This document shows positions 1 to 64,000 of a stretch of DNA of 64,000 nucleotides, piece by piece. The DNA lies in IMG/VR virus record IMGVR_UViG_3300040801_001812, positions 75,527 to 139,526 of that record. The stretch is one strand, 5' to 3'. Source of the DNA: a virus. The notes under the pieces are model-generated. The model saw only the letters and a program-made list of their open reading frames with translations, did no database searches and was not told where the DNA came from. Within the stretch, counting starts at the first letter, position 1. Each line of letters begins with the position of its first letter. The translations under genes and the position numbers were made by a program.

Positions 1-838
1 ATTCTGTTGCGTCATCACCCGCAGCAAGAGTGGCGCGTCCCCAAATACCGAAGTCACGCGATCCGTAGGGATAGAAGCGAGGATCGTTGGCGTCCACCTC
101 TTGCAGCCAGACCTCAAGAAAGGCGAGGTCAAAGCGATGCCCTGTTGTTGGAGCGGGTGGGAAGTTAATAGTGATCTGCCCCCAGTTCCCAAAGGCCAAC
201 TTTTTGTCTGCGCTCTGAGAGGCGTCATAAGTACCTCCGTGACAGTTGAGAACTGGAACCACAAAACCATTGACCAACACGTAAATAGGCTTGGTGTTCG
301 CTTTACGGGACATGCCATCTTGTTCGATCCGCGTCTCGATGGCGAGACAGTTCTTAGTTTCCTCATCTGGCACGTTCTGATTCTTGACGGTCCACGCTCT
401 CTCAGGGACAAAGAACCCACCGAAGGGCGAGGGCATGAACTCATTGTTTTCCATCGCGAAATTAGAGCGGATGAACTTGTCTGGGTAAGGACCGTTCATA
501 AACCCGCTGGTATATCTCTCCCGCAAGAACGCAGCCGACTGCTGAAACGCGGAGAACTGGACATTCCGGATGTCAAACAGCTCTTGAAGGAAGATATCCA
601 TGTTGTCGAGACGGGAGTCAAGAGTTCCCCAGGTGTATGCACTTCCTGCGGGCCACTGGACACCAACATATGCATCCTCGATCTCGTCAACGAGTTCATC
701 CACCGCGTCCTTGATCGCTATGTCGTTAGCAGCAAGGTGATTCAGTGGCCGATTGTCCACATCGTAGCGGTAGATATCAGAGCTGGTGAATAGCTCAAGA
801 CCCGCGCCAGTGGTAATAACTGGTTTGTAGATGGCCAT
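1..838 (-). CDS. Partial (runs off left edge) virion structural / tail-fibre-like protein; absent from the ORF track
   Basis: GGAGG-N6-ATG at 838; frame open to position 1: MAIYKPVITTGAGLELFTSSDIYRYDVDNRPLNHLAAND...PPAPTTGHRFDLAFLEVW. NRPL..LA.ND and R.DL.FLEVW resemble motifs of phage fibre/baseplate proteins. Confidence 0.7.
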   Translation of the reverse strand, partial: MAIYKPVITTGAGLELFTSSDIYRYDVDNRPLNHLAANDIAIKDAVDELVDEIEDAYVGVQWPAGSAYTWGTLDSRLDNMDIFLQELFDIRNVQFSAFQQSAAFLRERYTSGFMNGPYPDKFIRSNFAMENNEFMPSPFGGFFVPERAWTVKNQNVPDEETKNCLAIETRIEQDGMSRKANTKPIYVLVNGFVVPVLNCHGGTYDASQSADKKLAFGNWGQITINFPPAPTTGHRFDLAFLEVWLQEVDANDPRFYPYGSRDFGIWGRATLAAGDDATE

Positions 839-854
839 TTAGTTCCTCCGAGAC

Positions 855-3041
855 TTAGACGAAACCTAAGCGTTTTTCGCGTTCGCGTTTCTCTTTAATG
901 CGATCTCGCCGTCGTTGACTGATGTTTGTCGTTCTAGACTTAACCGCCCGTTTATGGGTAGCCTTGAACGGCGTGGTGTGCACGTACTTACCTTCTCGTT
1001 TAGCCTGTGCCCGAAGTGCACGGCGTTGGAGAGGGGAGAGTCCTTGGTTGAGTGCAACGCCTGTTGGGACGGGGTTGTACCCATACTTCTTGATCGGTGT
1101 TCTCTTTCGAGTCTTACGTGCCATAATCTCCGCAACGCGTTCATTCTCCTTCTTGCGTTGAAGAATTCGCTCGGCATCGATGATGTCAGCACGCTTCCTC
1201 CGGGCGTCCATATTCTCATGGTCAAACCGATCCAGTGTTCCACCGATCTTTGGCTCCCATCCGGTGGCTCTCTTCCGCTCCCTGTAAGCAGCAGACCTGA
1301 GTTTCATCTTGTTCTGGGTCTGCGGGTTCCATGAGGATCCAGACTTACGGGCCAGCTTCCTAGCTACGGGGAGACTGAACTTCTCCCTACCTTGAATTAA
1401 GCGTTCTCCACCATGGAAGGGGGAGTCAAAGTACTGTAGATAGATGACAGCCGGTATCAGGGCGAACTGCCTTTGTTGGTTACCACCAATAAAAGTTCGA
1501 ACAGGGCCGTTCAATGTGGCTCTCACATGGAGCTTGTTTGTTTTTCGCCCCACAATACCTAAGTCCCGGTTAGCCGCAAGTTTAGAGTGGGCCAGATAGT
1601 CGGCGATATTTTGTGGATGGAGCTTCAACCCGAAACGCTCACGTAGGTTACCCACCAGAGGTACCCAGAGTCTACGGATTTCTTCATTGCTATTCACAAA
1701 ATTATAGTTCGATTTTCGGAGATGTCGGGTGAATCTGTCCCAGTCGTTTCCGTGGTAACCCAACCCCTTAAGGATCGTTTTATCCCACTGGTAATTTTCC
1801 GACGTACGTGGGGGTTGGATCGTCCACTGCGACTTATGCCGTTTGGTTTTCGCTGGCTCAGCGGAGTAGCCGGGGAAAAGTTTGCGTCGATCTGCGAGAC
1901 GGGTTCCGTATTCATGTTCCGACGCCATAAGCCACACGTACCACATGAAGGCTTCTTTCGCGGTACTCGCGACGTTGGCGTAGGCTGATCGGAAAGCACG
2001 CCGATTGCCGGTCAGCTTATCATCAGGAGCCTTCCCGATGAGAGCACGGCGCGATTGGTGAGCGTGCTCGTACGCCTCGCTGTGCTTCTCTTCGTCTTCG
2101 GGGCTGAGACCTCCCCCGGTTTGAGCTTGGATGGCCTTCTCTTTCTTCTCCAGGCGCTCTAACTGAAGTTCCCACTTGGATAGGGCCTGCCTGATGACAA
2201 ACCAGTTGTATGCCTTTTTCCAAGCTTTTTCCTGGAGACGAGTAATGGCCTCTTCAAAGTTAGGATATTCTTTGGGAGACTCCAGCGGGACAAAGTTCTC
2301 AGAATTGCTGAGGAGTCTGTTCCATTTGGCGCTCTTGAAGTACTTCTTCAGGTCATCGAAGGTTAGCCCTTTAGAGACGAAGTGCATGTCGGCGGGGAGC
2401 ATGGGAGCAAATTTGTTAGTCCCCGTCACGTGACCTGGAGCAGACTTATAAGGCCGGATAAAGATGTAGTACGGGACTCCGTCCAGGTCGTGTACTACAG
2501 CCCTGTCCTTCCGGTAGTCTTCCTTCTCAGTGTCAACAGCCCGCCCGATACGCTGGAGGTCGGGGTGGTAGTGCCCCTTGAGTTCTCGGGCAGAGATGGT
2601 ATGTGGGTCTTCGATGTCACCCAGATTCATCCTCATCTGACGATCTGGGCCAAAGTGAACACCTGGGTGGGTGTTCAAGTCGTAGTTAGAGACACCGGGG
2701 CGTTGATGGGCTACGGGACGGGATCTCTGAAGATCGTAATCCTGTAGCATTTTGCGGATAGCCCCCTTGAATGTAGAGGGGGCCATCTTCTGGAGGTAAG
2801 CATTACCCTTCTTGTGGGCTACGCCCTTCAAGGCACTCATCACACGGCGTCGTGCAGCTTGGTGTTGGTCGCCGTCTAGGTCCATCTCTTTAAAGACGGC
2901 AGCTACCTTCTGCTGCCAAGGCATACGAGCCGCGAAATCCGGCCCCTTAGCAGGGAGTCCCCGGTGCTCGTAGTCAAGTCGTTGTTTGATTTGGCTACGG
3001 TTCGTGGGCTTTTTAGCCTCGTGAAGAAGGTAGAAACGCAT
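855..3041 (-). CDS. Large K/R-rich hypothetical protein, candidate internal virion protein
   Basis: Long ORF; likely start MRFYLLHEAKK at 3041 via TAATG overlap with the upstream stop; very basic composition. Confidence 0.75.
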   Translation of the reverse strand: MRFYLLHEAKKPTNRSQIKQRLDYEHRGLPAKGPDFAARMPWQQKVAAVFKEMDLDGDQHQAARRRVMSALKGVAHKKGNAYLQKMAPSTFKGAIRKMLQDYDLQRSRPVAHQRPGVSNYDLNTHPGVHFGPDRQMRMNLGDIEDPHTISARELKGHYHPDLQRIGRAVDTEKEDYRKDRAVVHDLDGVPYYIFIRPYKSAPGHVTGTNKFAPMLPADMHFVSKGLTFDDLKKYFKSAKWNRLLSNSENFVPLESPKEYPNFEEAITRLQEKAWKKAYNWFVIRQALSKWELQLERLEKKEKAIQAQTGGGLSPEDEEKHSEAYEHAHQSRRALIGKAPDDKLTGNRRAFRSAYANVASTAKEAFMWYVWLMASEHEYGTRLADRRKLFPGYSAEPAKTKRHKSQWTIQPPRTSENYQWDKTILKGLGYHGNDWDRFTRHLRKSNYNFVNSNEEIRRLWVPLVGNLRERFGLKLHPQNIADYLAHSKLAANRDLGIVGRKTNKLHVRATLNGPVRTFIGGNQQRQFALIPAVIYLQYFDSPFHGGERLIQGREKFSLPVARKLARKSGSSWNPQTQNKMKLRSAAYRERKRATGWEPKIGGTLDRFDHENMDARRKRADIIDAERILQRKKENERVAEIMARKTRKRTPIKKYGYNPVPTGVALNQGLSPLQRRALRAQAKREGKYVHTTPFKATHKRAVKSRTTNISQRRRDRIKEKREREKRLGFV

Positions 3042-3535
3042 TAGAACGTAAACGTCCACGTGGCTACTAGCTTGATCGTGCTGTTCTTCACGATGTAGCC
3101 AAACGCTTTGTGCGCGAACATCAGTGTGCCGCTAGCGTAGTATAACCCAGCCTCAGAGTACTCCAGTGTTCCGGTCCCGTTCCCCTCAGCGGCCTCAACA
3201 GTGGCTTCAAATTGAACCTTCCGGTCAGAAGGCCATGTGGTTGTGCTGGTAACGTCATACGAGAAATTCTCATTACCGTAAAGATCGGTGTCGGTGACAT
3301 CCACGGTTTCCATGACTGTAACGTCTGAAGGGTCGTGTCCTCCGTCACCGAACTTCATCGTATCAACAAACCAGTCGCCAGAGGCGTTGCCCAGAAGTCT
3401 AGCGAGAGCTTCCCGACCGTCGTTGACCACGATATTTTCGCCAGTCACGTGCTGTACGAGTCGTCCTGAGGGTGCGTGGAAGGCTCTTAGGTCGAAAACG
3501 CCGACCGGTACCTTCACGGTGTCGAATAGGTTCAT
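3041..3535 (-). CDS. Small baseplate/tail-fibre attachment (collar-like) protein
   Basis: NIVVNDGREALARLL, FGDGG, EAGLY, LMFAHKAF..IVK and C-terminal TWTFTF pattern; GGAGG SD. Confidence 0.65.
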   Translation of the reverse strand: MNLFDTVKVPVGVFDLRAFHAPSGRLVQHVTGENIVVNDGREALARLLGNASGDWFVDTMKFGDGGHDPSDVTVMETVDVTDTDLYGNENFSYDVTSTTTWPSDRKVQFEATVEAAEGNGTGTLEYSEAGLYYASGTLMFAHKAFGYIVKNSTIKLVATWTFTF

Positions 3536-4595
3536 GGTCTTCCTCCCAGAAATTGTGCGCTATGCTTTCTTCGATGGAGATAAGCGGTTCGTCAAGGGCG
3601 TAAGCCACTTCGTAAGGGCAGGGACGTAACTTCCACTCAATCCCCTTTTCATCACTAAATCTCCGAAGAGACCCTCGAAACGCTGCACTGGCTTTGCAGT
3701 TTTTGCAGTGGGCTTCGTTGACACCACCCATGAATCGAGGGCACAACCACGTTTGAGTCTCCCGGTGGAAGTGTCTTCCTCGATCCTTGAAAAACTCGAT
3801 AATTTCATGGAATTCACCTCTTCGAAGCCAGTCATACGTTCGCTCCGCTTCTCCCCATAGGGTGTTCTCTCGCTTTTCGGGGTAACTCCGTCGCAGCTTG
3901 GGTTTGATGTTCCCTGCCGCACATCGGAAGTCTCCCTCTCCAATAAACCCCGTGAGACGCCATAACGACTCAGTAGGGCGGTCGATAAGGTCGTCGAAAT
4001 CAACCATGAGATAAGGGACCTCTGGGTGGGCGGTAAACCATTCAGCCAGTTCGATAGAGACGCGAATGAACATCTGGGGGGAGTGAACGACCTCCGAGTT
4101 GATGTCAAACTCTTCGCCCCCTAGCGTACGCAGCTTTTCACGGCCTAGCCGTTCTTGGGACTTCGCTACAGCACGCGGATGGCGAATCATAACGACGACC
4201 TTTTCCACATAGGTCGGGTCCGTCTTCGATAGCCCTTGTGAGACGATCTTGCCAACAAGGGGGCGTTCCGCAGCTTTCACCTCCGCTATAAGCGAACGCA
4301 ATTGAGGCTTGTAGCGAAATCCACTAACTGAAAAACGGCCATCTTCCCAGAACCCGTCCGGATTCATGTCGTGATACCGCTCCTCCTCAGCGTCAGAGGG
4401 TAGCTGGTCCTGAACGGTCAGGTAGTACATCCGGAGGGCGTATTGCGCGTCAGACTCTTTGAGGTGCTGTTCCAACTTAGTTCTCTGGGGCTTCTCAACC
4501 CCGAGGATCCGATTTTCACCAAGCGTTGTCCTAAAACAGGACATCATTAGGGAGGTTCCGGATCGGGGACACCCGGAAATTACATACAAGCCCAT
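3399..4595 (-). CDS. Sulfotransferase-family (P-loop) protein with C-terminal Cys cluster
   Basis: 5'-PSB-like SGCPRSGTSLMM, NPDGFWE and 3'-PB-like IRHPRAVAKS; C-terminal CPRF..HCKNC..CPYE. Confidence 0.75.
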   Translation of the reverse strand: MGLYVISGCPRSGTSLMMSCFRTTLGENRILGVEKPQRTKLEQHLKESDAQYALRMYYLTVQDQLPSDAEEERYHDMNPDGFWEDGRFSVSGFRYKPQLRSLIAEVKAAERPLVGKIVSQGLSKTDPTYVEKVVVMIRHPRAVAKSQERLGREKLRTLGGEEFDINSEVVHSPQMFIRVSIELAEWFTAHPEVPYLMVDFDDLIDRPTESLWRLTGFIGEGDFRCAAGNIKPKLRRSYPEKRENTLWGEAERTYDWLRRGEFHEIIEFFKDRGRHFHRETQTWLCPRFMGGVNEAHCKNCKASAAFRGSLRRFSDEKGIEWKLRPCPYEVAYALDEPLISIEESIAHNFWEEDHEPIRHREGTGRRFRPKSLPRTLRTTRTARDWRKYRGQRRSGSSR

Positions 4596-4603
4596 AAGTC
4601 TCC

Positions 4604-6640
4604 TTACGTTGAAGCAGTCTCAGGTTTCAACGGGAAGTTGGATGCCCGAGATATGGTAATTGTTTTTCCGTCAACAGTATACTCCTTAAACCCCCAATCT
4701 CCTATACCAATTCCCTTGGCATAGGCCCCTGTGGGGGATGTCGTTACCCAGGAATCTCCATTTTGTCCCGTAGATGTACCCGTGTAGTAATAAAAATTCA
4801 CCGCAGATGACCGAGTAGACCCGTTGAAATTCGCTTCCAAAGCAACTTTATAGAACGATGGTGAAGTCGTTGACCATGCCCAGTTGAGGACAAGGTTTGT
4901 AGGGGCGCTATAAGTACCCCCATAGGAGAACTCATAGTTACTTGGGGTCAATAAATGCACACCCTCAGATAGTCCACCCCAAGAACCCCCAGAAATGGTA
5001 GCGATTATCTGAGGAGTACCGCTTCCAACCGCAGCCGTGGTCGTAGGTTCTTTAATGTACTTCAGGAGTACTTGGTAAGACACGCCGCTGAGATCAGAAT
5101 CCGAGGTACAATAGATCTTGTAGTCCAGTTTGTTATAGGTAAACGACGCCTTGGCGTTAGCCGTAACTGAATCGTCCTCGCGCCCCACCCAACCTTCTGA
5201 AGCGGTGTTAGCGGAGACCTGAACATCAATCACGTGGAAAACGTCGTTGACACCCAGCCCAGAAGCCACAGATTTCGTTGTCGCGTTCGGTCCTGTTCCA
5301 AAATCTACAACCACAGCGTAGACTGGGATTCCTTTGTAGGTGTCTCCTGTGTCATACTCAGCAGTGGTGTACGCCTTGCCACCCCCAGACGCTGCATCTT
5401 CCCACGTCGGGTTAGCAGCCGCTCCACCAGACGTAAGAACTTGACCAACAGTACCTGCGCTCAAAGCAGCCCAGGCCGAACCACTATGATAAAGAATATC
5501 CCCCTGAGAGGACGCGGTGGGGAGGGTTTCTAAAGCACTCCACGTGGGCTGACCAGACCCAACGGTAAGAACATCCCCCGCTGTACCTAGCCCAAGGTTA
5601 ACCCAGGAGCTGGTATCATCGTCATAGTACACGATATCCCCGTCAGCAATTTCACTACTAGGCAAGCTACCAATATCTTCCCAAGCAACGTTTGCCCCTG
5701 CCCCACCCGATGTGAGAACTTGGCCGTCCGTTCCAACAGCCAGTGCTACCCAGCTAGAACCATTGTGGTATAGGACGTTTCCTTGTACCCCGGATGGTAA
5801 GCCCGACCCGCCAGATTCATCCGCCCAAATAGGATTCGATCCTGCCCCTTGGGTTTTCAGGACTTGGCCACTAGTACCAACCCCGAGGTTATCCCACGCA
5901 GATCCGTTGTAGAACAAGATCTCGCCCTGTGCTGCACCAGCGGGAGCAGGGATCGCAGAAGCATCAGCTACCGCTTCCCAGGTGGGGTCGGCCCCGGCCC
6001 CTTGCGTAGTAAGAACATAGCCAGCAGTGCCGACACCAAGACTAGCCCAATCAGATCCATCATAGTAAAGTACCTCGCCCTGAGCGGGTGTAGCAGGCTC
6101 TGAAATCCAGTCTTTAACGATGTACTCCAGAGCATTTGCCGCTGAGTTAACAGCGACGATACGACCCGACAAATAAGGATCTGGTGTATCTGACAGCCCG
6201 AGGAAGGTCCCCCCGCTGCCCGATACGTCCATAGCAACCCAACCAGTGTTGCTCGTCCCCGACTCTTTAATATACGCAGAGGTACCCGCCCCGCCATCCG
6301 TTCTTAGCGCAAGAGATCCGGGGCTAGCGGTAACGGCCCCCTCGGGAGTTCCCGTAACGAAGTGAATAGCCACATCTGTATCGGTCTTGTAAGTCAGCTT
6401 GTCAGCAATCAGCTCATCAGCCGTCAAAGGAACGGTAGCATCAAGAACGACTCCAGTAGAGACCTTCGCGCTTAGGATGCCTGCGAACTCGATCTCGTCC
6501 TGGCTCAGCCCTAGGAGGGTAGCGTTATCGCCCCCGTCCTTTAAGATTTGAGGAGTAGACGCCGGAAGCCCCGCATTGGAGTTATCCAAGTACAGGAGAT
6601 CCAGGTAGTTATCTTTGGGTGCGCTTCCGGTTAGTGCCAT
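4604..6640 (-). CDS. Tail fibre / receptor-binding protein
   Basis: GTPEGAVTASPGSL..GW and FLGLSDTP modules; five G[DEN][IV]LY..GS.W..L..GT.GQVL repeats; located after baseplate genes. Confidence 0.75.
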   Translation of the reverse strand: MALTGSAPKDNYLDLLYLDNSNAGLPASTPQILKDGGDNATLLGLSQDEIEFAGILSAKVSTGVVLDATVPLTADELIADKLTYKTDTDVAIHFVTGTPEGAVTASPGSLALRTDGGAGTSAYIKESGTSNTGWVAMDVSGSGGTFLGLSDTPDPYLSGRIVAVNSAANALEYIVKDWISEPATPAQGEVLYYDGSDWASLGVGTAGYVLTTQGAGADPTWEAVADASAIPAPAGAAQGEILFYNGSAWDNLGVGTSGQVLKTQGAGSNPIWADESGGSGLPSGVQGNVLYHNGSSWVALAVGTDGQVLTSGGAGANVAWEDIGSLPSSEIADGDIVYYDDDTSSWVNLGLGTAGDVLTVGSGQPTWSALETLPTASSQGDILYHSGSAWAALSAGTVGQVLTSGGAAANPTWEDAASGGGKAYTTAEYDTGDTYKGIPVYAVVVDFGTGPNATTKSVASGLGVNDVFHVIDVQVSANTASEGWVGREDDSVTANAKASFTYNKLDYKIYCTSDSDLSGVSYQVLLKYIKEPTTTAAVGSGTPQIIATISGGSWGGLSEGVHLLTPSNYEFSYGGTYSAPTNLVLNWAWSTTSPSFYKVALEANFNGSTRSSAVNFYYYTGTSTGQNGDSWVTTSPTGAYAKGIGIGDWGFKEYTVDGKTITISRASNFPLKPETAST
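5399..6086 (-). repeat. Five degenerate ~46-50 aa repeats in the tail fibre
   Basis: Units such as AQGEVLYYDGSDWASLGVGTAGYVLTTQGAGADPTWE and SQGDILYHSGSAWAALSAGTVGQVLTSGGAAANPTWE; boundaries approximate. Confidence 0.85.
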
Positions 6641-6665
6641 CTAATCCTCCATAATGTGGGCATAT

Positions 6666-6671
6666 AATAAA
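6666..6671 (-). promoter_or_regulatory. Putative late promoter motif TTTATT
   Basis: GTTTATTATATG in the gap upstream of the GGAGG/ATG of the tail fibre. Confidence 0.6.
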
Positions 6672-6681
6672 CACCCCTCTA

Positions 6682-9240
6682 TTAAACTGTGGGCATCTGG
6701 TGGTGTGGCCAACTATCAGTGGGTGCCCCAATCCAGAACCCGAGTAGCCAAGCGTCCCTCAAATAGGTATTTAACTGGGCACTGGCATACACACGGAAGA
6801 TGTTCAGTTCGGTCAGACCATCAGCCAGACCGGAACCATTCGCTAGAGTCACGGTCGTCTCGGCTGCGTGATCTGTCCCGGTGGTTGAGTAAATTGAACG
6901 GGTATAGAGCTGACCGGTAGATGGGAACCACTCCATCCGAATGCAAAGCCAAGCATTGGCCTGATCACAGCTCTGTGGGGTGGAATGAATTACCCCGGCA
7001 GAATCGACATACGATGAACGCTGAATATCGTATGGGCTTGCTCGCCATACGGCAACCTGGACCCCATCTTCATCGGTGTTTCCATCCCTGGATTTGTTCC
7101 AAACACCAACATAGGGTCCTGCGGGTCCAGACGTTTCGTGAGATATCCAATAAGACAAGCGGAATCCCCCAGTGGCATCGACTGGATCTGGCAGAGTAAA
7201 CTCTCCGATGCAGGCGTTAGTGGGGTCGGTGTCAAAGTGAAGGCATTTTCGACTTGGATCCCAACCGTGAATCCTGTTTGAAACAACAGTTGGAGCGACA
7301 CCAGTTTCACCCGGAGGCTTAACCCAACCGTCTGGCGTTGCTCCAATCGTCGCGTCGTCAAACCTGTGGAAGTAAGGGAGAGAGAGGTACGAAGAGGCAC
7401 TTCCTCCCCAGTCTTCAAACAGCTCGTCCTCAGCTTCCCAGTTATCCGCCTGCATTTCCCAAGGCGTCTCCCCAGATGGGTTCTGCTCAACCCGCAACAC
7501 CGACAGAGGACGCGTAGCGTAGCCAAACTCTCGCGTAAGGGTGTTAGCATGACCAGCAGCACTCAGGACGTCTGTGAAACCCCTGGAGGGGAAGTCGGCC
7601 TTATCGATGAACGGCACTGGACCAGTGGCCGGATACAAGTTCATCCCATCCCGAGTGAGAGGAAGGGTGTATGGTTCTTCTGGGATCCACGAGACCTCGA
7701 CGTACAGATCCTCAGGTGGGTGACAGTAGCCTTCTTGTGGGTCACGCACATGCGGGAATGGAAGCTCGGAAGAACCACGCGGGAAGAGACCAGAGCGATC
7801 ACACGGGGGGATCTCTGTGGAGTAGCTGTAGTCTACTACAATATCCGTGCCATTATCTGGTTCGTAGCCCGAGTCGAAGTCCATCCACCACGCGCCGGTT
7901 AGGTAATCCAGAACGCCCGTAACCCCTTCTGCGATAAGGACACCTTCTTCGCCAACGTCTTCAACGTCAACCGGGGAACCTCCGATAGTAACCGTGAAAA
8001 CGACCCCTGGGAACATCCAAGCATTGGCGAGAGTACCTGAAACATGGTCTAACCCAGCCGAGGCTACGCTGTAGGTGACCTCGTCTACAACATCAGTGGC
8101 TACAACGGACCCGGCCAACGGGGTCGTAAGCGCCAAGGGGTTCGAACCCAAAAGACGTTCATCCAAACGGGTGTACTGGATGTCGTCTTGGTCGCAGTAG
8201 CCTAGATACCAGCCCTTCTCGTCCCGAACCGGGTTTGCCGTCATGATTGACGTTGGTTCGACGGGGTCGTCTACCTGCTCCTGCATCTCGGTCAAGAACT
8301 CTAGCCATTCAAGAACAGCGAACACGGGGCGCAGGAACTCAATCCTACGGTGCATGTAGTTGAAGTCGGGAGTATCGAAATGGAGCCTCAGCAGGGCACC
8401 AGCAGCCGATAGCTCGTCAACCATCTCATACCACGCCTCGTCCTCTCCAACCTCCTCGGCGAGCGCCTCGTACTCGTCGATGAGCAACTGGGGAGTTGCC
8501 CCCCACTCGATGAACACGTGTCGGTCGCCTACGATCCCTCGGAGACGGATGCCATAGTGCGGACTACGGTACCACGTGCCTCCGTTCTCGATCAAAAGAG
8601 GAAAATCGTTCGGCGGATCATTTCCCGCTGCCACACCAGGGATTGTATCGGTGAAGGTTGCGTAATCCTCTGTCCATAGCGGGATCATCTCTGTGTCGAA
8701 CCCAAAGGCGTACAGGATTGCCCGGAACGCCTTACGGCTACCCTTGGCTTTATACCAGTCAATAGCCGTCCGAAGTTGTCTCCGCTGCTCAGCCGTGTTG
8801 TCCACATCTTCCAGGGGGAAGTTCAGCATCTCTGCGATTACACGGAGGTACCGTGGGGGGCAATGCTCGATATCAAGAATGAGTGGTAACTCGTCGATAG
8901 CCTGCTTGATCTCGTCCAACGTGATAGCGAACACCTGGGTAAACGCATCGAGGGCACCGTCACCCCCACCCTCAGGAATTGTCTGGACGTCCTTCCTCCA
9001 ATATTCGTAAGGGAGGAAATTGAGGATATTGTCCTGAAAATAGGTCTGGGTGATGGACTCGATCAAGATGGTCCCGCTATCCCGTGCGATATCCTGACTC
9101 GGAATAACCGCAATACGTCCACTAGCGTGCGTTGGTTCAACAACGTAGATGACCGCACTCCCCGCATAGAGTGGGTCAATGATGAAGATTCGACCTGAAC
9201 CTTCAGTGGCCGGGATCGTTGGAGGAGATGGCAGAGGCAT
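6682..9240 (-). CDS. Baseplate wedge protein (P2 gpI / T4 gp7-like N-terminus) with C-terminal lectin-like beta domain
   Basis: LDIEHCPPRYLRVIAEMLNF, AIDWYKAKGS..AFRAIL..FG and IEFLRPV motifs; lies downstream of the gp6-like gene. Confidence 0.7.
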   Translation of the reverse strand: MPLPSPPTIPATEGSGRIFIIDPLYAGSAVIYVVEPTHASGRIAVIPSQDIARDSGTILIESITQTYFQDNILNFLPYEYWRKDVQTIPEGGGDGALDAFTQVFAITLDEIKQAIDELPLILDIEHCPPRYLRVIAEMLNFPLEDVDNTAEQRRQLRTAIDWYKAKGSRKAFRAILYAFGFDTEMIPLWTEDYATFTDTIPGVAAGNDPPNDFPLLIENGGTWYRSPHYGIRLRGIVGDRHVFIEWGATPQLLIDEYEALAEEVGEDEAWYEMVDELSAAGALLRLHFDTPDFNYMHRRIEFLRPVFAVLEWLEFLTEMQEQVDDPVEPTSIMTANPVRDEKGWYLGYCDQDDIQYTRLDERLLGSNPLALTTPLAGSVVATDVVDEVTYSVASAGLDHVSGTLANAWMFPGVVFTVTIGGSPVDVEDVGEEGVLIAEGVTGVLDYLTGAWWMDFDSGYEPDNGTDIVVDYSYSTEIPPCDRSGLFPRGSSELPFPHVRDPQEGYCHPPEDLYVEVSWIPEEPYTLPLTRDGMNLYPATGPVPFIDKADFPSRGFTDVLSAAGHANTLTREFGYATRPLSVLRVEQNPSGETPWEMQADNWEAEDELFEDWGGSASSYLSLPYFHRFDDATIGATPDGWVKPPGETGVAPTVVSNRIHGWDPSRKCLHFDTDPTNACIGEFTLPDPVDATGGFRLSYWISHETSGPAGPYVGVWNKSRDGNTDEDGVQVAVWRASPYDIQRSSYVDSAGVIHSTPQSCDQANAWLCIRMEWFPSTGQLYTRSIYSTTGTDHAAETTVTLANGSGLADGLTELNIFRVYASAQLNTYLRDAWLLGFWIGAPTDSWPHHQMPTV

Positions 9241-10502
9241 TAGCTATCCGATGGGCAGTAAACGTCGATGTCGTCGATTTCACTACCACTTCCGCTTCGC
9301 ATCGGTTTGTAGTAGGCAGTGGCGATACCTGAGGCGTTCGTAGCAGCAATCGCCTGGATCGAAGTAGGAACTCCGTTAGCGTCAAAAAATGTATCCCCGG
9401 TGTTATCCTGGATGCTGCCAATACGATCAGTCCAAGTCGAGGAATCGTCAGGATCTTCCCCGTTTATCACGAACTTCGTGTTGACGCTGGGGATCACAAC
9501 GTTGAAAGCATCCCGAGCGTGATACTCCAGGGTGATTGGGTCGTCAGAACCGAAAGTCGTCAGGTTATTCCCGATCACGAAGTTACTTCGATCAGCATCG
9601 GGGATTTGGGTAGCACGGTCATAGTAGATCGCCGACTTCCAAGCCAGCGAGCTATTGCTGTTGAGTCCTTCAAACAGCATGAAGACCTCAGAAGCCATGA
9701 CTACATAGCCCCAGATGCTCGTAGAGATCGAGGGTGCCCACGTCGTCTGACCCAGATAGCTGAGGTCGTCCTTGTCAAATTTCAACACGCGGCAGGAGGT
9801 AGCGGTTGACCCGGTGTTCACAAACACAATGATGTTTCCATCGTTCGCGATAGCAATACCACGGATCCTTGCCAGCGTGTTGTTCGACATGTAGTTAGGT
9901 GAGAGATCCACCTCGTGACTGGGATCAACATCAGATCCATCCCAGGTAACCGGGTAAGCGTACCGACGAAGCTGGAACTCGTTGCCGTCGTTGTTGTTGG
10001 TCACGATATAGAACGCCGTGCCCTGGTCCACATCCAACCCAGCAACATGGTTCATCTCAACCGGGTCTCCCCCACCACCAACGGTGTCAAGAGGCACGCA
10101 CCCGGTATCTGAACCCGCGCTAAAACCGTCAGCCACCACAAAGCGATGGATAATGGTATTTGGCGAGACCGAAGATGTGCTTTTGCCCAGGACATAGAGC
10201 TTCGCTGTGGCACCTCGGATACAGCCGCACCCAATGGCCCCGTTTGGCCCCCCCTCGTCCTGTTCGTAGACGAACTTATCTTCCGGGTTCGCAGCAACTT
10301 CTGCAAAATCCCAGTCCGACATCGGGTAGTTGGCGTTGCTTGACCCAATATCGATTTTTTTGAAAACCGGGGCGTCATCCTCAACAAAGCCCGCGTAAAT
10401 CCACGACCCATACGGGGCCATGAACCACATGCGCCAGGAACCCTGTCCAAGGCCACTCCAGTTTGCCCATACACTTTTCGCTCCGATAATCGGAAATGAC
10501 AT
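9240..10502 (-). CDS. Beta-rich virion protein (possible beta-propeller plus Ig-like domain)
   Basis: IRGIAIANDGNIIV..RVLKFDKD blade-like segment; C-terminal ARDAFN..TNASGIATAYY Ig-like pattern. Confidence 0.55.
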   Translation of the reverse strand: MSFPIIGAKSVWANWSGLGQGSWRMWFMAPYGSWIYAGFVEDDAPVFKKIDIGSSNANYPMSDWDFAEVAANPEDKFVYEQDEGGPNGAIGCGCIRGATAKLYVLGKSTSSVSPNTIIHRFVVADGFSAGSDTGCVPLDTVGGGGDPVEMNHVAGLDVDQGTAFYIVTNNNDGNEFQLRRYAYPVTWDGSDVDPSHEVDLSPNYMSNNTLARIRGIAIANDGNIIVFVNTGSTATSCRVLKFDKDDLSYLGQTTWAPSISTSIWGYVVMASEVFMLFEGLNSNSSLAWKSAIYYDRATQIPDADRSNFVIGNNLTTFGSDDPITLEYHARDAFNVVIPSVNTKFVINGEDPDDSSTWTDRIGSIQDNTGDTFFDANGVPTSIQAIAATNASGIATAYYKPMRSGSGSEIDDIDVYCPSDS

Positions 10503-10511
10503 TAGTTACTC

Positions 10512-12044
10512 CTACGTAAGAGGTTCTTCACCGGGATAGATGTCTGGCGTTGGTAGCTCTATGGCCTCTGCCATGGTGATGGTGGCTGAGTTCAACACCG
10601 GGACTTCCCACTTCTGGAGCACCACCTCGGTGCCTTTGTCGGTCGTGGTATCGGTATCAGGGTCGTACTCTGTGAAATTCGACATGAAGACGTGGTTCAC
10701 GCCGGGGACCGCCATGACCATCCTGTAGAAAGTGGACTGACGGATATCTTGACCGAAGCCCACGTTCTCCAGTTGGAAAAATTCTCGGATGGCATCGGTA
10801 ACTTGGATACGGACGTTTTCCTGGGAGTAGCCCGGAGTGACGTAGACGGTCATCGCTACGTTGAGATACACATACTCGGGATCGATGAAACGCAGTCTAA
10901 CTGTGATAGGCTGCACCTCCAACAGGTAATCCCGTACGATAGACCGAAGATTTTCTGAAGGAAGGCCCCCTCCGATGGGGACGAGGCAGATGTTGGCCCA
11001 GTTCATGTTCTCATACGACGGTGGATCCTCTTCCTGTTCGCCCCACACGTTCACGTGCTGGACGCCTCCTAACCTCACGATGAGGGCGGTGTAGTCGTAC
11101 TTTGACAAAGGCCGATAGAGAGCCGACAGGGCACCAGGGGCGTTGGTTTTGACCTGCTCCAAGGATTGGCGATCATCGCCCCCGGCAGCAGCGGCTTCGT
11201 TGTTAACCGTGATTCCCTCGACCTTGGCGTTTGTCCTCACTGTGCGGATCGTAGAGAAGACGAGGCTGATTGACCCCGCTCCAACGTTCCCAGAACTACC
11301 GGACGACTGCGTGTAGGAGACTGTGATGGTCTCACCAACCGAAGGAGCACGCCCGTATTTACCGTCTCCGAAGTAGATCCGGCACACACCCAGGTAGTCA
11401 GTTTTGACTACAAAGTGGAAGTCGTTGGTCTCACTGTAGAGGAAGCTCTCCTCCTGAGTCCACTTGACGTTCCCGGTGAGAACTTCAATGGTGGAGATAT
11501 CTACGTCCTGCACACCCAGCTTGACGAACTGGCCTGCGGTCCCATCTGCGGTGAAGGTCTCGGTGTAAGGGTAGCCCTGTACGGCTTCCACGGCTTCGCT
11601 GGTAAGATCCCCAGCGGGGATCGTGGTGTTTTCAGACGTGAGGAACATCCCCGCGTTTCCAGCTCCACCACCAGCAGCAACACCGATTCGAGTACCCTTT
11701 GGGATAAACACCTCTTCGGTTAGTTCTGTGGGGAGCGTGAACTTCACGTCAGCCCGCGCCGATGTCCGCTCGCGGATACGGTATCCAATCAACTGGGTCA
11801 GGCGGTACACGTTCTCAGGCTGGCGGACAGTGGGGAGGAAGGCTTCGAGAGCGTTGGAATCCAGGTAGAACGCGAGCATGTCGCCGAGACCGGCCATCAC
11901 CTCGACGAGGGTGACCGAGACAGATGACTCGTTCAGATCGGTGATCTGTCCATTCGACAACAGCGGTAGACGAGCAATCATCTCCGTACGGAGAGTCCCG
12001 AAGTCTTTCAGGAAGTAGTCAGCTTTGAACTTGGTGTCAGACAT
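10512..12044 (-). CDS. gp6: Baseplate wedge subunit, T4 gp6 / baseplate J-like
   Basis: KDFGTLRTEM, DLNES..LVEVMA..GDMLAFYLD..ALEAFL, IYFGDGKYGRAP, GSSGNVGAG, AAGGDDRQS. Confidence 0.85.
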   Translation of the reverse strand: MSDTKFKADYFLKDFGTLRTEMIARLPLLSNGQITDLNESSVSVTLVEVMAGLGDMLAFYLDSNALEAFLPTVRQPENVYRLTQLIGYRIRERTSARADVKFTLPTELTEEVFIPKGTRIGVAAGGGAGNAGMFLTSENTTIPAGDLTSEAVEAVQGYPYTETFTADGTAGQFVKLGVQDVDISTIEVLTGNVKWTQEESFLYSETNDFHFVVKTDYLGVCRIYFGDGKYGRAPSVGETITVSYTQSSGSSGNVGAGSISLVFSTIRTVRTNAKVEGITVNNEAAAAGGDDRQSLEQVKTNAPGALSALYRPLSKYDYTALIVRLGGVQHVNVWGEQEEDPPSYENMNWANICLVPIGGGLPSENLRSIVRDYLLEVQPITVRLRFIDPEYVYLNVAMTVYVTPGYSQENVRIQVTDAIREFFQLENVGFGQDIRQSTFYRMVMAVPGVNHVFMSNFTEYDPDTDTTTDKGTEVVLQKWEVPVLNSATITMAEAIELPTPDIYPGEEPLT

Positions 12045-12046
12045 GC

Positions 12047-12568
12047 TTACTCCGTAACCTGACCACGGTTAGCCATCCGTGTGGCTTCAACCCCGGTGTA
12101 AAGGCTCCCGGTCTCAGCGCCCTCACGCACGAAGGGATACACGTAGCTCCCCTTGATGTGCGAGTTGCGGATCCGGTACTGGATGTGGACCCCCAGCGTG
12201 TGCCCGTCGCTGCTCAGGTTGTCGAGGATCGCGACGTTCAAAATCTCGATGCGCTTCTCCCATCGCTTCAGCGCGTCAGAGGTGTAGAAGACCAACAGCC
12301 TCTTGAGGATGGCATCGTTGGGTTCGAAGACCAAATCTGGAAGTTTACTTCCAAATTCTGGGTTGAACAACCGCTCACCGATCCGAGTCGCGAGGATGAG
12401 ATGGATCGAGTCGCTGATCCTCTCACCCGCATTAGACTGCGGAATGATCCCAACCGTATTCCCGTCCGTGAAGCGCAGAGGAAAATCAATATCCTGCCCG
12501 ATAACTTCGAGCAGGTTTGTCTTCACAGTATTTTGGGCGATCAGTTGTTCTTCTTCACTAATGGGCAT
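12047..12568 (-). CDS. gp25: Baseplate protein gp25 / GPW family
   Basis: SIHLILATRIGERLFNPEFGSKLPDLVFEP..ALKRWEKRI. Confidence 0.9.
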   Translation of the reverse strand: MPISEEEQLIAQNTVKTNLLEVIGQDIDFPLRFTDGNTVGIIPQSNAGERISDSIHLILATRIGERLFNPEFGSKLPDLVFEPNDAILKRLLVFYTSDALKRWEKRIEILNVAILDNLSSDGHTLGVHIQYRIRNSHIKGSYVYPFVREGAETGSLYTGVEATRMANRGQVTE

Positions 12569-13211
12569 ACTCTACGCTCCCTGGAACGAGGACGAAGAAA
12601 TCCGAGCTGATGGAAAGGTTGCGGATATACGACCCACGCAGCTTGATCTTCCCCTTGTGCCCGAACTGTGGCCCCAAGTTCGCGAAGGCCACCGCGATGT
12701 CACCCGCAGGGTCGAATGAGATAAGACTCGCGATGTGGCCACCTAATAAACCCTCTCCGGGCTTAGGCATCGGGACAACACCGGTAGTCTCGGCCTTGAG
12801 GAAGCTGTCGTAGACAGAACCTCCTACCATCGGGGATAGTCCCTCGGCTAACGCCAGCTTGAGTTGCTTCCAACTAGCAATGCGGTGAAGGGTGTATTGG
12901 AGGATGGTTTTTTTGTTTAGCTCACCCACCAATTCATAGATAGAATCGGATATTCCGGTTGTCCGCATCATGTGCTCGTGGAGTACCGGGAGGTCTTCTT
13001 CTGTAGGTACTGCTTGTGTAGGGGCGTGTGAGTTTATTCCAACGGATAACAGTAGGGCGTTCAGAAGCGGACCCCCCGTAAAATGACGGGGGGAACCGTT
13101 GAGACCTGTGAGATCTACCTGGAGTAGCTCATCTGGGGCCTCGCGGATTGACCGTGCCTTGTACTCATGCGGCACATTCATATTGGGTAATTGTGGGCGG
13201 TACGTGAACAT
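12558..13211 (-). CDS. Papain (C1)-like fold protein, apparently catalytically inactive
   Basis: VYDSF..GVVPMP..EGLLGGH..ISFD..NLGPQFGHKG matches the C1A C-terminal half; QG..GSC motif absent and the protein has no Cys. Confidence 0.65.
   Translation of the reverse strand: MFTYRPQLPNMNVPHEYKARSIREAPDELLQVDLTGLNGSPRHFTGGPLLNALLLSVGINSHAPTQAVPTEEDLPVLHEHMMRTTGISDSIYELVGELNKKTILQYTLHRIASWKQLKLALAEGLSPMVGGSVYDSFLKAETTGVVPMPKPGEGLLGGHIASLISFDPAGDIAVAFANLGPQFGHKGKIKLRGSYIRNLSISSDFFVLVPGSVEYAH
12745..12750 (-). promoter_or_regulatory. Putative intragenic late promoter for the gp25-gp6 genes
   Basis: GGGTTTATTAGGTG, nearly identical to the intergenic copy at 44465; about 180 nt upstream of the gp25 start. 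Confidence 0.4.
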
Positions 13212-13219
13212 TAAGCCTC

Positions 13220-16200
13220 CTACGGAGAGTGAGTCGGGGCAGTACCACCAACAGAACTGTGGTCGCCTGCGGATTGAAGCAACAGATCGTTAGCGGCATC
13301 GATTGTGATATCTCCATTCGCTGAGGAATCAGCATGGATGTCAATCCCATAATTGGTGGCCCCGATATCTATAGCGTTGAGGGCAGTGACGGTAACATCT
13401 GCTCCCCCCATAGCAAGCTCCCCTTTATCGGCTGCCGTACCCCATTGGATACTTGTAGAATCCCCAGCAAGCTCCTGCCAGTTGTTGTGGATCCATGCGT
13501 AATCTCGGTGAAAATAAGCCCCCGTTTTACCTACAACTCCTGGTTGCGTAGCATCCGTTCCGTTGACAGTTAAAGCAGTACCTCTTCCCCCAAAACTACT
13601 CGTTGATGGCGTGTTCCCAACAGCGACAGAAGACACCGCAGTGTACCCCTCATACCCGTGGTCGATTGACACTCCCCCGCCAACACCAAGACACGCTGCC
13701 TGATTTAGCAGGTCGCCTGTGCATCCCACAGCAATACCACCCGCCTCAGGGTAAACCCGAGTGTAGCCTGTAACGCCCACTGAACAAACGCCTCCACCAT
13801 ATGTGCTGGAAGCCGCATTCTTAGTCCCTCCAACATGCAAGGCTCCACCACCTGAGATAATTCCTCCTGTGCCATCCGAACCAATAAAAGCCACGCCTTT
13901 ATCGCAAATCATACTTGCCGTACCACCGACCATTAGACCGCCATCCCCGCCACCGAAAAGAAGTCCATCGGCCCCAACGCTGAGGAAGTCCCCATCTCCC
14001 CGCGAGTTGTAGAATGACCCACCAACAAGAACTACACCGTCTGAAGCCTTAAACTCCCCTGTAGCCCCGCACCCAACAGCCAGTGCGGTAGTGAAATTTG
14101 ACCCGACCATGTCAGTGATACCAACACCGATAGCGTCTGTCCCGCTCTGGATCTTATCTCCCTTTGCGACTACCGTTTGGGGGCAACCATCGACTTCGTC
14201 AAGGTCTGCCCCAACCACAGAACCCGCAAATTGAATACGCCCTTCAAGGGAAGCTAGAAGAGCGGCCCCACCGTTTTGCATATTGATGTTATGGGGTTGT
14301 CGGGCACAGATTAGCCCGATTTTGTCGCCGTGGCAAGTTAACTCTGAGTTGTGTCGTGCCGTGATAACTCCAATATCTCCAGACCCCGTCACGATCCCAC
14401 CCTCGGAACGTGCAGAAATTACCCCTGAAGTGAGGTACACAGTTAGATTGTCCGAGAAAGTACTACGAGCAATGATAACACCACTACCATCTCCAATAAC
14501 CGCGTCCCCTCCAGAAGAGTCCCATCGGGAACCCACAACACCTGAATAACGGCCAACATTGAATTGATCAAGCTCCGAACCAGCAAACATCAACCCAGCG
14601 TTCTCGCCAAATGTGGTGTATGCTACTTCAGACCCCACATCTACCCAGCTCGCGTCGTTTCCAAAACTGATCTCATCGGATACGATATGCCCGGACACCA
14701 CCCCACAGTCATCACCAAAGATGAACTCATCACCGGCAGCACGATTGACTAGGAAAGAGCTAGATCCAGCATTTTCTGAAGCGGCTACCTCTACTCGGTT
14801 GAGAAGGAGGGCGCTTTCAGCCTCGGTCGATACGTTTTCGAAAGCTGCATTGTTAACTAGCAGGGCAGCATGGGTATCCAGCTCTGTGGTACCCCCAATT
14901 TGCCCGTTGTTGATGATCAACGCCGCCATCGCACCAGAGCTTAGGTCTCCTGTGATCTGGACTCGGTTCAAGACTACGCTGCTATCATTGCCTGCGAGGT
15001 CTAGCTCATCGCAGTCAAAACCACTACCCTCCAGCACCTGGGAGGATCCTGTCAGCGTAACCTTCTTCTCGCTAGTCACCTTTGAAAACTGAAGAACGCT
15101 GTCTGACACCGCATCAACGCCTGCGTCCCAATTAGCGTAGACTCCCCGCACAACACTACCGGTCACCGACCACGTTTCGGCTCCGACCAGGGGTGTTGAA
15201 CACCTAATAGCCTCGAACACCGAATTGGTGATGTTAACTTCTTCCTCCCCTGTGAGTTCACTATCGTAAATGTAGAATACACAGGAGTTCAGCGTTAGCG
15301 TTTTGTCAGGGCCATCGTTAGCCCCAAGATCGATAGTAGAGTTGTACAGGCTGTATTGACACTGGTCCAGAGAAAAGCCACAAGTGAGGGTGGTTTCGAT
15401 AGCTTCTCCCGTGCACTTTTCGAAAGACACGGAACCGTTAAGATTACAGTACTTTAGGTGTACATTAGAGTCCGTGATGGACACCTTCCCCTTACTGGCT
15501 GTCACATCCACCTTGGTCATCTCAACCGTAGTGATGCCTTCTCCGTTGAGGATATCCAACGCCTTAGTGTCTTGATCCTGGGCTTCGACTACCGTGGTTT
15601 GGTCTCCGAGGACATGGAGATCGATGACCCCATCTACGTGAACACTCGTTTCTCCCGAATCTGGAGCCGTCCAGCTAGGACAGTTCACGATGAAAAGCTC
15701 AGTGCAGTTATGCGCGTGTAGTGCCTTCTTACCACGGACACTATCAATATTTTCGAGCCTCATGTAGGGGCAACCATCAGCGTATACGCCGTTTAGTGAG
15801 CCGTCTGTGTTCTCAAAACTCGCGTAGTTCGCGATAACCCCACTTACGTCATGGGCGTACACAAGATGCTCGGACCCCGTATCCGCTACAACCGTACCTT
15901 TTTCGGATGTGCAGTGCATTTGGACATCGCCACACTCATGGAGGTGCACACCCCCCTGGCACTCTGAAGCCGTGAAGTTGACAACGTCAACCAGCTCAAT
16001 CTTACCCAGCCCCGCACCGTTCGACTGGAGATATGCGATATACCCAGAAGTAGTTCCCGCATCCAGGGTAGGGATGTTAACCAGCCGAATATGGGCTGTA
16101 GCTGTGATGCTGACAAGATCTCCCGAAGGCTCCGAGGCAGTAATAGTCCCGATGTCTCGCAGTTCGACGAAGGACCCTGTAGATCCCCCACCGTCCAACA

Positions 16201-18889
16201 CAACTGCTTGACCTTCTGTCGTTTCAATGGCGTCCACATCACGCAATAGCGTGCGGCCTTCTGAAGTACCGTTTACGGCGACTCCCTCGGTAGATTTGAT
16301 AGAAGGGACATAGCGTACGAAGAGTTCCGTCCCTTCCCCGATATTCAGATCCATCCCATCGCCTTCGGTAGACTCGACGCTATCCAGGTGAAGAAAGCTA
16401 ACCTTAGATGTATCAGCGGTTGTAACCGATACGGCTTTCCCTTCGGTAGACTCGATGCTTCCGATCTTCTCGAAGCGGGCAGTTGAAGTTCCTGAAGCAG
16501 TGACGACGACAGCGTCCCCCTCGGTGGAAGACACGCCGGAAGCCTCACGAATATCGATGATCGAGTCCCCTAAGACCGAAAGATCCCATGCGGTCTCTTG
16601 CTCAGTTGTGCACTCGGAAAGAACCTCAACAACATAGCACCGCGAAGCGTCACTGGCCTGTACCTTAAGGGGTATCCCCTCAGAACTCTCAAACCCCTGG
16701 ACGGCCCGGAACGTAGCAACAGCCCGACCGCTCAATGTAACATTGGCCCCGTCCCCTTCTTGGGATGTTAGAGCAGAGGTTACGTCCCAAAACGCAACAT
16801 CTGCGTTTCCATTCGCAGTGACCAACAGGGCGTCTCCCTGCTGGCTCTCAACCGTTCCGAGGGCTTTGAACCGGGCCTTTGCACTGCCAAGTACCGTGAG
16901 GTTGAGAGCGTCGTCCTGCTGACTGGTGATTTCATCAACGTCACTGACGTACACCTCTCCGGTCTCGGAAACATGAAAGAAGGCCGCTTTCCCCTGTTGC
17001 GAAGTGATCGATGCCCACTCTCTAGCTTTCACACTACCCTTGATTTGCCCATTGAATGCGAAACTCTGTTGGGACTCAAGGGTCGCGATGTCTGTGGACC
17101 AAAACTGTCCTCCGTCTACCTCTAAGCTGAACGCCATCTCGTTTTGAGAGGAGATCTCCCCGATGTGATCGAACTGAACCTCTCCCGAGTCCTGTTGCCA
17201 GTCCAGAGCCATCGCCTTTTCGCTAGTGATACTCCCCACATTGAGGATGCGGAACTGCTTCAGGGCACCGGAGACAACCATCGCCTTGGCTTGGTCACTC
17301 GTGATCGTATCGATGTCATCCCACTCAGTTGGACCAGAACACCCAGATACCGTTACGCCGACACCCTGGCCTCCGTTGATCGTACCAATACTGGTCAAGA
17401 TCCCCTTGGACTCAGTGATAGATAGTGCCCCATTTCCAGAGATATTATCGATGGAACGGAGGTCATACGTGCACGACGATAGTTCCACGCCAATACCGGA
17501 CTCACCACCAAAGATGTTCCCGGTGATGTTGACACGGAGCTTACTGTCAGTCGCACTGATCCCGCCCAGCGTTCCTGTAATATCCGCCCCACCCAAGTTT
17601 TCAAAGCGGGCACTATTGAGGTCCACAGCCACCCCGGATCCAGACGAGATCGTTGTCGTGTCTCCGAAGTAGATCTCGTGGTCTTCCGAGATCTGGAGGC
17701 ACGTTCCCTGACCGCTAATCACGGTGTGAACGTTACGGAAGTAGGAGCGGGCCTGCCCGGTGAGGATCATGCACGTTCCTTGGCCAGAAGAAACCGTGAT
17801 AACGTCGTTGAATTCGAAAGATGTAGCATCCCCCAGGAGGCAGGTACCTTGCCCGCAAGTGACCGAAATCGCGCCGTTGACGTAGACCTTTGAATCGGTA
17901 GCGTCGATACACGTCCCCTGACCGGCTGTGATGTTCTCGACCAGCGTGCACCGCACACGGGCGTTGTCTAGTACCATAGTAGTACCAGTACCCGAAGAAA
18001 GAGACTGGCCATCCCGCATGAAGAACTCGGAGTCAGTGATCTCCAGGCAATTTGCCTGACCAGAACTGATAACGTCTACCTCGTGTGCCTCAAATTTACT
18101 GTCGCTCTCCAGAGTAATCGTAACACCTGTAGTAGCCATAATGCCTGCCATGTTGTAGGCACGCACGTGGCTGTTGTTCTTCGCAACAATGGCCTTGGCC
18201 ATATCCGCCGACAGGGTCTCGCTGTTGTTAAGGTTAAGCAGGCAGTCTGTATCGACTTCGAAGAAGACGTCCTCTGGGGCGTTGCTCAGATCACACTGGT
18301 CCACGTAGATCTTGCAATGGTTGGTAGCCTTGACAAAGTGGCTGTCAGTCTCGTCGAACGTGCAGCGACGGAACTTCACGTCACAGTAGTCTTCGAAAGT
18401 CAGGGCGACCTCGAAGTCGCACTCGATGAATTCCACCCGGCAGTTCTCACCGATCTCGATGGGGTCATCGGCCTCGAAGGTACACTGGTGAAAGATGACG
18501 TTGCAGTTGTCGCGGATCTCGAAGGTTTCAGTGAACTTACATTGGGTGAAGTGGAGACCGTTGTTGCCGTAGGGCGGGAAGGGTTCTTGGTTGACGTCGG
18601 TCTCACGTGTGTCCTCTTCCAGCCGGTCACCCTCGACTCCGAAGTGGAACTTCTCTTTGAAGAAGCACCCTCTGAACGTCCAGTCCATGTGACCCTCGAA
18701 CCACACCTCTTCCTTTTTGAATACCTTACCCTTCAGCGTGATGCTGGTCATCTCGTGATCGGAAAACCGATAATACGCATACAGGTCGCGGATGTCGCCT
18801 GTAGCGGTCGTAAGCTCCTTAGCGAGATCTTTTATGCCAGCATCCTGCTGCTGGCCATATGAAGTTTCAGGTACGTCTGTGTCAGCCAT
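13220..18889 (-). CDS. Giant (~1890 aa) beta-solenoid virion protein, candidate central spike/fibre
   Basis: F..C.F repeats, then ~22-24 aa repeats (SGQG, SQQG, STEG), a Gly-rich region and gp5/VgrG-like C-terminal strands; follows the gp5-like gene. Start moved to MADTD. Confidence 0.75.
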   Translation of the reverse strand: MADTDVPETSYGQQQDAGIKDLAKELTTATGDIRDLYAYYRFSDHEMTSITLKGKVFKKEEVWFEGHMDWTFRGCFFKEKFHFGVEGDRLEEDTRETDVNQEPFPPYGNNGLHFTQCKFTETFEIRDNCNVIFHQCTFEADDPIEIGENCRVEFIECDFEVALTFEDYCDVKFRRCTFDETDSHFVKATNHCKIYVDQCDLSNAPEDVFFEVDTDCLLNLNNSETLSADMAKAIVAKNNSHVRAYNMAGIMATTGVTITLESDSKFEAHEVDVISSGQANCLEITDSEFFMRDGQSLSSGTGTTMVLDNARVRCTLVENITAGQGTCIDATDSKVYVNGAISVTCGQGTCLLGDATSFEFNDVITVSSGQGTCMILTGQARSYFRNVHTVISGQGTCLQISEDHEIYFGDTTTISSGSGVAVDLNSARFENLGGADITGTLGGISATDSKLRVNITGNIFGGESGIGVELSSCTYDLRSIDNISGNGALSITESKGILTSIGTINGGQGVGVTVSGCSGPTEWDDIDTITSDQAKAMVVSGALKQFRILNVGSITSEKAMALDWQQDSGEVQFDHIGEISSQNEMAFSLEVDGGQFWSTDIATLESQQSFAFNGQIKGSVKAREWASITSQQGKAAFFHVSETGEVYVSDVDEITSQQDDALNLTVLGSAKARFKALGTVESQQGDALLVTANGNADVAFWDVTSALTSQEGDGANVTLSGRAVATFRAVQGFESSEGIPLKVQASDASRCYVVEVLSECTTEQETAWDLSVLGDSIIDIREASGVSSTEGDAVVVTASGTSTARFEKIGSIESTEGKAVSVTTADTSKVSFLHLDSVESTEGDGMDLNIGEGTELFVRYVPSIKSTEGVAVNGTSEGRTLLRDVDAIETTEGQAVVLDGGGSTGSFVELRDIGTITASEPSGDLVSITATAHIRLVNIPTLDAGTTSGYIAYLQSNGAGLGKIELVDVVNFTASECQGGVHLHECGDVQMHCTSEKGTVVADTGSEHLVYAHDVSGVIANYASFENTDGSLNGVYADGCPYMRLENIDSVRGKKALHAHNCTELFIVNCPSWTAPDSGETSVHVDGVIDLHVLGDQTTVVEAQDQDTKALDILNGEGITTVEMTKVDVTASKGKVSITDSNVHLKYCNLNGSVSFEKCTGEAIETTLTCGFSLDQCQYSLYNSTIDLGANDGPDKTLTLNSCVFYIYDSELTGEEEVNITNSVFEAIRCSTPLVGAETWSVTGSVVRGVYANWDAGVDAVSDSVLQFSKVTSEKKVTLTGSSQVLEGSGFDCDELDLAGNDSSVVLNRVQITGDLSSGAMAALIINNGQIGGTTELDTHAALLVNNAAFENVSTEAESALLLNRVEVAASENAGSSSFLVNRAAGDEFIFGDDCGVVSGHIVSDEISFGNDASWVDVGSEVAYTTFGENAGLMFAGSELDQFNVGRYSGVVGSRWDSSGGDAVIGDGSGVIIARSTFSDNLTVYLTSGVISARSEGGIVTGSGDIGVITARHNSELTCHGDKIGLICARQPHNINMQNGGAALLASLEGRIQFAGSVVGADLDEVDGCPQTVVAKGDKIQSGTDAIGVGITDMVGSNFTTALAVGCGATGEFKASDGVVLVGGSFYNSRGDGDFLSVGADGLLFGGGDGGLMVGGTASMICDKGVAFIGSDGTGGIISGGGALHVGGTKNAASSTYGGGVCSVGVTGYTRVYPEAGGIAVGCTGDLLNQAACLGVGGGVSIDHGYEGYTAVSSVAVGNTPSTSSFGGRGTALTVNGTDATQPGVVGKTGAYFHRDYAWIHNNWQELAGDSTSIQWGTAADKGELAMGGADVTVTALNAIDIGATNYGIDIHADSSANGDITIDAANDLLLQSAGDHSSVGGTAPTHSP

Positions 18890-18891
18890 TG

Positions 18892-20166
18892 CTACCACCT
18901 ATCGGGGTCTTCATCTCGCCGGAATCCGTCCCAGTTGTCGTCATCATCTTCAGGCCAGAAGTTACGGGTCTGGCCGTTGTCGTGGTTGTCCACGAAGGTC
19001 ATCTGGTCGCCACCGATGTGACGGATCTCACCTTCGATCTCTAGGTCTCCTCGGACCCGGATTTGTGGGGCTTCAAGTTCGATAGCTCGATCTGACGAAA
19101 TTTGGATGTGGTCCAGCCCCTGGATATCCAGCCGGGAGGACACGGCGTCAAAGGTAATCCGTCCGACGACGGTTCCTCCTTCAAGATAAAGGAGCTGGAG
19201 TCGTTGCTCTCCTTCGTCAAGCTCAACAGCCATTCGTGTAGCTTGTAGCTCACGAGCACGACTTTTGGAAAACGTCGTGGCTGGAGAAGTCTGGAGACTA
19301 ATGCTGTCGTTTCCATGCTTACCAGACTCCATTTCTAACCCCGTGCCTGCTCCCGTCATCAGAGAGACGCGTTGGGCCGGGTCAATGAGACTATCAAGCC
19401 CCATAGGCTCTAGCTGGGAGACTGAGTTCATCCCGCGCCGGATGACGCCGTCTTCCTGCAACTCGGTGCTTGCTTCGAACCGAAGCTCAGAGCCGAGACG
19501 GTCAATGAGGAAGAACTCTTCGACCTCATCTCGCTCTTTGACCATCATTGTAGCACCCTTCAGAGTCTTGAAGAACATCTGAATGTCGGGCGTGTGGTCG
19601 AGCATCTCGACTAACTCTAGCGGGATCTCTGGCCCCTGCTCCTCTGTCCAGTGCCCACCGTAGGGTGTGGGTTTCGGGGGGTAGCGGTAGTCGCCCCCTG
19701 GATTGCCGTTCTCATCGAACCCCGGCTCATCCTCATGCTGGGTATTCGGTGGCGTGATTGTCGTCTTTGTGACGCCATAACGCCTACGCCGAGGAGAGTT
19801 GGCGTACCAGCCTCCGAAGTAGAGCGGCTGATCTACGTGACCTCGTTCATAGAGCACAAAAACCCGCGACCCCACAGGGGGCACCGTGAAGGAGCCAAAC
19901 CCCATTCCCGCCCCGGCAGGAAAGAGCGGGTCGCACCACGTGAGATCGAAGGTGGCTGTACGTGGCACATTCGTGTTCGCCACCTGCATCTCGGGGCCGT
20001 CTTCTACTACACGGACAAGCACGCGCCCCCTGCGTTCCGGGTCGCGGGTGTACTCTACAACGCCTCGGCAGATATAAGGGCGGGTGCTATGCCTGCCCTC
20101 CTGAAACATCCAATCAGACACGAAGTTGTGGGCGTTCTCTAGGTCGCGTTTAATGATCTTGTGCAT
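18892..20166 (-). CDS. Baseplate spike protein, gp5/VgrG/gpV OB-fold
   Basis: GVVEYTRDPERRGRVLVRV..WCDP..GFGSFTVPPVGSRVFVLYERG..DQPLYFG. Confidence 0.85.
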   Translation of the reverse strand: MHKIIKRDLENAHNFVSDWMFQEGRHSTRPYICRGVVEYTRDPERRGRVLVRVVEDGPEMQVANTNVPRTATFDLTWCDPLFPAGAGMGFGSFTVPPVGSRVFVLYERGHVDQPLYFGGWYANSPRRRRYGVTKTTITPPNTQHEDEPGFDENGNPGGDYRYPPKPTPYGGHWTEEQGPEIPLELVEMLDHTPDIQMFFKTLKGATMMVKERDEVEEFFLIDRLGSELRFEASTELQEDGVIRRGMNSVSQLEPMGLDSLIDPAQRVSLMTGAGTGLEMESGKHGNDSISLQTSPATTFSKSRARELQATRMAVELDEGEQRLQLLYLEGGTVVGRITFDAVSSRLDIQGLDHIQISSDRAIELEAPQIRVRGDLEIEGEIRHIGGDQMTFVDNHDNGQTRNFWPEDDDDNWDGFRRDEDPDRW

Positions 20167-21705
20167 TTACGCCCCCAACCTGTCCAAGCTCTCCTCGTCC
20201 ATCGTTTCGATCAAAGTGTTGTACAGCGCCTTGGTCGCCGTACCCCCCTTACCGTACGAGCCATTTCGAACTAAATCTAAGCTCGTAGTATACATCCCGC
20301 TAGCAATCTGATGGACTACCCCGCGTACCTGCCACATACTTGATGTCCAATGGATCCGGAACTCATCGTTCTCAGCCGGAACGAACACATAAACAGCAAC
20401 CAGCGAGGGGGGTTGGATGTAAGGGTCACCAAAGATCTGGAGCGTGGCTCGGTTCACGTACTTGTGGGCTGACAGCCAAACGTTCATGTACTCGCGATCA
20501 GCGAAAAAGCGGTTATTAACCGGGGAAACATGCTCTACACTAGGGGCGTCTGGGTCACTTTTTTCCTGAGGAGCGACCTGTTGGGGTCCAGTAGTCGCCC
20601 CCTCGATGACCCCGTCTTCCTCTTCTTTTTCAGGTTCACCTTCCTGTAGCGTACCCAACTCGGCCAGGGTCATACCGGTAGTCGGACGACGGTGACCGAA
20701 GTACTTAACCTTCCGGTCAACTTCAGAGTACGAATGGAAAGCCATCTCCCCATGTCGGGCATCGTCATTTCGGGTGTAAACCCCGGCAGCACCAGACGAT
20801 ACAACCACCTGGGCAAGCAACGTCGGTGCAAAAGCCAAAACATCCGAATGTGGATCCCGCATGTAAACGTACTTCCGTTCAGGACGGATCATCATGTCCT
20901 CAGGGCCGAAGTAAAGGTACCCCTTCACATTCCCTGGGCGAAGACCACCTTCAGTGCGTTGCCCATCGGCCCGGTATTCTAGCCTACACGAGAACCCCTG
21001 GTACTTCGGTCCTTGCGGTCGTGAGTACCCACACAACCTCTGAATGAACGCGTAGGGGTCTTCCCCCGGACGCATCTTGAACCCCCGAGGAGCTTCTTCC
21101 GTACTTTCGACGGACTGCCCGGTGTCGAGGAGAAGTTCTGGGCGCTTATCTTCGGGTAGCTCCTCCACCTCTTCAGGCTCTAACATCGGGCGGAATTCCC
21201 ACCCCTGGTGATCGCACACACGCTTCACAATGTCATAAATGCTCGCCGAGTAGAACGTACGCTTGTCAACAGCGTAGTTCATTTTTCCACTACGCAGTGA
21301 GTAACCCTCGATGGTGTAAGACGTTCCGTGTGGTTGATACTCTGGGGTAAACCGGGCAACCGTTCCTACGTAGTACTCCTCCCCGCTAGGCGGATTGGAG
21401 AGCACTTTTCCGTCTTGCGAAACGTACCCATACTTGAACATGGCCCCTGTCGTTATTTCTTTTTCCGCACCATCGCCCTCTTGCTCACGTGCCCGCGCCA
21501 AGTCGAAAATTAGCTCTTCCACCTCAGTGTACGCAGGGTCAAAAACCTCAAGAACCCAGGATCCTTTTCCATACAGGGAAACTGTGTGCGTGAAGGAAAC
21601 TAACTCACGGGGCCGACCATCGCTACTACGCAGCAGGTCAACGCCCCCGAGGAAGAACTCCACGAAGGGTGTGTAGGTCTGGTACATGGCTGGGCGTTCA
21701 GGCAT
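20167..21705 (-). CDS. Baseplate hub protein (gp27 / late control D-like)
   Basis: ATLQIFGDPYIQP, WQVRGVVHQI..GMYTTSLDLVR; synteny between the LysM-like and spike genes. Confidence 0.7.
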   Translation of the reverse strand: MPERPAMYQTYTPFVEFFLGGVDLLRSSDGRPRELVSFTHTVSLYGKGSWVLEVFDPAYTEVEELIFDLARAREQEGDGAEKEITTGAMFKYGYVSQDGKVLSNPPSGEEYYVGTVARFTPEYQPHGTSYTIEGYSLRSGKMNYAVDKRTFYSASIYDIVKRVCDHQGWEFRPMLEPEEVEELPEDKRPELLLDTGQSVESTEEAPRGFKMRPGEDPYAFIQRLCGYSRPQGPKYQGFSCRLEYRADGQRTEGGLRPGNVKGYLYFGPEDMMIRPERKYVYMRDPHSDVLAFAPTLLAQVVVSSGAAGVYTRNDDARHGEMAFHSYSEVDRKVKYFGHRRPTTGMTLAELGTLQEGEPEKEEEDGVIEGATTGPQQVAPQEKSDPDAPSVEHVSPVNNRFFADREYMNVWLSAHKYVNRATLQIFGDPYIQPPSLVAVYVFVPAENDEFRIHWTSSMWQVRGVVHQIASGMYTTSLDLVRNGSYGKGGTATKALYNTLIETMDEESLDRLGA

Positions 21706-22067
21706 TAGGCTTTCACTCCAAACTCAGCAAGACGCCGAAGGGTCGGGATCCGCAACGTCATACCAGGATACATCTGCTCGAAAGGATCGTTGATCCCGTT
21801 AACCCACAGGATAACCCAATAGTACGCCGGGGTCTTGTAGTGCATATACGAAATGAGGTCTGGACGCGCCACGTGACCAGCCTCTAGGATGTATAGGCTA
21901 TCCGTAGAGTGGGGAGGGATCTCTACAGGAGGGAACGTACCAAGGAAATACCGCCCCTCAGCGTCCTGGTAGGCCCAGGACTTCTCGTAACGACCTGGGC
22001 TGTGTCTCTTAGCCTGTGGGATCTTTCCCTTCGTTAGAGGCGTCAGGAGCGTTTTTGTGATAGGCAT
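21705..22067 (-). CDS. gp53 / LysM-like baseplate protein
   Basis: RPDLISY..Y..YYWVILWVNGINDPF..GMTLRIP. Confidence 0.85.
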   Translation of the reverse strand: MPITKTLLTPLTKGKIPQAKRHSPGRYEKSWAYQDAEGRYFLGTFPPVEIPPHSTDSLYILEAGHVARPDLISYMHYKTPAYYWVILWVNGINDPFEQMYPGMTLRIPTLRRLAEFGVKA

Positions 22068-22068
22068 A

Positions 22069-22677
22069 CTACACCACCAGTGGGATATCTACGTACTGGG
22101 TAGAACCGCTCTGTTCGAAACGTTGGTTTTCCCCGGATTTCGCTTGAGCGTGATCGTGCGGATGGCCGATCTCGTCCTCGTTCATACCGTACTCCTGGAA
22201 TTGACAGTCCACTTGAGCACGGAACGGGGTAGCTGTTGATTCCGTGAACGCCCACGGACCCATCCACGCGGTGTTAACCGACGTCATAACCGCCTGCATC
22301 CCGATAGCCACCCCAACAACCACGAGTAGCCGATGGGGCGGGTAGACAAAGCCGTCCTCGTACTCGGGGTAAACCTTGGACTCTAGCCAGCGTACTTGCT
22401 CAACTATCCACTCAGGGGAGTATTTCCCAGACGGGTGGGTGGCTGTGAACTGGAGGCTCAGCCCCATCGCTCTGGATGTCGATGAACCGTACCCAAGTAG
22501 AGGAAGACTCCGTCCTACGATAGGTACCTCGTGGTACATTGCGCTCTTGTTCTCAGAGATGATATCTGGCATGAGCTGGAATTCAAGCCTATCGTCCCCG
22601 TCTAAATCGAGGATGAAGCAATACGCCTCAGGCGATAATACCCGTGCGTGCCCCCGCCCGCCATCATAGTCAGCCAT
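22069..22677 (-). CDS. Tail tube initiator / contractile-system tube-like protein
   Basis: FQLMPD.ISE.KSA.Y..VPIVGRS.P; YP.Y..PPH.LLV; follows the tape measure gene. Confidence 0.7.
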   Translation of the reverse strand: MADYDGGRGHARVLSPEAYCFILDLDGDDRLEFQLMPDIISENKSAMYHEVPIVGRSLPLLGYGSSTSRAMGLSLQFTATHPSGKYSPEWIVEQVRWLESKVYPEYEDGFVYPPHRLLVVVGVAIGMQAVMTSVNTAWMGPWAFTESTATPFRAQVDCQFQEYGMNEDEIGHPHDHAQAKSGENQRFEQSGSTQYVDIPLVV

Positions 22678-25400
22678 TAGCCTCTTCCTTCACGGCGCAT
22701 CAGGAACCTGTCGCCGTCCTCATAGTTGCCCCGGACAAACTTCTCTTGAGATTTTTTCTCTGGAGTACCTGTGACAGTAGGGGGCGCTGCTGTGTTGTTT
22801 GCAATTCGCATAAGCAACTGCTTCATCTCGCGTTGAAGACCAGTCTGCTTAGCCGATTCTGGGTTCTCCAAGGTAACGGACATTTCCTGAATCTGACGAA
22901 CAGTGTCTGCGGCAGCGGCTTTCATCGCCTCTATCTCAGCAGTAACATCAGACTGCCCGACAGCAGGGGTCGCCATCTTTTCAGGAACTGAAACCACGGG
23001 AACAGTTTCTTGGGCAGCTTCCGAAATCTCAGTAATAGTGGGTACTGTCTCTCTAACCACGGGAACAGTTTCTTGGGCAGCTTCCGAAATCCCAGTAGCG
23101 GAAACTGTTTCTTCAGAACGCTTCTTGAGCGTGTTTGCAATAGCTTGGTCAGTTAAACCAGCTTCCCTCATCGCAGAAATTTCAGTCGCAAGATCAGCAA
23201 CTTCAGGAGAATTCACTACGTCATTGAGTGTAGGGGACTCTATAGTGGGGGCATCCTCCTCCCCACCAAACAAGCCTTTAGCCCAACCAAGTAGCCCCGT
23301 AGTGGCCCGCGCCCCCTCTTCCATAACCACACCCGGAGCCATTTTCCCACCCGCATAGATATCCTTGAAAGCGTTTTTACCTTCTTCAAACGCCCGTTTT
23401 TCTGCGAGCTGAATTTCAGTGTCCGTAAGCCCCTCTGATTTCAGTCGGTCACGAACCTTAGCCAAGTCTTCGGGGGCTACAACATCCTCCATACTCTGTG
23501 CCCCGTGGAATTTGTTGAGAGCGTACGCCCCGGTAGCCCCCCGGATAGCCGTGTGCTCAAGGAACCCACCTTCAAGTGCCTTCCCAAAAGCACCCGCTCC
23601 AGGGACATCTAGCTTACCGACAGCCCCACCAATAGCTTTCGAAGCAGTAACCGCAGCCTCACCGGACACGACTCCCGCAACACCGGAAGACCACAGACCC
23701 CCAGAAGCTCGGTCCTGTTCGATGAACCACTGTGCCATCCCGCCCACAGCAGCGTCAAAACCTTCGACCGCGTCAGAGAAGATATTGACAGTCTTCTCAC
23801 CAGGGATGATAAGTCCTTCTTGGAGACTGCCCATGAGCTGCTCGGTACGTTCCGCAGCCGTATCACGAATCATTGCCTCACTTAGCTCAAGAGTACCTGC
23901 TGCCTTTTCATCAGCCGCTGCTACTAACTCTTGGGCAGTCCCCCCTGTTCCTTCCCCAGTCGTACGAACACCCTCCTGCATACGCAGAAGCATCTCAGGA
24001 CTCAACCCAGTCATTTCTTGGAAAGCCCCACGTTCAACAGCATCCCGCATATTAAGTTCGCCGAAAACCTTTGGTAGGGCTGTCGTTAGCGTGTCGATAA
24101 GACGCGCTTGCCCATTCGGGTCATTCATGATGTCTTGGACATCTACGTTCATCCCCGCAGCATCAAAAATACCCTGCATCCGGGCAACCTGCTCAGGGCT
24201 GTCATACAGTTGTTGCATCAACTCGGCTGGAGTACTGGCATCCAACCCCATGGTCTTCGCGGAAGCCGCAGCAGCCATAGACGACTCAACAAAGGCTGTT
24301 CGAGCGTCTCGGCTGAACATGATCATCTGGTCACCAGCCTGCTGAAGTACTCCGAACAACTCGGGCAGTTCAGCCGCCGTGTTGTGAGCCAAATACGCCA
24401 TCTCATCCATGGCTTTTGTAAACTCTTCGGGGGTGAGTGCTCCAAGACGGGTGGTCTGGTCATAGAGCATAGCAAGCTCTTCGCCCGCAAGACCTGTGGC
24501 CTTCTGCAACCCGTAAATCTCGTCAATAAGCGGGGCCATGACGTCATTCGGAACAGCCCGCAATTGCATGAATACGTCCATAAGGGGCTGAACGTTAGAC
24601 ATGGTGGTGTTCGCTTGGACTGTCACATCTTGGAGAAGCTCGGGCATATCTCCCCAGATATCCGTTCCACGCATCCGCGCTGCTTCGATCTGTCGCTCCT
24701 GCACTTCAGAACCGATCACACCCAACGTACCCGCTGACGCGACATTTACCGCGTCTCGGATGCCCATAGTGACCTCGTCCACAGCTTCTGTGACGCCCTG
24801 AACACGGCTCTTCATTCGCTCGACTACCCCACCGCCGTCTTCGAGCATCTTCAGCCGGTCTTCTTCCAGCTTGTTGATGTCCTCCAACGTGTCTGGGTAG
24901 TCGTCAAGTGTGGCGTGCAAATTCTCAAACGCCGGGATAACCTTCGTGTTAAGGCTGTCGTGCGCTACTGCGGAGATAGACCGCGCTTTGCTCGATACCG
25001 CTTTCTGGGTGCTGGCCATCCCCTTGAAGGTTCGGTTTAGCTTGCCTAGATCGTCATCCAGTTCCCCCATCTTGCTCGACGCACCCTGAGAGTACATCGA
25101 GTCTTCGATGGCTTGTCCAATCTTCTGAGAACTCTGGGTTGCCGTGTCCCCGGTCTCACGGAAGGACTCTGCGACACCGTCAAGTTCTTTTTTCAGTGAG
25201 GCAGTGCTCTCCTGTACGTCGCTAGACATCTTAGACGCAGAAGAACCGACCTTCCCGCCACCCTGCTGAATCTCATCCACCATTTGGGAGACGGCTTCAC
25301 GGGTAGTGCGGGAATGTCGTTCGATCTTCTGAAGCTCAGGCGTGACCTTATCGTCTAGCTGCGCCTTCATCGAAAGGGATTGGTCGAGATCCGGTGTCAC
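22677..25400 (-). CDS. Tape measure protein
   Basis: 907 aa, helical A/E/M-rich; N-terminal AQLDDKVTPELQKI; located between chaperone and tube initiator. Confidence 0.75.
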   Translation of the reverse strand: MTPDLDQSLSMKAQLDDKVTPELQKIERHSRTTREAVSQMVDEIQQGGGKVGSSASKMSSDVQESTASLKKELDGVAESFRETGDTATQSSQKIGQAIEDSMYSQGASSKMGELDDDLGKLNRTFKGMASTQKAVSSKARSISAVAHDSLNTKVIPAFENLHATLDDYPDTLEDINKLEEDRLKMLEDGGGVVERMKSRVQGVTEAVDEVTMGIRDAVNVASAGTLGVIGSEVQERQIEAARMRGTDIWGDMPELLQDVTVQANTTMSNVQPLMDVFMQLRAVPNDVMAPLIDEIYGLQKATGLAGEELAMLYDQTTRLGALTPEEFTKAMDEMAYLAHNTAAELPELFGVLQQAGDQMIMFSRDARTAFVESSMAAAASAKTMGLDASTPAELMQQLYDSPEQVARMQGIFDAAGMNVDVQDIMNDPNGQARLIDTLTTALPKVFGELNMRDAVERGAFQEMTGLSPEMLLRMQEGVRTTGEGTGGTAQELVAAADEKAAGTLELSEAMIRDTAAERTEQLMGSLQEGLIIPGEKTVNIFSDAVEGFDAAVGGMAQWFIEQDRASGGLWSSGVAGVVSGEAAVTASKAIGGAVGKLDVPGAGAFGKALEGGFLEHTAIRGATGAYALNKFHGAQSMEDVVAPEDLAKVRDRLKSEGLTDTEIQLAEKRAFEEGKNAFKDIYAGGKMAPGVVMEEGARATTGLLGWAKGLFGGEEDAPTIESPTLNDVVNSPEVADLATEISAMREAGLTDQAIANTLKKRSEETVSATGISEAAQETVPVVRETVPTITEISEAAQETVPVVSVPEKMATPAVGQSDVTAEIEAMKAAAADTVRQIQEMSVTLENPESAKQTGLQREMKQLLMRIANNTAAPPTVTGTPEKKSQEKFVRGNYEDGDRFLMRREGRG
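22992..23091. repeat. 37-bp exact direct repeat (63-bp period) encoding ISEAAQETVPVV twice
   Basis: aaccacgggaacagtttcttgggcagcttccgaaatc at 22992-23028 and 23055-23091. Confidence 0.9.
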
Positions 25401-25403
25401 GGC

Positions 25404-25662
25404 TTACTCCAAAGGAGGAGGCTCTTTAGCGCCTCCTGCTGCTCGTTTGATCACTCCTGCTGACGCGCCGAGGAGCATGGCGTCGAGCTTGAGCTTCTCC
25501 AACGCCGCTTCCGACTCCTTCACCTCGATCAGCTTCTTGTGGTGGTACGTCAGTTCCGCTAGGTCCATCGTCATGATCTCCTGGTTGCTCATCCCCAGGT
25601 AGTACATCAGGTCGAACTTCATCGCCCACTGGTCCTTCAAGCTCCTCATCTGAGAGGCGAAA
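25404..25662 (-). CDS. Tail chaperone second-frame segment (gpT-like), likely reached by +1 frameshift or internal start
   Basis: FDLMYYLGMSNQEIMTMDLAELTYHHKKLIEVKE; +1 frame relative to the upstream gene; ends just before the tape measure start. Confidence 0.55.
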
Positions 25663-26445
25663 GAAGTTCGCCGTGAACGGCAGGTCTCCCTCTTGAACAA
25701 AACCACACTCGTCGCACACGAGCGTCACGTCGGTGCTGATCCCCGGTGTGTAGTACGACACCTTCGCTCGGAGGTACTGAACGTCCTTGGCCGGGAGCGA
25801 GAGGATGAAAGCCAATAGCTTCTGCTCCGGTGCGTTAGTGACGTCCTTCCCATCCACCTTGAGGATCTGGCGAGCCAGCCGGAAAGCCGGAACGGTGTTC
25901 TCGACCATGATGCCCTGCTTCTTCTGAGCCTCTAGGCCCTTGGCATACCGCTCGATAACCGGCTCGTCGTACCCGCGCATGAGCCTGAAAGAGATCTCCC
26001 GTTGAGTCTCAGGCAGGCGCACAGTGAACGGCTCCGTGTCATCATCCGCAAGGTACTTCATCTGAAAGTCATCGGGGATGTGCACCGTCTTGGTGTTCTT
26101 GTGACCGCATGTCTCACGCATGGTCTTCCGGGCAGGGCACGTCCAGGTGAACGTGTACTCAGGACCGTAAGAGATCGCACGAAGCATGAGGAAGAGGAAG
26201 AACTTATCACTGCCGATAAGGCTGTTAACTTCTATGGTTTCGGCGATGCAGCGCTTCAACATACGGTCGATGGAATCACCACCGGGGTTATTGAAGATGG
26301 CCTCTTCGACCATGGTCATTGGGGAAAGACTCAGCTTCCCAGAGTGCATCGGAGTACCCTTCGGGTACAGGATCCCACGGGATGGTAGACTCACCGAAAC
26401 GGTGGTCTTCGGGATCGGCTCCAAGAAATCATACTCATTCGCCAT
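25426..26445 (-). CDS. Baseplate hub / tail assembly chaperone (T4 gp26/gp51-like)
   Basis: LPSRG..Y, MTMVEE, DKFFLFLMLRAISYGPEY, two Cys pairs (CP..CG, CDECG), PFTANFF. Confidence 0.75.
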   Translation of the reverse strand: MANEYDFLEPIPKTTVSVSLPSRGILYPKGTPMHSGKLSLSPMTMVEEAIFNNPGGDSIDRMLKRCIAETIEVNSLIGSDKFFLFLMLRAISYGPEYTFTWTCPARKTMRETCGHKNTKTVHIPDDFQMKYLADDDTEPFTVRLPETQREISFRLMRGYDEPVIERYAKGLEAQKKQGIMVENTVPAFRLARQILKVDGKDVTNAPEQKLLAFILSLPAKDVQYLRAKVSYYTPGISTDVTLVCDECGFVQEGDLPFTANFFRLSDEELEGPVGDEVRPDVLPGDEQPGDHDDGPSGTDVPPQEADRGEGVGSGVGEAQARRHAPRRVSRSDQTSSRRR

Positions 26446-26479
26446 TGTGTCCTCCTAATCAGGATTGGTTGGTTATTGC

Positions 26480-26521
26480 AAAAATACAGCCTGCCTCTTA
26501 TCGGAAAAAGAAGGCAGGCTG
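26480..26521 (-). terminator. Intrinsic terminator after the tail tube gene
   Basis: CAGCCTGCCT / AGGCAGGCTG 10-bp stem followed by TATTTTT. Confidence 0.75.
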
Positions 26522-26561
26522 AAAGTTCTTATAAAGAGAGAGAGAGTCGAACAACGTCACA

Positions 26562-27104
26562 TTAGACCGATACGAACAACGGAACTGCCTTGTCGAACTG
26601 GAATGTCACGTTCAGGCGCATGATATCACCGTTGATATGCGATGGGGCTTCCTGTGAGATGTCTTGCGGCCAGACACCGATAAGTTCCCAAGATCGAGAA
26701 ATTGAACCCTTAGTGTCGTACATCGTCAGGGTACCGTGGCTCTTGTAATCCGCAGCATATCCGATTTCAGAAGTGAGCGGGTTGTACACGAGGTTGGACC
26801 ACGCTTCGATCATTGCGTAGACACCCATGTTGACCATGTCACGGTACACCACCGGTCCCGGTGCGTAGAGTGGCCGACCAGCGATATACACGGTTTCGTT
26901 CATGTAGGGGAGCTGGAGAGGTTCACTGTTGTGGCTAACCCCGAGCGCGGTTTCGACAGACTTCAAGAGGATTTCTGCATCGCCTGCGGGAGGAGAAATG
27001 AGCAGCTCAAAGTTATGTCCTCTCTGTGGCTCGTACCCACCGCCTGGATTGGCGATGTGCTTGGCTCCCAGAAGATCAGATCCGATTGGTTCCCAGTAAG
27101 GCAT
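26562..27104 (-). CDS. gp19: Tail tube protein (gp19-like)
   Basis: EPQR..NF, YMN..YIAGR, YRD, W..LVY, GYAADYK, W.L.GVWP, VTFQFD. Confidence 0.85.
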   Translation of the reverse strand: MPYWEPIGSDLLGAKHIANPGGGYEPQRGHNFELLISPPAGDAEILLKSVETALGVSHNSEPLQLPYMNETVYIAGRPLYAPGPVVYRDMVNMGVYAMIEAWSNLVYNPLTSEIGYAADYKSHGTLTMYDTKGSISRSWELIGVWPQDISQEAPSHINGDIMRLNVTFQFDKAVPLFVSV

Positions 27105-27134
27105 GTTAAGAACCCTCCTATGTAGTTCACATCA

Positions 27135-27140
27135 AATAAA
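27135..27140 (-). promoter_or_regulatory. Putative late promoter motif TTTATT
   Basis: GGCTCTTTATTTG upstream of the tube SD; GGCTCTTTATTT is shared with the copy at 30561. Confidence 0.65.
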
Positions 27141-27153
27141 GAGCCTTCAAGGG

Positions 27154-28290
27154 CTACACCCTAAGAAGACTTTCAACCAATCTACTGATGATTTCCTCTC
27201 GTGATTCAGCACGCATGAGGGACATCCGCAGACGGTGGTTCGATTTCCTCGCTTTCTTCCCGGCTTCCATGTAGTGGTGAGCCGGTAGGTCAATAGGCGT
27301 TTCCTGTTTTGGGGCATTTACAGCCCGCTTCAGGGAGTGGTAGTGATCCGTTTCGTGCCGTAGGCTGTTCAACCCAGCCCCAGCGAAGGCCCCGAGTGTC
27401 GTTCCAACTTTGGGCGCGTGCTTACGGACGTACCGATGAGGAGACCCTGCTGCCAGCATTTGGCCTGCAACGTGCCCTGCAACCGCTCCAGCAGCGATCC
27501 GGACACCAGAGCGCCCAATACGTTGCTTGTTGTAGGCAAGACGCTTAGAGGGGCTTGCTTGCACGCTACGCTCGGACTTCATCATCTGGTTCTGAAGCAT
27601 GTCTTCCCGCTTCTTGAACCATTTGGCGAAGCTCTTCTTACGCTTACTTACCTTTTTTACGTAAGGGTGGAGCTTAGAGCGAATTCCAACATAGCGAAAA
27701 CGACGACGCTTCCGTTGGAACCCGGTGATTTGCTTGGGCAGCTCATGAGAACGGCGGGACTCTGTCATCCGCACCATGCGCGGGGCGTCCCCAGCCTCTT
27801 CATCGCCGTAGTAGACAGGGCTGTTGGTACGCTGCACCGGCATGGCGGCATAGTTATGCTGGGGATACACATCGTACCCACGGTAACGAGCTTCCTTGTT
27901 GGCCCGGATCTTTTGCCGCATGGCCCGAACTTTCTTGATCGCGTAGCCCGTAGCAAGTGCTCCCGTAAGAGCCACACCAGCGCGAATAGCCGTTCCTCGA
28001 AGCGCGTCGTTCCGTACAGCAGCCATCTTGTTGTAGTGACGGTCCTGCATAGCCACCCGGTTAGCCAACTTGCGCTGCTGCACGACACCAAGAGGCATCG
28101 TGCGTAGGTGACTCTGTCTGGTGAGATGATCCATGCGACGTTGGCGATCCCCAAGGTACTTGGTGGCCCTGCGGTAGCGGCCAACGTCTCTTCCAGCAGC
28201 ACGGAACTGCTGCCCAGGATAACGGGCAGCAGAAGCCAGGGACTGTCTCCAGCCCCCGGCTTCAGCGAGAGTAGTCGTACGGCCCGACAT
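27154..28290 (-). CDS. Highly basic protein with Gly-zipper-like hydrophobic segments, inserted between sheath and tube
   Basis: R/K-rich; N-terminal MSGRTTTLAE|AGG; GAVAGHVAG and GTTLGAFAGAG segments. Confidence 0.7.
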   Translation of the reverse strand: MSGRTTTLAEAGGWRQSLASAARYPGQQFRAAGRDVGRYRRATKYLGDRQRRMDHLTRQSHLRTMPLGVVQQRKLANRVAMQDRHYNKMAAVRNDALRGTAIRAGVALTGALATGYAIKKVRAMRQKIRANKEARYRGYDVYPQHNYAAMPVQRTNSPVYYGDEEAGDAPRMVRMTESRRSHELPKQITGFQRKRRRFRYVGIRSKLHPYVKKVSKRKKSFAKWFKKREDMLQNQMMKSERSVQASPSKRLAYNKQRIGRSGVRIAAGAVAGHVAGQMLAAGSPHRYVRKHAPKVGTTLGAFAGAGLNSLRHETDHYHSLKRAVNAPKQETPIDLPAHHYMEAGKKARKSNHRLRMSLMRAESREEIISRLVESLLRV

Positions 28291-28294
28291 GGGC

Positions 28295-30133
28295 TTAGTA
28301 CAGGATTTCGTCGAAGTTCGCGCCGGTTGCGGTGATCACGAGATCAACCTGGATGAACTCAGCCGCTTTGACTGGCTTCAGGAAGATCTGTGCGTGCATC
28401 TCGTTCCGGTCGATCACCGCAGGGGTGTTCGTGGTCTCGTCGCACTTCACGCGGAAGTCGTACAGGCCACGGCGCTGGGTAACGTCGTTAAGGAACGGGA
28501 TGACGAGGTGACCGAACAGTCTCCAGGTCTTCTCGTCGTTAGGCTCGAAGACGAGGTAGCGAACGGCGGTGCTGATCACCTTACGGAGATACAGCAACAG
28601 ACGACGGACGTTGATGCGGTCCAGAGCGGTTGGCGCACGTTGGAGCGTACGCTGACCCCAGATCACCAGACCGTCCTTCGTGAACTTGGCGATGGGGTTG
28701 ATCGCGTTCTGGTCGCCGTAGAGCAGGTCCATCTCGCCAGGAGTGGCACCCATCTCGACGTCGATACCGGAGATCACGCGGCCTCGGGAGATACCGGCTG
28801 GAGCAAACCAGCTCTCGGTGCTCTGGTCGGTGTAAGCGAACACCGCCAGCGCGTGACCCGAAGGAGGCGTCCAAGCGTAGGCTCCGTTGTAGGAATCGTA
28901 CACCTTGACCCAGGGCCAGTAGCAGGCCGCATAGCTGCTGTTGAAGGCAGAGTGCTGGCCAGCGTAGTCGCCCGTACCGTTGTGCCAGTCCACGACCTCG
29001 GAAGGACGCAGGTTCTCTGGCGGGTCAATGATCGCGAGGCAGTCCGCACGGGACTCAGCGATAAGGATCAACTGGTTGACGACAGCCGCGTCTGACCAGC
29101 CCGGAGCAGCGATCAAGTTGATGTCCACAGCGCTTGGCGAAGCGAAGAGCTGCAAGCCGGTGGGTGAGGAGAGCGTGTCGTCCCAGGCCACACCGTTGAT
29201 CTCGGTCGCGCTCACGCTGCTAGCGTCGGTGTCACCACCGGACAGCGTCATTGCGAAAGTTGAGGTCAGGTTAGTGGGCAGTTCAGAAGAGCCACCAGCA
29301 AGATCCGTATCCAGATCCACGGTGATGTACTCGGACACGTCGTTGATCTTAGTCTCGATGAACTGAGTGTTGCCCGTGGTGTCATCCAGGTCTACGTTGT
29401 TGAACGACTCAACAGCAACCCCGTCCATGAAAACGTTGATCTTCTTGGTCCCAGTAAGCGAACCATCTTCGACGGTGATCGAGATGTTGTTGCCCCACTC
29501 ACCTTCGGAGATGGCCGAAACGGCTACGGCGTCCGTCAGGTAGGTGTAGTCGGCATCAACAGTCGAAGCGGTCTTCGGGGCAAGGGTACCAAACGCCATG
29601 GTGACCACGCCTGTGCTGTACACGATGCTTCCAGCTCCGTCCACAGAACCCACCAGAACACCAGCACCGTTATCGGTGAAGGTTTCAGTGCTGTCGTCGC
29701 TCATGGTGAAGGTGATGGTGACGGATCCGGGTTTGATACCATCGTCGCCCAGGTTGCTGAACGCGGCAAGAACGAAGCTCTTGGTCGCATTATCAAACGC
29801 AGGAGTCGGGGCGGGGTTTTCGGCCTCAACGTCCGTGCCATACTGGAGGGTATCAGTAGCTGCCGCAGCCGAATCACCGACCACACGGACGAACCAAAGC
29901 TGACGGCCACGACGCAGGTACTGGAGAGCCGCATAGGACTCGTACCCGATGGAGCTGTCAGGGGCACCAAAGGTCTCGACGAACTGTTGCTGATTGGTGA
30001 TGTAGGTCCGCACGTTCGTCGGTCCCTTCGAAGACACACCAACCATGCCTACGATAGTGGTAGACAGGGCAGGCACGTACAGCGAAAGATCCACTTCGCG
30101 GGTGTACACGCCAGGGGAAACATAAACGCTCAT
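28295..30133 (-). CDS. gp18: Tail sheath protein (gp18-like)
   Basis: SPGVYTREVD, KGP, PPSG, WFAPAG..RG, INPI, IWGQRT, RINVRRL, FEPND..T, KAAEFI. Confidence 0.95.
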   Translation of the reverse strand: MSVYVSPGVYTREVDLSLYVPALSTTIVGMVGVSSKGPTNVRTYITNQQQFVETFGAPDSSIGYESYAALQYLRRGRQLWFVRVVGDSAAAATDTLQYGTDVEAENPAPTPAFDNATKSFVLAAFSNLGDDGIKPGSVTITFTMSDDSTETFTDNGAGVLVGSVDGAGSIVYSTGVVTMAFGTLAPKTASTVDADYTYLTDAVAVSAISEGEWGNNISITVEDGSLTGTKKINVFMDGVAVESFNNVDLDDTTGNTQFIETKINDVSEYITVDLDTDLAGGSSELPTNLTSTFAMTLSGGDTDASSVSATEINGVAWDDTLSSPTGLQLFASPSAVDINLIAAPGWSDAAVVNQLILIAESRADCLAIIDPPENLRPSEVVDWHNGTGDYAGQHSAFNSSYAACYWPWVKVYDSYNGAYAWTPPSGHALAVFAYTDQSTESWFAPAGISRGRVISGIDVEMGATPGEMDLLYGDQNAINPIAKFTKDGLVIWGQRTLQRAPTALDRINVRRLLLYLRKVISTAVRYLVFEPNDEKTWRLFGHLVIPFLNDVTQRRGLYDFRVKCDETTNTPAVIDRNEMHAQIFLKPVKAAEFIQVDLVITATGANFDEILY

Positions 30134-30165
30134 AACTTAACCTCCTAACGGTCTTATCAAGGGTC

Positions 30166-30537
30166 TTATTCGGTCTCTTCGTCTTTGCCCTCAGCCTTCT
30201 TCAGACGGCTGCGGGGTTTCTTAGAGGCGGGTTTCTCTTTCTCCTCAGGCTCTTCTTCGTCGAGTTGGATAGGGTCGAGTTGGATAGGCGACTCCCACGG
30301 AACTACGGGCTTTTCAACCTTAGCCTCAGGTTCGGGTTGGGGCTCGACCTCGATTTCTTCGATCTTGAGGATGCCGAAACCGGCTTGACGACGGATGTGG
30401 AACGTCATTTCCTCTTCGGTCAGCTCCACTTTTCCACCGCGCATAATCTTGAACTGAATGAACTTCCCTGTGTCGGGGTCACGACGGAAACTGGAACGCG
30501 CTTGTCCCGATTTTCCGATTAAGAGATACTTCTTCAT
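30166..30537 (-). CDS. Hypothetical protein with charged low-complexity tail
   Basis: AGGAGG SD before ATG at 30537. Confidence 0.7.
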   Translation of the reverse strand: MKKYLLIGKSGQARSSFRRDPDTGKFIQFKIMRGGKVELTEEEMTFHIRRQAGFGILKIEEIEVEPQPEPEAKVEKPVVPWESPIQLDPIQLDEEEPEEKEKPASKKPRSRLKKAEGKDEETE

Positions 30538-30560
30538 GGACCCTCCTAACTTGGTCACTA

Positions 30561-30566
30561 AATAAA
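30561..30566 (-). promoter_or_regulatory. Putative late promoter motif TTTATT
   Basis: GGCTCTTTATTTAG in the gap upstream of the sheath operon. Confidence 0.65.
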
Positions 30567-30576
30567 GAGCCGTACG

Positions 30577-31167
30577 TTACTGCCTGGGGGAAGACTTCTT
30601 CTTCTTCAACTCCCCAAGAGCGAACCGTAGCTGCTGTTTCGTGAACCGGTTACGGCCTCCCATAGCCGGGTCATCCTTGTTGATGCCCATGGGCATGTTG
30701 AACCCACCGATAGCCGATGCCATCGTGTCTTCGATTACCTGCTGGAGAACCTCCTGCTGCTCCTCAGATCTGAGCAGCCAGAACTTCCCCTTCTTAGCCC
30801 CCGCACGGATACGGGCGTTGGTTGCTTCGTGACGACGCTCTATCTCATCAACGGCCTCTGGGATAGAAGCCTTCTCATTCCAGCCTGGGTGCTTGCCACG
30901 AACAGCCAGTGCAACACGTTTATGTAGTGGAGTGCGTTTCTTCCAGTTTTCAACACGCTTTCGCCTACCACGAGCCTCTCTTTCCATTTGCTTATAGTGC
31001 CATGCTGAAAAATGATGCCGTTCAGATTTTTTGACCCCCTTGGGGAACACCCCTTCAGTATGATCAAAGAAATCCGTGGGGTGGGCTTTGTGTGCTGCGT
31101 GAAAACGCTTACGCATTTCAGGTGTGGTCTCTTTTCTAAGTCGATGTGCATATTCATCCCATTCCAT
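30577..31167 (-). CDS. Basic hypothetical protein
   Basis: TAATG coupling to the upstream gene; H/K/R-rich. Confidence 0.65.
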   Translation of the reverse strand: MEWDEYAHRLRKETTPEMRKRFHAAHKAHPTDFFDHTEGVFPKGVKKSERHHFSAWHYKQMEREARGRRKRVENWKKRTPLHKRVALAVRGKHPGWNEKASIPEAVDEIERRHEATNARIRAGAKKGKFWLLRSEEQQEVLQQVIEDTMASAIGGFNMPMGINKDDPAMGGRNRFTKQQLRFALGELKKKKSSPRQ

Positions 31168-32000
31168 TATTTCCACTCCAATACCTGGGAAGTGTCGCCG
31201 GTATCCCAGAACTCTTGCTTGTCAGCCCACTCAGTCTCCAGCGTTTGGAGGATCTCCTGCGTGCTATCCTCGATCAAGGAGACGGAGACCTTCTGAACCG
31301 TACGCACCCAAGAGGTTGGGAGCGGGATCCAGCCCTGAAGCGTGACTGTAGCTACTCCTCGGAGTTCGCGTTGCTGCTCACCACCTTCGAGGGTAGACAC
31401 GTTAGAAAAAATGCCCTGGCTCTGCATGTGCACGCCCTGCTCTCCCCACGGGGGTGGATACTGCACATCCACGTAGTAGGTGGGTTGCGGGAACTTCCTC
31501 GCCCACTGCTCCATCATCATGTTCAGCTCTGACTGTTCTAGAACCCAGAAGTCGAACTGGTAGGTGAAGTTGTAGGGTAGTGGGAAGTTAGACCCCAAGA
31601 CCATGTTCAAGTCATCAGAGTAGAGCAACTTGCGCCACGGAGCGTAGGTGAACCGGACCTGATCGAATGTGATATCCAGCCGGGTAACCGAGATCGCCGG
31701 GTGAACGATCCTCTCAAGCTGGGTGGGGGCGAACTCGCCCTCCCATTCCATGGCCGTTTTCTTGTCATCCGTCTGGGTGTGGATGTCCCGCTCGGAGACC
31801 TCTCTACGCGGGGTAGCGAAAACCTGCGGAACCATCTTCTCCATCAGCTTGTTAGTTGACTCATCAACGTAAGGCACCCAGAACTGGAAGTAGTTCATGA
31901 TCGCGATATCGTGACGACGAATAACATCGTAGTTCTCTACGCGCTCACGGGCGACCTCTTGTACCTGATCGCTGAATTCGTCTTCACGGTAGATGCTCAT
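31167..32000 (-). CDS. Tail terminator / sheath stabiliser (gp15-like)
   Basis: VPQVFATP, PAISVTR, PLPYNFTYQFDFW, TVTLQGWI; synteny. Confidence 0.7.
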   Translation of the reverse strand: MSIYREDEFSDQVQEVARERVENYDVIRRHDIAIMNYFQFWVPYVDESTNKLMEKMVPQVFATPRREVSERDIHTQTDDKKTAMEWEGEFAPTQLERIVHPAISVTRLDITFDQVRFTYAPWRKLLYSDDLNMVLGSNFPLPYNFTYQFDFWVLEQSELNMMMEQWARKFPQPTYYVDVQYPPPWGEQGVHMQSQGIFSNVSTLEGGEQQRELRGVATVTLQGWIPLPTSWVRTVQKVSVSLIEDSTQEILQTLETEWADKQEFWDTGDTSQVLEWK

Positions 32001-32539
32001 CTAAACCCCGCCTTTTTCATCGTCTGGGCTAGGTCGTGTCGCGCACGACGCCTTACTTGATAAATCTTCGTACGCCACAGTTGGGTGGCAGGACGCCAGT
32101 GGGGGCGGGCGGGCATCGTTCGTGTTCCGTACTCCAGCCACTTACCCAGATCCCGCAGTGTGTACTTGCTCCCAGGAGCCAGAGGCTCTTCAGGAACAGC
32201 AACAATCCAGGTGCCATCCCGCTGTTGGGTAGCCTGGATCGAGCGAACATACCGCCCTGTCGCGATCAAAATGCGGGGGTCTAACCCCAACATTCTCTTC
32301 CTCTTAGCGTATCCTTTTGACAGGGGCACCCAGGAGATCAACTGCCGCTGGATGATCTCTTTCAGGTCATCAGCGAACTCTTCAGCCATCTCCTGACTAA
32401 GACCGGTGATGGCCATATTCCCGGCCAGCTTGACGTTCTTTCGCGCTTCGGCACTGGCTTTACGGGCAGTTGGCCTCCGGATACGAAGGAGTTTAAGCGC
32501 CTTTGTAACGGCCCTACGCACTCGCGTGCGGAACGCCAT
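31997..32539 (-). CDS. Virion morphogenesis / tail completion protein (HK97 gp10-like)
   Basis: WVPLS..Y, ILIATG.Y..SI, WLEYGTRTMPARPHWRP. Confidence 0.7.
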   Translation of the reverse strand: MAFRTRVRRAVTKALKLLRIRRPTARKASAEARKNVKLAGNMAITGLSQEMAEEFADDLKEIIQRQLISWVPLSKGYAKRKRMLGLDPRILIATGRYVRSIQATQQRDGTWIVAVPEEPLAPGSKYTLRDLGKWLEYGTRTMPARPHWRPATQLWRTKIYQVRRRARHDLAQTMKKAGFR

Positions 32540-33045
32540 TAGTACCTCTGGAAAGGCTTACGAGTTTCGTCCTTCGGCGTGCCCTTCCGGATCCAAGGCG
32601 TGATCAAGAACTGGAAGTCGAAAGGGAATCTGCGGTCGTTCATATGAAATCCCTTCGGATCCACGGTCACGACTTCCCAGAAAATGTCTTGAACCCACAC
32701 AACGTCCCCATCAGTGGGGACATCCCGATACCTATCCAGCCCCAGACTAGCGATCTTATCCTCAAGACCCTTACGACTCATGTAAACGATCAGTGAGCGG
32801 TCTAGCTGTTGACCCATCTTGTAGAGATTCGCAGTACCGGGGTCACTCACCTCAACGTATCCCGGAACCTCGTACGTCGCGTCTTCAGGGATATCCCGGT
32901 TGATATCCTCATGATACAGCTCGTCGAAGGTCTCAGTGCGGAAGCTGAGTTTATAGACCTTTATCGGGTGCATGTACAGTTCGTACATCTCCTTCCCAAC
33001 CTGCTCCATGTACTGGCGGTCTTTCGTGCAGGAAAACGTAGGCAT
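32539..33045 (-). CDS. Neck / head-closure protein (gp14-like)
   Basis: DELYHED, PTDGDVV..FWEV; follows the gp13-like gene. Confidence 0.65.
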   Translation of the reverse strand: MPTFSCTKDRQYMEQVGKEMYELYMHPIKVYKLSFRTETFDELYHEDINRDIPEDATYEVPGYVEVSDPGTANLYKMGQQLDRSLIVYMSRKGLEDKIASLGLDRYRDVPTDGDVVWVQDIFWEVVTVDPKGFHMNDRRFPFDFQFLITPWIRKGTPKDETRKPFQRY

Positions 33046-33048
33046 CTA

Positions 33049-33774
33049 TTACCCCATAGACGGTAGGAAGTGAACACTGGTCCGGATTAGCTCATCCGTG
33101 TAGGCCGCTTCGTCTTGTTCGCCTTTTTGTCGTTGGTAGTCTCCATCCAGACTAACCATCCCACCAGCACCAGGAACACCCTGAGCGAATTTTCCCCGGA
33201 TGTTCCCCAGTACCTGACGAGCCTTAGCTAGCGCAAGATTGAGGAAAAGCTGTTGGTATTGCCGTTTCACGTCACACACGCCATCCAACGGGTCGGCCCA
33301 GAACAGCGTGACGTTCATCTGCCCAGGAACTTGGAGGAAGACAGGACCCTCGTCCGTGATGTAGTATCCTTCTTCGGCTCCAAATTCCCGAGAGATGATC
33401 TCGGTCCAGTGACGGACCATATCGTACGTCTGAACGTCAATTCCACTGATACCACCAGCAGAAAGGAAGTAGAAGGGGTCGTAGAGTAGAGCGCCTTCGA
33501 TGGACTCATAGGACGAGTAGTCCACACGAACAAACTCTACGTCGAGAACCCCCATCAGGTCGTCTTCCGGAGGAGGAATTACATGGTAACCCCGCGAAGC
33601 CGAGTACGCCTGAACATAGATTTTCGGCTGGTACTTGTTGAAGAGTTCCAACACGTCATCAACAATATGACCAACCTGCATCTCGTTTAGCTCGACGCAA
33701 ATCGTAGGATCACCCAGCTTCTTGTTGATCCAGTCACGAATGTAGGTCATCGTGAACTTCGCGGGTGCAACCAT
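33049..33774 (-). CDS. gp13: Neck protein (gp13-like)
   Basis: IRDWI.KKLGDPTICVELNE.Q; LALAKARQVLG.IRGKF..VPGAGG.VSLDG. Confidence 0.85.
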   Translation of the reverse strand: MVAPAKFTMTYIRDWINKKLGDPTICVELNEMQVGHIVDDVLELFNKYQPKIYVQAYSASRGYHVIPPPEDDLMGVLDVEFVRVDYSSYESIEGALLYDPFYFLSAGGISGIDVQTYDMVRHWTEIISREFGAEEGYYITDEGPVFLQVPGQMNVTLFWADPLDGVCDVKRQYQQLFLNLALAKARQVLGNIRGKFAQGVPGAGGMVSLDGDYQRQKGEQDEAAYTDELIRTSVHFLPSMG

Positions 33775-33777
33775 GGG

Positions 33778-34587
33778 TTACTCCTTCTCGTCGTAACCGA
33801 AGTAGGACCACATCGCCACGAACATCACACCCTTGGTGGTGTTCTCGTCGAACTCAGAGAAGGTCTCCAGCATTTCCGGCTTCAGAGGACACCCAGCTTC
33901 GGCAACACCAAGAGCGGCCTCGCGCAGCTCTTCCACGTTGAGCCTACGAAGCTCAGTTCGACTTGGGAAGAACTTCGGCCCCTGATCGGCCTCGATAACG
34001 GTTTCGTCATCGTCGTCTTCAACAACGGTGTCGTCATCGTCATCTTCAACAACGGTGTCGTCGTCATCTTCAACGATCTCGTCGGTGTCGTCCTCGACGA
34101 CAGGATCTTCGTCCTCTTCGTCTTCGAGAACCTCCACTCGCTCCTCAACCTTCTCCCCCTCAGGGTTCGGTTCAGAATCACCAGTTTTGAAAGTAGTGAC
34201 CTCAACCTTGGCGTCGGTCGGCTCGCCGTCTTCGCCCAAACCCAGGTCATAGGGGTTATCAACGACTGTTTCCTCGATGAGCGCGGGCGATGTCGCTTGG
34301 ACTACCTCGGGTTCCTTGCTGAACGCCTTGGGGTCCTCACTGGAGCGAACAGGCAGTCCACCCACTGGATCCGGTTTGAGGAAGAACGGTGTGCGCCCGA
34401 AGGTGTGCTTCGGCTTCACAGATCCCATCGGTTTTTCAATCAGCAACGAAGAGTCGATATTACTGAGGATAAACTCTTCGTACCCCACGATAGCATCCTG
34501 GGGCATCACAGGAAACGAAGTACCATTCCAACACACGTTGGTGGGTACGCGACCCACGTACAAGAACAACTTCTGTTTGATAGCCAT
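33778..34587 (-). CDS. Acidic hypothetical protein with VVEDDDD repeats
   Basis: GGAGG-N5-ATG at 34587 (the longer ORF start lies inside a terminator); C-terminal ELRRLNVEELRE helix motif. Confidence 0.7.
   Translation of the reverse strand: MAIKQKLFLYVGRVPTNVCWNGTSFPVMPQDAIVGYEEFILSNIDSSLLIEKPMGSVKPKHTFGRTPFFLKPDPVGGLPVRSSEDPKAFSKEPEVVQATSPALIEETVVDNPYDLGLGEDGEPTDAKVEVTTFKTGDSEPNPEGEKVEERVEVLEDEEDEDPVVEDDTDEIVEDDDDTVVEDDDDDTVVEDDDDETVIEADQGPKFFPSRTELRRLNVEELREAALGVAEAGCPLKPEMLETFSEFDENTTKGVMFVAMWSYFGYDEKE
33997..34100. repeat. Imperfect 24-27 bp tandem repeat encoding [TI]VVEDDDD
   Basis: Repeated tcttcaacaacggtgtcgtc units; boundaries approximate. Confidence 0.8.
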
Positions 34588-34605
34588 CTCGGCCTCCAAT
34601 CTACT

Positions 34606-34611
34606 AATAAA
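34606..34611 (-). promoter_or_regulatory. Putative late promoter motif TTTATT directly after the capsid terminator
   Basis: GTCTTTATTAGTAGATTGGAGG. Confidence 0.65.
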
Positions 34612-34614
34612 GAC

Positions 34615-34641
34615 AAAACCCCCCGGCACAGGGCCGGGGGG
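34615..34641 (-). terminator. Intrinsic terminator after the major capsid gene
   Basis: CCCCCCGGC-CCTGT-GCCGGGGGG followed by TTTT. Confidence 0.9.
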
Positions 34642-34666
34642 CTGTTGTTACGGGTTTTTTAGAACC

Positions 34667-36070
34667 TTACACAGTGGTGTAAGTGATGCTTCCAGTGGCG
34701 TAGAAGTCACCGTTGATGGCCTTGACGCCGTACTGGCTCATCATGCCCTTACGGTTGAGCATGTCGTCCAGCACGTAGGTCGGAGTGGTGTACAGGGGCA
34801 CGTACGGAGCGAAGACGTATCCGGCTTCGAGGAAGCTCGAACCCTTCCAACCGACGAGGAAGGTGTCTGCGTCAAGGTACGGATCCTTGTAGATCGACCA
34901 GCGACCCTGGAGGGTACCGATGAAGACCACGCCGTTACCCGCGACAGCCTGCGGACGGAAGCCGTAGAGGCTCTCCACCACGTTGGCGACGTTGGTACCG
35001 CAGACCACGAAGTTACCAGTCCCCCGGCGAGTCGCACGGAAGATGAGGTTCGACGCCTCGATGAGAGCATCGATGAAGGTCTGCTTGTGGTCGTTGTACG
35101 AGACCGCAGCAGGCGCGGGCTTGTTCCAGGTAACGGAACCGGCGCTCGCGATGGTGAACAGGTCGCTGATGACGCGACGGTCAACGTCCCAGCGGATCTT
35201 CTCGGAGAGAAGCGCAACCAGCTCGCTCTCAGCGTCCATACCGTGGACCGCCTTGAGGTTGGTGGCCGCTTCAACCGACCAACGAGCACGCAGCTTGTGG
35301 GGGATCGCCCGCACAGGCACGCTCGACAGGTTGATGTCCACGATTGGGATGTTCGCGGAACCTTCCGAGTTGTAGTAGTACGACACGGTGATAGCAGTCG
35401 CGGCCAACTGGGCAGTGCCCAAGGTGAACGTGCTAATAGCGCCAGTGGCGTAGTTGATGGTCGGTGCAGTCACGGGGGCGGTGTTACCGGTGAAGATGAA
35501 CCCACCAATACCGTTGTCCCGAGCTGTCCAAACAGCCTCGGTTCCGGTTACCTGACCAGACATCACAACGGTACCCGGACGGGCACTGCCGTAATCCAAC
35601 GTCGAGGCCGGAATCACGGTGTTACCACCAGCGTCAGCAGCCGTCACGAGAGTCTCGCCGGTGACCGCCTCAGAAGAATACTGGTCGTCAGCAAGGTGAC
35701 CCTTACGGGCGCTGAACATGGTGTCACCAGCGGTGACGGTTCCCTTTGAGGAACCATAGACCGCGTCAAGATAGAACACCAGCGAGGTCGGGCCGGTCAT
35801 CGGCTGGACCGAAACGATGTCCTTCGCGATCAGGTTGGGGAACACGGCGCGGACGATGGGGAAGACGAACTTCTCGAACGAGCCGATAGAGCTGATCTTG
35901 ACGTCCTCTTCCATGTTCGCGATGTACCTAGATTCGTTTTCGAGCAGCACGGCGGTGAGTTCACGAGCACCTTTGTCCTGAATGGACTCAACCAAAGGAC
36001 GCCACTTACCGGCGGCTAGCTGCTTGCCCATCTCTCCCATTGCCTGGGATTGAATTTCCTGAGCATTCAT
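34667..36070 (-). CDS. gp23: Major capsid protein (T4 gp23-like)
   Basis: LLEN, PIVRAVFPNLIA.DIVSVQPMTGPT, KLRARWS.E, HGMDAESEL, TRRG.GNF, AGYVFAPYVPL; GGAGGAGG SD. Confidence 0.96.
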   Translation of the reverse strand: MNAQEIQSQAMGEMGKQLAAGKWRPLVESIQDKGARELTAVLLENESRYIANMEEDVKISSIGSFEKFVFPIVRAVFPNLIAKDIVSVQPMTGPTSLVFYLDAVYGSSKGTVTAGDTMFSARKGHLADDQYSSEAVTGETLVTAADAGGNTVIPASTLDYGSARPGTVVMSGQVTGTEAVWTARDNGIGGFIFTGNTAPVTAPTINYATGAISTFTLGTAQLAATAITVSYYYNSEGSANIPIVDINLSSVPVRAIPHKLRARWSVEAATNLKAVHGMDAESELVALLSEKIRWDVDRRVISDLFTIASAGSVTWNKPAPAAVSYNDHKQTFIDALIEASNLIFRATRRGTGNFVVCGTNVANVVESLYGFRPQAVAGNGVVFIGTLQGRWSIYKDPYLDADTFLVGWKGSSFLEAGYVFAPYVPLYTTPTYVLDDMLNRKGMMSQYGVKAINGDFYATGSITYTTV

Positions 36071-36083
36071 ATCAGCCTCCTCC

Positions 36084-37556
36084 TTAGTTCAGGCCAGTAC
36101 GGTCAAGGGCACCCTCGGTGAGTTCCTTATACCGGGCCATAGTTGGGTCGATGCCGTCGTCGCCGTCCTCGTTGAGAATGGCAGTCACGTCATCGGCGTC
36201 TTCGTTGATATCGTACTCATCAGCCTCAGCGGCTTCGAGTTTGGCGAGATGCGACTCCATCAGCCTATCGGCCTTGTCGTCGCCACCGACGGCTTCAGCC
36301 AAGAGCTGGTAACGACCGACAGTCTCCTGAATGATGCCGAGAGCGGCCTCATACTTGAGCTGAAGGTCAGCAACCTCGTCGGAATTCTCTTCCAACTCGG
36401 CCAGATATTGGATAACCTCGGTTGCCTCGGCGAGATCCTCTTCGAGAGCGTCGATGTGGTCAAGCAGGTCTTCCGGGGTGATTTCCACCTCGTCGTCGTC
36501 ATACTCGTCCTCTTCGAGATCTTCCGGAGAGATCACCCCAGCTTCCAGGGCCATCTCCACGAGGTCGTCATCCGAGTACTGATCAAGCTCCTGACGCAGC
36601 TCTTCGGCCTCGTCAATCAGCTCTTCATCAGCCTCTTGAAGGCGATCTTTGATGAATTCGAGCCTGTTCTTCATGGGTTCCTCCTGTGTCATATTTTCAG
36701 ATGTGGGCCACATAAGCATGGCCTCACGGCTTTCTTCAACCTTGCTCAGCAGGTCTGTGACAACTGGCCTGTATGCAGGGTGTTCAGCAGCCAGACTTGT
36801 GAGTTCGTGACCAAGCTCCAGAACCTGAGAGTTAACCTCTTCCATCAGGTCCGGGGTCCGTTCGAGATCTTCAGAATGGGTCGCGTTATGCAAGTCGATG
36901 ACGTGCTCTGCGATCTCGTTGAAGTCTCTGGTGCGGAACTCGTCGTCCTCGTAATCTCCGATTCCCAAGGCTTCCAGGTCGCTCATGAGCGCCTCGATCT
37001 CAGGATCGTCTTCGACGACGGTGACCTCAGCGTCTTCGACGCCTTCGGTCCTGCTCCCACCTTTAGATTCCCCCGAAGGACGGGGGAGCGCACCGGGGGT
37101 AGACGGTCGCGCTACAAAGTCAAATGTATTGAGTTTGAAGTCCTCCTGAACGCGTCCGTTCTGAACACTCCCAGACCCACGGGAACTGATGCCAACCTGA
37201 ACGCCTGATTCAAACAGGCTCTTCAAGATTTTGCCGTTGGGGGTGGGCAGAATTTCTGCGGCTCCGGTCATCACGCCATCTTCCTGAAGTTCCAGGTTTG
37301 TGATCACGTGGCTGACTCGTTGAAGTTTCGTCTTACCGTCTGCTGGGTGGTCCAGTTCGCCGAACATGGCCTTGTTTTGCAGGGCCTCTACGACACGGGG
37401 TGCCTCCAGCTCTTTTTCCCAGATGCTGCGCGGGTAGACCCGCTTGTTCGCGTTCTCGGTGTCCGACCGCTGAAAAACTCCTTCAACGCGGAAGTTGCCA
37501 TTCTCAGACTCTACGATCTGATATTCGAAAGGCATCACTTCGATCAAGTCGTTCAT
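36084..37556 (-). CDS. gp21: Prohead protease (gp21-like) fused to an acidic scaffold-like domain
   Basis: NANKRVYP, GELDHP, VSH.I, TPNG.IL, GISSRGSGS, FDFVARPS; followed by ~320 acidic helical residues. Confidence 0.92.
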   Translation of the reverse strand: MNDLIEVMPFEYQIVESENGNFRVEGVFQRSDTENANKRVYPRSIWEKELEAPRVVEALQNKAMFGELDHPADGKTKLQRVSHVITNLELQEDGVMTGAAEILPTPNGKILKSLFESGVQVGISSRGSGSVQNGRVQEDFKLNTFDFVARPSTPGALPRPSGESKGGSRTEGVEDAEVTVVEDDPEIEALMSDLEALGIGDYEDDEFRTRDFNEIAEHVIDLHNATHSEDLERTPDLMEEVNSQVLELGHELTSLAAEHPAYRPVVTDLLSKVEESREAMLMWPTSENMTQEEPMKNRLEFIKDRLQEADEELIDEAEELRQELDQYSDDDLVEMALEAGVISPEDLEEDEYDDDEVEITPEDLLDHIDALEEDLAEATEVIQYLAELEENSDEVADLQLKYEAALGIIQETVGRYQLLAEAVGGDDKADRLMESHLAKLEAAEADEYDINEDADDVTAILNEDGDDGIDPTMARYKELTEGALDRTGLN

Positions 37557-37565
37557 CAGTGGCTC

Positions 37566-37931
37566 CTAAAAATAGGTCGTTGACCATTCACCAGACTGCA
37601 TAGCTGGCACGTCTACGCGGATTTCGGATCTTTGAGAATCAACCGGATGCTTGTACACGACCCAGTAGTAGCTACCCAGGAGGTGTTCAAGGATCTTCCA
37701 GTCTTCCTCGTCGATATTCAGGGCCTCGCGAACGAGGGCAAAATCCCATTCGGTGGGATGTTCACAGATTTTGTACCACTGAGCGCGTTCCGTGACGTCA
37801 CCGTCAGGGTAGTGCGAGATGTGCAACTCCGTATTGCTCGTTGGGAGCATCGAGTTTTCCATGTCGAGATGGAACCGGGTGATGGATTCACCCGGAACGA
37901 TATCGGCCTGGATAGCTCTACGGCGCTGCAT
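37566..37931 (-). CDS. Hypothetical protein
   Basis: ORF fills the gap within the operon. Confidence 0.6.
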   Translation of the reverse strand: MQRRRAIQADIVPGESITRFHLDMENSMLPTSNTELHISHYPDGDVTERAQWYKICEHPTEWDFALVREALNIDEEDWKILEHLLGSYYWVVYKHPVDSQRSEIRVDVPAMQSGEWSTTYF

Positions 37932-37941
37932 ACCCGACTAC

Positions 37942-38214
37942 TTACGGAACCAGCGCCCAGATGGCGTCGAAGTGGACCATCGATGCAACAAGATCCGTCA
38001 CGAGGTTGGTGATATTGGTGTCGAAAGTGCTTTCGTCACCAGCGTTCACGACCTTTTCTGGATACAGGTTGCGGGTGTCGATGTCATGCAGGGTCTGAAT
38101 CGCCGCCCAAATCTGCCAGTACGACAGTTGGAGAGCGCGTTCAGCCTGATCCGTACCTACCCTGAGATCAATCCCATCGGGCAGACTCTGGAGATCCATG
38201 TTCGGATATGCCAT
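37942..38214 (-). CDS. Small hypothetical (possibly structural) protein
   Basis: Strong AGGAGGT SD. Confidence 0.7.
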   Translation of the reverse strand: MAYPNMDLQSLPDGIDLRVGTDQAERALQLSYWQIWAAIQTLHDIDTRNLYPEKVVNAGDESTFDTNITNLVTDLVASMVHFDAIWALVP

Positions 38215-38322
38215 TCTGTTACCTCCTGTGGTTTAATGAGTGGTGTGAAACACCAGTTCCCTAATCACTCAATAATTTGGTTGGAGGTACAAGCAACCCG
38301 AATCGTGCCTGCTTTTTCAAGG

Positions 38323-38721
38323 TTATCGTTTTAGGGCTTGTTGTATATCCCCGTATAGGTCGGAAGGCATGGTAGCAACTTCGATTCTAGCGTCTTCGGT
38401 GAGACGCGAATTCAATACCTTCCCGCCCTTGATCAGGGGGATCAGATCGTCCACGCAGATCTCCCATTCATGGATGACCACACCCTTCGGAGGTTCGTCC
38501 TCTTCCCAGATGCGTTCCTGCGCGTACCAGTCTGTTAGAGCCGCTCTTTGGGAGAAGAAAGCCCTCTCGGCGAGATTGTCGGAAGGGTCTACCTTCCAGG
38601 CATACAGCTTCACTTTACGGTGCTTGCGTCGTATGATGCCCTCGATCAACTTTTGGCGGATCTTAGGGTCCGCATCAAGCTCACTGAGCTTGAGGACTTG
38701 CCGTTGCCTACGTAGGCTCAT
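38323..38721 (-). CDS. Hypothetical protein
   Basis: TAATG coupling; contains LIE|G and LTE|D. Confidence 0.65.
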   Translation of the reverse strand: MSLRRQRQVLKLSELDADPKIRQKLIEGIIRRKHRKVKLYAWKVDPSDNLAERAFFSQRAALTDWYAQERIWEEDEPPKGVVIHEWEICVDDLIPLIKGGKVLNSRLTEDARIEVATMPSDLYGDIQQALKR

Positions 38722-39446
38722 TAGTAGACCTTCCCACCTCTGAATTTTACGCTACGGCCATACCGCTGTCTATGCCACGCCTTGTTCGCCTTGTTCTGGG
38801 TGTAATGGGAATAGCGTACCCCCGCCTTCTTCACTCCCGCCCCTATCTTCTCGTAACCACCAAGATGACGAAGAGATTTGAACATCAACCCCATAGCGGC
38901 CATGGCAACCGGGGCATAGATAACCCACTCGAAGGGGATCTTATCGATCACACGACCTACAGGAGCAAATACCCTCTTCCAGAACAACCGGAGTTTTGTT
39001 CTACTCGGTCTCTCGGGCATCTTCTGTGCTTCGTATGCGGCCTTGGACCAGTCGATTTTCGCCAACACGGCTTCAACGGTCTTGTCGTCTGGCTCGTCCA
39101 GCCCCCGATCCTTGGCGATCCGCTTCATAATCGACTTCATATACGGGTTAATAGCTTGCGTCACATGAGCGTTAAATACTGACGAGGTAGTGACCGGAGC
39201 CATGTACCGAGGGTGGTGGGGGTCGAGGGTTGCTGGGTCTGGCTTATCCAAGTGGATAACCTTCGCTGCTTCGCTGAGCAGCCCACGATAATCACCCTCT
39301 TGAATCCTATCCACAAGGTTATCAAGACCGCGCACGACGTCCAGGGCCTCATCCTCCGTAACGTCTAGTCTCCGGGAGAGCACCATAGCGAGGTTGTCCA
39401 CTCCAGCAGCAACCTGACGGATCGCCTGTTCCTGTTCCGGGTGCAT
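38721..39446 (-). CDS. Hypothetical protein: acidic leader, basic body, hydrophobic segment
   Basis: Acidic first ~60 aa ending LLSE|AAK; WVIYAPVAMAAMGLMF. Confidence 0.7.
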   Translation of the reverse strand: MHPEQEQAIRQVAAGVDNLAMVLSRRLDVTEDEALDVVRGLDNLVDRIQEGDYRGLLSEAAKVIHLDKPDPATLDPHHPRYMAPVTTSSVFNAHVTQAINPYMKSIMKRIAKDRGLDEPDDKTVEAVLAKIDWSKAAYEAQKMPERPSRTKLRLFWKRVFAPVGRVIDKIPFEWVIYAPVAMAAMGLMFKSLRHLGGYEKIGAGVKKAGVRYSHYTQNKANKAWHRQRYGRSVKFRGGKVY

Positions 39447-40942
39447 TAGTACGCCCCATAAGAAGACGGCATCCCATCCAAGTACCAGTCGTTGATCTCA
39501 CGGCTGATATCCGGCAGGAGGCGGGCAACAAAATCATCGTAATACCGCTGGTTGAACGCTGGAGGTTGCCCATCCTTCTTGATCGTGAAATTGCCCATGA
39601 CGGCAGCGTTGAATTTAGCTGACTGCTGAACACTAGGCTTGTTCAGCGTGATCTTGATAGGGACATCAGCCTGCGGGTTGACTTTAATCGTGTAGATCCG
39701 TTTCAAATCCACCACGTCCCCGGTTGCTTCAGCATGGAGGCTATGGAGCTTCTCTAGGATCCGGCGTTCCTGTTCGGCTTTCGACGCAGGCACCTTGTTC
39801 TTCGACCGGAGGTGCATACTCGATGCCCCAAACTCCATAGCGTTCACAACAGGGTTGATCTCGATCTTACGGAGCGTACGCCCCGCCCAGTTCTTGGACC
39901 TACCTACCTTGGACGTCTTGACGCTGTCTACAACCATGGAAACCACAGCCGAGAGCATCTGGCGGACAACCCAACGGCCCGCTGACTCTGCGGCCACGGC
40001 TACCTCGTCCTTTACGATCTCCTTCAAACGAGGGATCATGACTTGATTGACCCAGGTTTTGACGCCCGCCTTACCACTACGCTCGTGTCTGCGTAGAAGT
40101 TCTCGGCTAGTAGCAGGTTGACCCAGCCAGTCCTCGATCTCCTTCGCCTCCTTGGAGTGTTGGGAGATCTCCATCTTGCCCGTTACAACAGGCATCACAT
40201 CCCGCTTAAGTGCGATAGAAGTCTCTTTCAGCACGTCAGTAGCAATCCGATCCTGGCGAGGTGTAAACCGTGGTTTAGGCTTACGGGGTCCACGTTTTCG
40301 AGGCTTCGGTTTCCGGCTATGTGTTGGATACCACTCGACTATAGAATCACGAACTTTTTCATCTTTGCCCTCCAAATTGAGCGACCGGCTGAGGTGCTTA
40401 GTTGCCCCCGGAGGAGCAACAAAGTACATCCCCATTCGGCCCGACGTGTACAGCTTGTTCTTGATGAACAGCGGTGAGAAGAACTGGCGCAAGAACCCTA
40501 GAAATACCTTCCTCTTGAACCGAGCTGACGGTACATCATTGGCAGGAAAAATGAGGGCCATATTATCGACCTTCGCGATCTGCTTCGCAAGAGCCGGGAA
40601 GTCTGTCCGGAAGTAGTTACGGTTCTTGATATGGCGTGGGTGAACCGAGACCTCGCCGATAACCGCAGCTTTGTTCACATCAATACCGTGCATTTGAAGC
40701 TCATGAATTGATGGAAGTTCGATCATCCGGTAGGTTACGTTCTGCTGGATATCCAGAAGTGTATGGGACTTCTTGGGGTAAAACGCGTGTTGGAAAATGG
40801 GCACCTCTACCCGCACCCGCTTCGAGGGGTGGAGTTCGTAACCACGCAGCGTCAGATCCATACCGTTAGTCCACTCGATATACGGGGCATTGGGGAACCC
40901 GGTGTGTGCTGATGCTCGTTTGTGAAGCGCCGTACGCGACAT
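39446..40942 (-). CDS. Basic hypothetical protein
   Basis: 498 aa ORF in the operon with GGAGGT SD; RKPKPRKRGPRKPKPR. Confidence 0.75.
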   Translation of the reverse strand: MSRTALHKRASAHTGFPNAPYIEWTNGMDLTLRGYELHPSKRVRVEVPIFQHAFYPKKSHTLLDIQQNVTYRMIELPSIHELQMHGIDVNKAAVIGEVSVHPRHIKNRNYFRTDFPALAKQIAKVDNMALIFPANDVPSARFKRKVFLGFLRQFFSPLFIKNKLYTSGRMGMYFVAPPGATKHLSRSLNLEGKDEKVRDSIVEWYPTHSRKPKPRKRGPRKPKPRFTPRQDRIATDVLKETSIALKRDVMPVVTGKMEISQHSKEAKEIEDWLGQPATSRELLRRHERSGKAGVKTWVNQVMIPRLKEIVKDEVAVAAESAGRWVVRQMLSAVVSMVVDSVKTSKVGRSKNWAGRTLRKIEINPVVNAMEFGASSMHLRSKNKVPASKAEQERRILEKLHSLHAEATGDVVDLKRIYTIKVNPQADVPIKITLNKPSVQQSAKFNAAVMGNFTIKKDGQPPAFNQRYYDDFVARLLPDISREINDWYLDGMPSSYGAY

Positions 40943-40943
40943 A

Positions 40944-43199
40944 TTACCTCCGCAAGAACGAAACGTCCCAGGACTGCACGCCCGCCTTAGCAGACTTGTA
41001 ACGCTCCGACCAGGACTTGTGGCGAACCTTTGGGTAGGGCTTGTTCGTCGTCATGGGGGCAGTACGTGTGTGCATCACTGCCCGATCCGGAGAAGGCAAC
41101 TGGCCTCGGGGATCAGTGTCGTAACCCCGCATGATCCTGTCATGCCGACGCACATTTGCCATCTTCTGGGACGCGCCGAACTTCGTATCTGCTGTTGCTT
41201 CCAGCCCTGGGCGCATGTGGGATGGGATCTTGGGTGCTACACGCTTTACCTTCTTAGGAAGCGGGTTCTGTAGCCAGCCGAAGAAAAGCCCGTCTAAGAC
41301 CGAGTGATTAAAGAAGTGCGTCTTAATCGTTTTGATTAGCGTGTTTGTGGCCTCTGGATACGGGTTCAACTTCATGACAACAAGGGGGACGATCCAGTCT
41401 CGGATCACGGCGATGATCGTGTGATACCGCCCGTAACGCTGCCCGTATTGATGATAGCGTTGGATCTGCTTCAACCCAGCCTGTTCTGACATCCGCATGG
41501 TTTCGAAATCAGAACGGGTCAGGGGGTGCACGGTAACTTCTTTGAGGAACTGAGTTACCTTCTGATCCCCAATCTTGTGCGTTCGCACAGTGTTTTGAAA
41601 GACCTTGTTCTGGATCGTGTTGTGCACCTTAGCTATAGAATCCAGCCGCTTGGGGTCGTGGCGCATCTGCTCGATGTGGCTTTTGGTAATCAAGCCGGTA
41701 GCCAATAGGCGACGACGGTTCTCTTCCATCTCACGGTCAAACGCGAGGATGCTATCCTGGTGCTTTTCAGCCGCCTTGAGGTGCCCCTCTAGGTACGACC
41801 GCATGGCTTCCAAGTCTGAAGTGTTGTTAGAGGCATCCAATTCTTTGGCGTACTCTAAGGCACGGGCGATACTCGTGTACCGGTGCTCCCCCTTGAACAT
41901 GAGCTTTTTGCTCTCTGGGGATAGCCCGGTCAACCAGTTGGCGAACTGGGTGTAGTTACGGCTTTTCCCGGTCTGAGAGAATCCAGATTCATGACCCGTA
42001 CGGGTCTGCCCCTTACCGCTGCCCTTACTCTGTTTCGCGGCTCCCTTAGCAGCCCTCTTAGCTGCCTTCTTCGCGGCTTTCTTAGCTGCCTTCTTCGCGG
42101 CTTTCTTAGCTGCTGCATTTTCCTGTTCCGCAGCCACATCTGCCTTGGTCTTCACAGGCTCAGGCTGGGCATCGGGACCGGATCCATACTCAGGGGAGTC
42201 TCCCATGTAAGCGTCAAAGTCGTCCTGTGATGGCAGGTTATCATCTACGCCATCAGCCGACCAGCCCGTTGGAGCTGCTGCGCTCTTCTTCCCATTCTTG
42301 CCCTTAGGCTTTGTGTCGGGAGGCGTAGAATCGTCGCTGTCGGTCTTTGGACCCTGCTCGTCGTTTGCTCCAGGGGTGCCGAAAAGCGGATCGAGGATCT
42401 CATCCGTGTTCGTAGTCCCGCCACTAGCCTGATCCAACATGGCTTTGTGGTCTAAGTGGTCCTGGGCAGTCGGGAACCGCGTGAGCATTCGTTCATGGAT
42501 AACGCGGTACAGGGCTTCAGTTGCTTGGTCAAAACGCTGCCTTCCTCCTCCGACAAATTTCAGGTTTAACCCCTTGTTACTTCCGGAGTAGTCTTGCATG
42601 TCAGCCAGAAGATTATCCACCCGGTGCTTGAAGGCTTCTTTACTACGGCGGTCGTACTTCGGGCGACCCGTTTTTTGATTTTCTCCGGAGGGTTCTGGGG
42701 TAGGAAGGACGCCCAAGTCCGCGAGCGTATCAACCATACTCATAACTTGGTCCTTACCCATGGCCGTGAGACCACCACCGTCACCCAGAAGTCCTTCTCC
42801 GGGATCGGCGATAGTTGAAACAGCCGCTGCTAGAAGGGCAGCATCATCGCTGAGCTTAGGACCGCCCGCTTCCTCTACGAGGCTTACGATTTCTTGGAAT
42901 CGAGACCCCCCTTTTTTGCCCTCTGTGAGGGCCTCTACGCGGGGGGTCCGTTCTGGTGTAATCAGACTTCGCTGAGGGTTCATGTTGCCTCGGGCGATGT
43001 TGTTCGTGTACTTCTTGCACTTACGGTAGTTGAAACCCACGAACGGGCACATCGCGCCGTCCAGAGCACAGAACTCCCCCTGCTCCTGGTCCAGGAAAGG
43101 GCAACGGCGGGAAGCGTCTGTGGCGGGCAGGGAAACACCGGGACCGCCTTGGTCCCCGTAGAACATGCCCAGGTCTGGAAAACGGCTGTCTCTTGGCAT
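40944..43199 (-). CDS. Hypothetical protein with N-terminal Cys4 motif and histone H1-like AKK repeats
   Basis: CPF..C..CPF..C; LTE|GKK; AAKKAAKKAAKKAAKKAAKRAAK. Confidence 0.75.
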   Translation of the reverse strand: MPRDSRFPDLGMFYGDQGGPGVSLPATDASRRCPFLDQEQGEFCALDGAMCPFVGFNYRKCKKYTNNIARGNMNPQRSLITPERTPRVEALTEGKKGGSRFQEIVSLVEEAGGPKLSDDAALLAAAVSTIADPGEGLLGDGGGLTAMGKDQVMSMVDTLADLGVLPTPEPSGENQKTGRPKYDRRSKEAFKHRVDNLLADMQDYSGSNKGLNLKFVGGGRQRFDQATEALYRVIHERMLTRFPTAQDHLDHKAMLDQASGGTTNTDEILDPLFGTPGANDEQGPKTDSDDSTPPDTKPKGKNGKKSAAAPTGWSADGVDDNLPSQDDFDAYMGDSPEYGSGPDAQPEPVKTKADVAAEQENAAAKKAAKKAAKKAAKKAAKRAAKGAAKQSKGSGKGQTRTGHESGFSQTGKSRNYTQFANWLTGLSPESKKLMFKGEHRYTSIARALEYAKELDASNNTSDLEAMRSYLEGHLKAAEKHQDSILAFDREMEENRRRLLATGLITKSHIEQMRHDPKRLDSIAKVHNTIQNKVFQNTVRTHKIGDQKVTQFLKEVTVHPLTRSDFETMRMSEQAGLKQIQRYHQYGQRYGRYHTIIAVIRDWIVPLVVMKLNPYPEATNTLIKTIKTHFFNHSVLDGLFFGWLQNPLPKKVKRVAPKIPSHMRPGLEATADTKFGASQKMANVRRHDRIMRGYDTDPRGQLPSPDRAVMHTRTAPMTTNKPYPKVRHKSWSERYKSAKAGVQSWDVSFLRR
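42056..42113. repeat. 24-bp tandem repeat (about 2.4 copies) encoding KKAAKKAA
   Basis: tcttagctgccttcttcgcggctt twice plus a partial copy. Confidence 0.9.
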
Positions 43200-43202
43200 T
43201 GG

Positions 43203-43571
43203 CTACGCTCCTGCGATCAGATCGTATACAGCGGGGTCTGTTCCTGATGTCTCCGTAATAACGAGGTCCGTTACTAGGGTATTCAAGAGGATAAGCATCC
43301 CCGATGTAGACATCGGGAACACCGCAGCGTCGGAACTGTCATCTGTGACTTCGACCGAGACTGCCCCTGAAGACAAAGAAAATAGGATCGCTGTTGCCTT
43401 GTTAGAGGGCAGGTCGTTGAAGTGAACCTCATGCGCTTCTCCCGCAGGAACGGAAGAGCGCAAGCGGCTCATCATCATGTCCACATCCAGAGAAGGCGCG
43501 ATACGCACCAACTCCTTCCGATCTACCTCGGTGGAGTGGTAGACCGACCCATCGAATGATAGGGTCGGCAT
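43203..43571 (-). CDS. Small beta-rich hypothetical protein
   Basis: ORF in the operon with SD. Confidence 0.65.
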   Translation of the reverse strand: MPTLSFDGSVYHSTEVDRKELVRIAPSLDVDMMMSRLRSSVPAGEAHEVHFNDLPSNKATAILFSLSSGAVSVEVTDDSSDAAVFPMSTSGMLILLNTLVTDLVITETSGTDPAVYDLIAGA

Positions 43572-43574
43572 GAC

Positions 43575-44060
43575 TTAGTCTCCAACAAACAGATTCGAGA
43601 AGTCCACGATCTCGTTGACGTCAGCCATCACCTGCGCGAAGCGGGCACCCGCCTCGGCTGCGTTGATCTTACCGGCGCGGAGATCCCCGGCCACCTCGGA
43701 CAACTCATCGTAGTGAAGATGGAGGGCGCGTTTCTGGAAATTGGGAACGGCCAGTGTATAGCACGAACTCAATCTCTCAACTGCACTGTCCAGCTTCTCC
43801 AGAAGCGATCCAGTAGGGAGTTTCGTGGGGTTGACTTCCACGTTCTCCGAGATCACCTCATCAATGTCTGAAAGCTCTTCATACCACATTTTCATAGCGT
43901 CTGCTCCTTCACCATAGTGGTGGTTGTTCCACCCACGGGCACGGGTGTCCCGTGCAACTTCGTCTCCCCCTCTGAGAAGGGAAGCAACAGCGGCCTGGAT
44001 CGCGTCATCATCCACGATCTGGGACGCTCTAGCTAGCGGTTCACCTGTGCCACGAGGCAT
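43575..44060 (-). CDS. Acidic helical hypothetical protein
   Basis: ORF in the operon with GGAG SD. Confidence 0.7.
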   Translation of the reverse strand: MPRGTGEPLARASQIVDDDAIQAAVASLLRGGDEVARDTRARGWNNHHYGEGADAMKMWYEELSDIDEVISENVEVNPTKLPTGSLLEKLDSAVERLSSCYTLAVPNFQKRALHLHYDELSEVAGDLRAGKINAAEAGARFAQVMADVNEIVDFSNLFVGD

Positions 44061-44063
44061 GGA

Positions 44064-44429
44064 TTACTCCAAGCCCGCCATGACTGCGACGAAATTGTCA
44101 TGGAACATATCAAGCTGCGCGGAAGCAGCCTCAACGTATCCTTCACTCTCGACCACGTCGTCAATCTCAGAGATCGCCTCGGCGACCTCGGTGTCACTGC
44201 ACTCGGCCAGCTCGGGGTCTTCCTTGGCACGTGCGATGTAATCGTCGAGCACGGAACGATGGCTGACCTCGGCTTCAATCAGTTGAGCAACGAGTTCTGC
44301 GTGAACGCCCAACAGATCATGGATCTTCTCGGCTTCGTCGATGTCTTGGATGTCTTCGAAAATCGATGGGGCCTTCTTGTCGTCTTCGTCAGTGGCCCAC
44401 TGGTAGTAAAGTGTGTCAATCGGGGTCAT
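44064..44429 (-). CDS. Very acidic small protein, candidate prohead core component
   Basis: D/E-rich with several [ILV]xE sites; GGAGG SD; own promoter motif. Confidence 0.65.
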   Translation of the reverse strand: MTPIDTLYYQWATDEDDKKAPSIFEDIQDIDEAEKIHDLLGVHAELVAQLIEAEVSHRSVLDDYIARAKEDPELAECSDTEVAEAISEIDDVVESEGYVEAASAQLDMFHDNFVAVMAGLE

Positions 44430-44464
44430 TTTGAATCCTCCCTAAAATACGCGAACGTACACCT

Positions 44465-44470
44465 AATAAA
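44465..44470 (-). promoter_or_regulatory. Putative late promoter motif
   Basis: TTTATTAGGTGTACGTT, a 17-nt string identical to the copy at 60487. Confidence 0.75.
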
Positions 44471-44480
44471 ACCCTATTGC

Positions 44481-45635
44481 TCAGATCTCTTCAAGAGAAT
44501 CCTCTCGTACTGGAAGAGAAACCCTTGTCGAGACAAAACTACGTCGTTTACGGGATCTCTGGCTACGCATCGTCGTGTTGAACGCTGAAGCCGAGATAAC
44601 CCGGTTCCCAGTACGAGACCACGCGGTCTCTCTGCGAAGAGCCTCTAACCGGTGGGCGGTGTTCTTGGCACGGTCCAGAGCAACCTGGATTTTCTGTTGC
44701 GCCTCATCGTGGTTGCGGGCTGTTACTTTTGCGATCCGACGAAGAACTCGGTCTTCATCCGGATCCGTCCGTGTCACACCGCGCCCCGGCGTGTATGTCT
44801 GGAACCCCTGGCCCCTATAACGCTGGATAAGGTTGTTGGGCATGTGGTCTTCAGGGATAAACTCACCAATCCCATACCACTCTTCCCCGTCCGGAACTCC
44901 GATGTTAGCCATGTGCTCGCGGATCCGCTTGCTGATACGGTCGTTCCACACCACGTCGGGTGGGGCAACTTCGTGATAGGTCAAACGGAAACCGACGCCC
45001 AACGGGGTGTACACATCCGGGTTATGGCCCCCGTCTCGCCCAATTTGTACGCGCCGAACCTTGGTAGCCCCTGTTCGCGTAGTACGGGTTCTGGATGCCC
45101 GCGAGTAGACCTTACCCAGCGGCTTATCCAGTACTTGCGAGGCGTACCTCTTGGCCGTCTCCATGGATGCAAAACGCATCCCAGGCAGGGTAGGATCCCA
45201 CGGAAGCCAGATCTCATGAAGACGGGGCTTAACTGGGTGGGGCATAACGCCCGCAGCTATCCCGCCTTTGGCCTGCAACCGCTTCAGCAGGATGTTGCCC
45301 AAGTCTTTACCCGACATCAGAGCCGTGGGCTTGGGTACATCAGCAACGATGATACTTGGGTGCTTCCATACCGTTCGGCCCGATGCTACGCCCAACACGT
45401 AATCACGCATCGCAGACGTTGAGGTTCCTACTTGACGGCCTCCGCTGTTGATTTGGGTATCATGGATGTACCCGATTGTCTTGGCCGTACCACCTTCCCA
45501 TGGGAGCCGAACCGTGCGGATCTCGAAGCTATGGCGTACGCCAGACTTACCGTAGTCAGCGTCTTCTGGCCGTGAATACTTCTGAGTCTTAACGGCAAGA
45601 TAAAACAGGCACTTCTCAACACTGATAAGGCCCAT
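44481..45635 (-). CDS. Basic hypothetical protein
   Basis: 384 aa ORF; TAATG coupling. Confidence 0.7.
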   Translation of the reverse strand: MGLISVEKCLFYLAVKTQKYSRPEDADYGKSGVRHSFEIRTVRLPWEGGTAKTIGYIHDTQINSGGRQVGTSTSAMRDYVLGVASGRTVWKHPSIIVADVPKPTALMSGKDLGNILLKRLQAKGGIAAGVMPHPVKPRLHEIWLPWDPTLPGMRFASMETAKRYASQVLDKPLGKVYSRASRTRTTRTGATKVRRVQIGRDGGHNPDVYTPLGVGFRLTYHEVAPPDVVWNDRISKRIREHMANIGVPDGEEWYGIGEFIPEDHMPNNLIQRYRGQGFQTYTPGRGVTRTDPDEDRVLRRIAKVTARNHDEAQQKIQVALDRAKNTAHRLEALRRETAWSRTGNRVISASAFNTTMRSQRSRKRRSFVSTRVSLPVREDSLEEI

Positions 45636-48600
45636 TAGTCAACTCTCATCATCTTAGCGGCCATGTGGGCACCGATGCCCCCAGGCACAGTTGAACGGCT
45701 CCGGTAATCCTTCTTGTGTTTTTTGCCCTGTTGGTATTTTCCGCTATCCCCATATTGGCGGTTTCGAATACTTTCCCAGTCAGTGTTGGAATACTCTTGA
45801 GGCTTGTACTGCGTCCAAGTGCCCGCACTTTCATTCTGGATAACTCCGAAGTGCATGGAGGCCCACTGGGCTAGAAGACGGGCATGTTCTTCTGGAAAGA
45901 GCTTACGGCGACCACCAAGATCGGTGACTTTCATCAAGCGTCCAACGGCCTTGTTATTCACCGACCGGCGAAGAAGACGGTAGAAGATTACCAACTTAGC
46001 GATATCTTCAGAAGGAGCCTTGACAGCAAGAACTCCGGTACGGTGCCCTGACGAGCCAACGGGGGCATGATACTCCGACAGCTTCATCTGCTTCACAACT
46101 TCTGGAACCCGAACAGTCCTCCCAGAAGAGCCAATCTCCTTCTTAACAAAACGTACGTATTGCCGTACGTTGTTCATCATGTCATACTCTTTTGTCCCCC
46201 GCTCAGGACGACGACGGAGCTGCACAGCTAGGAGATGCTGCATCATGTTGTTGATCTGCGTCTCAGTTGTGGTTTCTAGCTCCATCGCTTCACGGATGTA
46301 CTGGTCCCACGCGGCTTCACGCTGCTCGGCAGATCCGCTGTGTTCGTATGCCGAAAAAATACGCTTGATTACGTTCCCTGCTCTGTCAAAATGTGATTTG
46401 ATGACCGGGGAGAACTTCTCACCAAGGTCCATGTACTCCATTTCGGGTGTTGCATAAGGGGTGTGGTGGTCTACCACCCCGGCACTCACCGGGTCTGTGT
46501 CCCCTAGCCGTGCGCGGTTTCGAATAGAAGTGATGATCTTTTTGTCGTAATCTGGGCGCTGCACAAATTTGCCGGGGGGCGCAAAAACCGCCTTTCCAGT
46601 CTTTTTGTCGCGGATGTAGTAGTTGTTCCCTGCACGACTCACAAACTTGAACTCAACATCCGCGTCATCATCCGGATGAGATGCGCCTGCTCCCACAAAG
46701 GGCGTAGGAGCCGCAAAGAGATCAAGCTCTTGCATGGAACGCCGCTTACCCCTCGGAGTACGACGGAGGCGGTTCAACATCTCGTTATCAGTGATGATTT
46801 TACGAGCAGTCTTGTTCTTCGAAAGCAGGCCAAACTCTTTCTCAGCCGCAGACGGGGGCATCGCGACGACCATCATATACGCGTCATACGAGACCCCGTT
46901 AATCCGATAACCACGCTGAGTAACTTGGATCCCCTTCGGGAGCATCCTGTTGTACCGCTCACGTGCCTTCGGGTCTGTCGAGATCGAAGGCCGGATTAAA
47001 CGGGCGTACGGGAACGGCAGGTTAGGATGGGCGCGAATGAACGACCACGCATGGACCTGCTCAAAGAATTTGAAGTCTGAATGGTTGTCCCGTAGCCACT
47101 TCTTGAGGTGGGACTCACGCACCGATGTCAACTTCATGGGTTTGATCTTCACCCGCTTCGACCGGATGATGTTAAGCGGGATCATAAACGTCGGGCTGGC
47201 ATTCGTCTCCGACGCTCCATGAGCGAGCACGTACTGGATGAGGAAAAGCGCCCACGGCTCTTTCTTCCCACCACTAAACGCCTGCGTACGCCGCTTAGCC
47301 CGCCTCTTGTTGATCTCTCCACGAGACCAAACTAGCGGGAGTCTTTCCCCTTTGGAATTCAGGTACTTCGCCCCTTCAGCCGCTGAAAGATTGAACCCCA
47401 TAGGCTTTTTGAACCCCTTACGGAGCCAATTGACGTAGTTGTTCCAATCCTCTTCGTCAATGCCCTCTGGAGAGTCTGCCAGTGGGTTAGAGGGTGTTTC
47501 GAACATCCCCGCTTTCTTTACATCGTAGTTGAACTTCTGGAGCATATGAACCGGGAACATACGTTGTCCCTCGGCATTGGCGTTGTAGGCATCCTTGATG
47601 GTTGTTTCAACGGCCCGTTTGAACGCCTGAGCTTGGTCATCAGTACGCCGATCAAGCTCACGCTTAGAGATCATCATCCCGGCCTTCGGACCACTTGTTT
47701 GCACCATATAGTAGGCTAGGTGTGGTCGGTCGCCAGTGACTTCCCCGTAATGCTTTAAGGCCCCGTGATACAGGCTCTTGCTCTGGTACCACCACGTAGA
47801 ATCCCTCAACCCAGGACGGATGATCGGGTGGTCGATGTACAAGCCGAATACGGCCTTGTACCCCGGAACCTCAACGATAGCCTTTACGTTCTTAGCCGCA
47901 GGCATATCGAAGAGCGACCGCTGATCCACAGACTCAGCAGGTTTTGTGAAAGATCCGTCTGACAGCATCCAAACACGCATACGCTCGTCAGCCGTGACGG
48001 TCTCGTGGCGCATTTCCCCGCCCTCAGCTCGAATGGACCCCACTACAAGGCTTCCCGTAGCTGGGCGGTTAGGGCGAACAGGGGGCTTGGCCCGCTTGAT
48101 GTTCTTCAAGACGTCATGCTCGTCCCTGTGGTCCGCCATGGCGTGTTCAACGGTCTTCTGCGGACCCTCATGGGACTGGGTAGCAAAAACGTAAAATCCG
48201 GGCTGAGATGCGTACCCCCAAGCGGTGGTGACGTAGTACTGCATCAGACGGTCTACGAGCTGTTCCTGGGTATTGTGGCGGGTTACTGGGCTAATGAGCT
48301 TGGTGTAATCAGGGTCATCGATGTAACGGATAACCTCGGGTGTTCCGCCCAGATGGTGAATCGCCTTCCCGGTCACCTTGAATTGCAGCGAAGGGTGCCC
48401 CTCAGGGGTGCGGATGGTAGTCCGGGTGAGGTCAATCCACCCCAACACCTGCTTGTTAGACTGATACCACGCACGCCCTTTTGACATCAGAGCACGGGCA
48501 ACAGCCGCCCTATCTCCCTTTTCGTAGTGTTTCTGCCCTTCTGCAACGAGCTTTTCGAATACTGAACGATCCGGCCCCACAAGGTACACCCGCATCTTGG

Positions 48601-48949
48601 ATACGGGGAACCCCTTCTTCATAGAGGTTGCAGCCAGATCAGCAGTACCCCTACGGTCGTGTGCCCACTTAAACAGGGCCGCGTAATCAGAAGGCATCTC
48701 CGACGAAGGCATGAGATGGACATACACCTCGGGATCTGACACCTTGGTTGCAAAGAAACCGGGAACCACGACCGATGAGAAGTTCTTGTTCGAGACCAAC
48801 TGCTTCCAGTTATCGGCATTGCCGATTTCAATGGTGTCGAACACCTTCCAATCGGGCTGCTTGAAAGTGTCCTCTACCCCATGTTGAAACGGGGATGAGA
48901 AGGACTCCAGCAGGGCGCTGGCCGATTCATATGGACCAAATACACCCAT
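45635..48949 (-). CDS. Large basic hypothetical protein (1104 aa)
   Basis: Long ORF; N-terminal SALLE|SF; no recognisable catalytic motif. Confidence 0.8.
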   Translation of the reverse strand: MGVFGPYESASALLESFSSPFQHGVEDTFKQPDWKVFDTIEIGNADNWKQLVSNKNFSSVVVPGFFATKVSDPEVYVHLMPSSEMPSDYAALFKWAHDRRGTADLAATSMKKGFPVSKMRVYLVGPDRSVFEKLVAEGQKHYEKGDRAAVARALMSKGRAWYQSNKQVLGWIDLTRTTIRTPEGHPSLQFKVTGKAIHHLGGTPEVIRYIDDPDYTKLISPVTRHNTQEQLVDRLMQYYVTTAWGYASQPGFYVFATQSHEGPQKTVEHAMADHRDEHDVLKNIKRAKPPVRPNRPATGSLVVGSIRAEGGEMRHETVTADERMRVWMLSDGSFTKPAESVDQRSLFDMPAAKNVKAIVEVPGYKAVFGLYIDHPIIRPGLRDSTWWYQSKSLYHGALKHYGEVTGDRPHLAYYMVQTSGPKAGMMISKRELDRRTDDQAQAFKRAVETTIKDAYNANAEGQRMFPVHMLQKFNYDVKKAGMFETPSNPLADSPEGIDEEDWNNYVNWLRKGFKKPMGFNLSAAEGAKYLNSKGERLPLVWSRGEINKRRAKRRTQAFSGGKKEPWALFLIQYVLAHGASETNASPTFMIPLNIIRSKRVKIKPMKLTSVRESHLKKWLRDNHSDFKFFEQVHAWSFIRAHPNLPFPYARLIRPSISTDPKARERYNRMLPKGIQVTQRGYRINGVSYDAYMMVVAMPPSAAEKEFGLLSKNKTARKIITDNEMLNRLRRTPRGKRRSMQELDLFAAPTPFVGAGASHPDDDADVEFKFVSRAGNNYYIRDKKTGKAVFAPPGKFVQRPDYDKKIITSIRNRARLGDTDPVSAGVVDHHTPYATPEMEYMDLGEKFSPVIKSHFDRAGNVIKRIFSAYEHSGSAEQREAAWDQYIREAMELETTTETQINNMMQHLLAVQLRRRPERGTKEYDMMNNVRQYVRFVKKEIGSSGRTVRVPEVVKQMKLSEYHAPVGSSGHRTGVLAVKAPSEDIAKLVIFYRLLRRSVNNKAVGRLMKVTDLGGRRKLFPEEHARLLAQWASMHFGVIQNESAGTWTQYKPQEYSNTDWESIRNRQYGDSGKYQQGKKHKKDYRSRSTVPGGIGAHMAAKMMRVD

Positions 48950-48951
48950 AC

Positions 48952-49350
48952 TTACCGCCTACGGTACGTGCGGCGAGCAACGCGGGGGCGGGCACCGGCA
49001 CGTGGACGCCGAGGACGGGATGGGCCAACCATGCGTTTTCGGACAGCCAAAGTACGCTGACGCTTCATCTTGGACCGGGGATTACGGGCCGCACGCATAC
49101 GAGCAGCACGGCCTTTACGAGCAGCCCTTTTCGCGATCATGCGTCTTTTCGGGTCTTTTCGCCCGATAACCCGCTTAGTCATGTACCCCCCACTAGCAAC
49201 CTTCACGCGAACACGGTGGGCCTCTTCAATAGCCTGCTGCTTCCAGTCTTCATGCTCTTCATAGAGGAGTACATCCGAAATATCCGAAACGTCATAGCCA
49301 CGGGCTAGACACTCGTCAAGAATCTTGTCAAGAGTTGGGTCGAAGTTCAT
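48952..49350 (-). CDS. Prohead core protein (T4 gp68-like)
   Basis: Acidic N-terminus then extremely Arg-rich KRRMIAKRAARK..NP..KRQRTLAVRKR, resembling the gp68 layout; lies between portal and protease. Confidence 0.6.
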   Translation of the reverse strand: MNFDPTLDKILDECLARGYDVSDISDVLLYEEHEDWKQQAIEEAHRVRVKVASGGYMTKRVIGRKDPKRRMIAKRAARKGRAARMRAARNPRSKMKRQRTLAVRKRMVGPSRPRRPRAGARPRVARRTYRRR

Positions 49351-49387
49351 AGGCTCACTCCTGTCACATAATGAATACCGGAGCTTG

Positions 49388-50224
49388 CTACTTCAGGGCA
49401 CGCATTCCACGAAGTAGCTCTTCCCTCGTTGGTGCGTTCCTCTTCACCTGCCGGTAACGCAACACTGTCGGGTGCTCGATTCGTAAGTGACACTTGCAGT
49501 TGCTCTTACACTGGGTATCCCCAGAAGCGGGTACTGTCGGAAGATTCGACTTGATGAACGGACTCTTCGCTGCCAGATACAGGCAATGGGGACAGTGCTC
49601 GGCTGGTGAGGTCTCCCAATAGTAGAGGGCCGTAACCGACGACCCCAACACCCGAGAGGTATTGTACATCGTCTTGAGCGTTTGGACGTACATCTCGATC
49701 CGACGCTTGGGGTCCATCTTGGAGCGATCTCTCTTGACGTCTTCGATAAACTTCTTCCAGTAGTCGAACTCTTTACGGAGGAAGGACTCCAACCAACGTT
49801 TGTCTTCGGCGTCCAGACGCCCCCCGACGAACCCTCCCTTGATAGACTTGTTCCCGAGAATAAACGCCTCCGTATAGAACTTACGGAAGATAGCTTTAAC
49901 CGTTCGATTATGAGGATACTGTGCGGGTTTCCCCGGAACGTAGTCAGAAGGCTTGCCCGCTTTTCCCGCTTTTTGAGGTGACCCCTTAGGCTTCACCTCT
50001 GGGGTTATCCCGGCGAATAACCTCTTAAGCTCTCGCCGGAACTCGGCTTCGAGACGGGCAAATTGTGGAAACGTAAAACGTTGCCCCACGTCGTGGTGCA
50101 CCTGATGGCGCTTAGGACGTAGGGCAGAATTGATAACAGCAGCGATAGCATGGTGCCGCCAGGGATCCTTTGCCTTGGCGTGCCCACCGATGTTTTTCGC
50201 TTCAGTCAGATTTTTCTTTGTCAT
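49388..50224 (-). CDS. Head morphogenesis protein (MuF / SPP1 gp7-like C-terminus)
   Basis: YYW..AEHCPHC..P..G.TQC.SNCKCHL; likely start MTKKNLTE|AK. Confidence 0.7.
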   Translation of the reverse strand: MTKKNLTEAKNIGGHAKAKDPWRHHAIAAVINSALRPKRHQVHHDVGQRFTFPQFARLEAEFRRELKRLFAGITPEVKPKGSPQKAGKAGKPSDYVPGKPAQYPHNRTVKAIFRKFYTEAFILGNKSIKGGFVGGRLDAEDKRWLESFLRKEFDYWKKFIEDVKRDRSKMDPKRRIEMYVQTLKTMYNTSRVLGSSVTALYYWETSPAEHCPHCLYLAAKSPFIKSNLPTVPASGDTQCKSNCKCHLRIEHPTVLRYRQVKRNAPTREELLRGMRALK

Positions 50225-50357
50225 CCTTCGGCTCTTCGACCTGAGGGGTGTCAGGGTGAGTAGCGTTGTACATCTTAGCCATCTCACGCTCGACTGTAGT
50301 GAACTCCTCTGGAGCTTCCGGTTCCTGCATCATGTGGGGCAACTTCGTGTTAAACAT
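50202..50357 (-). CDS. Small hypothetical protein (51 aa)
   Basis: GAGGAG SD; start overlaps the stop of the HU-like gene. Confidence 0.5.
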   Translation of the reverse strand: MFNTKLPHMMQEPEAPEEFTTVEREMAKMYNATHPDTPQVEEPKDDKEKSD

Positions 50358-50700
50358 CGTCGGTCTCCTCTTCTTCGGCGAGTCCAATCAAGTGCATGAA
50401 CTCTTGTACGCGATTATTGAGCTGTTTGAACGCGTTAAATCGCACAAAGACCTTGAACTTGGTCATGTGCGTCTCTTCGGTCAAACCGGATTTTACCTTA
50501 CGGGGCGGCTTACAATCCGGGTAGAACCGCCCGAACCCCTCCAAATACACGTCCTCGCCGTGTGAAAGCGCATCTCCGATCTCACTGAACGTCTGTGACA
50601 TCAACCCCATCAGTTGTTGTTGGGTCATCTTAGGATATCGTGAATCTTCGTCAACTGCGCTCCATACACGAGTAGCTAGCTTTTGAAAGGTAACAGACAC
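50350..50700 (-). CDS. HU/IHF-family DNA-binding protein
   Basis: IGDALSHGEDVYLEGFGRF..RKVKS..VRFNAFKQL. Confidence 0.85.
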   Translation of the reverse strand: MSVTFQKLATRVWSAVDEDSRYPKMTQQQLMGLMSQTFSEIGDALSHGEDVYLEGFGRFYPDCKPPRKVKSGLTEETHMTKFKVFVRFNAFKQLNNRVQEFMHLIGLAEEEETDDV

Positions 50701-50712
50701 TACGGTCCTCCA

Positions 50713-52509
50713 TTATTTCTCCTCCGTCAAAACCACTTCTTTCCCCCCGTCCTTCCTTACCGACTTGATGGCCTCGTTCAGCCAACGTATCGGGATAGCG
50801 GGGGGTTGGTGGTTTTCCAGAGTCATTGCGTGGGCCTCGTCTGAGGGGGTCCAATTTTCAAGTAGCTCACCAACCACGTCCATTTCTTCTTCAACGAGGT
50901 CACGAGCCTTGAGGTCGTTTAGAACACGCGAGCGGAAGTCTTCGTTCGCTGACTTGTTCTTCTGGTTGTCGCCCTTGCTTTGCAGCCCAGCAGTTGCCTG
51001 TGCCGTACCCACATCCACTGCTGCCTTGTTCTGGAGTAGCTGGGTCTGCATGTCGATTTGGTCTTGGTTCAGGTCCGTCTGAGCCGCTCGGAGGGCCTCG
51101 TCAGGGATAACCAACTTTTCGATCATGCTCTTATCGAGATCCGGGTAGTACGACTCAAGGATGAACTTGACCCACACGTCGCGATTGAAGTTCATCTGCG
51201 TACCTAGGTCGTTAAGAAGCTGCATAAGCTGGACCCGGTTGAGCAAGATCTGGTCATACTGTTGGCGGGCGATCTTCGACACATCAGCGAGATGCAACGT
51301 GAACTTCGCCGCCTTAGCAGCGTCCGCATCCCCCCACTTCACAGCAAGGTGGAAACGGAGCATGATCTCCAGCCCCTCAAGGAGCGAGACCTGAAGACGG
51401 TGCAACTTACGAGAAAACCGTACGTCTTGAAGTGCTAGCGCTTCACGGGAGTTCCACGCACCGGATACCTCTCCGGTAAGGTAGTCACGTGGGATCCCAA
51501 GGGCGACGTACAGCTTCTCGTTGAAATGGTCCAAATCCTGGAGCTGTCCCTGCTCAGGGGGAGCGGGGAGCTTCTCGATCCTAGACCTCTCTGTGGCCGA
51601 GTTCACGGGCCAGAAGAGGTTTTCCAACATATGGTGGGGATCGTACTGCTGTTCGAACGTGTCGGAGTCGGGATTGATGTAGGAACGCTTGTTCCCGAAC
51701 TTCCTCTTGTACTGGTTGACGATACGCAGCCCATCTGTCGGCGAGGCAGCGCCCACGTCGATGTAGTACACAATCCGCTCAACGGCACGGTTCAAACGGT
51801 AGATAGCAACAGAGTCTTCTAGGAGTTTGAGGTGGAGCCAACGCTTACGCGCAGGCTCGATGATCGCACGTCCGTACATGGTTGAGAACCCGAAGGACAG
51901 CATCCGGAAGTGGGCACACTCCCAAGGCAGAAGCATCCCATCCTGACGAGGTGAAACCTTCGCGATCTGCTGGTCAACCTTGTAGAACTTGACAAGATCA
52001 ACGCTAGGACCGACCCTCTGAACGTACTGCGGGGGTAGGAAGAGGATCCGGTCCAAACCTTGGTAGGTGTACCTCTGGTGCAAGAACATGTCACCGTATT
52101 TGGCAAGGTTACGGGCGAACCCCTGGATCATTGTTCGAAGACGCAGACGTGTGATCACCTCTTCAACATCTCTGACGGCCTTGGAGTCCCCCGTCACCCA
52201 AAGGTTGGTCTCCTTGATGAGGTCCTGCTGTGTGGCCTCCTCAGCGTAAATATCGAGAGCAACAGAGACGTCACCGTAGTTATCCATGGCATCGTAATCA
52301 CGGTAGCGCATCTTGCGCTCCCTGTGCATACGAGTGATCATGTTGAACTGGCTGAGAGCTTCCTCAATGACAGCCAAGTCCCCCACTAGGTCGTCGCTCC
52401 CGATCATCTGAGTAGAGATACCACCTAGCTGCGCCCTTACCGCCATCTCTTGGCGTAGGATCTTGTCCAGCCCAGTGAGCCTCATCAAACCTGATCGGAT
52501 ATCGGCCAT
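50713..52509 (-). CDS. gp20: Portal protein (gp20-like)
   Basis: YRDYDAMD..ALDIYAEE, LKLLEDSVAIYRLNRAVERIVYYIDVG, LYVALGIP, DVRFSR. Confidence 0.93.
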   Translation of the reverse strand: MADIRSGLMRLTGLDKILRQEMAVRAQLGGISTQMIGSDDLVGDLAVIEEALSQFNMITRMHRERKMRYRDYDAMDNYGDVSVALDIYAEEATQQDLIKETNLWVTGDSKAVRDVEEVITRLRLRTMIQGFARNLAKYGDMFLHQRYTYQGLDRILFLPPQYVQRVGPSVDLVKFYKVDQQIAKVSPRQDGMLLPWECAHFRMLSFGFSTMYGRAIIEPARKRWLHLKLLEDSVAIYRLNRAVERIVYYIDVGAASPTDGLRIVNQYKRKFGNKRSYINPDSDTFEQQYDPHHMLENLFWPVNSATERSRIEKLPAPPEQGQLQDLDHFNEKLYVALGIPRDYLTGEVSGAWNSREALALQDVRFSRKLHRLQVSLLEGLEIMLRFHLAVKWGDADAAKAAKFTLHLADVSKIARQQYDQILLNRVQLMQLLNDLGTQMNFNRDVWVKFILESYYPDLDKSMIEKLVIPDEALRAAQTDLNQDQIDMQTQLLQNKAAVDVGTAQATAGLQSKGDNQKNKSANEDFRSRVLNDLKARDLVEEEMDVVGELLENWTPSDEAHAMTLENHQPPAIPIRWLNEAIKSVRKDGGKEVVLTEEK

Positions 52510-52511
52510 GC

Positions 52512-53600
52512 TTACCCCTTAATTGAACGCATCTGCGGGAAGCTGGTACCCTTGGTGTCTCCAGCAAAAGCGAAGAACAGCCCCACAACACCGCTAACTA
52601 TAGCAGAAATAGAGTTTTCGCTCAACTTCATGTTGAGCAACGTTCTACCTACGCGGGCGATCTCCCCATGCACGTTCTGACGCTTCATGGACCGGTACAA
52701 ACGGTCGATCTGAACGTCGTGTTTCGTCTTGTCGTAGGCATCCTTGAACGACAGGCGCAACCTCTTGACAAGCTGCTGGTCACGGAACATCCGCTGCAAC
52801 TTACTGGGCGGGATAACCTTACCGCCGAACTTCGCTCTGGGGATGAGCTGCTGAAGTGCGCTCGGGTTCGTCATCAGATGCTGATGGAAAGTCTCGAACG
52901 TGGCCTCCAAACTGCTGTTAGGGTTCAGTAGTCCCATCCGTTGGGTCTGAGCCAGCGTACGAAACAGGTTAAGAAAGGCCCGTTCTGACTGCCCTGGCAT
53001 GGTTAGCTCAAGCGCACCGCGCATGAGCTGAGCCTTGGGTGTCATAGAGGCCAAAGGTGTGTCAAGTAGCGCAGACTCCAACAGCTCATCAGCCGTCTCT
53101 GTGTCTACGCTCTCGTGGAACCTCGCAAACAGCCGTCCCATGAAGTTCGAGACCTCCTTCCGCACAGTCGTGATCTCACGAGAGATCATGTCTGCCCAGA
53201 AGAAGGGTGCCTTAGTTGCGATCAAATCGCCCAGCGATCCATAGTTCTCGGCTGCGAGTTTGGCTTTGATGTCATCCACCACACCCAGGCGTGCTACCGA
53301 AGTAGCGAACTGATCCGGATGAAACACGCCCTTAGTGTCGATACTCGTCACGAGGGCTGCATACAAGCTGCCCTTGCGGTGGTTGACAACAGCCGTAATA
53401 GCATTAGAGAACACCCGTGAATCCGGGTGCTTGTCTTTTCCAGCCTTGGACTCCAGCGCCGTACGAAGTAGGGTACTAGAAGACCCCCGAAAAACGGTGA
53501 ACGCAATTGCGTTGACGTCACCGACACTCAACGGGGCGATCTGTACCCGCTTCTTAGCGGCGAAGAGCCTCTGCTGAGCGCGACCCTTCAAGGTTGCCAT
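52512..53600 (-). CDS. Hypothetical protein between terminase and portal, with C-terminal hydrophobic segment
   Basis: GAGG SD before ATG at 53600; FHE|S, LLE|S; AIVSGVVGLFFAFAG. Confidence 0.7.
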   Translation of the reverse strand: MATLKGRAQQRLFAAKKRVQIAPLSVGDVNAIAFTVFRGSSSTLLRTALESKAGKDKHPDSRVFSNAITAVVNHRKGSLYAALVTSIDTKGVFHPDQFATSVARLGVVDDIKAKLAAENYGSLGDLIATKAPFFWADMISREITTVRKEVSNFMGRLFARFHESVDTETADELLESALLDTPLASMTPKAQLMRGALELTMPGQSERAFLNLFRTLAQTQRMGLLNPNSSLEATFETFHQHLMTNPSALQQLIPRAKFGGKVIPPSKLQRMFRDQQLVKRLRLSFKDAYDKTKHDVQIDRLYRSMKRQNVHGEIARVGRTLLNMKLSENSISAIVSGVVGLFFAFAGDTKGTSFPQMRSIKG

Positions 53601-53609
53601 CGGCAACCT

Positions 53610-53963
53610 CTATTCGTCTTCGTCCTGCAACGACTCCAGGTCGGCGAGAACCGCTGTCACTGCATCTTCGTGCATACCATGTGCGGCATGTCCGAATTTC
53701 GCGGGCGGGTACTGCTTGTTCTGGTCGCGGAACTTCGCAGGGGGGATGTGGTTTGGCTTTGAACGGAACTTCGGTGGGCGGTCGGTACCCATCCAAGGGA
53801 ACACCTTAGCCTTAGCCGACTTGGGTCCGTTCTCATCACCACTCTTTTGCGGTCCCGGTTTCTGGTTCGGGACTTCCATCTCTACAACGGTGTCCGCGTC
53901 GGGCAGAACGCCCTCTGCGAGAGCCGTGTCGATATGTTCGTCCAAATTCTCAAGAAAGCTCAT
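53610..53963 (-). CDS. Small hypothetical protein with acidic ends and basic centre
   Basis: GGAGG SD before MSFLEN; PPKF/PPAKF motif three times. Confidence 0.7.
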   Translation of the reverse strand: MSFLENLDEHIDTALAEGVLPDADTVVEMEVPNQKPGPQKSGDENGPKSAKAKVFPWMGTDRPPKFRSKPNHIPPAKFRDQNKQYPPAKFGHAAHGMHEDAVTAVLADLESLQDEDE

Positions 53964-53993
53964 AGGTAGACCTCCGCTCTTTCGAGTCACTAG

Positions 53994-53999
53994 AATAAA
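53994..53999 (-). promoter_or_regulatory. Putative late promoter motif TTTATT
   Basis: GCTTTATTCTAG in the gap after the terminase gene. Confidence 0.6.
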
Positions 54000-54004
54000 G
54001 CAGG

Positions 54005-56083
54005 TTAACCGACTGCGGTGCGCGAGGTTCCATAGAAATGGCCATCATAGCCGTCCTCATGGCGAACTGGTTCGTCAAACCCCATTTCCTTAGACTGCTT
54101 CGCGGCTTTGTACTCGCTCGGGTGTTTCTGGAACAACTTAGGCAAAATCGCCTCTTGGATCATATGGGAACCAATAGCCCCGAACCCATGTTTGTGTGTC
54201 CACATAAGGGCGTTCATATACGCCCCAGCGAGTGAGTCTGCAACGTCCTTGGACCCATTCGGGGGGTGATCCACCGCACCCTTCTGAGTCGTGATGTCGT
54301 GTTCTAGCTCACGCAACTCTTTGTCGAGGTAGTCGAACGGGGGCTTCATGATCCGATTCTCAGTGAAGGCGTTCATCAGCTCCATGTACGCTTCGTCTGT
54401 TCGGTCTACCGATATCGTCTCCGTCTCAAACCCGTTTTCCTTAAGAAGCTGGATAGAGTGGACCGACTGCCAGGAGTCATACGATACCCGAACGATGGGA
54501 TACCCGAGGTTGTCCCTCAGCCATACGATGAACTGGCGAACCTTTTCGAAACTGATCTCGTCCATCTTCGGAGCCTTGATCCGTGTATGGAAATCTACGA
54601 AAATGAAAGGGAGTTTGAGCGTGATGCTCGACTCCTCCTCGTCTGAATGGGGGAGCGTCTTCTCGTAGTAAAACGGGATGCAGAGACTCGTGATCCCCAC
54701 GCAGTCCCCAGATTTCGCCAAGTCAACGTGGACAAAACGGCCCGCACGCGGGTGATTCTTCAAGTGACGGGCTATGTTGTCATAGCTGCTAACATCGTCA
54801 ATATCAAAGAAATCGGAGATTTCCAACCCACCTTTAAGACCAATTTCAATAGTCTCTGGTTGGATCGGGTTGATATACACCCCGTTGGCCTTTTTGATTA
54901 CCTCGCGTTGTTTGAACAGCTTGTTCAACGAAGCGGTCGCCACGCCCCCTAGGTCACGGATGGACGCGTCAAGACTCGTTTCGAAAGACTCTCTGAACGT
55001 ATCAGGGACTTGGATAATCTGCTCTCCCGATTTCATGTCGGGGATAGTCTCCCCCGGTTCAAGAATACGGGAACTTCGGAAACCAGAACCAACAAACACA
55101 CGGAACCGCTTAGTGCCGTAGTGGCCCGGTTTCACGTCCCACAACGCGAAGTCAGAGATATGAACGTTCTTAAGGTTCCTCTCGCGTACTTCCTGGATCC
55201 TCTTCTCGACGAAGGAGTCCGATGACCGCGCTGACGAGATGTTGATAACGAGACCTGGATTGAACCCGGAGTTTTCGAAACGGGATTCAATACGAGTCCG
55301 AACCTGATGGTACAGAGACTTAGCTGAGTTCTCGTCTTCCTCGTCCTTCAACGACTTCTTGGAACGGAAGTTCATCTCGTCCAGAGTGGCCGAGAAGACG
55401 TCAAGAGAGAGCGCGTGGCTGGTCTGAGAACCAAACAACAGGTGAAGGTTGTGGGGGAGAAGCAGCTCGAAAAGATCGTCTTTCTTAGGGTGCTCCCTAT
55501 AACCCGCCCCGAACATATTGGCAGCACCCTGAAGGAAGACCTTGCGCTGGTTCTTGGGCAGCTTCTCACGGAAGTAGGGGGACATGTTCATCAGCCCCTG
55601 AAACTTCGCGTTGATCGCGTCTTCGGCCTTGCCCTTGGTTACCGAGAAGAAGGCGAAATAGACCGGGAAGTGGGGGGCCAACCCGAAGAGGCGCTGGGGG
55701 GACTTCATGCAGGTCAACCAGTACAACTTGTAGAGCTGGGCTACGCAGGCAGCGGAAGTTTTACCAGTACCAATAGACCCGTAGATCACCCACTCATTGA
55801 TGGCGTTCTTCGGGTCTAAGATGTAGAGGAGTTCTTCCTTCCACTTGGGGTAGAGTGAGTCTACGAAATCACCGAGATAGAATTTGGAGTGCAGAAACTC
55901 ATAGGGCGTGACCGGCTTCTCTTCGTAGTCAGCAAGAAAAAGATCATCGAGGACTCCGATGCTACCCGTTTTCCCGATGTATTTCAGCAGATCAGCGACA
56001 AGCTGTTCGTCCTCTTTGCTGCACTCTTCCACCCGCATCGCCGGTAGAATCCTTGAAATATCGGTCTTGCTCCGTCTGCCCAT
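54005..56083 (-). CDS. terL: Terminase large subunit
   Basis: Walker A GSIGTGKT, Walker B TLDE, nuclease VHVDLA..D, SYDSWQS, DHPPNGSKDVADSLAG. Confidence 0.93.
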   Translation of the reverse strand: MGRRSKTDISRILPAMRVEECSKEDEQLVADLLKYIGKTGSIGVLDDLFLADYEEKPVTPYEFLHSKFYLGDFVDSLYPKWKEELLYILDPKNAINEWVIYGSIGTGKTSAACVAQLYKLYWLTCMKSPQRLFGLAPHFPVYFAFFSVTKGKAEDAINAKFQGLMNMSPYFREKLPKNQRKVFLQGAANMFGAGYREHPKKDDLFELLLPHNLHLLFGSQTSHALSLDVFSATLDEMNFRSKKSLKDEEDENSAKSLYHQVRTRIESRFENSGFNPGLVINISSARSSDSFVEKRIQEVRERNLKNVHISDFALWDVKPGHYGTKRFRVFVGSGFRSSRILEPGETIPDMKSGEQIIQVPDTFRESFETSLDASIRDLGGVATASLNKLFKQREVIKKANGVYINPIQPETIEIGLKGGLEISDFFDIDDVSSYDNIARHLKNHPRAGRFVHVDLAKSGDCVGITSLCIPFYYEKTLPHSDEEESSITLKLPFIFVDFHTRIKAPKMDEISFEKVRQFIVWLRDNLGYPIVRVSYDSWQSVHSIQLLKENGFETETISVDRTDEAYMELMNAFTENRIMKPPFDYLDKELRELEHDITTQKGAVDHPPNGSKDVADSLAGAYMNALMWTHKHGFGAIGSHMIQEAILPKLFQKHPSEYKAAKQSKEMGFDEPVRHEDGYDGHFYGTSRTAVG

Positions 56084-56393
56084 CCGTGTGTTCCTCGCTT
56101 GCTATCGCGTTGAATAAAGCCAACGACGACTGCCACTTGTGGTTATCGGGGTTAGTCAAATCAATAGCTGCTAGAGATTTAACGGTAAGAGAGGCCACCG
56201 CCTCCGGGTTGAAATAGCGGTCTCCATACATCAGCCCCTGTCCTTCGGGGGCCTGGATGAAGGAATTGTAGGCCATGGCTTCGGCTTCGGTGTGAGTCCC
56301 AGCCGGGAACACATCGACCGCAGCTTCCCTAGAACCCCCAATAAGAACAACTCTGACCAAGACAAGGTAGGCGTATCTGGAGATGTCAGACAT
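55992..56393 (-). CDS. Hypothetical protein
   Basis: Coupled ORF; overlaps the terL start by 92 nt. Confidence 0.6.
   Translation of the reverse strand: MSDISRYAYLVLVRVVLIGGSREAAVDVFPAGTHTEAEAMAYNSFIQAPEGQGLMYGDRYFNPEAVASLTVKSLAAIDLTNPDNHKWQSSLALFNAIASEEHTDGQTEQDRYFKDSTGDAGGRVQQRGRTACR
56113..56118 (-). promoter_or_regulatory. Putative intragenic late promoter for terL
   Basis: GCTTTATTC 30 nt upstream of the terL ATG; same 9-mer as at 53994. Confidence 0.5.
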
Positions 56394-57279
56394 CTGCCGG
56401 GTCCTCCTCCACGTCGTCTTCGTCTTCCAAGGACGAATCGATCATGTTCGCCACAACCCCTCGGGCCGTAACGAGATGGGTAAGCGCGGTACAAGCCACA
56501 GTGGCCAACTCTGTATTCTTCGACTCAATATGGGGCACCATAAGGCGCTCAATCGCCGTCAGAGCCTCTTCAAGAACCGCATGGGGGTCTTTCACCTTCA
56601 ACGGCTTAACCTCGGAGACAGCCTCCTTGGGGGCCTCAGGGATGGGCAATGGGCCAACGACCGCCGTACCCGGCTCACCACGACCCGTGTGGATCTCGGG
56701 GCGCTTGAGCTTCACAGGAAGACCCGCTGCCATCCGAGACTCCTCTGCAAGAGTCATTGTGGGAGGTTGATGGTCTATCGGGCCATCGTCCATACCAACG
56801 AAATCATCACCCTCCATAATCATACTGCCGGGATTGGTGGGCGTGCCGTGACCATCGGCTGAGTTTACGCCGTCCCCTGTGTACCCAGGGAGATGGGTTG
56901 CAGGAGCGAGATCCTTCACCTGCCCAGTTCCGACTTGGCCCGCTTGAGGACCAACGTAATCCCGCGCAGCCGCGTTCTCCTCCAAAGAGTGTTGCGTAGG
57001 CGTAGCGAACGCCTCGGCCACCTCGTCAGGTACCAACTGCGAGATCATGGCATCGGGCTGGATCTCAGCGGGTTGAACCGCTTCAACAGCCTCGACCACT
57101 GCACGCCGGGTGATATCCACTAGGTTATCCCGCGTTATAGCCCTAGCGCGGGCAACCGCGTCAATCACCATTTTGAACTTCATCTCGGGGATAGCTTTAG
57201 TAACAAGCTCCCCGTAGTTCCCTGCCACGTCGCCCAGGAAGTCGTTCAGCGCAGCGTTAATCTCCTGTTTCGCGTTCAT
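56386..57279 (-). CDS. Acidic, partly disordered hypothetical protein
   Basis: 297 aa ORF in the operon. Confidence 0.7.
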   Translation of the reverse strand: MNAKQEINAALNDFLGDVAGNYGELVTKAIPEMKFKMVIDAVARARAITRDNLVDITRRAVVEAVEAVQPAEIQPDAMISQLVPDEVAEAFATPTQHSLEENAAARDYVGPQAGQVGTGQVKDLAPATHLPGYTGDGVNSADGHGTPTNPGSMIMEGDDFVGMDDGPIDHQPPTMTLAEESRMAAGLPVKLKRPEIHTGRGEPGTAVVGPLPIPEAPKEAVSEVKPLKVKDPHAVLEEALTAIERLMVPHIESKNTELATVACTALTHLVTARGVVANMIDSSLEDEDDVEEDPADV

Positions 57280-57544
57280 CGTCCTCGATCCCTTCTATCT
57301 CCGCAATCGGAGGCATGAAGTCTGATACGTCCTCCAGGCTTTGGTCGAACGTACTCGCGTCCATGATGTAGTCACGGGCCATCTGTGCCCTAAACTTCTG
57401 AAAGGCAGCGTCTCTTTCAGCCATCGCTTCAACAAAAATCGCTGTCATGTTCTTAAACCGGCTGGCGTACATACGAGAAAACGCCCCCACGAGGACGATG
57501 GGCCAACCAACCGCAACGACAAGAACGACCCAGAACTCAGACAT
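57257..57544 (-). CDS. Small membrane-anchored protein
   Basis: MSEFWVVLVVAVGWPIVLVGAF hydrophobic N-terminus; start overlaps the upstream stop. Confidence 0.65.
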   Translation of the reverse strand: MSEFWVVLVVAVGWPIVLVGAFSRMYASRFKNMTAIFVEAMAERDAAFQKFRAQMARDYIMDASTFDQSLEDVSDFMPPIAEIEGIEDDERETGD

Positions 57545-57896
57545 CGTACTTCCCTGGGGGAAGACCCTCACTGGCGGGGTCAAGATCCTTCTCTTCACCC
57601 AGCATCCCGTAACCACGGATGTCTGACCACGGACTCTCGTCGTCCGCTTCACGGCGCTCCGGAGTGTAAGATCCAACGCGGGTCAGCTTGTCCTGACAGC
57701 GAACCCAGAGAAGCATGTCCTCGTACTGATCCGGGCTGACGCCATCTGGGTAGTCAGCACGCATCTTAGCGGCAACTTTCCTGATGGCATCCCCGTATTT
57801 GTTGTTCTTTAGAATGACGTGCTTCGTTCCTTCGACACCGATCTGGCGTAGCCTCTTCGCTTTCGCCTCGATCCGCTTCATGTCCGCATCGCCCAT
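57537..57896 (-). CDS. DUF1599 / nucleotide-modification-associated-domain-like protein
   Basis: KNNKYGDA, VR..DKL.R, DESPWSDIRGYGML. Confidence 0.7.
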   Translation of the reverse strand: MGDADMKRIEAKAKRLRQIGVEGTKHVILKNNKYGDAIRKVAAKMRADYPDGVSPDQYEDMLLWVRCQDKLTRVGSYTPERREADDESPWSDIRGYGMLGEEKDLDPASEGLPPGKYDV

Positions 57897-58435
57897 CACA
57901 CACCCCTTTCTGCCAGCCCCTCTTGAATAGCGGTAACGACCATACTCAAAATGCGCTGACGTTGATTGCTGGGCAGAGAAAGGAGCTTGTTCAAGAACTG
58001 CTCCTGGCCTTCCTTGGTAATCCCTTCGGTCAAAGTCTCAGCCGCGCCGAAGGTGTCCTTCATGTTCGCGGTGATCATGCCGATAGCATCCTTAGAAGCC
58101 GTCATGTTATTGATGATCTCGATCTTGTTCTTGATCGCCTGATTGAGTGCCGAGACAGCCCGGATCTTCTCACCAGTAGATGCTTCAGCTAGATCTTCTG
58201 TATCCAAAATCTCAACGGTAGCATCAAGCGCATCGAAGTAGTGGGTGAGCTGGGTAATCCGGTCTACCACCATGCTCACATAGAGGAGCTGAACGTAAAC
58301 CTGATGAGCGCGGATGACGTTATCAGCCAACTCAATCAGCTCGGGGTCTACCTCTTCTCCACTAGATACGGCCATGTACAGCTCCGTAGTGAGCTGCTGG
58401 GCCATGGAAATCTCGGTGTTATCCATCTGAATCAT
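57896..58435 (-). CDS. Helical hypothetical protein (possible terminase small subunit, unverified)
   Basis: GGGAG SD; all-helical, 179 aa; upstream of terL. Confidence 0.5.
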   Translation of the reverse strand: MIQMDNTEISMAQQLTTELYMAVSSGEEVDPELIELADNVIRAHQVYVQLLYVSMVVDRITQLTHYFDALDATVEILDTEDLAEASTGEKIRAVSALNQAIKNKIEIINNMTASKDAIGMITANMKDTFGAAETLTEGITKEGQEQFLNKLLSLPSNQRQRILSMVVTAIQEGLAERGV

Positions 58436-58679
58436 GTGAACTCCCTCGGGCCACTATATCACCCACCTTAGGCAGCTTGATAGTATGACCCCCAAAATAC
58501 CTGATGAGCGTTTCAAACGTATGAGGCCCGAGCACCGAGATCAACTCGGGGATCAGGCTCTCGTCCTCTCCCACAGCAGCGTAATACCCGTCCAGTACCT
58601 CGGGAGTGAGCTTGTCGAGGTTATCTGCGATGTCTATTAGCTCCTTGAAAATAGGGGGCAAAATACTGGGTTCGTTCAT
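58419..58679 (-). CDS. Mor/C transcription-activator-like N-terminal domain protein
   Basis: ELISVLG...FETLIRYFGGHTIKLP resembles the Mor GG..[IV].[IL]P motif; no HTH follows. Confidence 0.55.
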   Translation of the reverse strand: MNEPSILPPIFKELIDIADNLDKLTPEVLDGYYAAVGEDESLIPELISVLGPHTFETLIRYFGGHTIKLPKVGDIVARGSSHDSDG

Positions 58680-58833
58680 GTAGCAAAAACTGCACCCCAG
58701 GTGCGTACGTGGCTATAGGGAAGCTCCGTGAGTATTTGATGTTGGCCAGTGCAAAAACTGGTCGAAGTTCTAGTATCGGAGCAACGATCTAAAGCCAACC
58801 ACAACACCTGGGGCACACTCCATTTCTTCGCTG

Positions 58834-59580
58834 CTAGGCATAGCCTAGGTCTCCGTCAAACATAGCGTTCTCTTCCGCACCGATCCCGATAATATCCATG
58901 TGGTAGTCGTTTGTTTCGGGTTTACGGGTGCGCAAAACAAGGAACGCTTGGGTGAGAATGAACGTACAATACTCCATCATGAAGTTCCGGTTGGAGCACC
59001 CCATGAGCTGAAGAACGGACTTGGCAATTTCACGCCCTTGGATCATCTGAGCCAAGATGTACACGCACACACGGCGCATCTTACCCTCAAACCGTACGTA
59101 GCTAACAGCGATACCAAAGAGCTGCTTGGGGAGCCTCTTCAGCGTTAGTTCAGCTTCCACCTCGTAGATATTCTGTACAGTAGACGTCTCAGGCTCCGTG
59201 TGCATCTCAGTGATACGCTTCTGGAGCTTGTTGTGTTTACCGTGCAGAACATCATACTCACGGTAGAAAGCATTCACCACGCAGGTGAACAGATACCGCA
59301 TGTATTTCTGATGGCTATTCAGCTTTTCGATCTCCTTATCAGCCATCTTAGGGATAGCTTTGGTGATCGTATAAGCAGCGTGGGAGATGAGGTCGTCCTC
59401 ATCTCCCATGTATGTGACTTTGAATTTTTGAGTGGAGTAAACCACCCGGATGATGGGCAAGGCGAGTACAATGGCCTCGTCTAACTTCGCATCGGTCTGG
59501 TCAGCTCGGTAGGCGTCAAACGCGGCGTACGCGTCTTTCTGCTTCCACCAGCCAAGACTACTGAACCAACCTGACGACAT
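58834..59580 (-). CDS. Phage sigma-factor-like protein (gp55 / late sigma-like)
   Basis: Region-2-like EDDLISHA..TITKAI.K...YLFTCVVNAFYR; 248 aa; GGAGG SD. Confidence 0.65.
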   Translation of the reverse strand: MSSGWFSSLGWWKQKDAYAAFDAYRADQTDAKLDEAIVLALPIIRVVYSTQKFKVTYMGDEDDLISHAAYTITKAIPKMADKEIEKLNSHQKYMRYLFTCVVNAFYREYDVLHGKHNKLQKRITEMHTEPETSTVQNIYEVEAELTLKRLPKQLFGIAVSYVRFEGKMRRVCVYILAQMIQGREIAKSVLQLMGCSNRNFMMEYCTFILTQAFLVLRTRKPETNDYHMDIIGIGAEENAMFDGDLGYA

Positions 59581-59597
59581 ACACCCTCCATCCCCAC

Positions 59598-59613
59598 ATA
59601 CTATATCTTGTGG
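59598..59613. promoter_or_regulatory. NrdR-box-like operator 1 (covers the -10 element)
   Basis: ATACTATATCTTGTGG vs consensus acaCwAtATaTwGtgt: 13/16, all core positions match. Confidence 0.7.
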
Positions 59614-59629
59614 TGACGAAGAGTGTCAA
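59600..59629 (-). promoter_or_regulatory. Sigma70-type promoter of the sigma-like gene
   Basis: TTGACA (59629-59624), 18-bp spacer, TATAGT (59605-59600). Confidence 0.8.
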
Positions 59630-59645
59630 CAACTAAATGTGGTGG
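59630..59645. promoter_or_regulatory. NrdR-box-like operator 2 (abuts the -35 element)
   Basis: CAACTAAATGTGGTGG; core C.A.AT.T.G kept; starts 32 bp from box 1. Confidence 0.6.
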
Positions 59646-59650
59646 TCAAA

Positions 59651-59914
59651 CTACTTACCTAAATGATGCCGTGTCTCTTTTAGCCAGCGGTTCAGGGTGC
59701 CATCCGGTACCGAAACCGACCCCGTGCTCTGATAAACGGAGAGCATGTCGTAGGCACGACGGAGAAGTGACTTGGTGATAGCCACCTCGACAGCCTTACA
59801 GACAAAATCCCCCGGTTCCCGTTCGTGGTGCATAGGGATCTCCCTTTCGAGAGGGATCTTGAACATGACCTTCACGCCCTTTTTCTTAACACGGTCAATG
59901 AAACCCTTGAGCAT
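59651..59914 (-). CDS. Hypothetical protein
   Basis: GGAGG SD; 87 aa. Confidence 0.65.
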   Translation of the reverse strand: MLKGFIDRVKKKGVKVMFKIPLEREIPMHHEREPGDFVCKAVEVAITKSLLRRAYDMLSVYQSTGSVSVPDGTLNRWLKETRHHLGK

Positions 59915-59929
59915 AATCCCTCCAAAGGG

Positions 59930-59952
59930 AAAAAGGGGGTCTACAGACCCCC
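59930..59952 (-). terminator. Intrinsic terminator
   Basis: GGGGGTC-TGTA-GACCCCC followed by TTTTT. Confidence 0.8.
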
Positions 59953-59979
59953 GTACGTTCCCAGAGCGTTAATCACCCC

Positions 59980-60432
59980 TTACGGCGTGTCGTCAGCGAA
60001 CGCGATCTCGTCGCCCTGCACGGCCTTGCCATTCGGCAGAATGAACAGCGGGAATGTCGAAGCGTCTTGATCGCTCGCATCTGTCCAGGTCAGGACGAAC
60101 TTACCAGTTTCATCCGTCAACACCTGGAAGTCAATGGTCGGCGAGGTAGTCAGGATTGTACCTGTCGTAGCCGCAACAGTAAGGCCCGAGATAGCCGCAT
60201 CAAGTGTATCGAAGTCCTCGTCAGTGAACAGGACCACCTGGACAACCACGGCCTCGTTGATCGCATCACCAGCCGGGTCAACGACCTGACCAGTGACGGT
60301 CACAACCTCGGTATCCTCGGCACTAACGGTTACCTCAAGGTCTTCAATTGGCGTCTCGATATAGAACTTCTGGTAGAGTTCCGAAACGGTGTCGCGTTGG
60401 CGTTCTTCTTGGGTGTAGTCAAACGTGCCCAT
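59980..60432 (-). CDS. Acidic Ig-like protein, likely virion decoration
   Basis: VTVTGQVVD..G and TDETGKFVLTWTD; own promoter motif, AGGAGG SD and terminator. Confidence 0.6.
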   Translation of the reverse strand: MGTFDYTQEERQRDTVSELYQKFYIETPIEDLEVTVSAEDTEVVTVTGQVVDPAGDAINEAVVVQVVLFTDEDFDTLDAAISGLTVAATTGTILTTSPTIDFQVLTDETGKFVLTWTDASDQDASTFPLFILPNGKAVQGDEIAFADDTP

Positions 60433-60486
60433 GATATCCTCCTAGAGCCTTATGCCCCTTATGGGGCTATCACTCAACGTACACCT

Positions 60487-60492
60487 AATAAA
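60487..60492 (-). promoter_or_regulatory. Putative late promoter motif
   Basis: TTTATTAGGTGTACGTT, identical to the copy at 44465. Confidence 0.75.
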
Positions 60493-60507
60493 GCGCCCTA
60501 GGCAAAA

Positions 60508-60966
60508 CTAGCGAGAAAAACGCCGAGACAGTGCGGCGAGCCTTGAATCTCCCACATCTTCTTTAGGGTCAGGGAGATGCACCTCTTCAACCGCCACAGG
60601 GCCGGTTTTTTCAGTGATTTTGGGCGTATCGAGGGCACCCTTCTCCACCGGCTCAGGAGCATTGTAATTACTAGGGTCTACGCCCCTAGCGGCCAAAATG
60701 CGCGTGACTTGCTGAGCAGCACCGACGATATGATACCCCTGGGATTGCAGGTTCTTGATGGCCCCATCGGCCTCGGCGATCTTAGTCTGCTCACCCTTGA
60801 TATCCTCGTTGATCTTGGCGATGATACCCTGGAGCCTACGCCACTCTTCAACGAGGCCGTCAGTACTGTCGTCCAGCGGGACCACATTCGGAGCAGGAGC
60901 GCCCTTCGGGGCGCTCTGCAAGGGGGCCACACTCTTGTTGGCGGGTTTACGGATCTTCTTACTCAT
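60508..60966 (-). CDS. Coiled-coil hypothetical protein
   Basis: AAGGAGG SD; heptad pattern in the central region. Confidence 0.7.
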   Translation of the reverse strand: MSKKIRKPANKSVAPLQSAPKGAPAPNVVPLDDSTDGLVEEWRRLQGIIAKINEDIKGEQTKIAEADGAIKNLQSQGYHIVGAAQQVTRILAARGVDPSNYNAPEPVEKGALDTPKITEKTGPVAVEEVHLPDPKEDVGDSRLAALSRRFSR

Positions 60967-61250
60967 TGGCTATCCTCCTTGGAATTCGTGATGTTAGGAA
61001 CTTTGTGTTGGATGAGAGCACTCACCTGCTCTAACGTTTGGTTCAATGAGCTGAAATCATCAATAGCGAAGGTCAGCTCGTCCTGGTGCAACGGAGCAGC
61101 CGTCATCTCATAGGCTGACGCGTTCTCCCATACACCAAAATCGACCTCGAAGACACCGCCTTCGGGCCGGATCACGATACGGGTGAGTACAAGAACGGCG
61201 TGCAGGTAGCGATGTCCTGCGGGGTGATGCCACTCGATAGTCTTTGTCAT
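60963..61250 (-). CDS. Hypothetical protein (95 aa)
   Basis: AGGAGGT SD before MTKTIEW at 61250. Confidence 0.65.
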   Translation of the reverse strand: MTKTIEWHHPAGHRYLHAVLVLTRIVIRPEGGVFEVDFGVWENASAYEMTAAPLHQDELTFAIDDFSSLNQTLEQVSALIQHKVPNITNSKEDSQ

Positions 61251-61297
61251 CGCACCTCCTGCCACCACATAGTAACCGGAAACCGCGATGGTGTCAA

Positions 61298-61882
61298 CTA
61301 TAGCGCCTGGATAACCGCCAGGATCTTCTCGTGGTACATCAGTAAAAGCACCAACAAAGCAATAACCGCAGTCAGCGCGATGTTCGTTGGAGACCACCCA
61401 CTAACGATATCCCAGACGCTACGACCAATCGGGGACGCGGAAGAATGTGGCTCCGTAGAAAGCGCCACAGCAGCTTCTTCGGACTCCTGGGCCACGATAC
61501 GCCGCTCGTCCGCACGGGCGTTGGCCTCAAATTCAGCCCGATGTTGGCTATACACATCACACCCATGGTCTTTGATGTTGTAGAGGATCTCTTTCAGTTC
61601 TTCCCACCGCTCTGCGGAGTGCTCGTGATCCTTCTTCAACAGTTCAAGAGCTTTGTCTATGCCGCCTACTCTGGCCGTCAGATCTTTGATGTCTCCCTTA
61701 ACCTCTTTGATATCCGCCTGAGCAGCTTTAAGGTTGGTGTACACCCCTTCTGACCAGTCCTGGAACTCCTGCCGCCTATCCCAATGCGTACGCCGCTCCA
61801 CATCGGAGCTGCCCATCCTCTTAAGCGCAGAAATAACATCTTTGTGAAGGGCTTCAATGGCTTCTTTGGTCATATCAGTCAT
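61298..61882 (-). CDS. Coiled-coil protein with C-terminal transmembrane helix (possible holin-like)
   Basis: IKEVKGDIKDL coiled coil; IALTAVIALLVLLLMY. Confidence 0.55.
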   Translation of the reverse strand: MTDMTKEAIEALHKDVISALKRMGSSDVERRTHWDRRQEFQDWSEGVYTNLKAAQADIKEVKGDIKDLTARVGGIDKALELLKKDHEHSAERWEELKEILYNIKDHGCDVYSQHRAEFEANARADERRIVAQESEEAAVALSTEPHSSASPIGRSVWDIVSGWSPTNIALTAVIALLVLLLMYHEKILAVIQAL

Positions 61883-61891
61883 CGAATATCC

Positions 61892-62320
61892 TTAAAACCC
61901 AGGAGACGCAGGTACTGTAACCGCGATAACCCAACAATCTCCCCCAAGTGCCATTACCGAATGTGGAACATTCGCCGGAATACGAAGAACTCCCCCCTCG
62001 TCAATTACGCCATCGCAATCCGAGGGATCCCAATCCAAGTCAGCCCCCGCTCCTGGGGGGTTGTCGTGAATTTTGTAGGCCAACTGGCCGTCATAAACGA
62101 TGAGAATTTCATCCTCATGGTGGATATGTCGGGGGAACGGGATTTCTGACTTGATACAAGTACGCAACACAGCTACACGTGGTTCCCGGTGTAACCGGTA
62201 GGCTTCAACGTCTTTCCCCATGTCCAGAGGCCAAACAATGTCAGGATCCCCAACACTCGCATGGAGTTTATTAGTTAACTGACGAAGATCTTCGAGTAGG
62301 ACTTCACCTCTCGTGGGCAT
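61892..62320 (-). CDS. Cupin-domain protein
   Basis: PRHIHHEDEILIVYDG and IPANVPHSV cupin motifs. Confidence 0.85.
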   Translation of the reverse strand: MPTRGEVLLEDLRQLTNKLHASVGDPDIVWPLDMGKDVEAYRLHREPRVAVLRTCIKSEIPFPRHIHHEDEILIVYDGQLAYKIHDNPPGAGADLDWDPSDCDGVIDEGGVLRIPANVPHSVMALGGDCWVIAVTVPASPGF

Positions 62321-62365
62321 TCTACTTACCTCTTTTGCTAGTTACCTACAGTAACTCGCGCGTCT

Positions 62366-62371
62366 AATAAA
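62366..62371 (-). promoter_or_regulatory. Putative late promoter motif TTTATT
   Basis: CCTTTATTAGAC upstream of the cupin gene. Confidence 0.6.
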
Positions 62372-62426
62372 GGCGCATTCCTACTCTTTGCCGGACTCGG
62401 AAGCAGATCCCATATCGATATCGTCG

Positions 62427-64000
62427 TTAGCTCCAAGTTATTGGTCTACTACTATTCCCAATTGCAATGAAACGACCGGTTATCCTCGGATCAGTCAAGG
62501 ATGAGTTTGCGTTTACACGGCACCGAATATGGTCAGCCCCGGCATCGCCTCCGGAGAATGACACACTTAGTGTTCCAGACGAACAGACGTTTGAGGTCCC
62601 GGCGATCCCAGCCGTCCCTGCCGTGTTGGTGCCACCTGAGGTCCGGACCATGGTAAAGGTCACGGTCCCACACTCAACCTGCATGTCGGTCCCGTCCTCG
62701 GCTTCGATCTCATAGTAGAACATGGCCGACTGCGCCCTGGGAGCCGTGGCCGTGTTGAAGATACGGGCGAACTCAGTGTTTGACCCATCGGTTAGAGTCT
62801 TGCTCTTGACCGCCTGAAGCCTGTTGAAAATCCCCTCTGCGGCCTCCATGTTCCCGGTCGTCTCGATGTCGTTGTCGTCGGCGTCAATAGTCCCGCCTGC
62901 AATGAGATTCATCTGGTGATTGACGTTGCCGACGTTGACCTCGTCGGAGCCGTCCAGCGCAAGAATCTCTCGGTCTCTGGCCGAGGTGTCCCTGCCGTAG
63001 TACCCGAAATCGTTGGACAGGATCAGGTTCGCTCCACTCCCACCGATAGGTGGCCCGCTAACCCACACATCTTCGAGCGCGTACAGCTCCATGTTAACGC
63101 TTGGGTCACCGAGGCGCAGGATGTCAGCGGTGGTCATCTTGAAGACCTGGCGGGCGGACCCTCCGCTATCATCGGCCGTGACGTTCACGTCGTTGTCAAA
63201 CGCCAAGCCGTCCTCCGGGATGTCGTCCAGCACCTCCATGGCGTCAGCCACGTCAGACGCCGCTGAGAGCATCCCAGTGTGGGCTCCGCCAAGCGGGACA
63301 AGAGCGTCATCCAGCGTTCTGCCTTCCCACCGGCTGTCCCCGTCGTCCCAGGCCAGAATCATCTTGTCAGACGGGCTGGAAAGCGCGAAATGAACATCGT
63401 TGAGGTTCCACAGGTCCAGCCCATCCAGCGTGGTCATGGCCCCGTTCAGCGCGGAGGACCCGAGGAGAATGCCAGAGTACGGAGAGCCGGACATCGGGAT
63501 ATCGCTGTCATCCAGGTCGTCAAGAACGTCCATCGCACCATCGACGCTGGTCTCGCCAGTGAGGAGACCGGCGTGGGTACCGGAGAGGGCTATCGCGCTA
63601 TCTGGGTGCTGGTTCGGGGCGTCGCGGTCTGATAGCCCGGCGTGGCTCGCTGGCGGGTTACCTGACCCGAGGCTCGCCTGTCGAAGATCGTAGTAGTCGT
63701 TCCCATCGTCATCCGAAACGATCGCGGCGTGCCAGGTGTTGCCCATCCCCGCCGATGTCTGGTACAGCACCCCACCGATGAAGTGGAACTCCTCCAGTGG
63801 GAGTAGCGAGACGATCGAGGAAATTTCATTCTCAGCGGCGGCTCTCGCGTCTCCGACCTTGGTGTACTCGGCCTGCCCCATGAGGGCGATGATGGGCTGA
63901 TCCGGGTCGTTGGTCGCGATGATCCAGGAGTAGACGAAATCGTTGTTCGTCCCAACCTCGGTGAGCCCCCACGATCCACCACTCAGCTCGTTGTAGTACA
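62427..64000 (-). CDS. Partial (5' end outside window) tail-fibre-like structural protein
   Basis: Frame open to the window edge; HAGLSDRDAPNQHPDSAI motif; three H/Y.G.L....V..AM..LD repeats. Confidence 0.7.
   Translation of the reverse strand, partial: YYNELSGGSWGLTEVGTNNDFVYSWIIATNDPDQPIIALMGQAEYTKVGDARAAAENEISSIVSLLPLEEFHFIGGVLYQTSAGMGNTWHAAIVSDDDGNDYYDLRQASLGSGNPPASHAGLSDRDAPNQHPDSAIALSGTHAGLLTGETSVDGAMDVLDDLDDSDIPMSGSPYSGILLGSSALNGAMTTLDGLDLWNLNDVHFALSSPSDKMILAWDDGDSRWEGRTLDDALVPLGGAHTGMLSAASDVADAMEVLDDIPEDGLAFDNDVNVTADDSGGSARQVFKMTTADILRLGDPSVNMELYALEDVWVSGPPIGGSGANLILSNDFGYYGRDTSARDREILALDGSDEVNVGNVNHQMNLIAGGTIDADDNDIETTGNMEAAEGIFNRLQAVKSKTLTDGSNTEFARIFNTATAPRAQSAMFYYEIEAEDGTDMQVECGTVTFTMVRTSGGTNTAGTAGIAGTSNVCSSGTLSVSFSGGDAGADHIRCRVNANSSLTDPRITGRFIAIGNSSRPITWS

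Follow-up and report, generated by a model that had tools for sequence, protein, structure and literature searches.

NrdR operators have been described at the promoters of bacterial ribonucleotide reductase (RNR) genes (PMC13584703, PMC9110341, PMC12051234). By the published rules, each box carries six conserved positions (C4, A6, A8, T9, T11, and G13), the stretch between C4 and G13 is at least 63% AT, and two boxes are joined by a linker of 15–16 bp and free sequence, which places their starts 31–32 bp apart (PMC13584703). Box pairs in E. coli and P. aeruginosa were detected at RNR operons only (bioRxiv 10.1101/2025.03.28.645925). Late transcription of phage T4 involves gp55, gp33, and the sliding clamp gp45 (PMC2988020), and in phage Mu, the late genes are gated by C together with the host beta clamp (PMC12867686). 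Phages also borrow host regulators as a readout of cell state, examples being CtrA in alphaproteobacterial phages (PMC9437464) and LexA in GIL01 (PMC4551915).

Here, we analyze a 64,000-nt stretch of DNA (hereafter the window; positions 75,527 to 139,526 of IMG/VR record IMGVR_UViG_3300040801_001812), which represents the late half of a 139.5-kb uncultured phage contig with an estimated completeness of 75%. It contains a predicted NrdR operator that shares with its bacterial counterparts the two 16-bp boxes, the 16-bp linker, all conserved positions, and the overlap with the polymerase site, but differs from them in that it appears to control a sigma factor rather than an RNR. The system resembles T4 in its divergent sigma factor with region 2 similarity, its −10-only late promoters and, in our proposal, the tie between late genes and replication. 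However, the T4 clamp activates a finished holoenzyme, whereas the gate proposed here would act on the synthesis of the sigma factor, through a host metabolite sensor; the phage polymerase is moreover of the family A type, and the sigma factor has an extra helical domain of 90 residues. Matches to the gp45 and gp33 families were absent from three genomes (75–81% complete), in searches in which no positive control gave a signal either. Mu likewise employs a host replication-linked factor to gate its late genes, but does so through protein–protein activation by the clamp with sigma70 retained, in contrast to the repression by a dNTP sensor that we propose. As in the CtrA and LexA cases, a host regulator would be borrowed to read cell state, with the difference that the signal would be the dATP/ATP ratio and the target a master late regulator. 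Among titles and abstracts on NrdR in connection with phages, prophages, late genes, or titration, none reports NrdR control of phage late genes.

A predicted NrdR operator overlaps the promoter of a sigma-like gene

The minus strand of the window carries a T4-like portal and terminase (Pfam, PHROG), and the phage encodes a family A polymerase, a primase, a helicase, an SSB, UvsX, and an SbcC-like subunit. RNR, NrdD, ATP-cone, and NrdR sequences were not found in its genome; because the assembly is 75% complete, an RNR or a clamp could sit in the missing part. RNR, NrdD, and full NrdR were likewise not found in two relatives of 176 and 168 kb. The features of the locus are as follows:

56111–56118, minus strand: late-promoter motif lying 35 nt ahead of the gene for the terminase large subunit, a putative example target of the sigma factor, at the same place in several relatives
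58419–58679, minus strand: 86-aa ORF, weakly like a fragment of a Mor/C late activator (phrog_836, E 0.008)
58687–58821, minus strand: covarying rod-like RNA between the sigma stop and the next gene (17 of 45 pairs covary, 5 sequences)
58834–59580, minus strand: very likely a sigma70-family protein, 248 aa, probable late sigma; region 2 fold at about residues 1–115, helical C-terminal domain
59584–59589, minus strand: Shine–Dalgarno sequence of the sigma gene, read from the sequence
59598–59613, no strand assigned: predicted NrdR box over the −10 hexamer (17.7 bits, the best single box of the genome)
59600–59629, minus strand: sigma70-type promoter TTGACA-N18-TATAGT, read from the sequence; promoter type kept in 28 of 31 family loci
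59630–59645, no strand assigned: predicted NrdR box abutting the −35 hexamer (11.4 bits, 6 of 6 core positions)
59651–59914, minus strand: 87-aa ORF between terminator and promoter, without a Pfam or PHROG match
59930–59952, minus strand: intrinsic terminator-like hairpin, probably leaky, conserved in box-clade loci
60485–60492, minus strand: upstream late-promoter motif TTTATTAG, kept near −900 in box-clade loci

A preliminary description had placed a promoter overlaid by two 16-mers in the 70-bp gap before the sigma-like gene, and both elements are present as described. TTGACA (59629–59624) and TATAGT (59605–59600) are separated by an 18-nt spacer and match the consensus hexamers at 11 of 12 letters. 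One box (59598–59613) covers the −10 hexamer and the other (59630–59645) abuts the −35 hexamer; their starts lie 32 bp apart, leaving a linker of 16 bp, within the NrdR rule. Each box contains all six conserved NrdR positions (12 of 12 over the pair), with an AT content between C4 and G13 of 75 and 88%, and the pair overlaps the RNA polymerase binding site, as in NrdR operators. In the −10 box, the core positions T9, T11, and G13 double as letters of the −10 hexamer. With a matrix built from nine experimentally bound boxes, the scoring that the preliminary description had proposed gave 29.1 bits for the pair, compared with 12.9 for the next-best pair in the 139.5-kb genome and a maximum of 22.3 over 40 order-4 Markov genomes. 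The box pair is not a chance occurrence and is very likely an NrdR operator. Also as described before, the controlled operon lacks an RNR gene: in place of the RNR operon of the canonical NrdR regulon, the genes downstream of the operator are those for the sigma factor, small ORFs, the terminase, and the portal. A second sigma70-type promoter, without NrdR boxes, lies within the late region at 61268–61297 (minus strand).

Phage repressors commonly act at palindromic operators that overlie promoters, and with a quarter of the genome missing, a phage-encoded protein, for example the adjacent 87-aa protein, might bind the boxes in place of host NrdR. We regard this as highly improbable, given that all 12 core positions and the spacing match NrdR and that the site is the only one in the genome; the 87-aa ORF matches no DNA-binding family and is deleted in one relative (L010) in which the boxes remain intact, and no NrdR gene was found in the phage.

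The 87-aa ORF has its own ribosome binding site and is kept in eight of the nine box-clade loci; no promoter was found for it. This bears on the hairpin upstream, which had been regarded as a shield of the region from upstream late transcription. The hairpin itself is present, with a stem at 59952–59935 followed by a T run, and is conserved in box-clade loci; full shielding is doubtful, and the terminator is probably leaky, because a conserved ORF without a detectable promoter comes directly after it. Read-through from the late promoter at 60492 past such a terminator could feed the sigma gene and create positive feedback.

Downstream of the sigma gene, both sides have changed in 17 of the 45 pairs of the rod-like RNA across five sequences. 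This RNA has no Rfam match and is absent from two relatives (L027 and L028); the ribosome site of the next gene may be masked by its 3′ arm. That gene is the 86-aa ORF, whose phrog_836 match covers residues 44–74 only; it resembles just the N-terminal dimerisation part of Mor/C activators.

The 248-aa protein resembles sigma factors in region 2

The predicted structure of the 248-aa protein is all-helical (pLDDT 79). In agreement with the sigma-like assignment made earlier, T4 gp55 heads the VIA list (Z 10.9, rmsd 4.9, 125 residues aligned), a Z that for a helical fold is not decisive alone; sigma factors occupy almost all of the top 30 rows, and many sigma region 2 chains score between Z 7.5 and 10.9. 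Foldseek concurs weakly, with all matches above E 0.04 and none under E 0.001 in the PDB. A profile that includes distant homologues retrieves a Streptomyces sigma factor (E 8e-8), followed by FliA, SigE, and SigK, and covers region 1.2–2. Neither the protein nor an alignment of its close homologues retrieved a sigma family from Pfam, PHROG, or the PDB sequences, so that only structure and the deeper profile reveal one.

The similarity to gp55 is structural: identity in the structural alignment is 11%, no gp55 match was obtained in Pfam or PHROG, and gp55 is absent from the PDB-sequence profile searches. The C-terminal domain gives only scattered matches to region 4 (Z 4–5.5), several region 4 domains at Z 4.4–5.5 standing among unrelated helical folds, and has no Foldseek or sequence match. 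Taken together, the gene in all likelihood encodes a sigma70-family protein that does not belong to the gp55 family by sequence.

Late promoters carry a −10-only motif

The motif TTTATTAG occurs in seven coding-strand copies, compared with 0.24 expected. TTTATT has 20 of its 22 copies in the late half, many of them 8–90 nt before structural genes and the terminase. No conserved −35 element was seen at these motifs, indicating −10-only late promoters, and the motif holds its positions across the family, including members without boxes. The T4 late motif is TATAAATA and differs from TTTATT. Since the late promoters consist of a −10-only TTTATT motif, a non-host sigma factor is needed, and the 248-aa protein, whose gene sits among the late genes, is the obvious candidate to read them. 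It is probably the late sigma factor of the phage.

Conservation of the box pair among relatives

The sigma-like protein has sixty homologues, every one of them from uncultured sequence; none was found in bacterial genomes or annotated phages, and thus no cultured relative is available. Thirty-one loci with upstream DNA form the conservation set. At the same place, the box pair scores 18.7–33.3 bits in nine of them and 13.4 bits or less in the other 22. Conservation upstream of homologues, to which the preliminary description had pointed as a check, therefore holds among close relatives and not farther out: the pair is intact in seven loci including this one (77–100% protein identity), the relatives among them standing at 77–89%, degenerate in two, and absent in the 22 farther relatives. 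In the two degenerate loci (L027 and L028), which are the deepest with boxes (66–68% identity), the critical C4 of the upstream box is gone, and NrdR binding is hence doubtful. Both also carry inteins, in the portal (L027:11215–14331) and in the terminase (L028:13319–16621), respectively.

Within the box clade, the core of the −10 box is complete (6 of 6) in eight of nine loci and has 5 of 6 positions in L034. Core positions of the upstream box are 96% conserved, compared with 54% for the linker (eight loci), and whole boxes are 80–86% conserved against the same 54%. No promoter element accounts for the core positions of the upstream box. The TTGACA-type promoter is retained in 28 of the 31 family loci, boxed or box-less, and in 15 box-less relatives that were compared and share this promoter, both boxes together never occur at those offsets. 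We therefore reject the explanation that the conservation reflects the promoter only, as these box-less relatives retain the promoter without the boxes. Because most box-less relatives do so, the boxes either came onto a promoter that was already in place or disappeared from it. The tree permits a single gain of the pair (92% of bootstrap trees), with low branch support (40/88). Loose box-pair matches elsewhere in box-less relatives were at control level, and the match that was examined, in L079, falls within coding sequence. A distant relative (L022) has a lone NrdR-like box (6 of 6) abutting the −35, 16 bp upstream of its −35 and without a partner, which may be a relic or chance.

As 22 of the 31 loci have no pair, the family works without it. 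Such patchy presence fits a lifestyle trait and could suggest that the site reads the state of the host instead of timing the lytic cycle: the late genes would be kept off and lysis deferred while the host is not replicating and its NrdR is loaded with dATP and active. When DNA synthesis stops and dNTP levels go up, NrdR binds to DNA (PMC13584703), and CtrA sites have been proposed to act in this manner in alphaproteobacterial phages (PMC9437464). We consider such a role unlikely as the main function; once the phage replicates, it merges into the replication-gated explanation.

The same geometry occurs at bacterial RNR promoters

We searched GTDB with the phage promoter/box geometry as a fixed pattern and obtained 29 matches. 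Sixteen lie upstream of the class II RNR NrdJ (NCBIfam confirms three, and the remainder have the N-terminus in common), one precedes nrdD, one represents an nrdJ promoter copied in truncated form (probable nrdJ), and six more stand beside divergent genes taken as RNRs by eye. The geometry thus appears to be a good predictor of NrdR sites. Most matches come from Thermoanaerobaculia (Acidobacteriota), in whose nrdJ promoters the offsets of the boxes to the −35 and −10 are identical to those of the phage; five such genomes all encode NrdR. We treat Thermoanaerobaculia as a lead to a possible host only: the geometry is present in just 11 of 351 genomes of the group, and none of the 351 has CRISPR spacers to the 20 kb of the window that were compared.

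The resemblance also allows the site to be viewed as a captured or look-alike nrdJ promoter, used for its strength with the boxes as passengers; over 47 bp, the phage promoter shares 85% identity with the nrdJ promoter of one Thermoanaerobaculia genome, although that genome was picked by the pattern and the identity is not independent. Alternatively, the sigma factor might have a middle or host-takeover role, in keeping with a C-terminal domain that shows no clear region 4. Either possibility strikes us as very unlikely, since the box cores are conserved where linker and flanks have drifted, the sigma gene is surrounded by late genes, and a sigma factor other than the host's is required for the late motif.

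Some bacterial pairs stand beside other genes. A Sideroxydans genome (L066:5426–5467) has an NrdR pair with the same promoter geometry upstream of a CBASS-type-looking operon (a small ORF, a patatin-like and a nucleotidyltransferase-like gene, by eye), a defence that may be induced by dNTP depletion. In two Anaerolineae genomes (L048:3193–3234 and L062:685–726), an NrdR-like pair lies beside cell-division genes as judged by eye, in the latter between ftsQ-like and ftsA-like ORFs.

NrdR box pairs in other phages

In IMG/VR, the strict paired-box pattern is found in at least 120 and at least 109 stretches at the two NrdR spacings (at least 229), compared with 4 at an out-of-phase spacing. The matches listed yield 124 dereplicated first downstream genes, of which Pfam assigns 15–17 to packaging or head functions and 3 to RNRs; among 124 other gap-preceded genes of the same loci, packaging or head genes number 4, at most 7. 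Over that range of counts, the Fisher p value runs from 0.005 to 0.12, with most genes unannotated, and the enrichment of packaging and head genes behind NrdR pairs is suggestive, not settled. Hand-picked near-perfect pairs lie 3–53 nt before genes for terminase small and large subunits, portals, a head–tail protein, and an HNH protein in unrelated phages (loci L110, L092, L106, L153, L045, L176, and L098). No other sigma factor of the 248-aa family was found behind box pairs among the matches listed.

Other pairs precede antirepressors and genes without assigned function, and late control is hence not the sole use of NrdR pairs. In five temperate phages (L201, L227, L240, L255, and L284), pairs lie between divergent genes in the cro/antirepressor region, where NrdR may feed the lysis–lysogeny switch. 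As a general proposition, we put it at only slightly better than even that host NrdR serves as a checkpoint on replication in many phages, either via a late sigma factor or directly at terminase and portal promoters.

A proposed replication gate on late gene expression

In the mechanism that we propose, host sigma70 RNA polymerase would transcribe the late sigma gene from its strong promoter, and host NrdR would keep it off early in infection. As no RNR was found, phage replication would draw on host dNTPs; in E. coli, extra replication forks make dNTPs limiting (PMC12075136). Replication would then lower dATP and open the promoter. By a second route to the same switch, genome copies, each with one operator, would come to outnumber NrdR, and this titration would induce host RNR too. 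Once the promoter is open, late sigma would be made and the structural and packaging genes behind TTTATT promoters would fire. We infer NrdR binding in the host, the recognition of TTTATT by the sigma factor, and the timing of these steps.

The sequence-level checks all speak in favour of the NrdR-gated late sigma of the preliminary description, and we hold it fairly likely that host NrdR gates the gene until replication lowers dATP or titrates NrdR away. Against such a gate, breakdown of host DNA could keep dATP high. Titration might also be the main purpose of the operator, drawing NrdR off the host nrdJ promoter and raising the dNTP supply, with control of the sigma gene incidental. In keeping with this, no RNR was found in three large family genomes; however, the genome has a single pair, placed precisely over a regulator's promoter, where a decoy need not be, and we find this distinctly unlikely.

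The NrdR proteins of E. coli and Streptomyces recognise one another's boxes (PMC13584703), and the replication gate is therefore testable with existing reagents. If true, dNTP-depleting defences or hydroxyurea could fire the late genes early. Next to the clamp mechanisms of T4 and Mu, the gate would constitute a third type of coupling between replication and late expression, and the paired-box NrdR regulon would extend beyond ribonucleotide reductases and be common on phage packaging operons. NrdR on the promoter of a late sigma gene would offer a simple answer to how phages without a clamp-type system delay late expression until replication.
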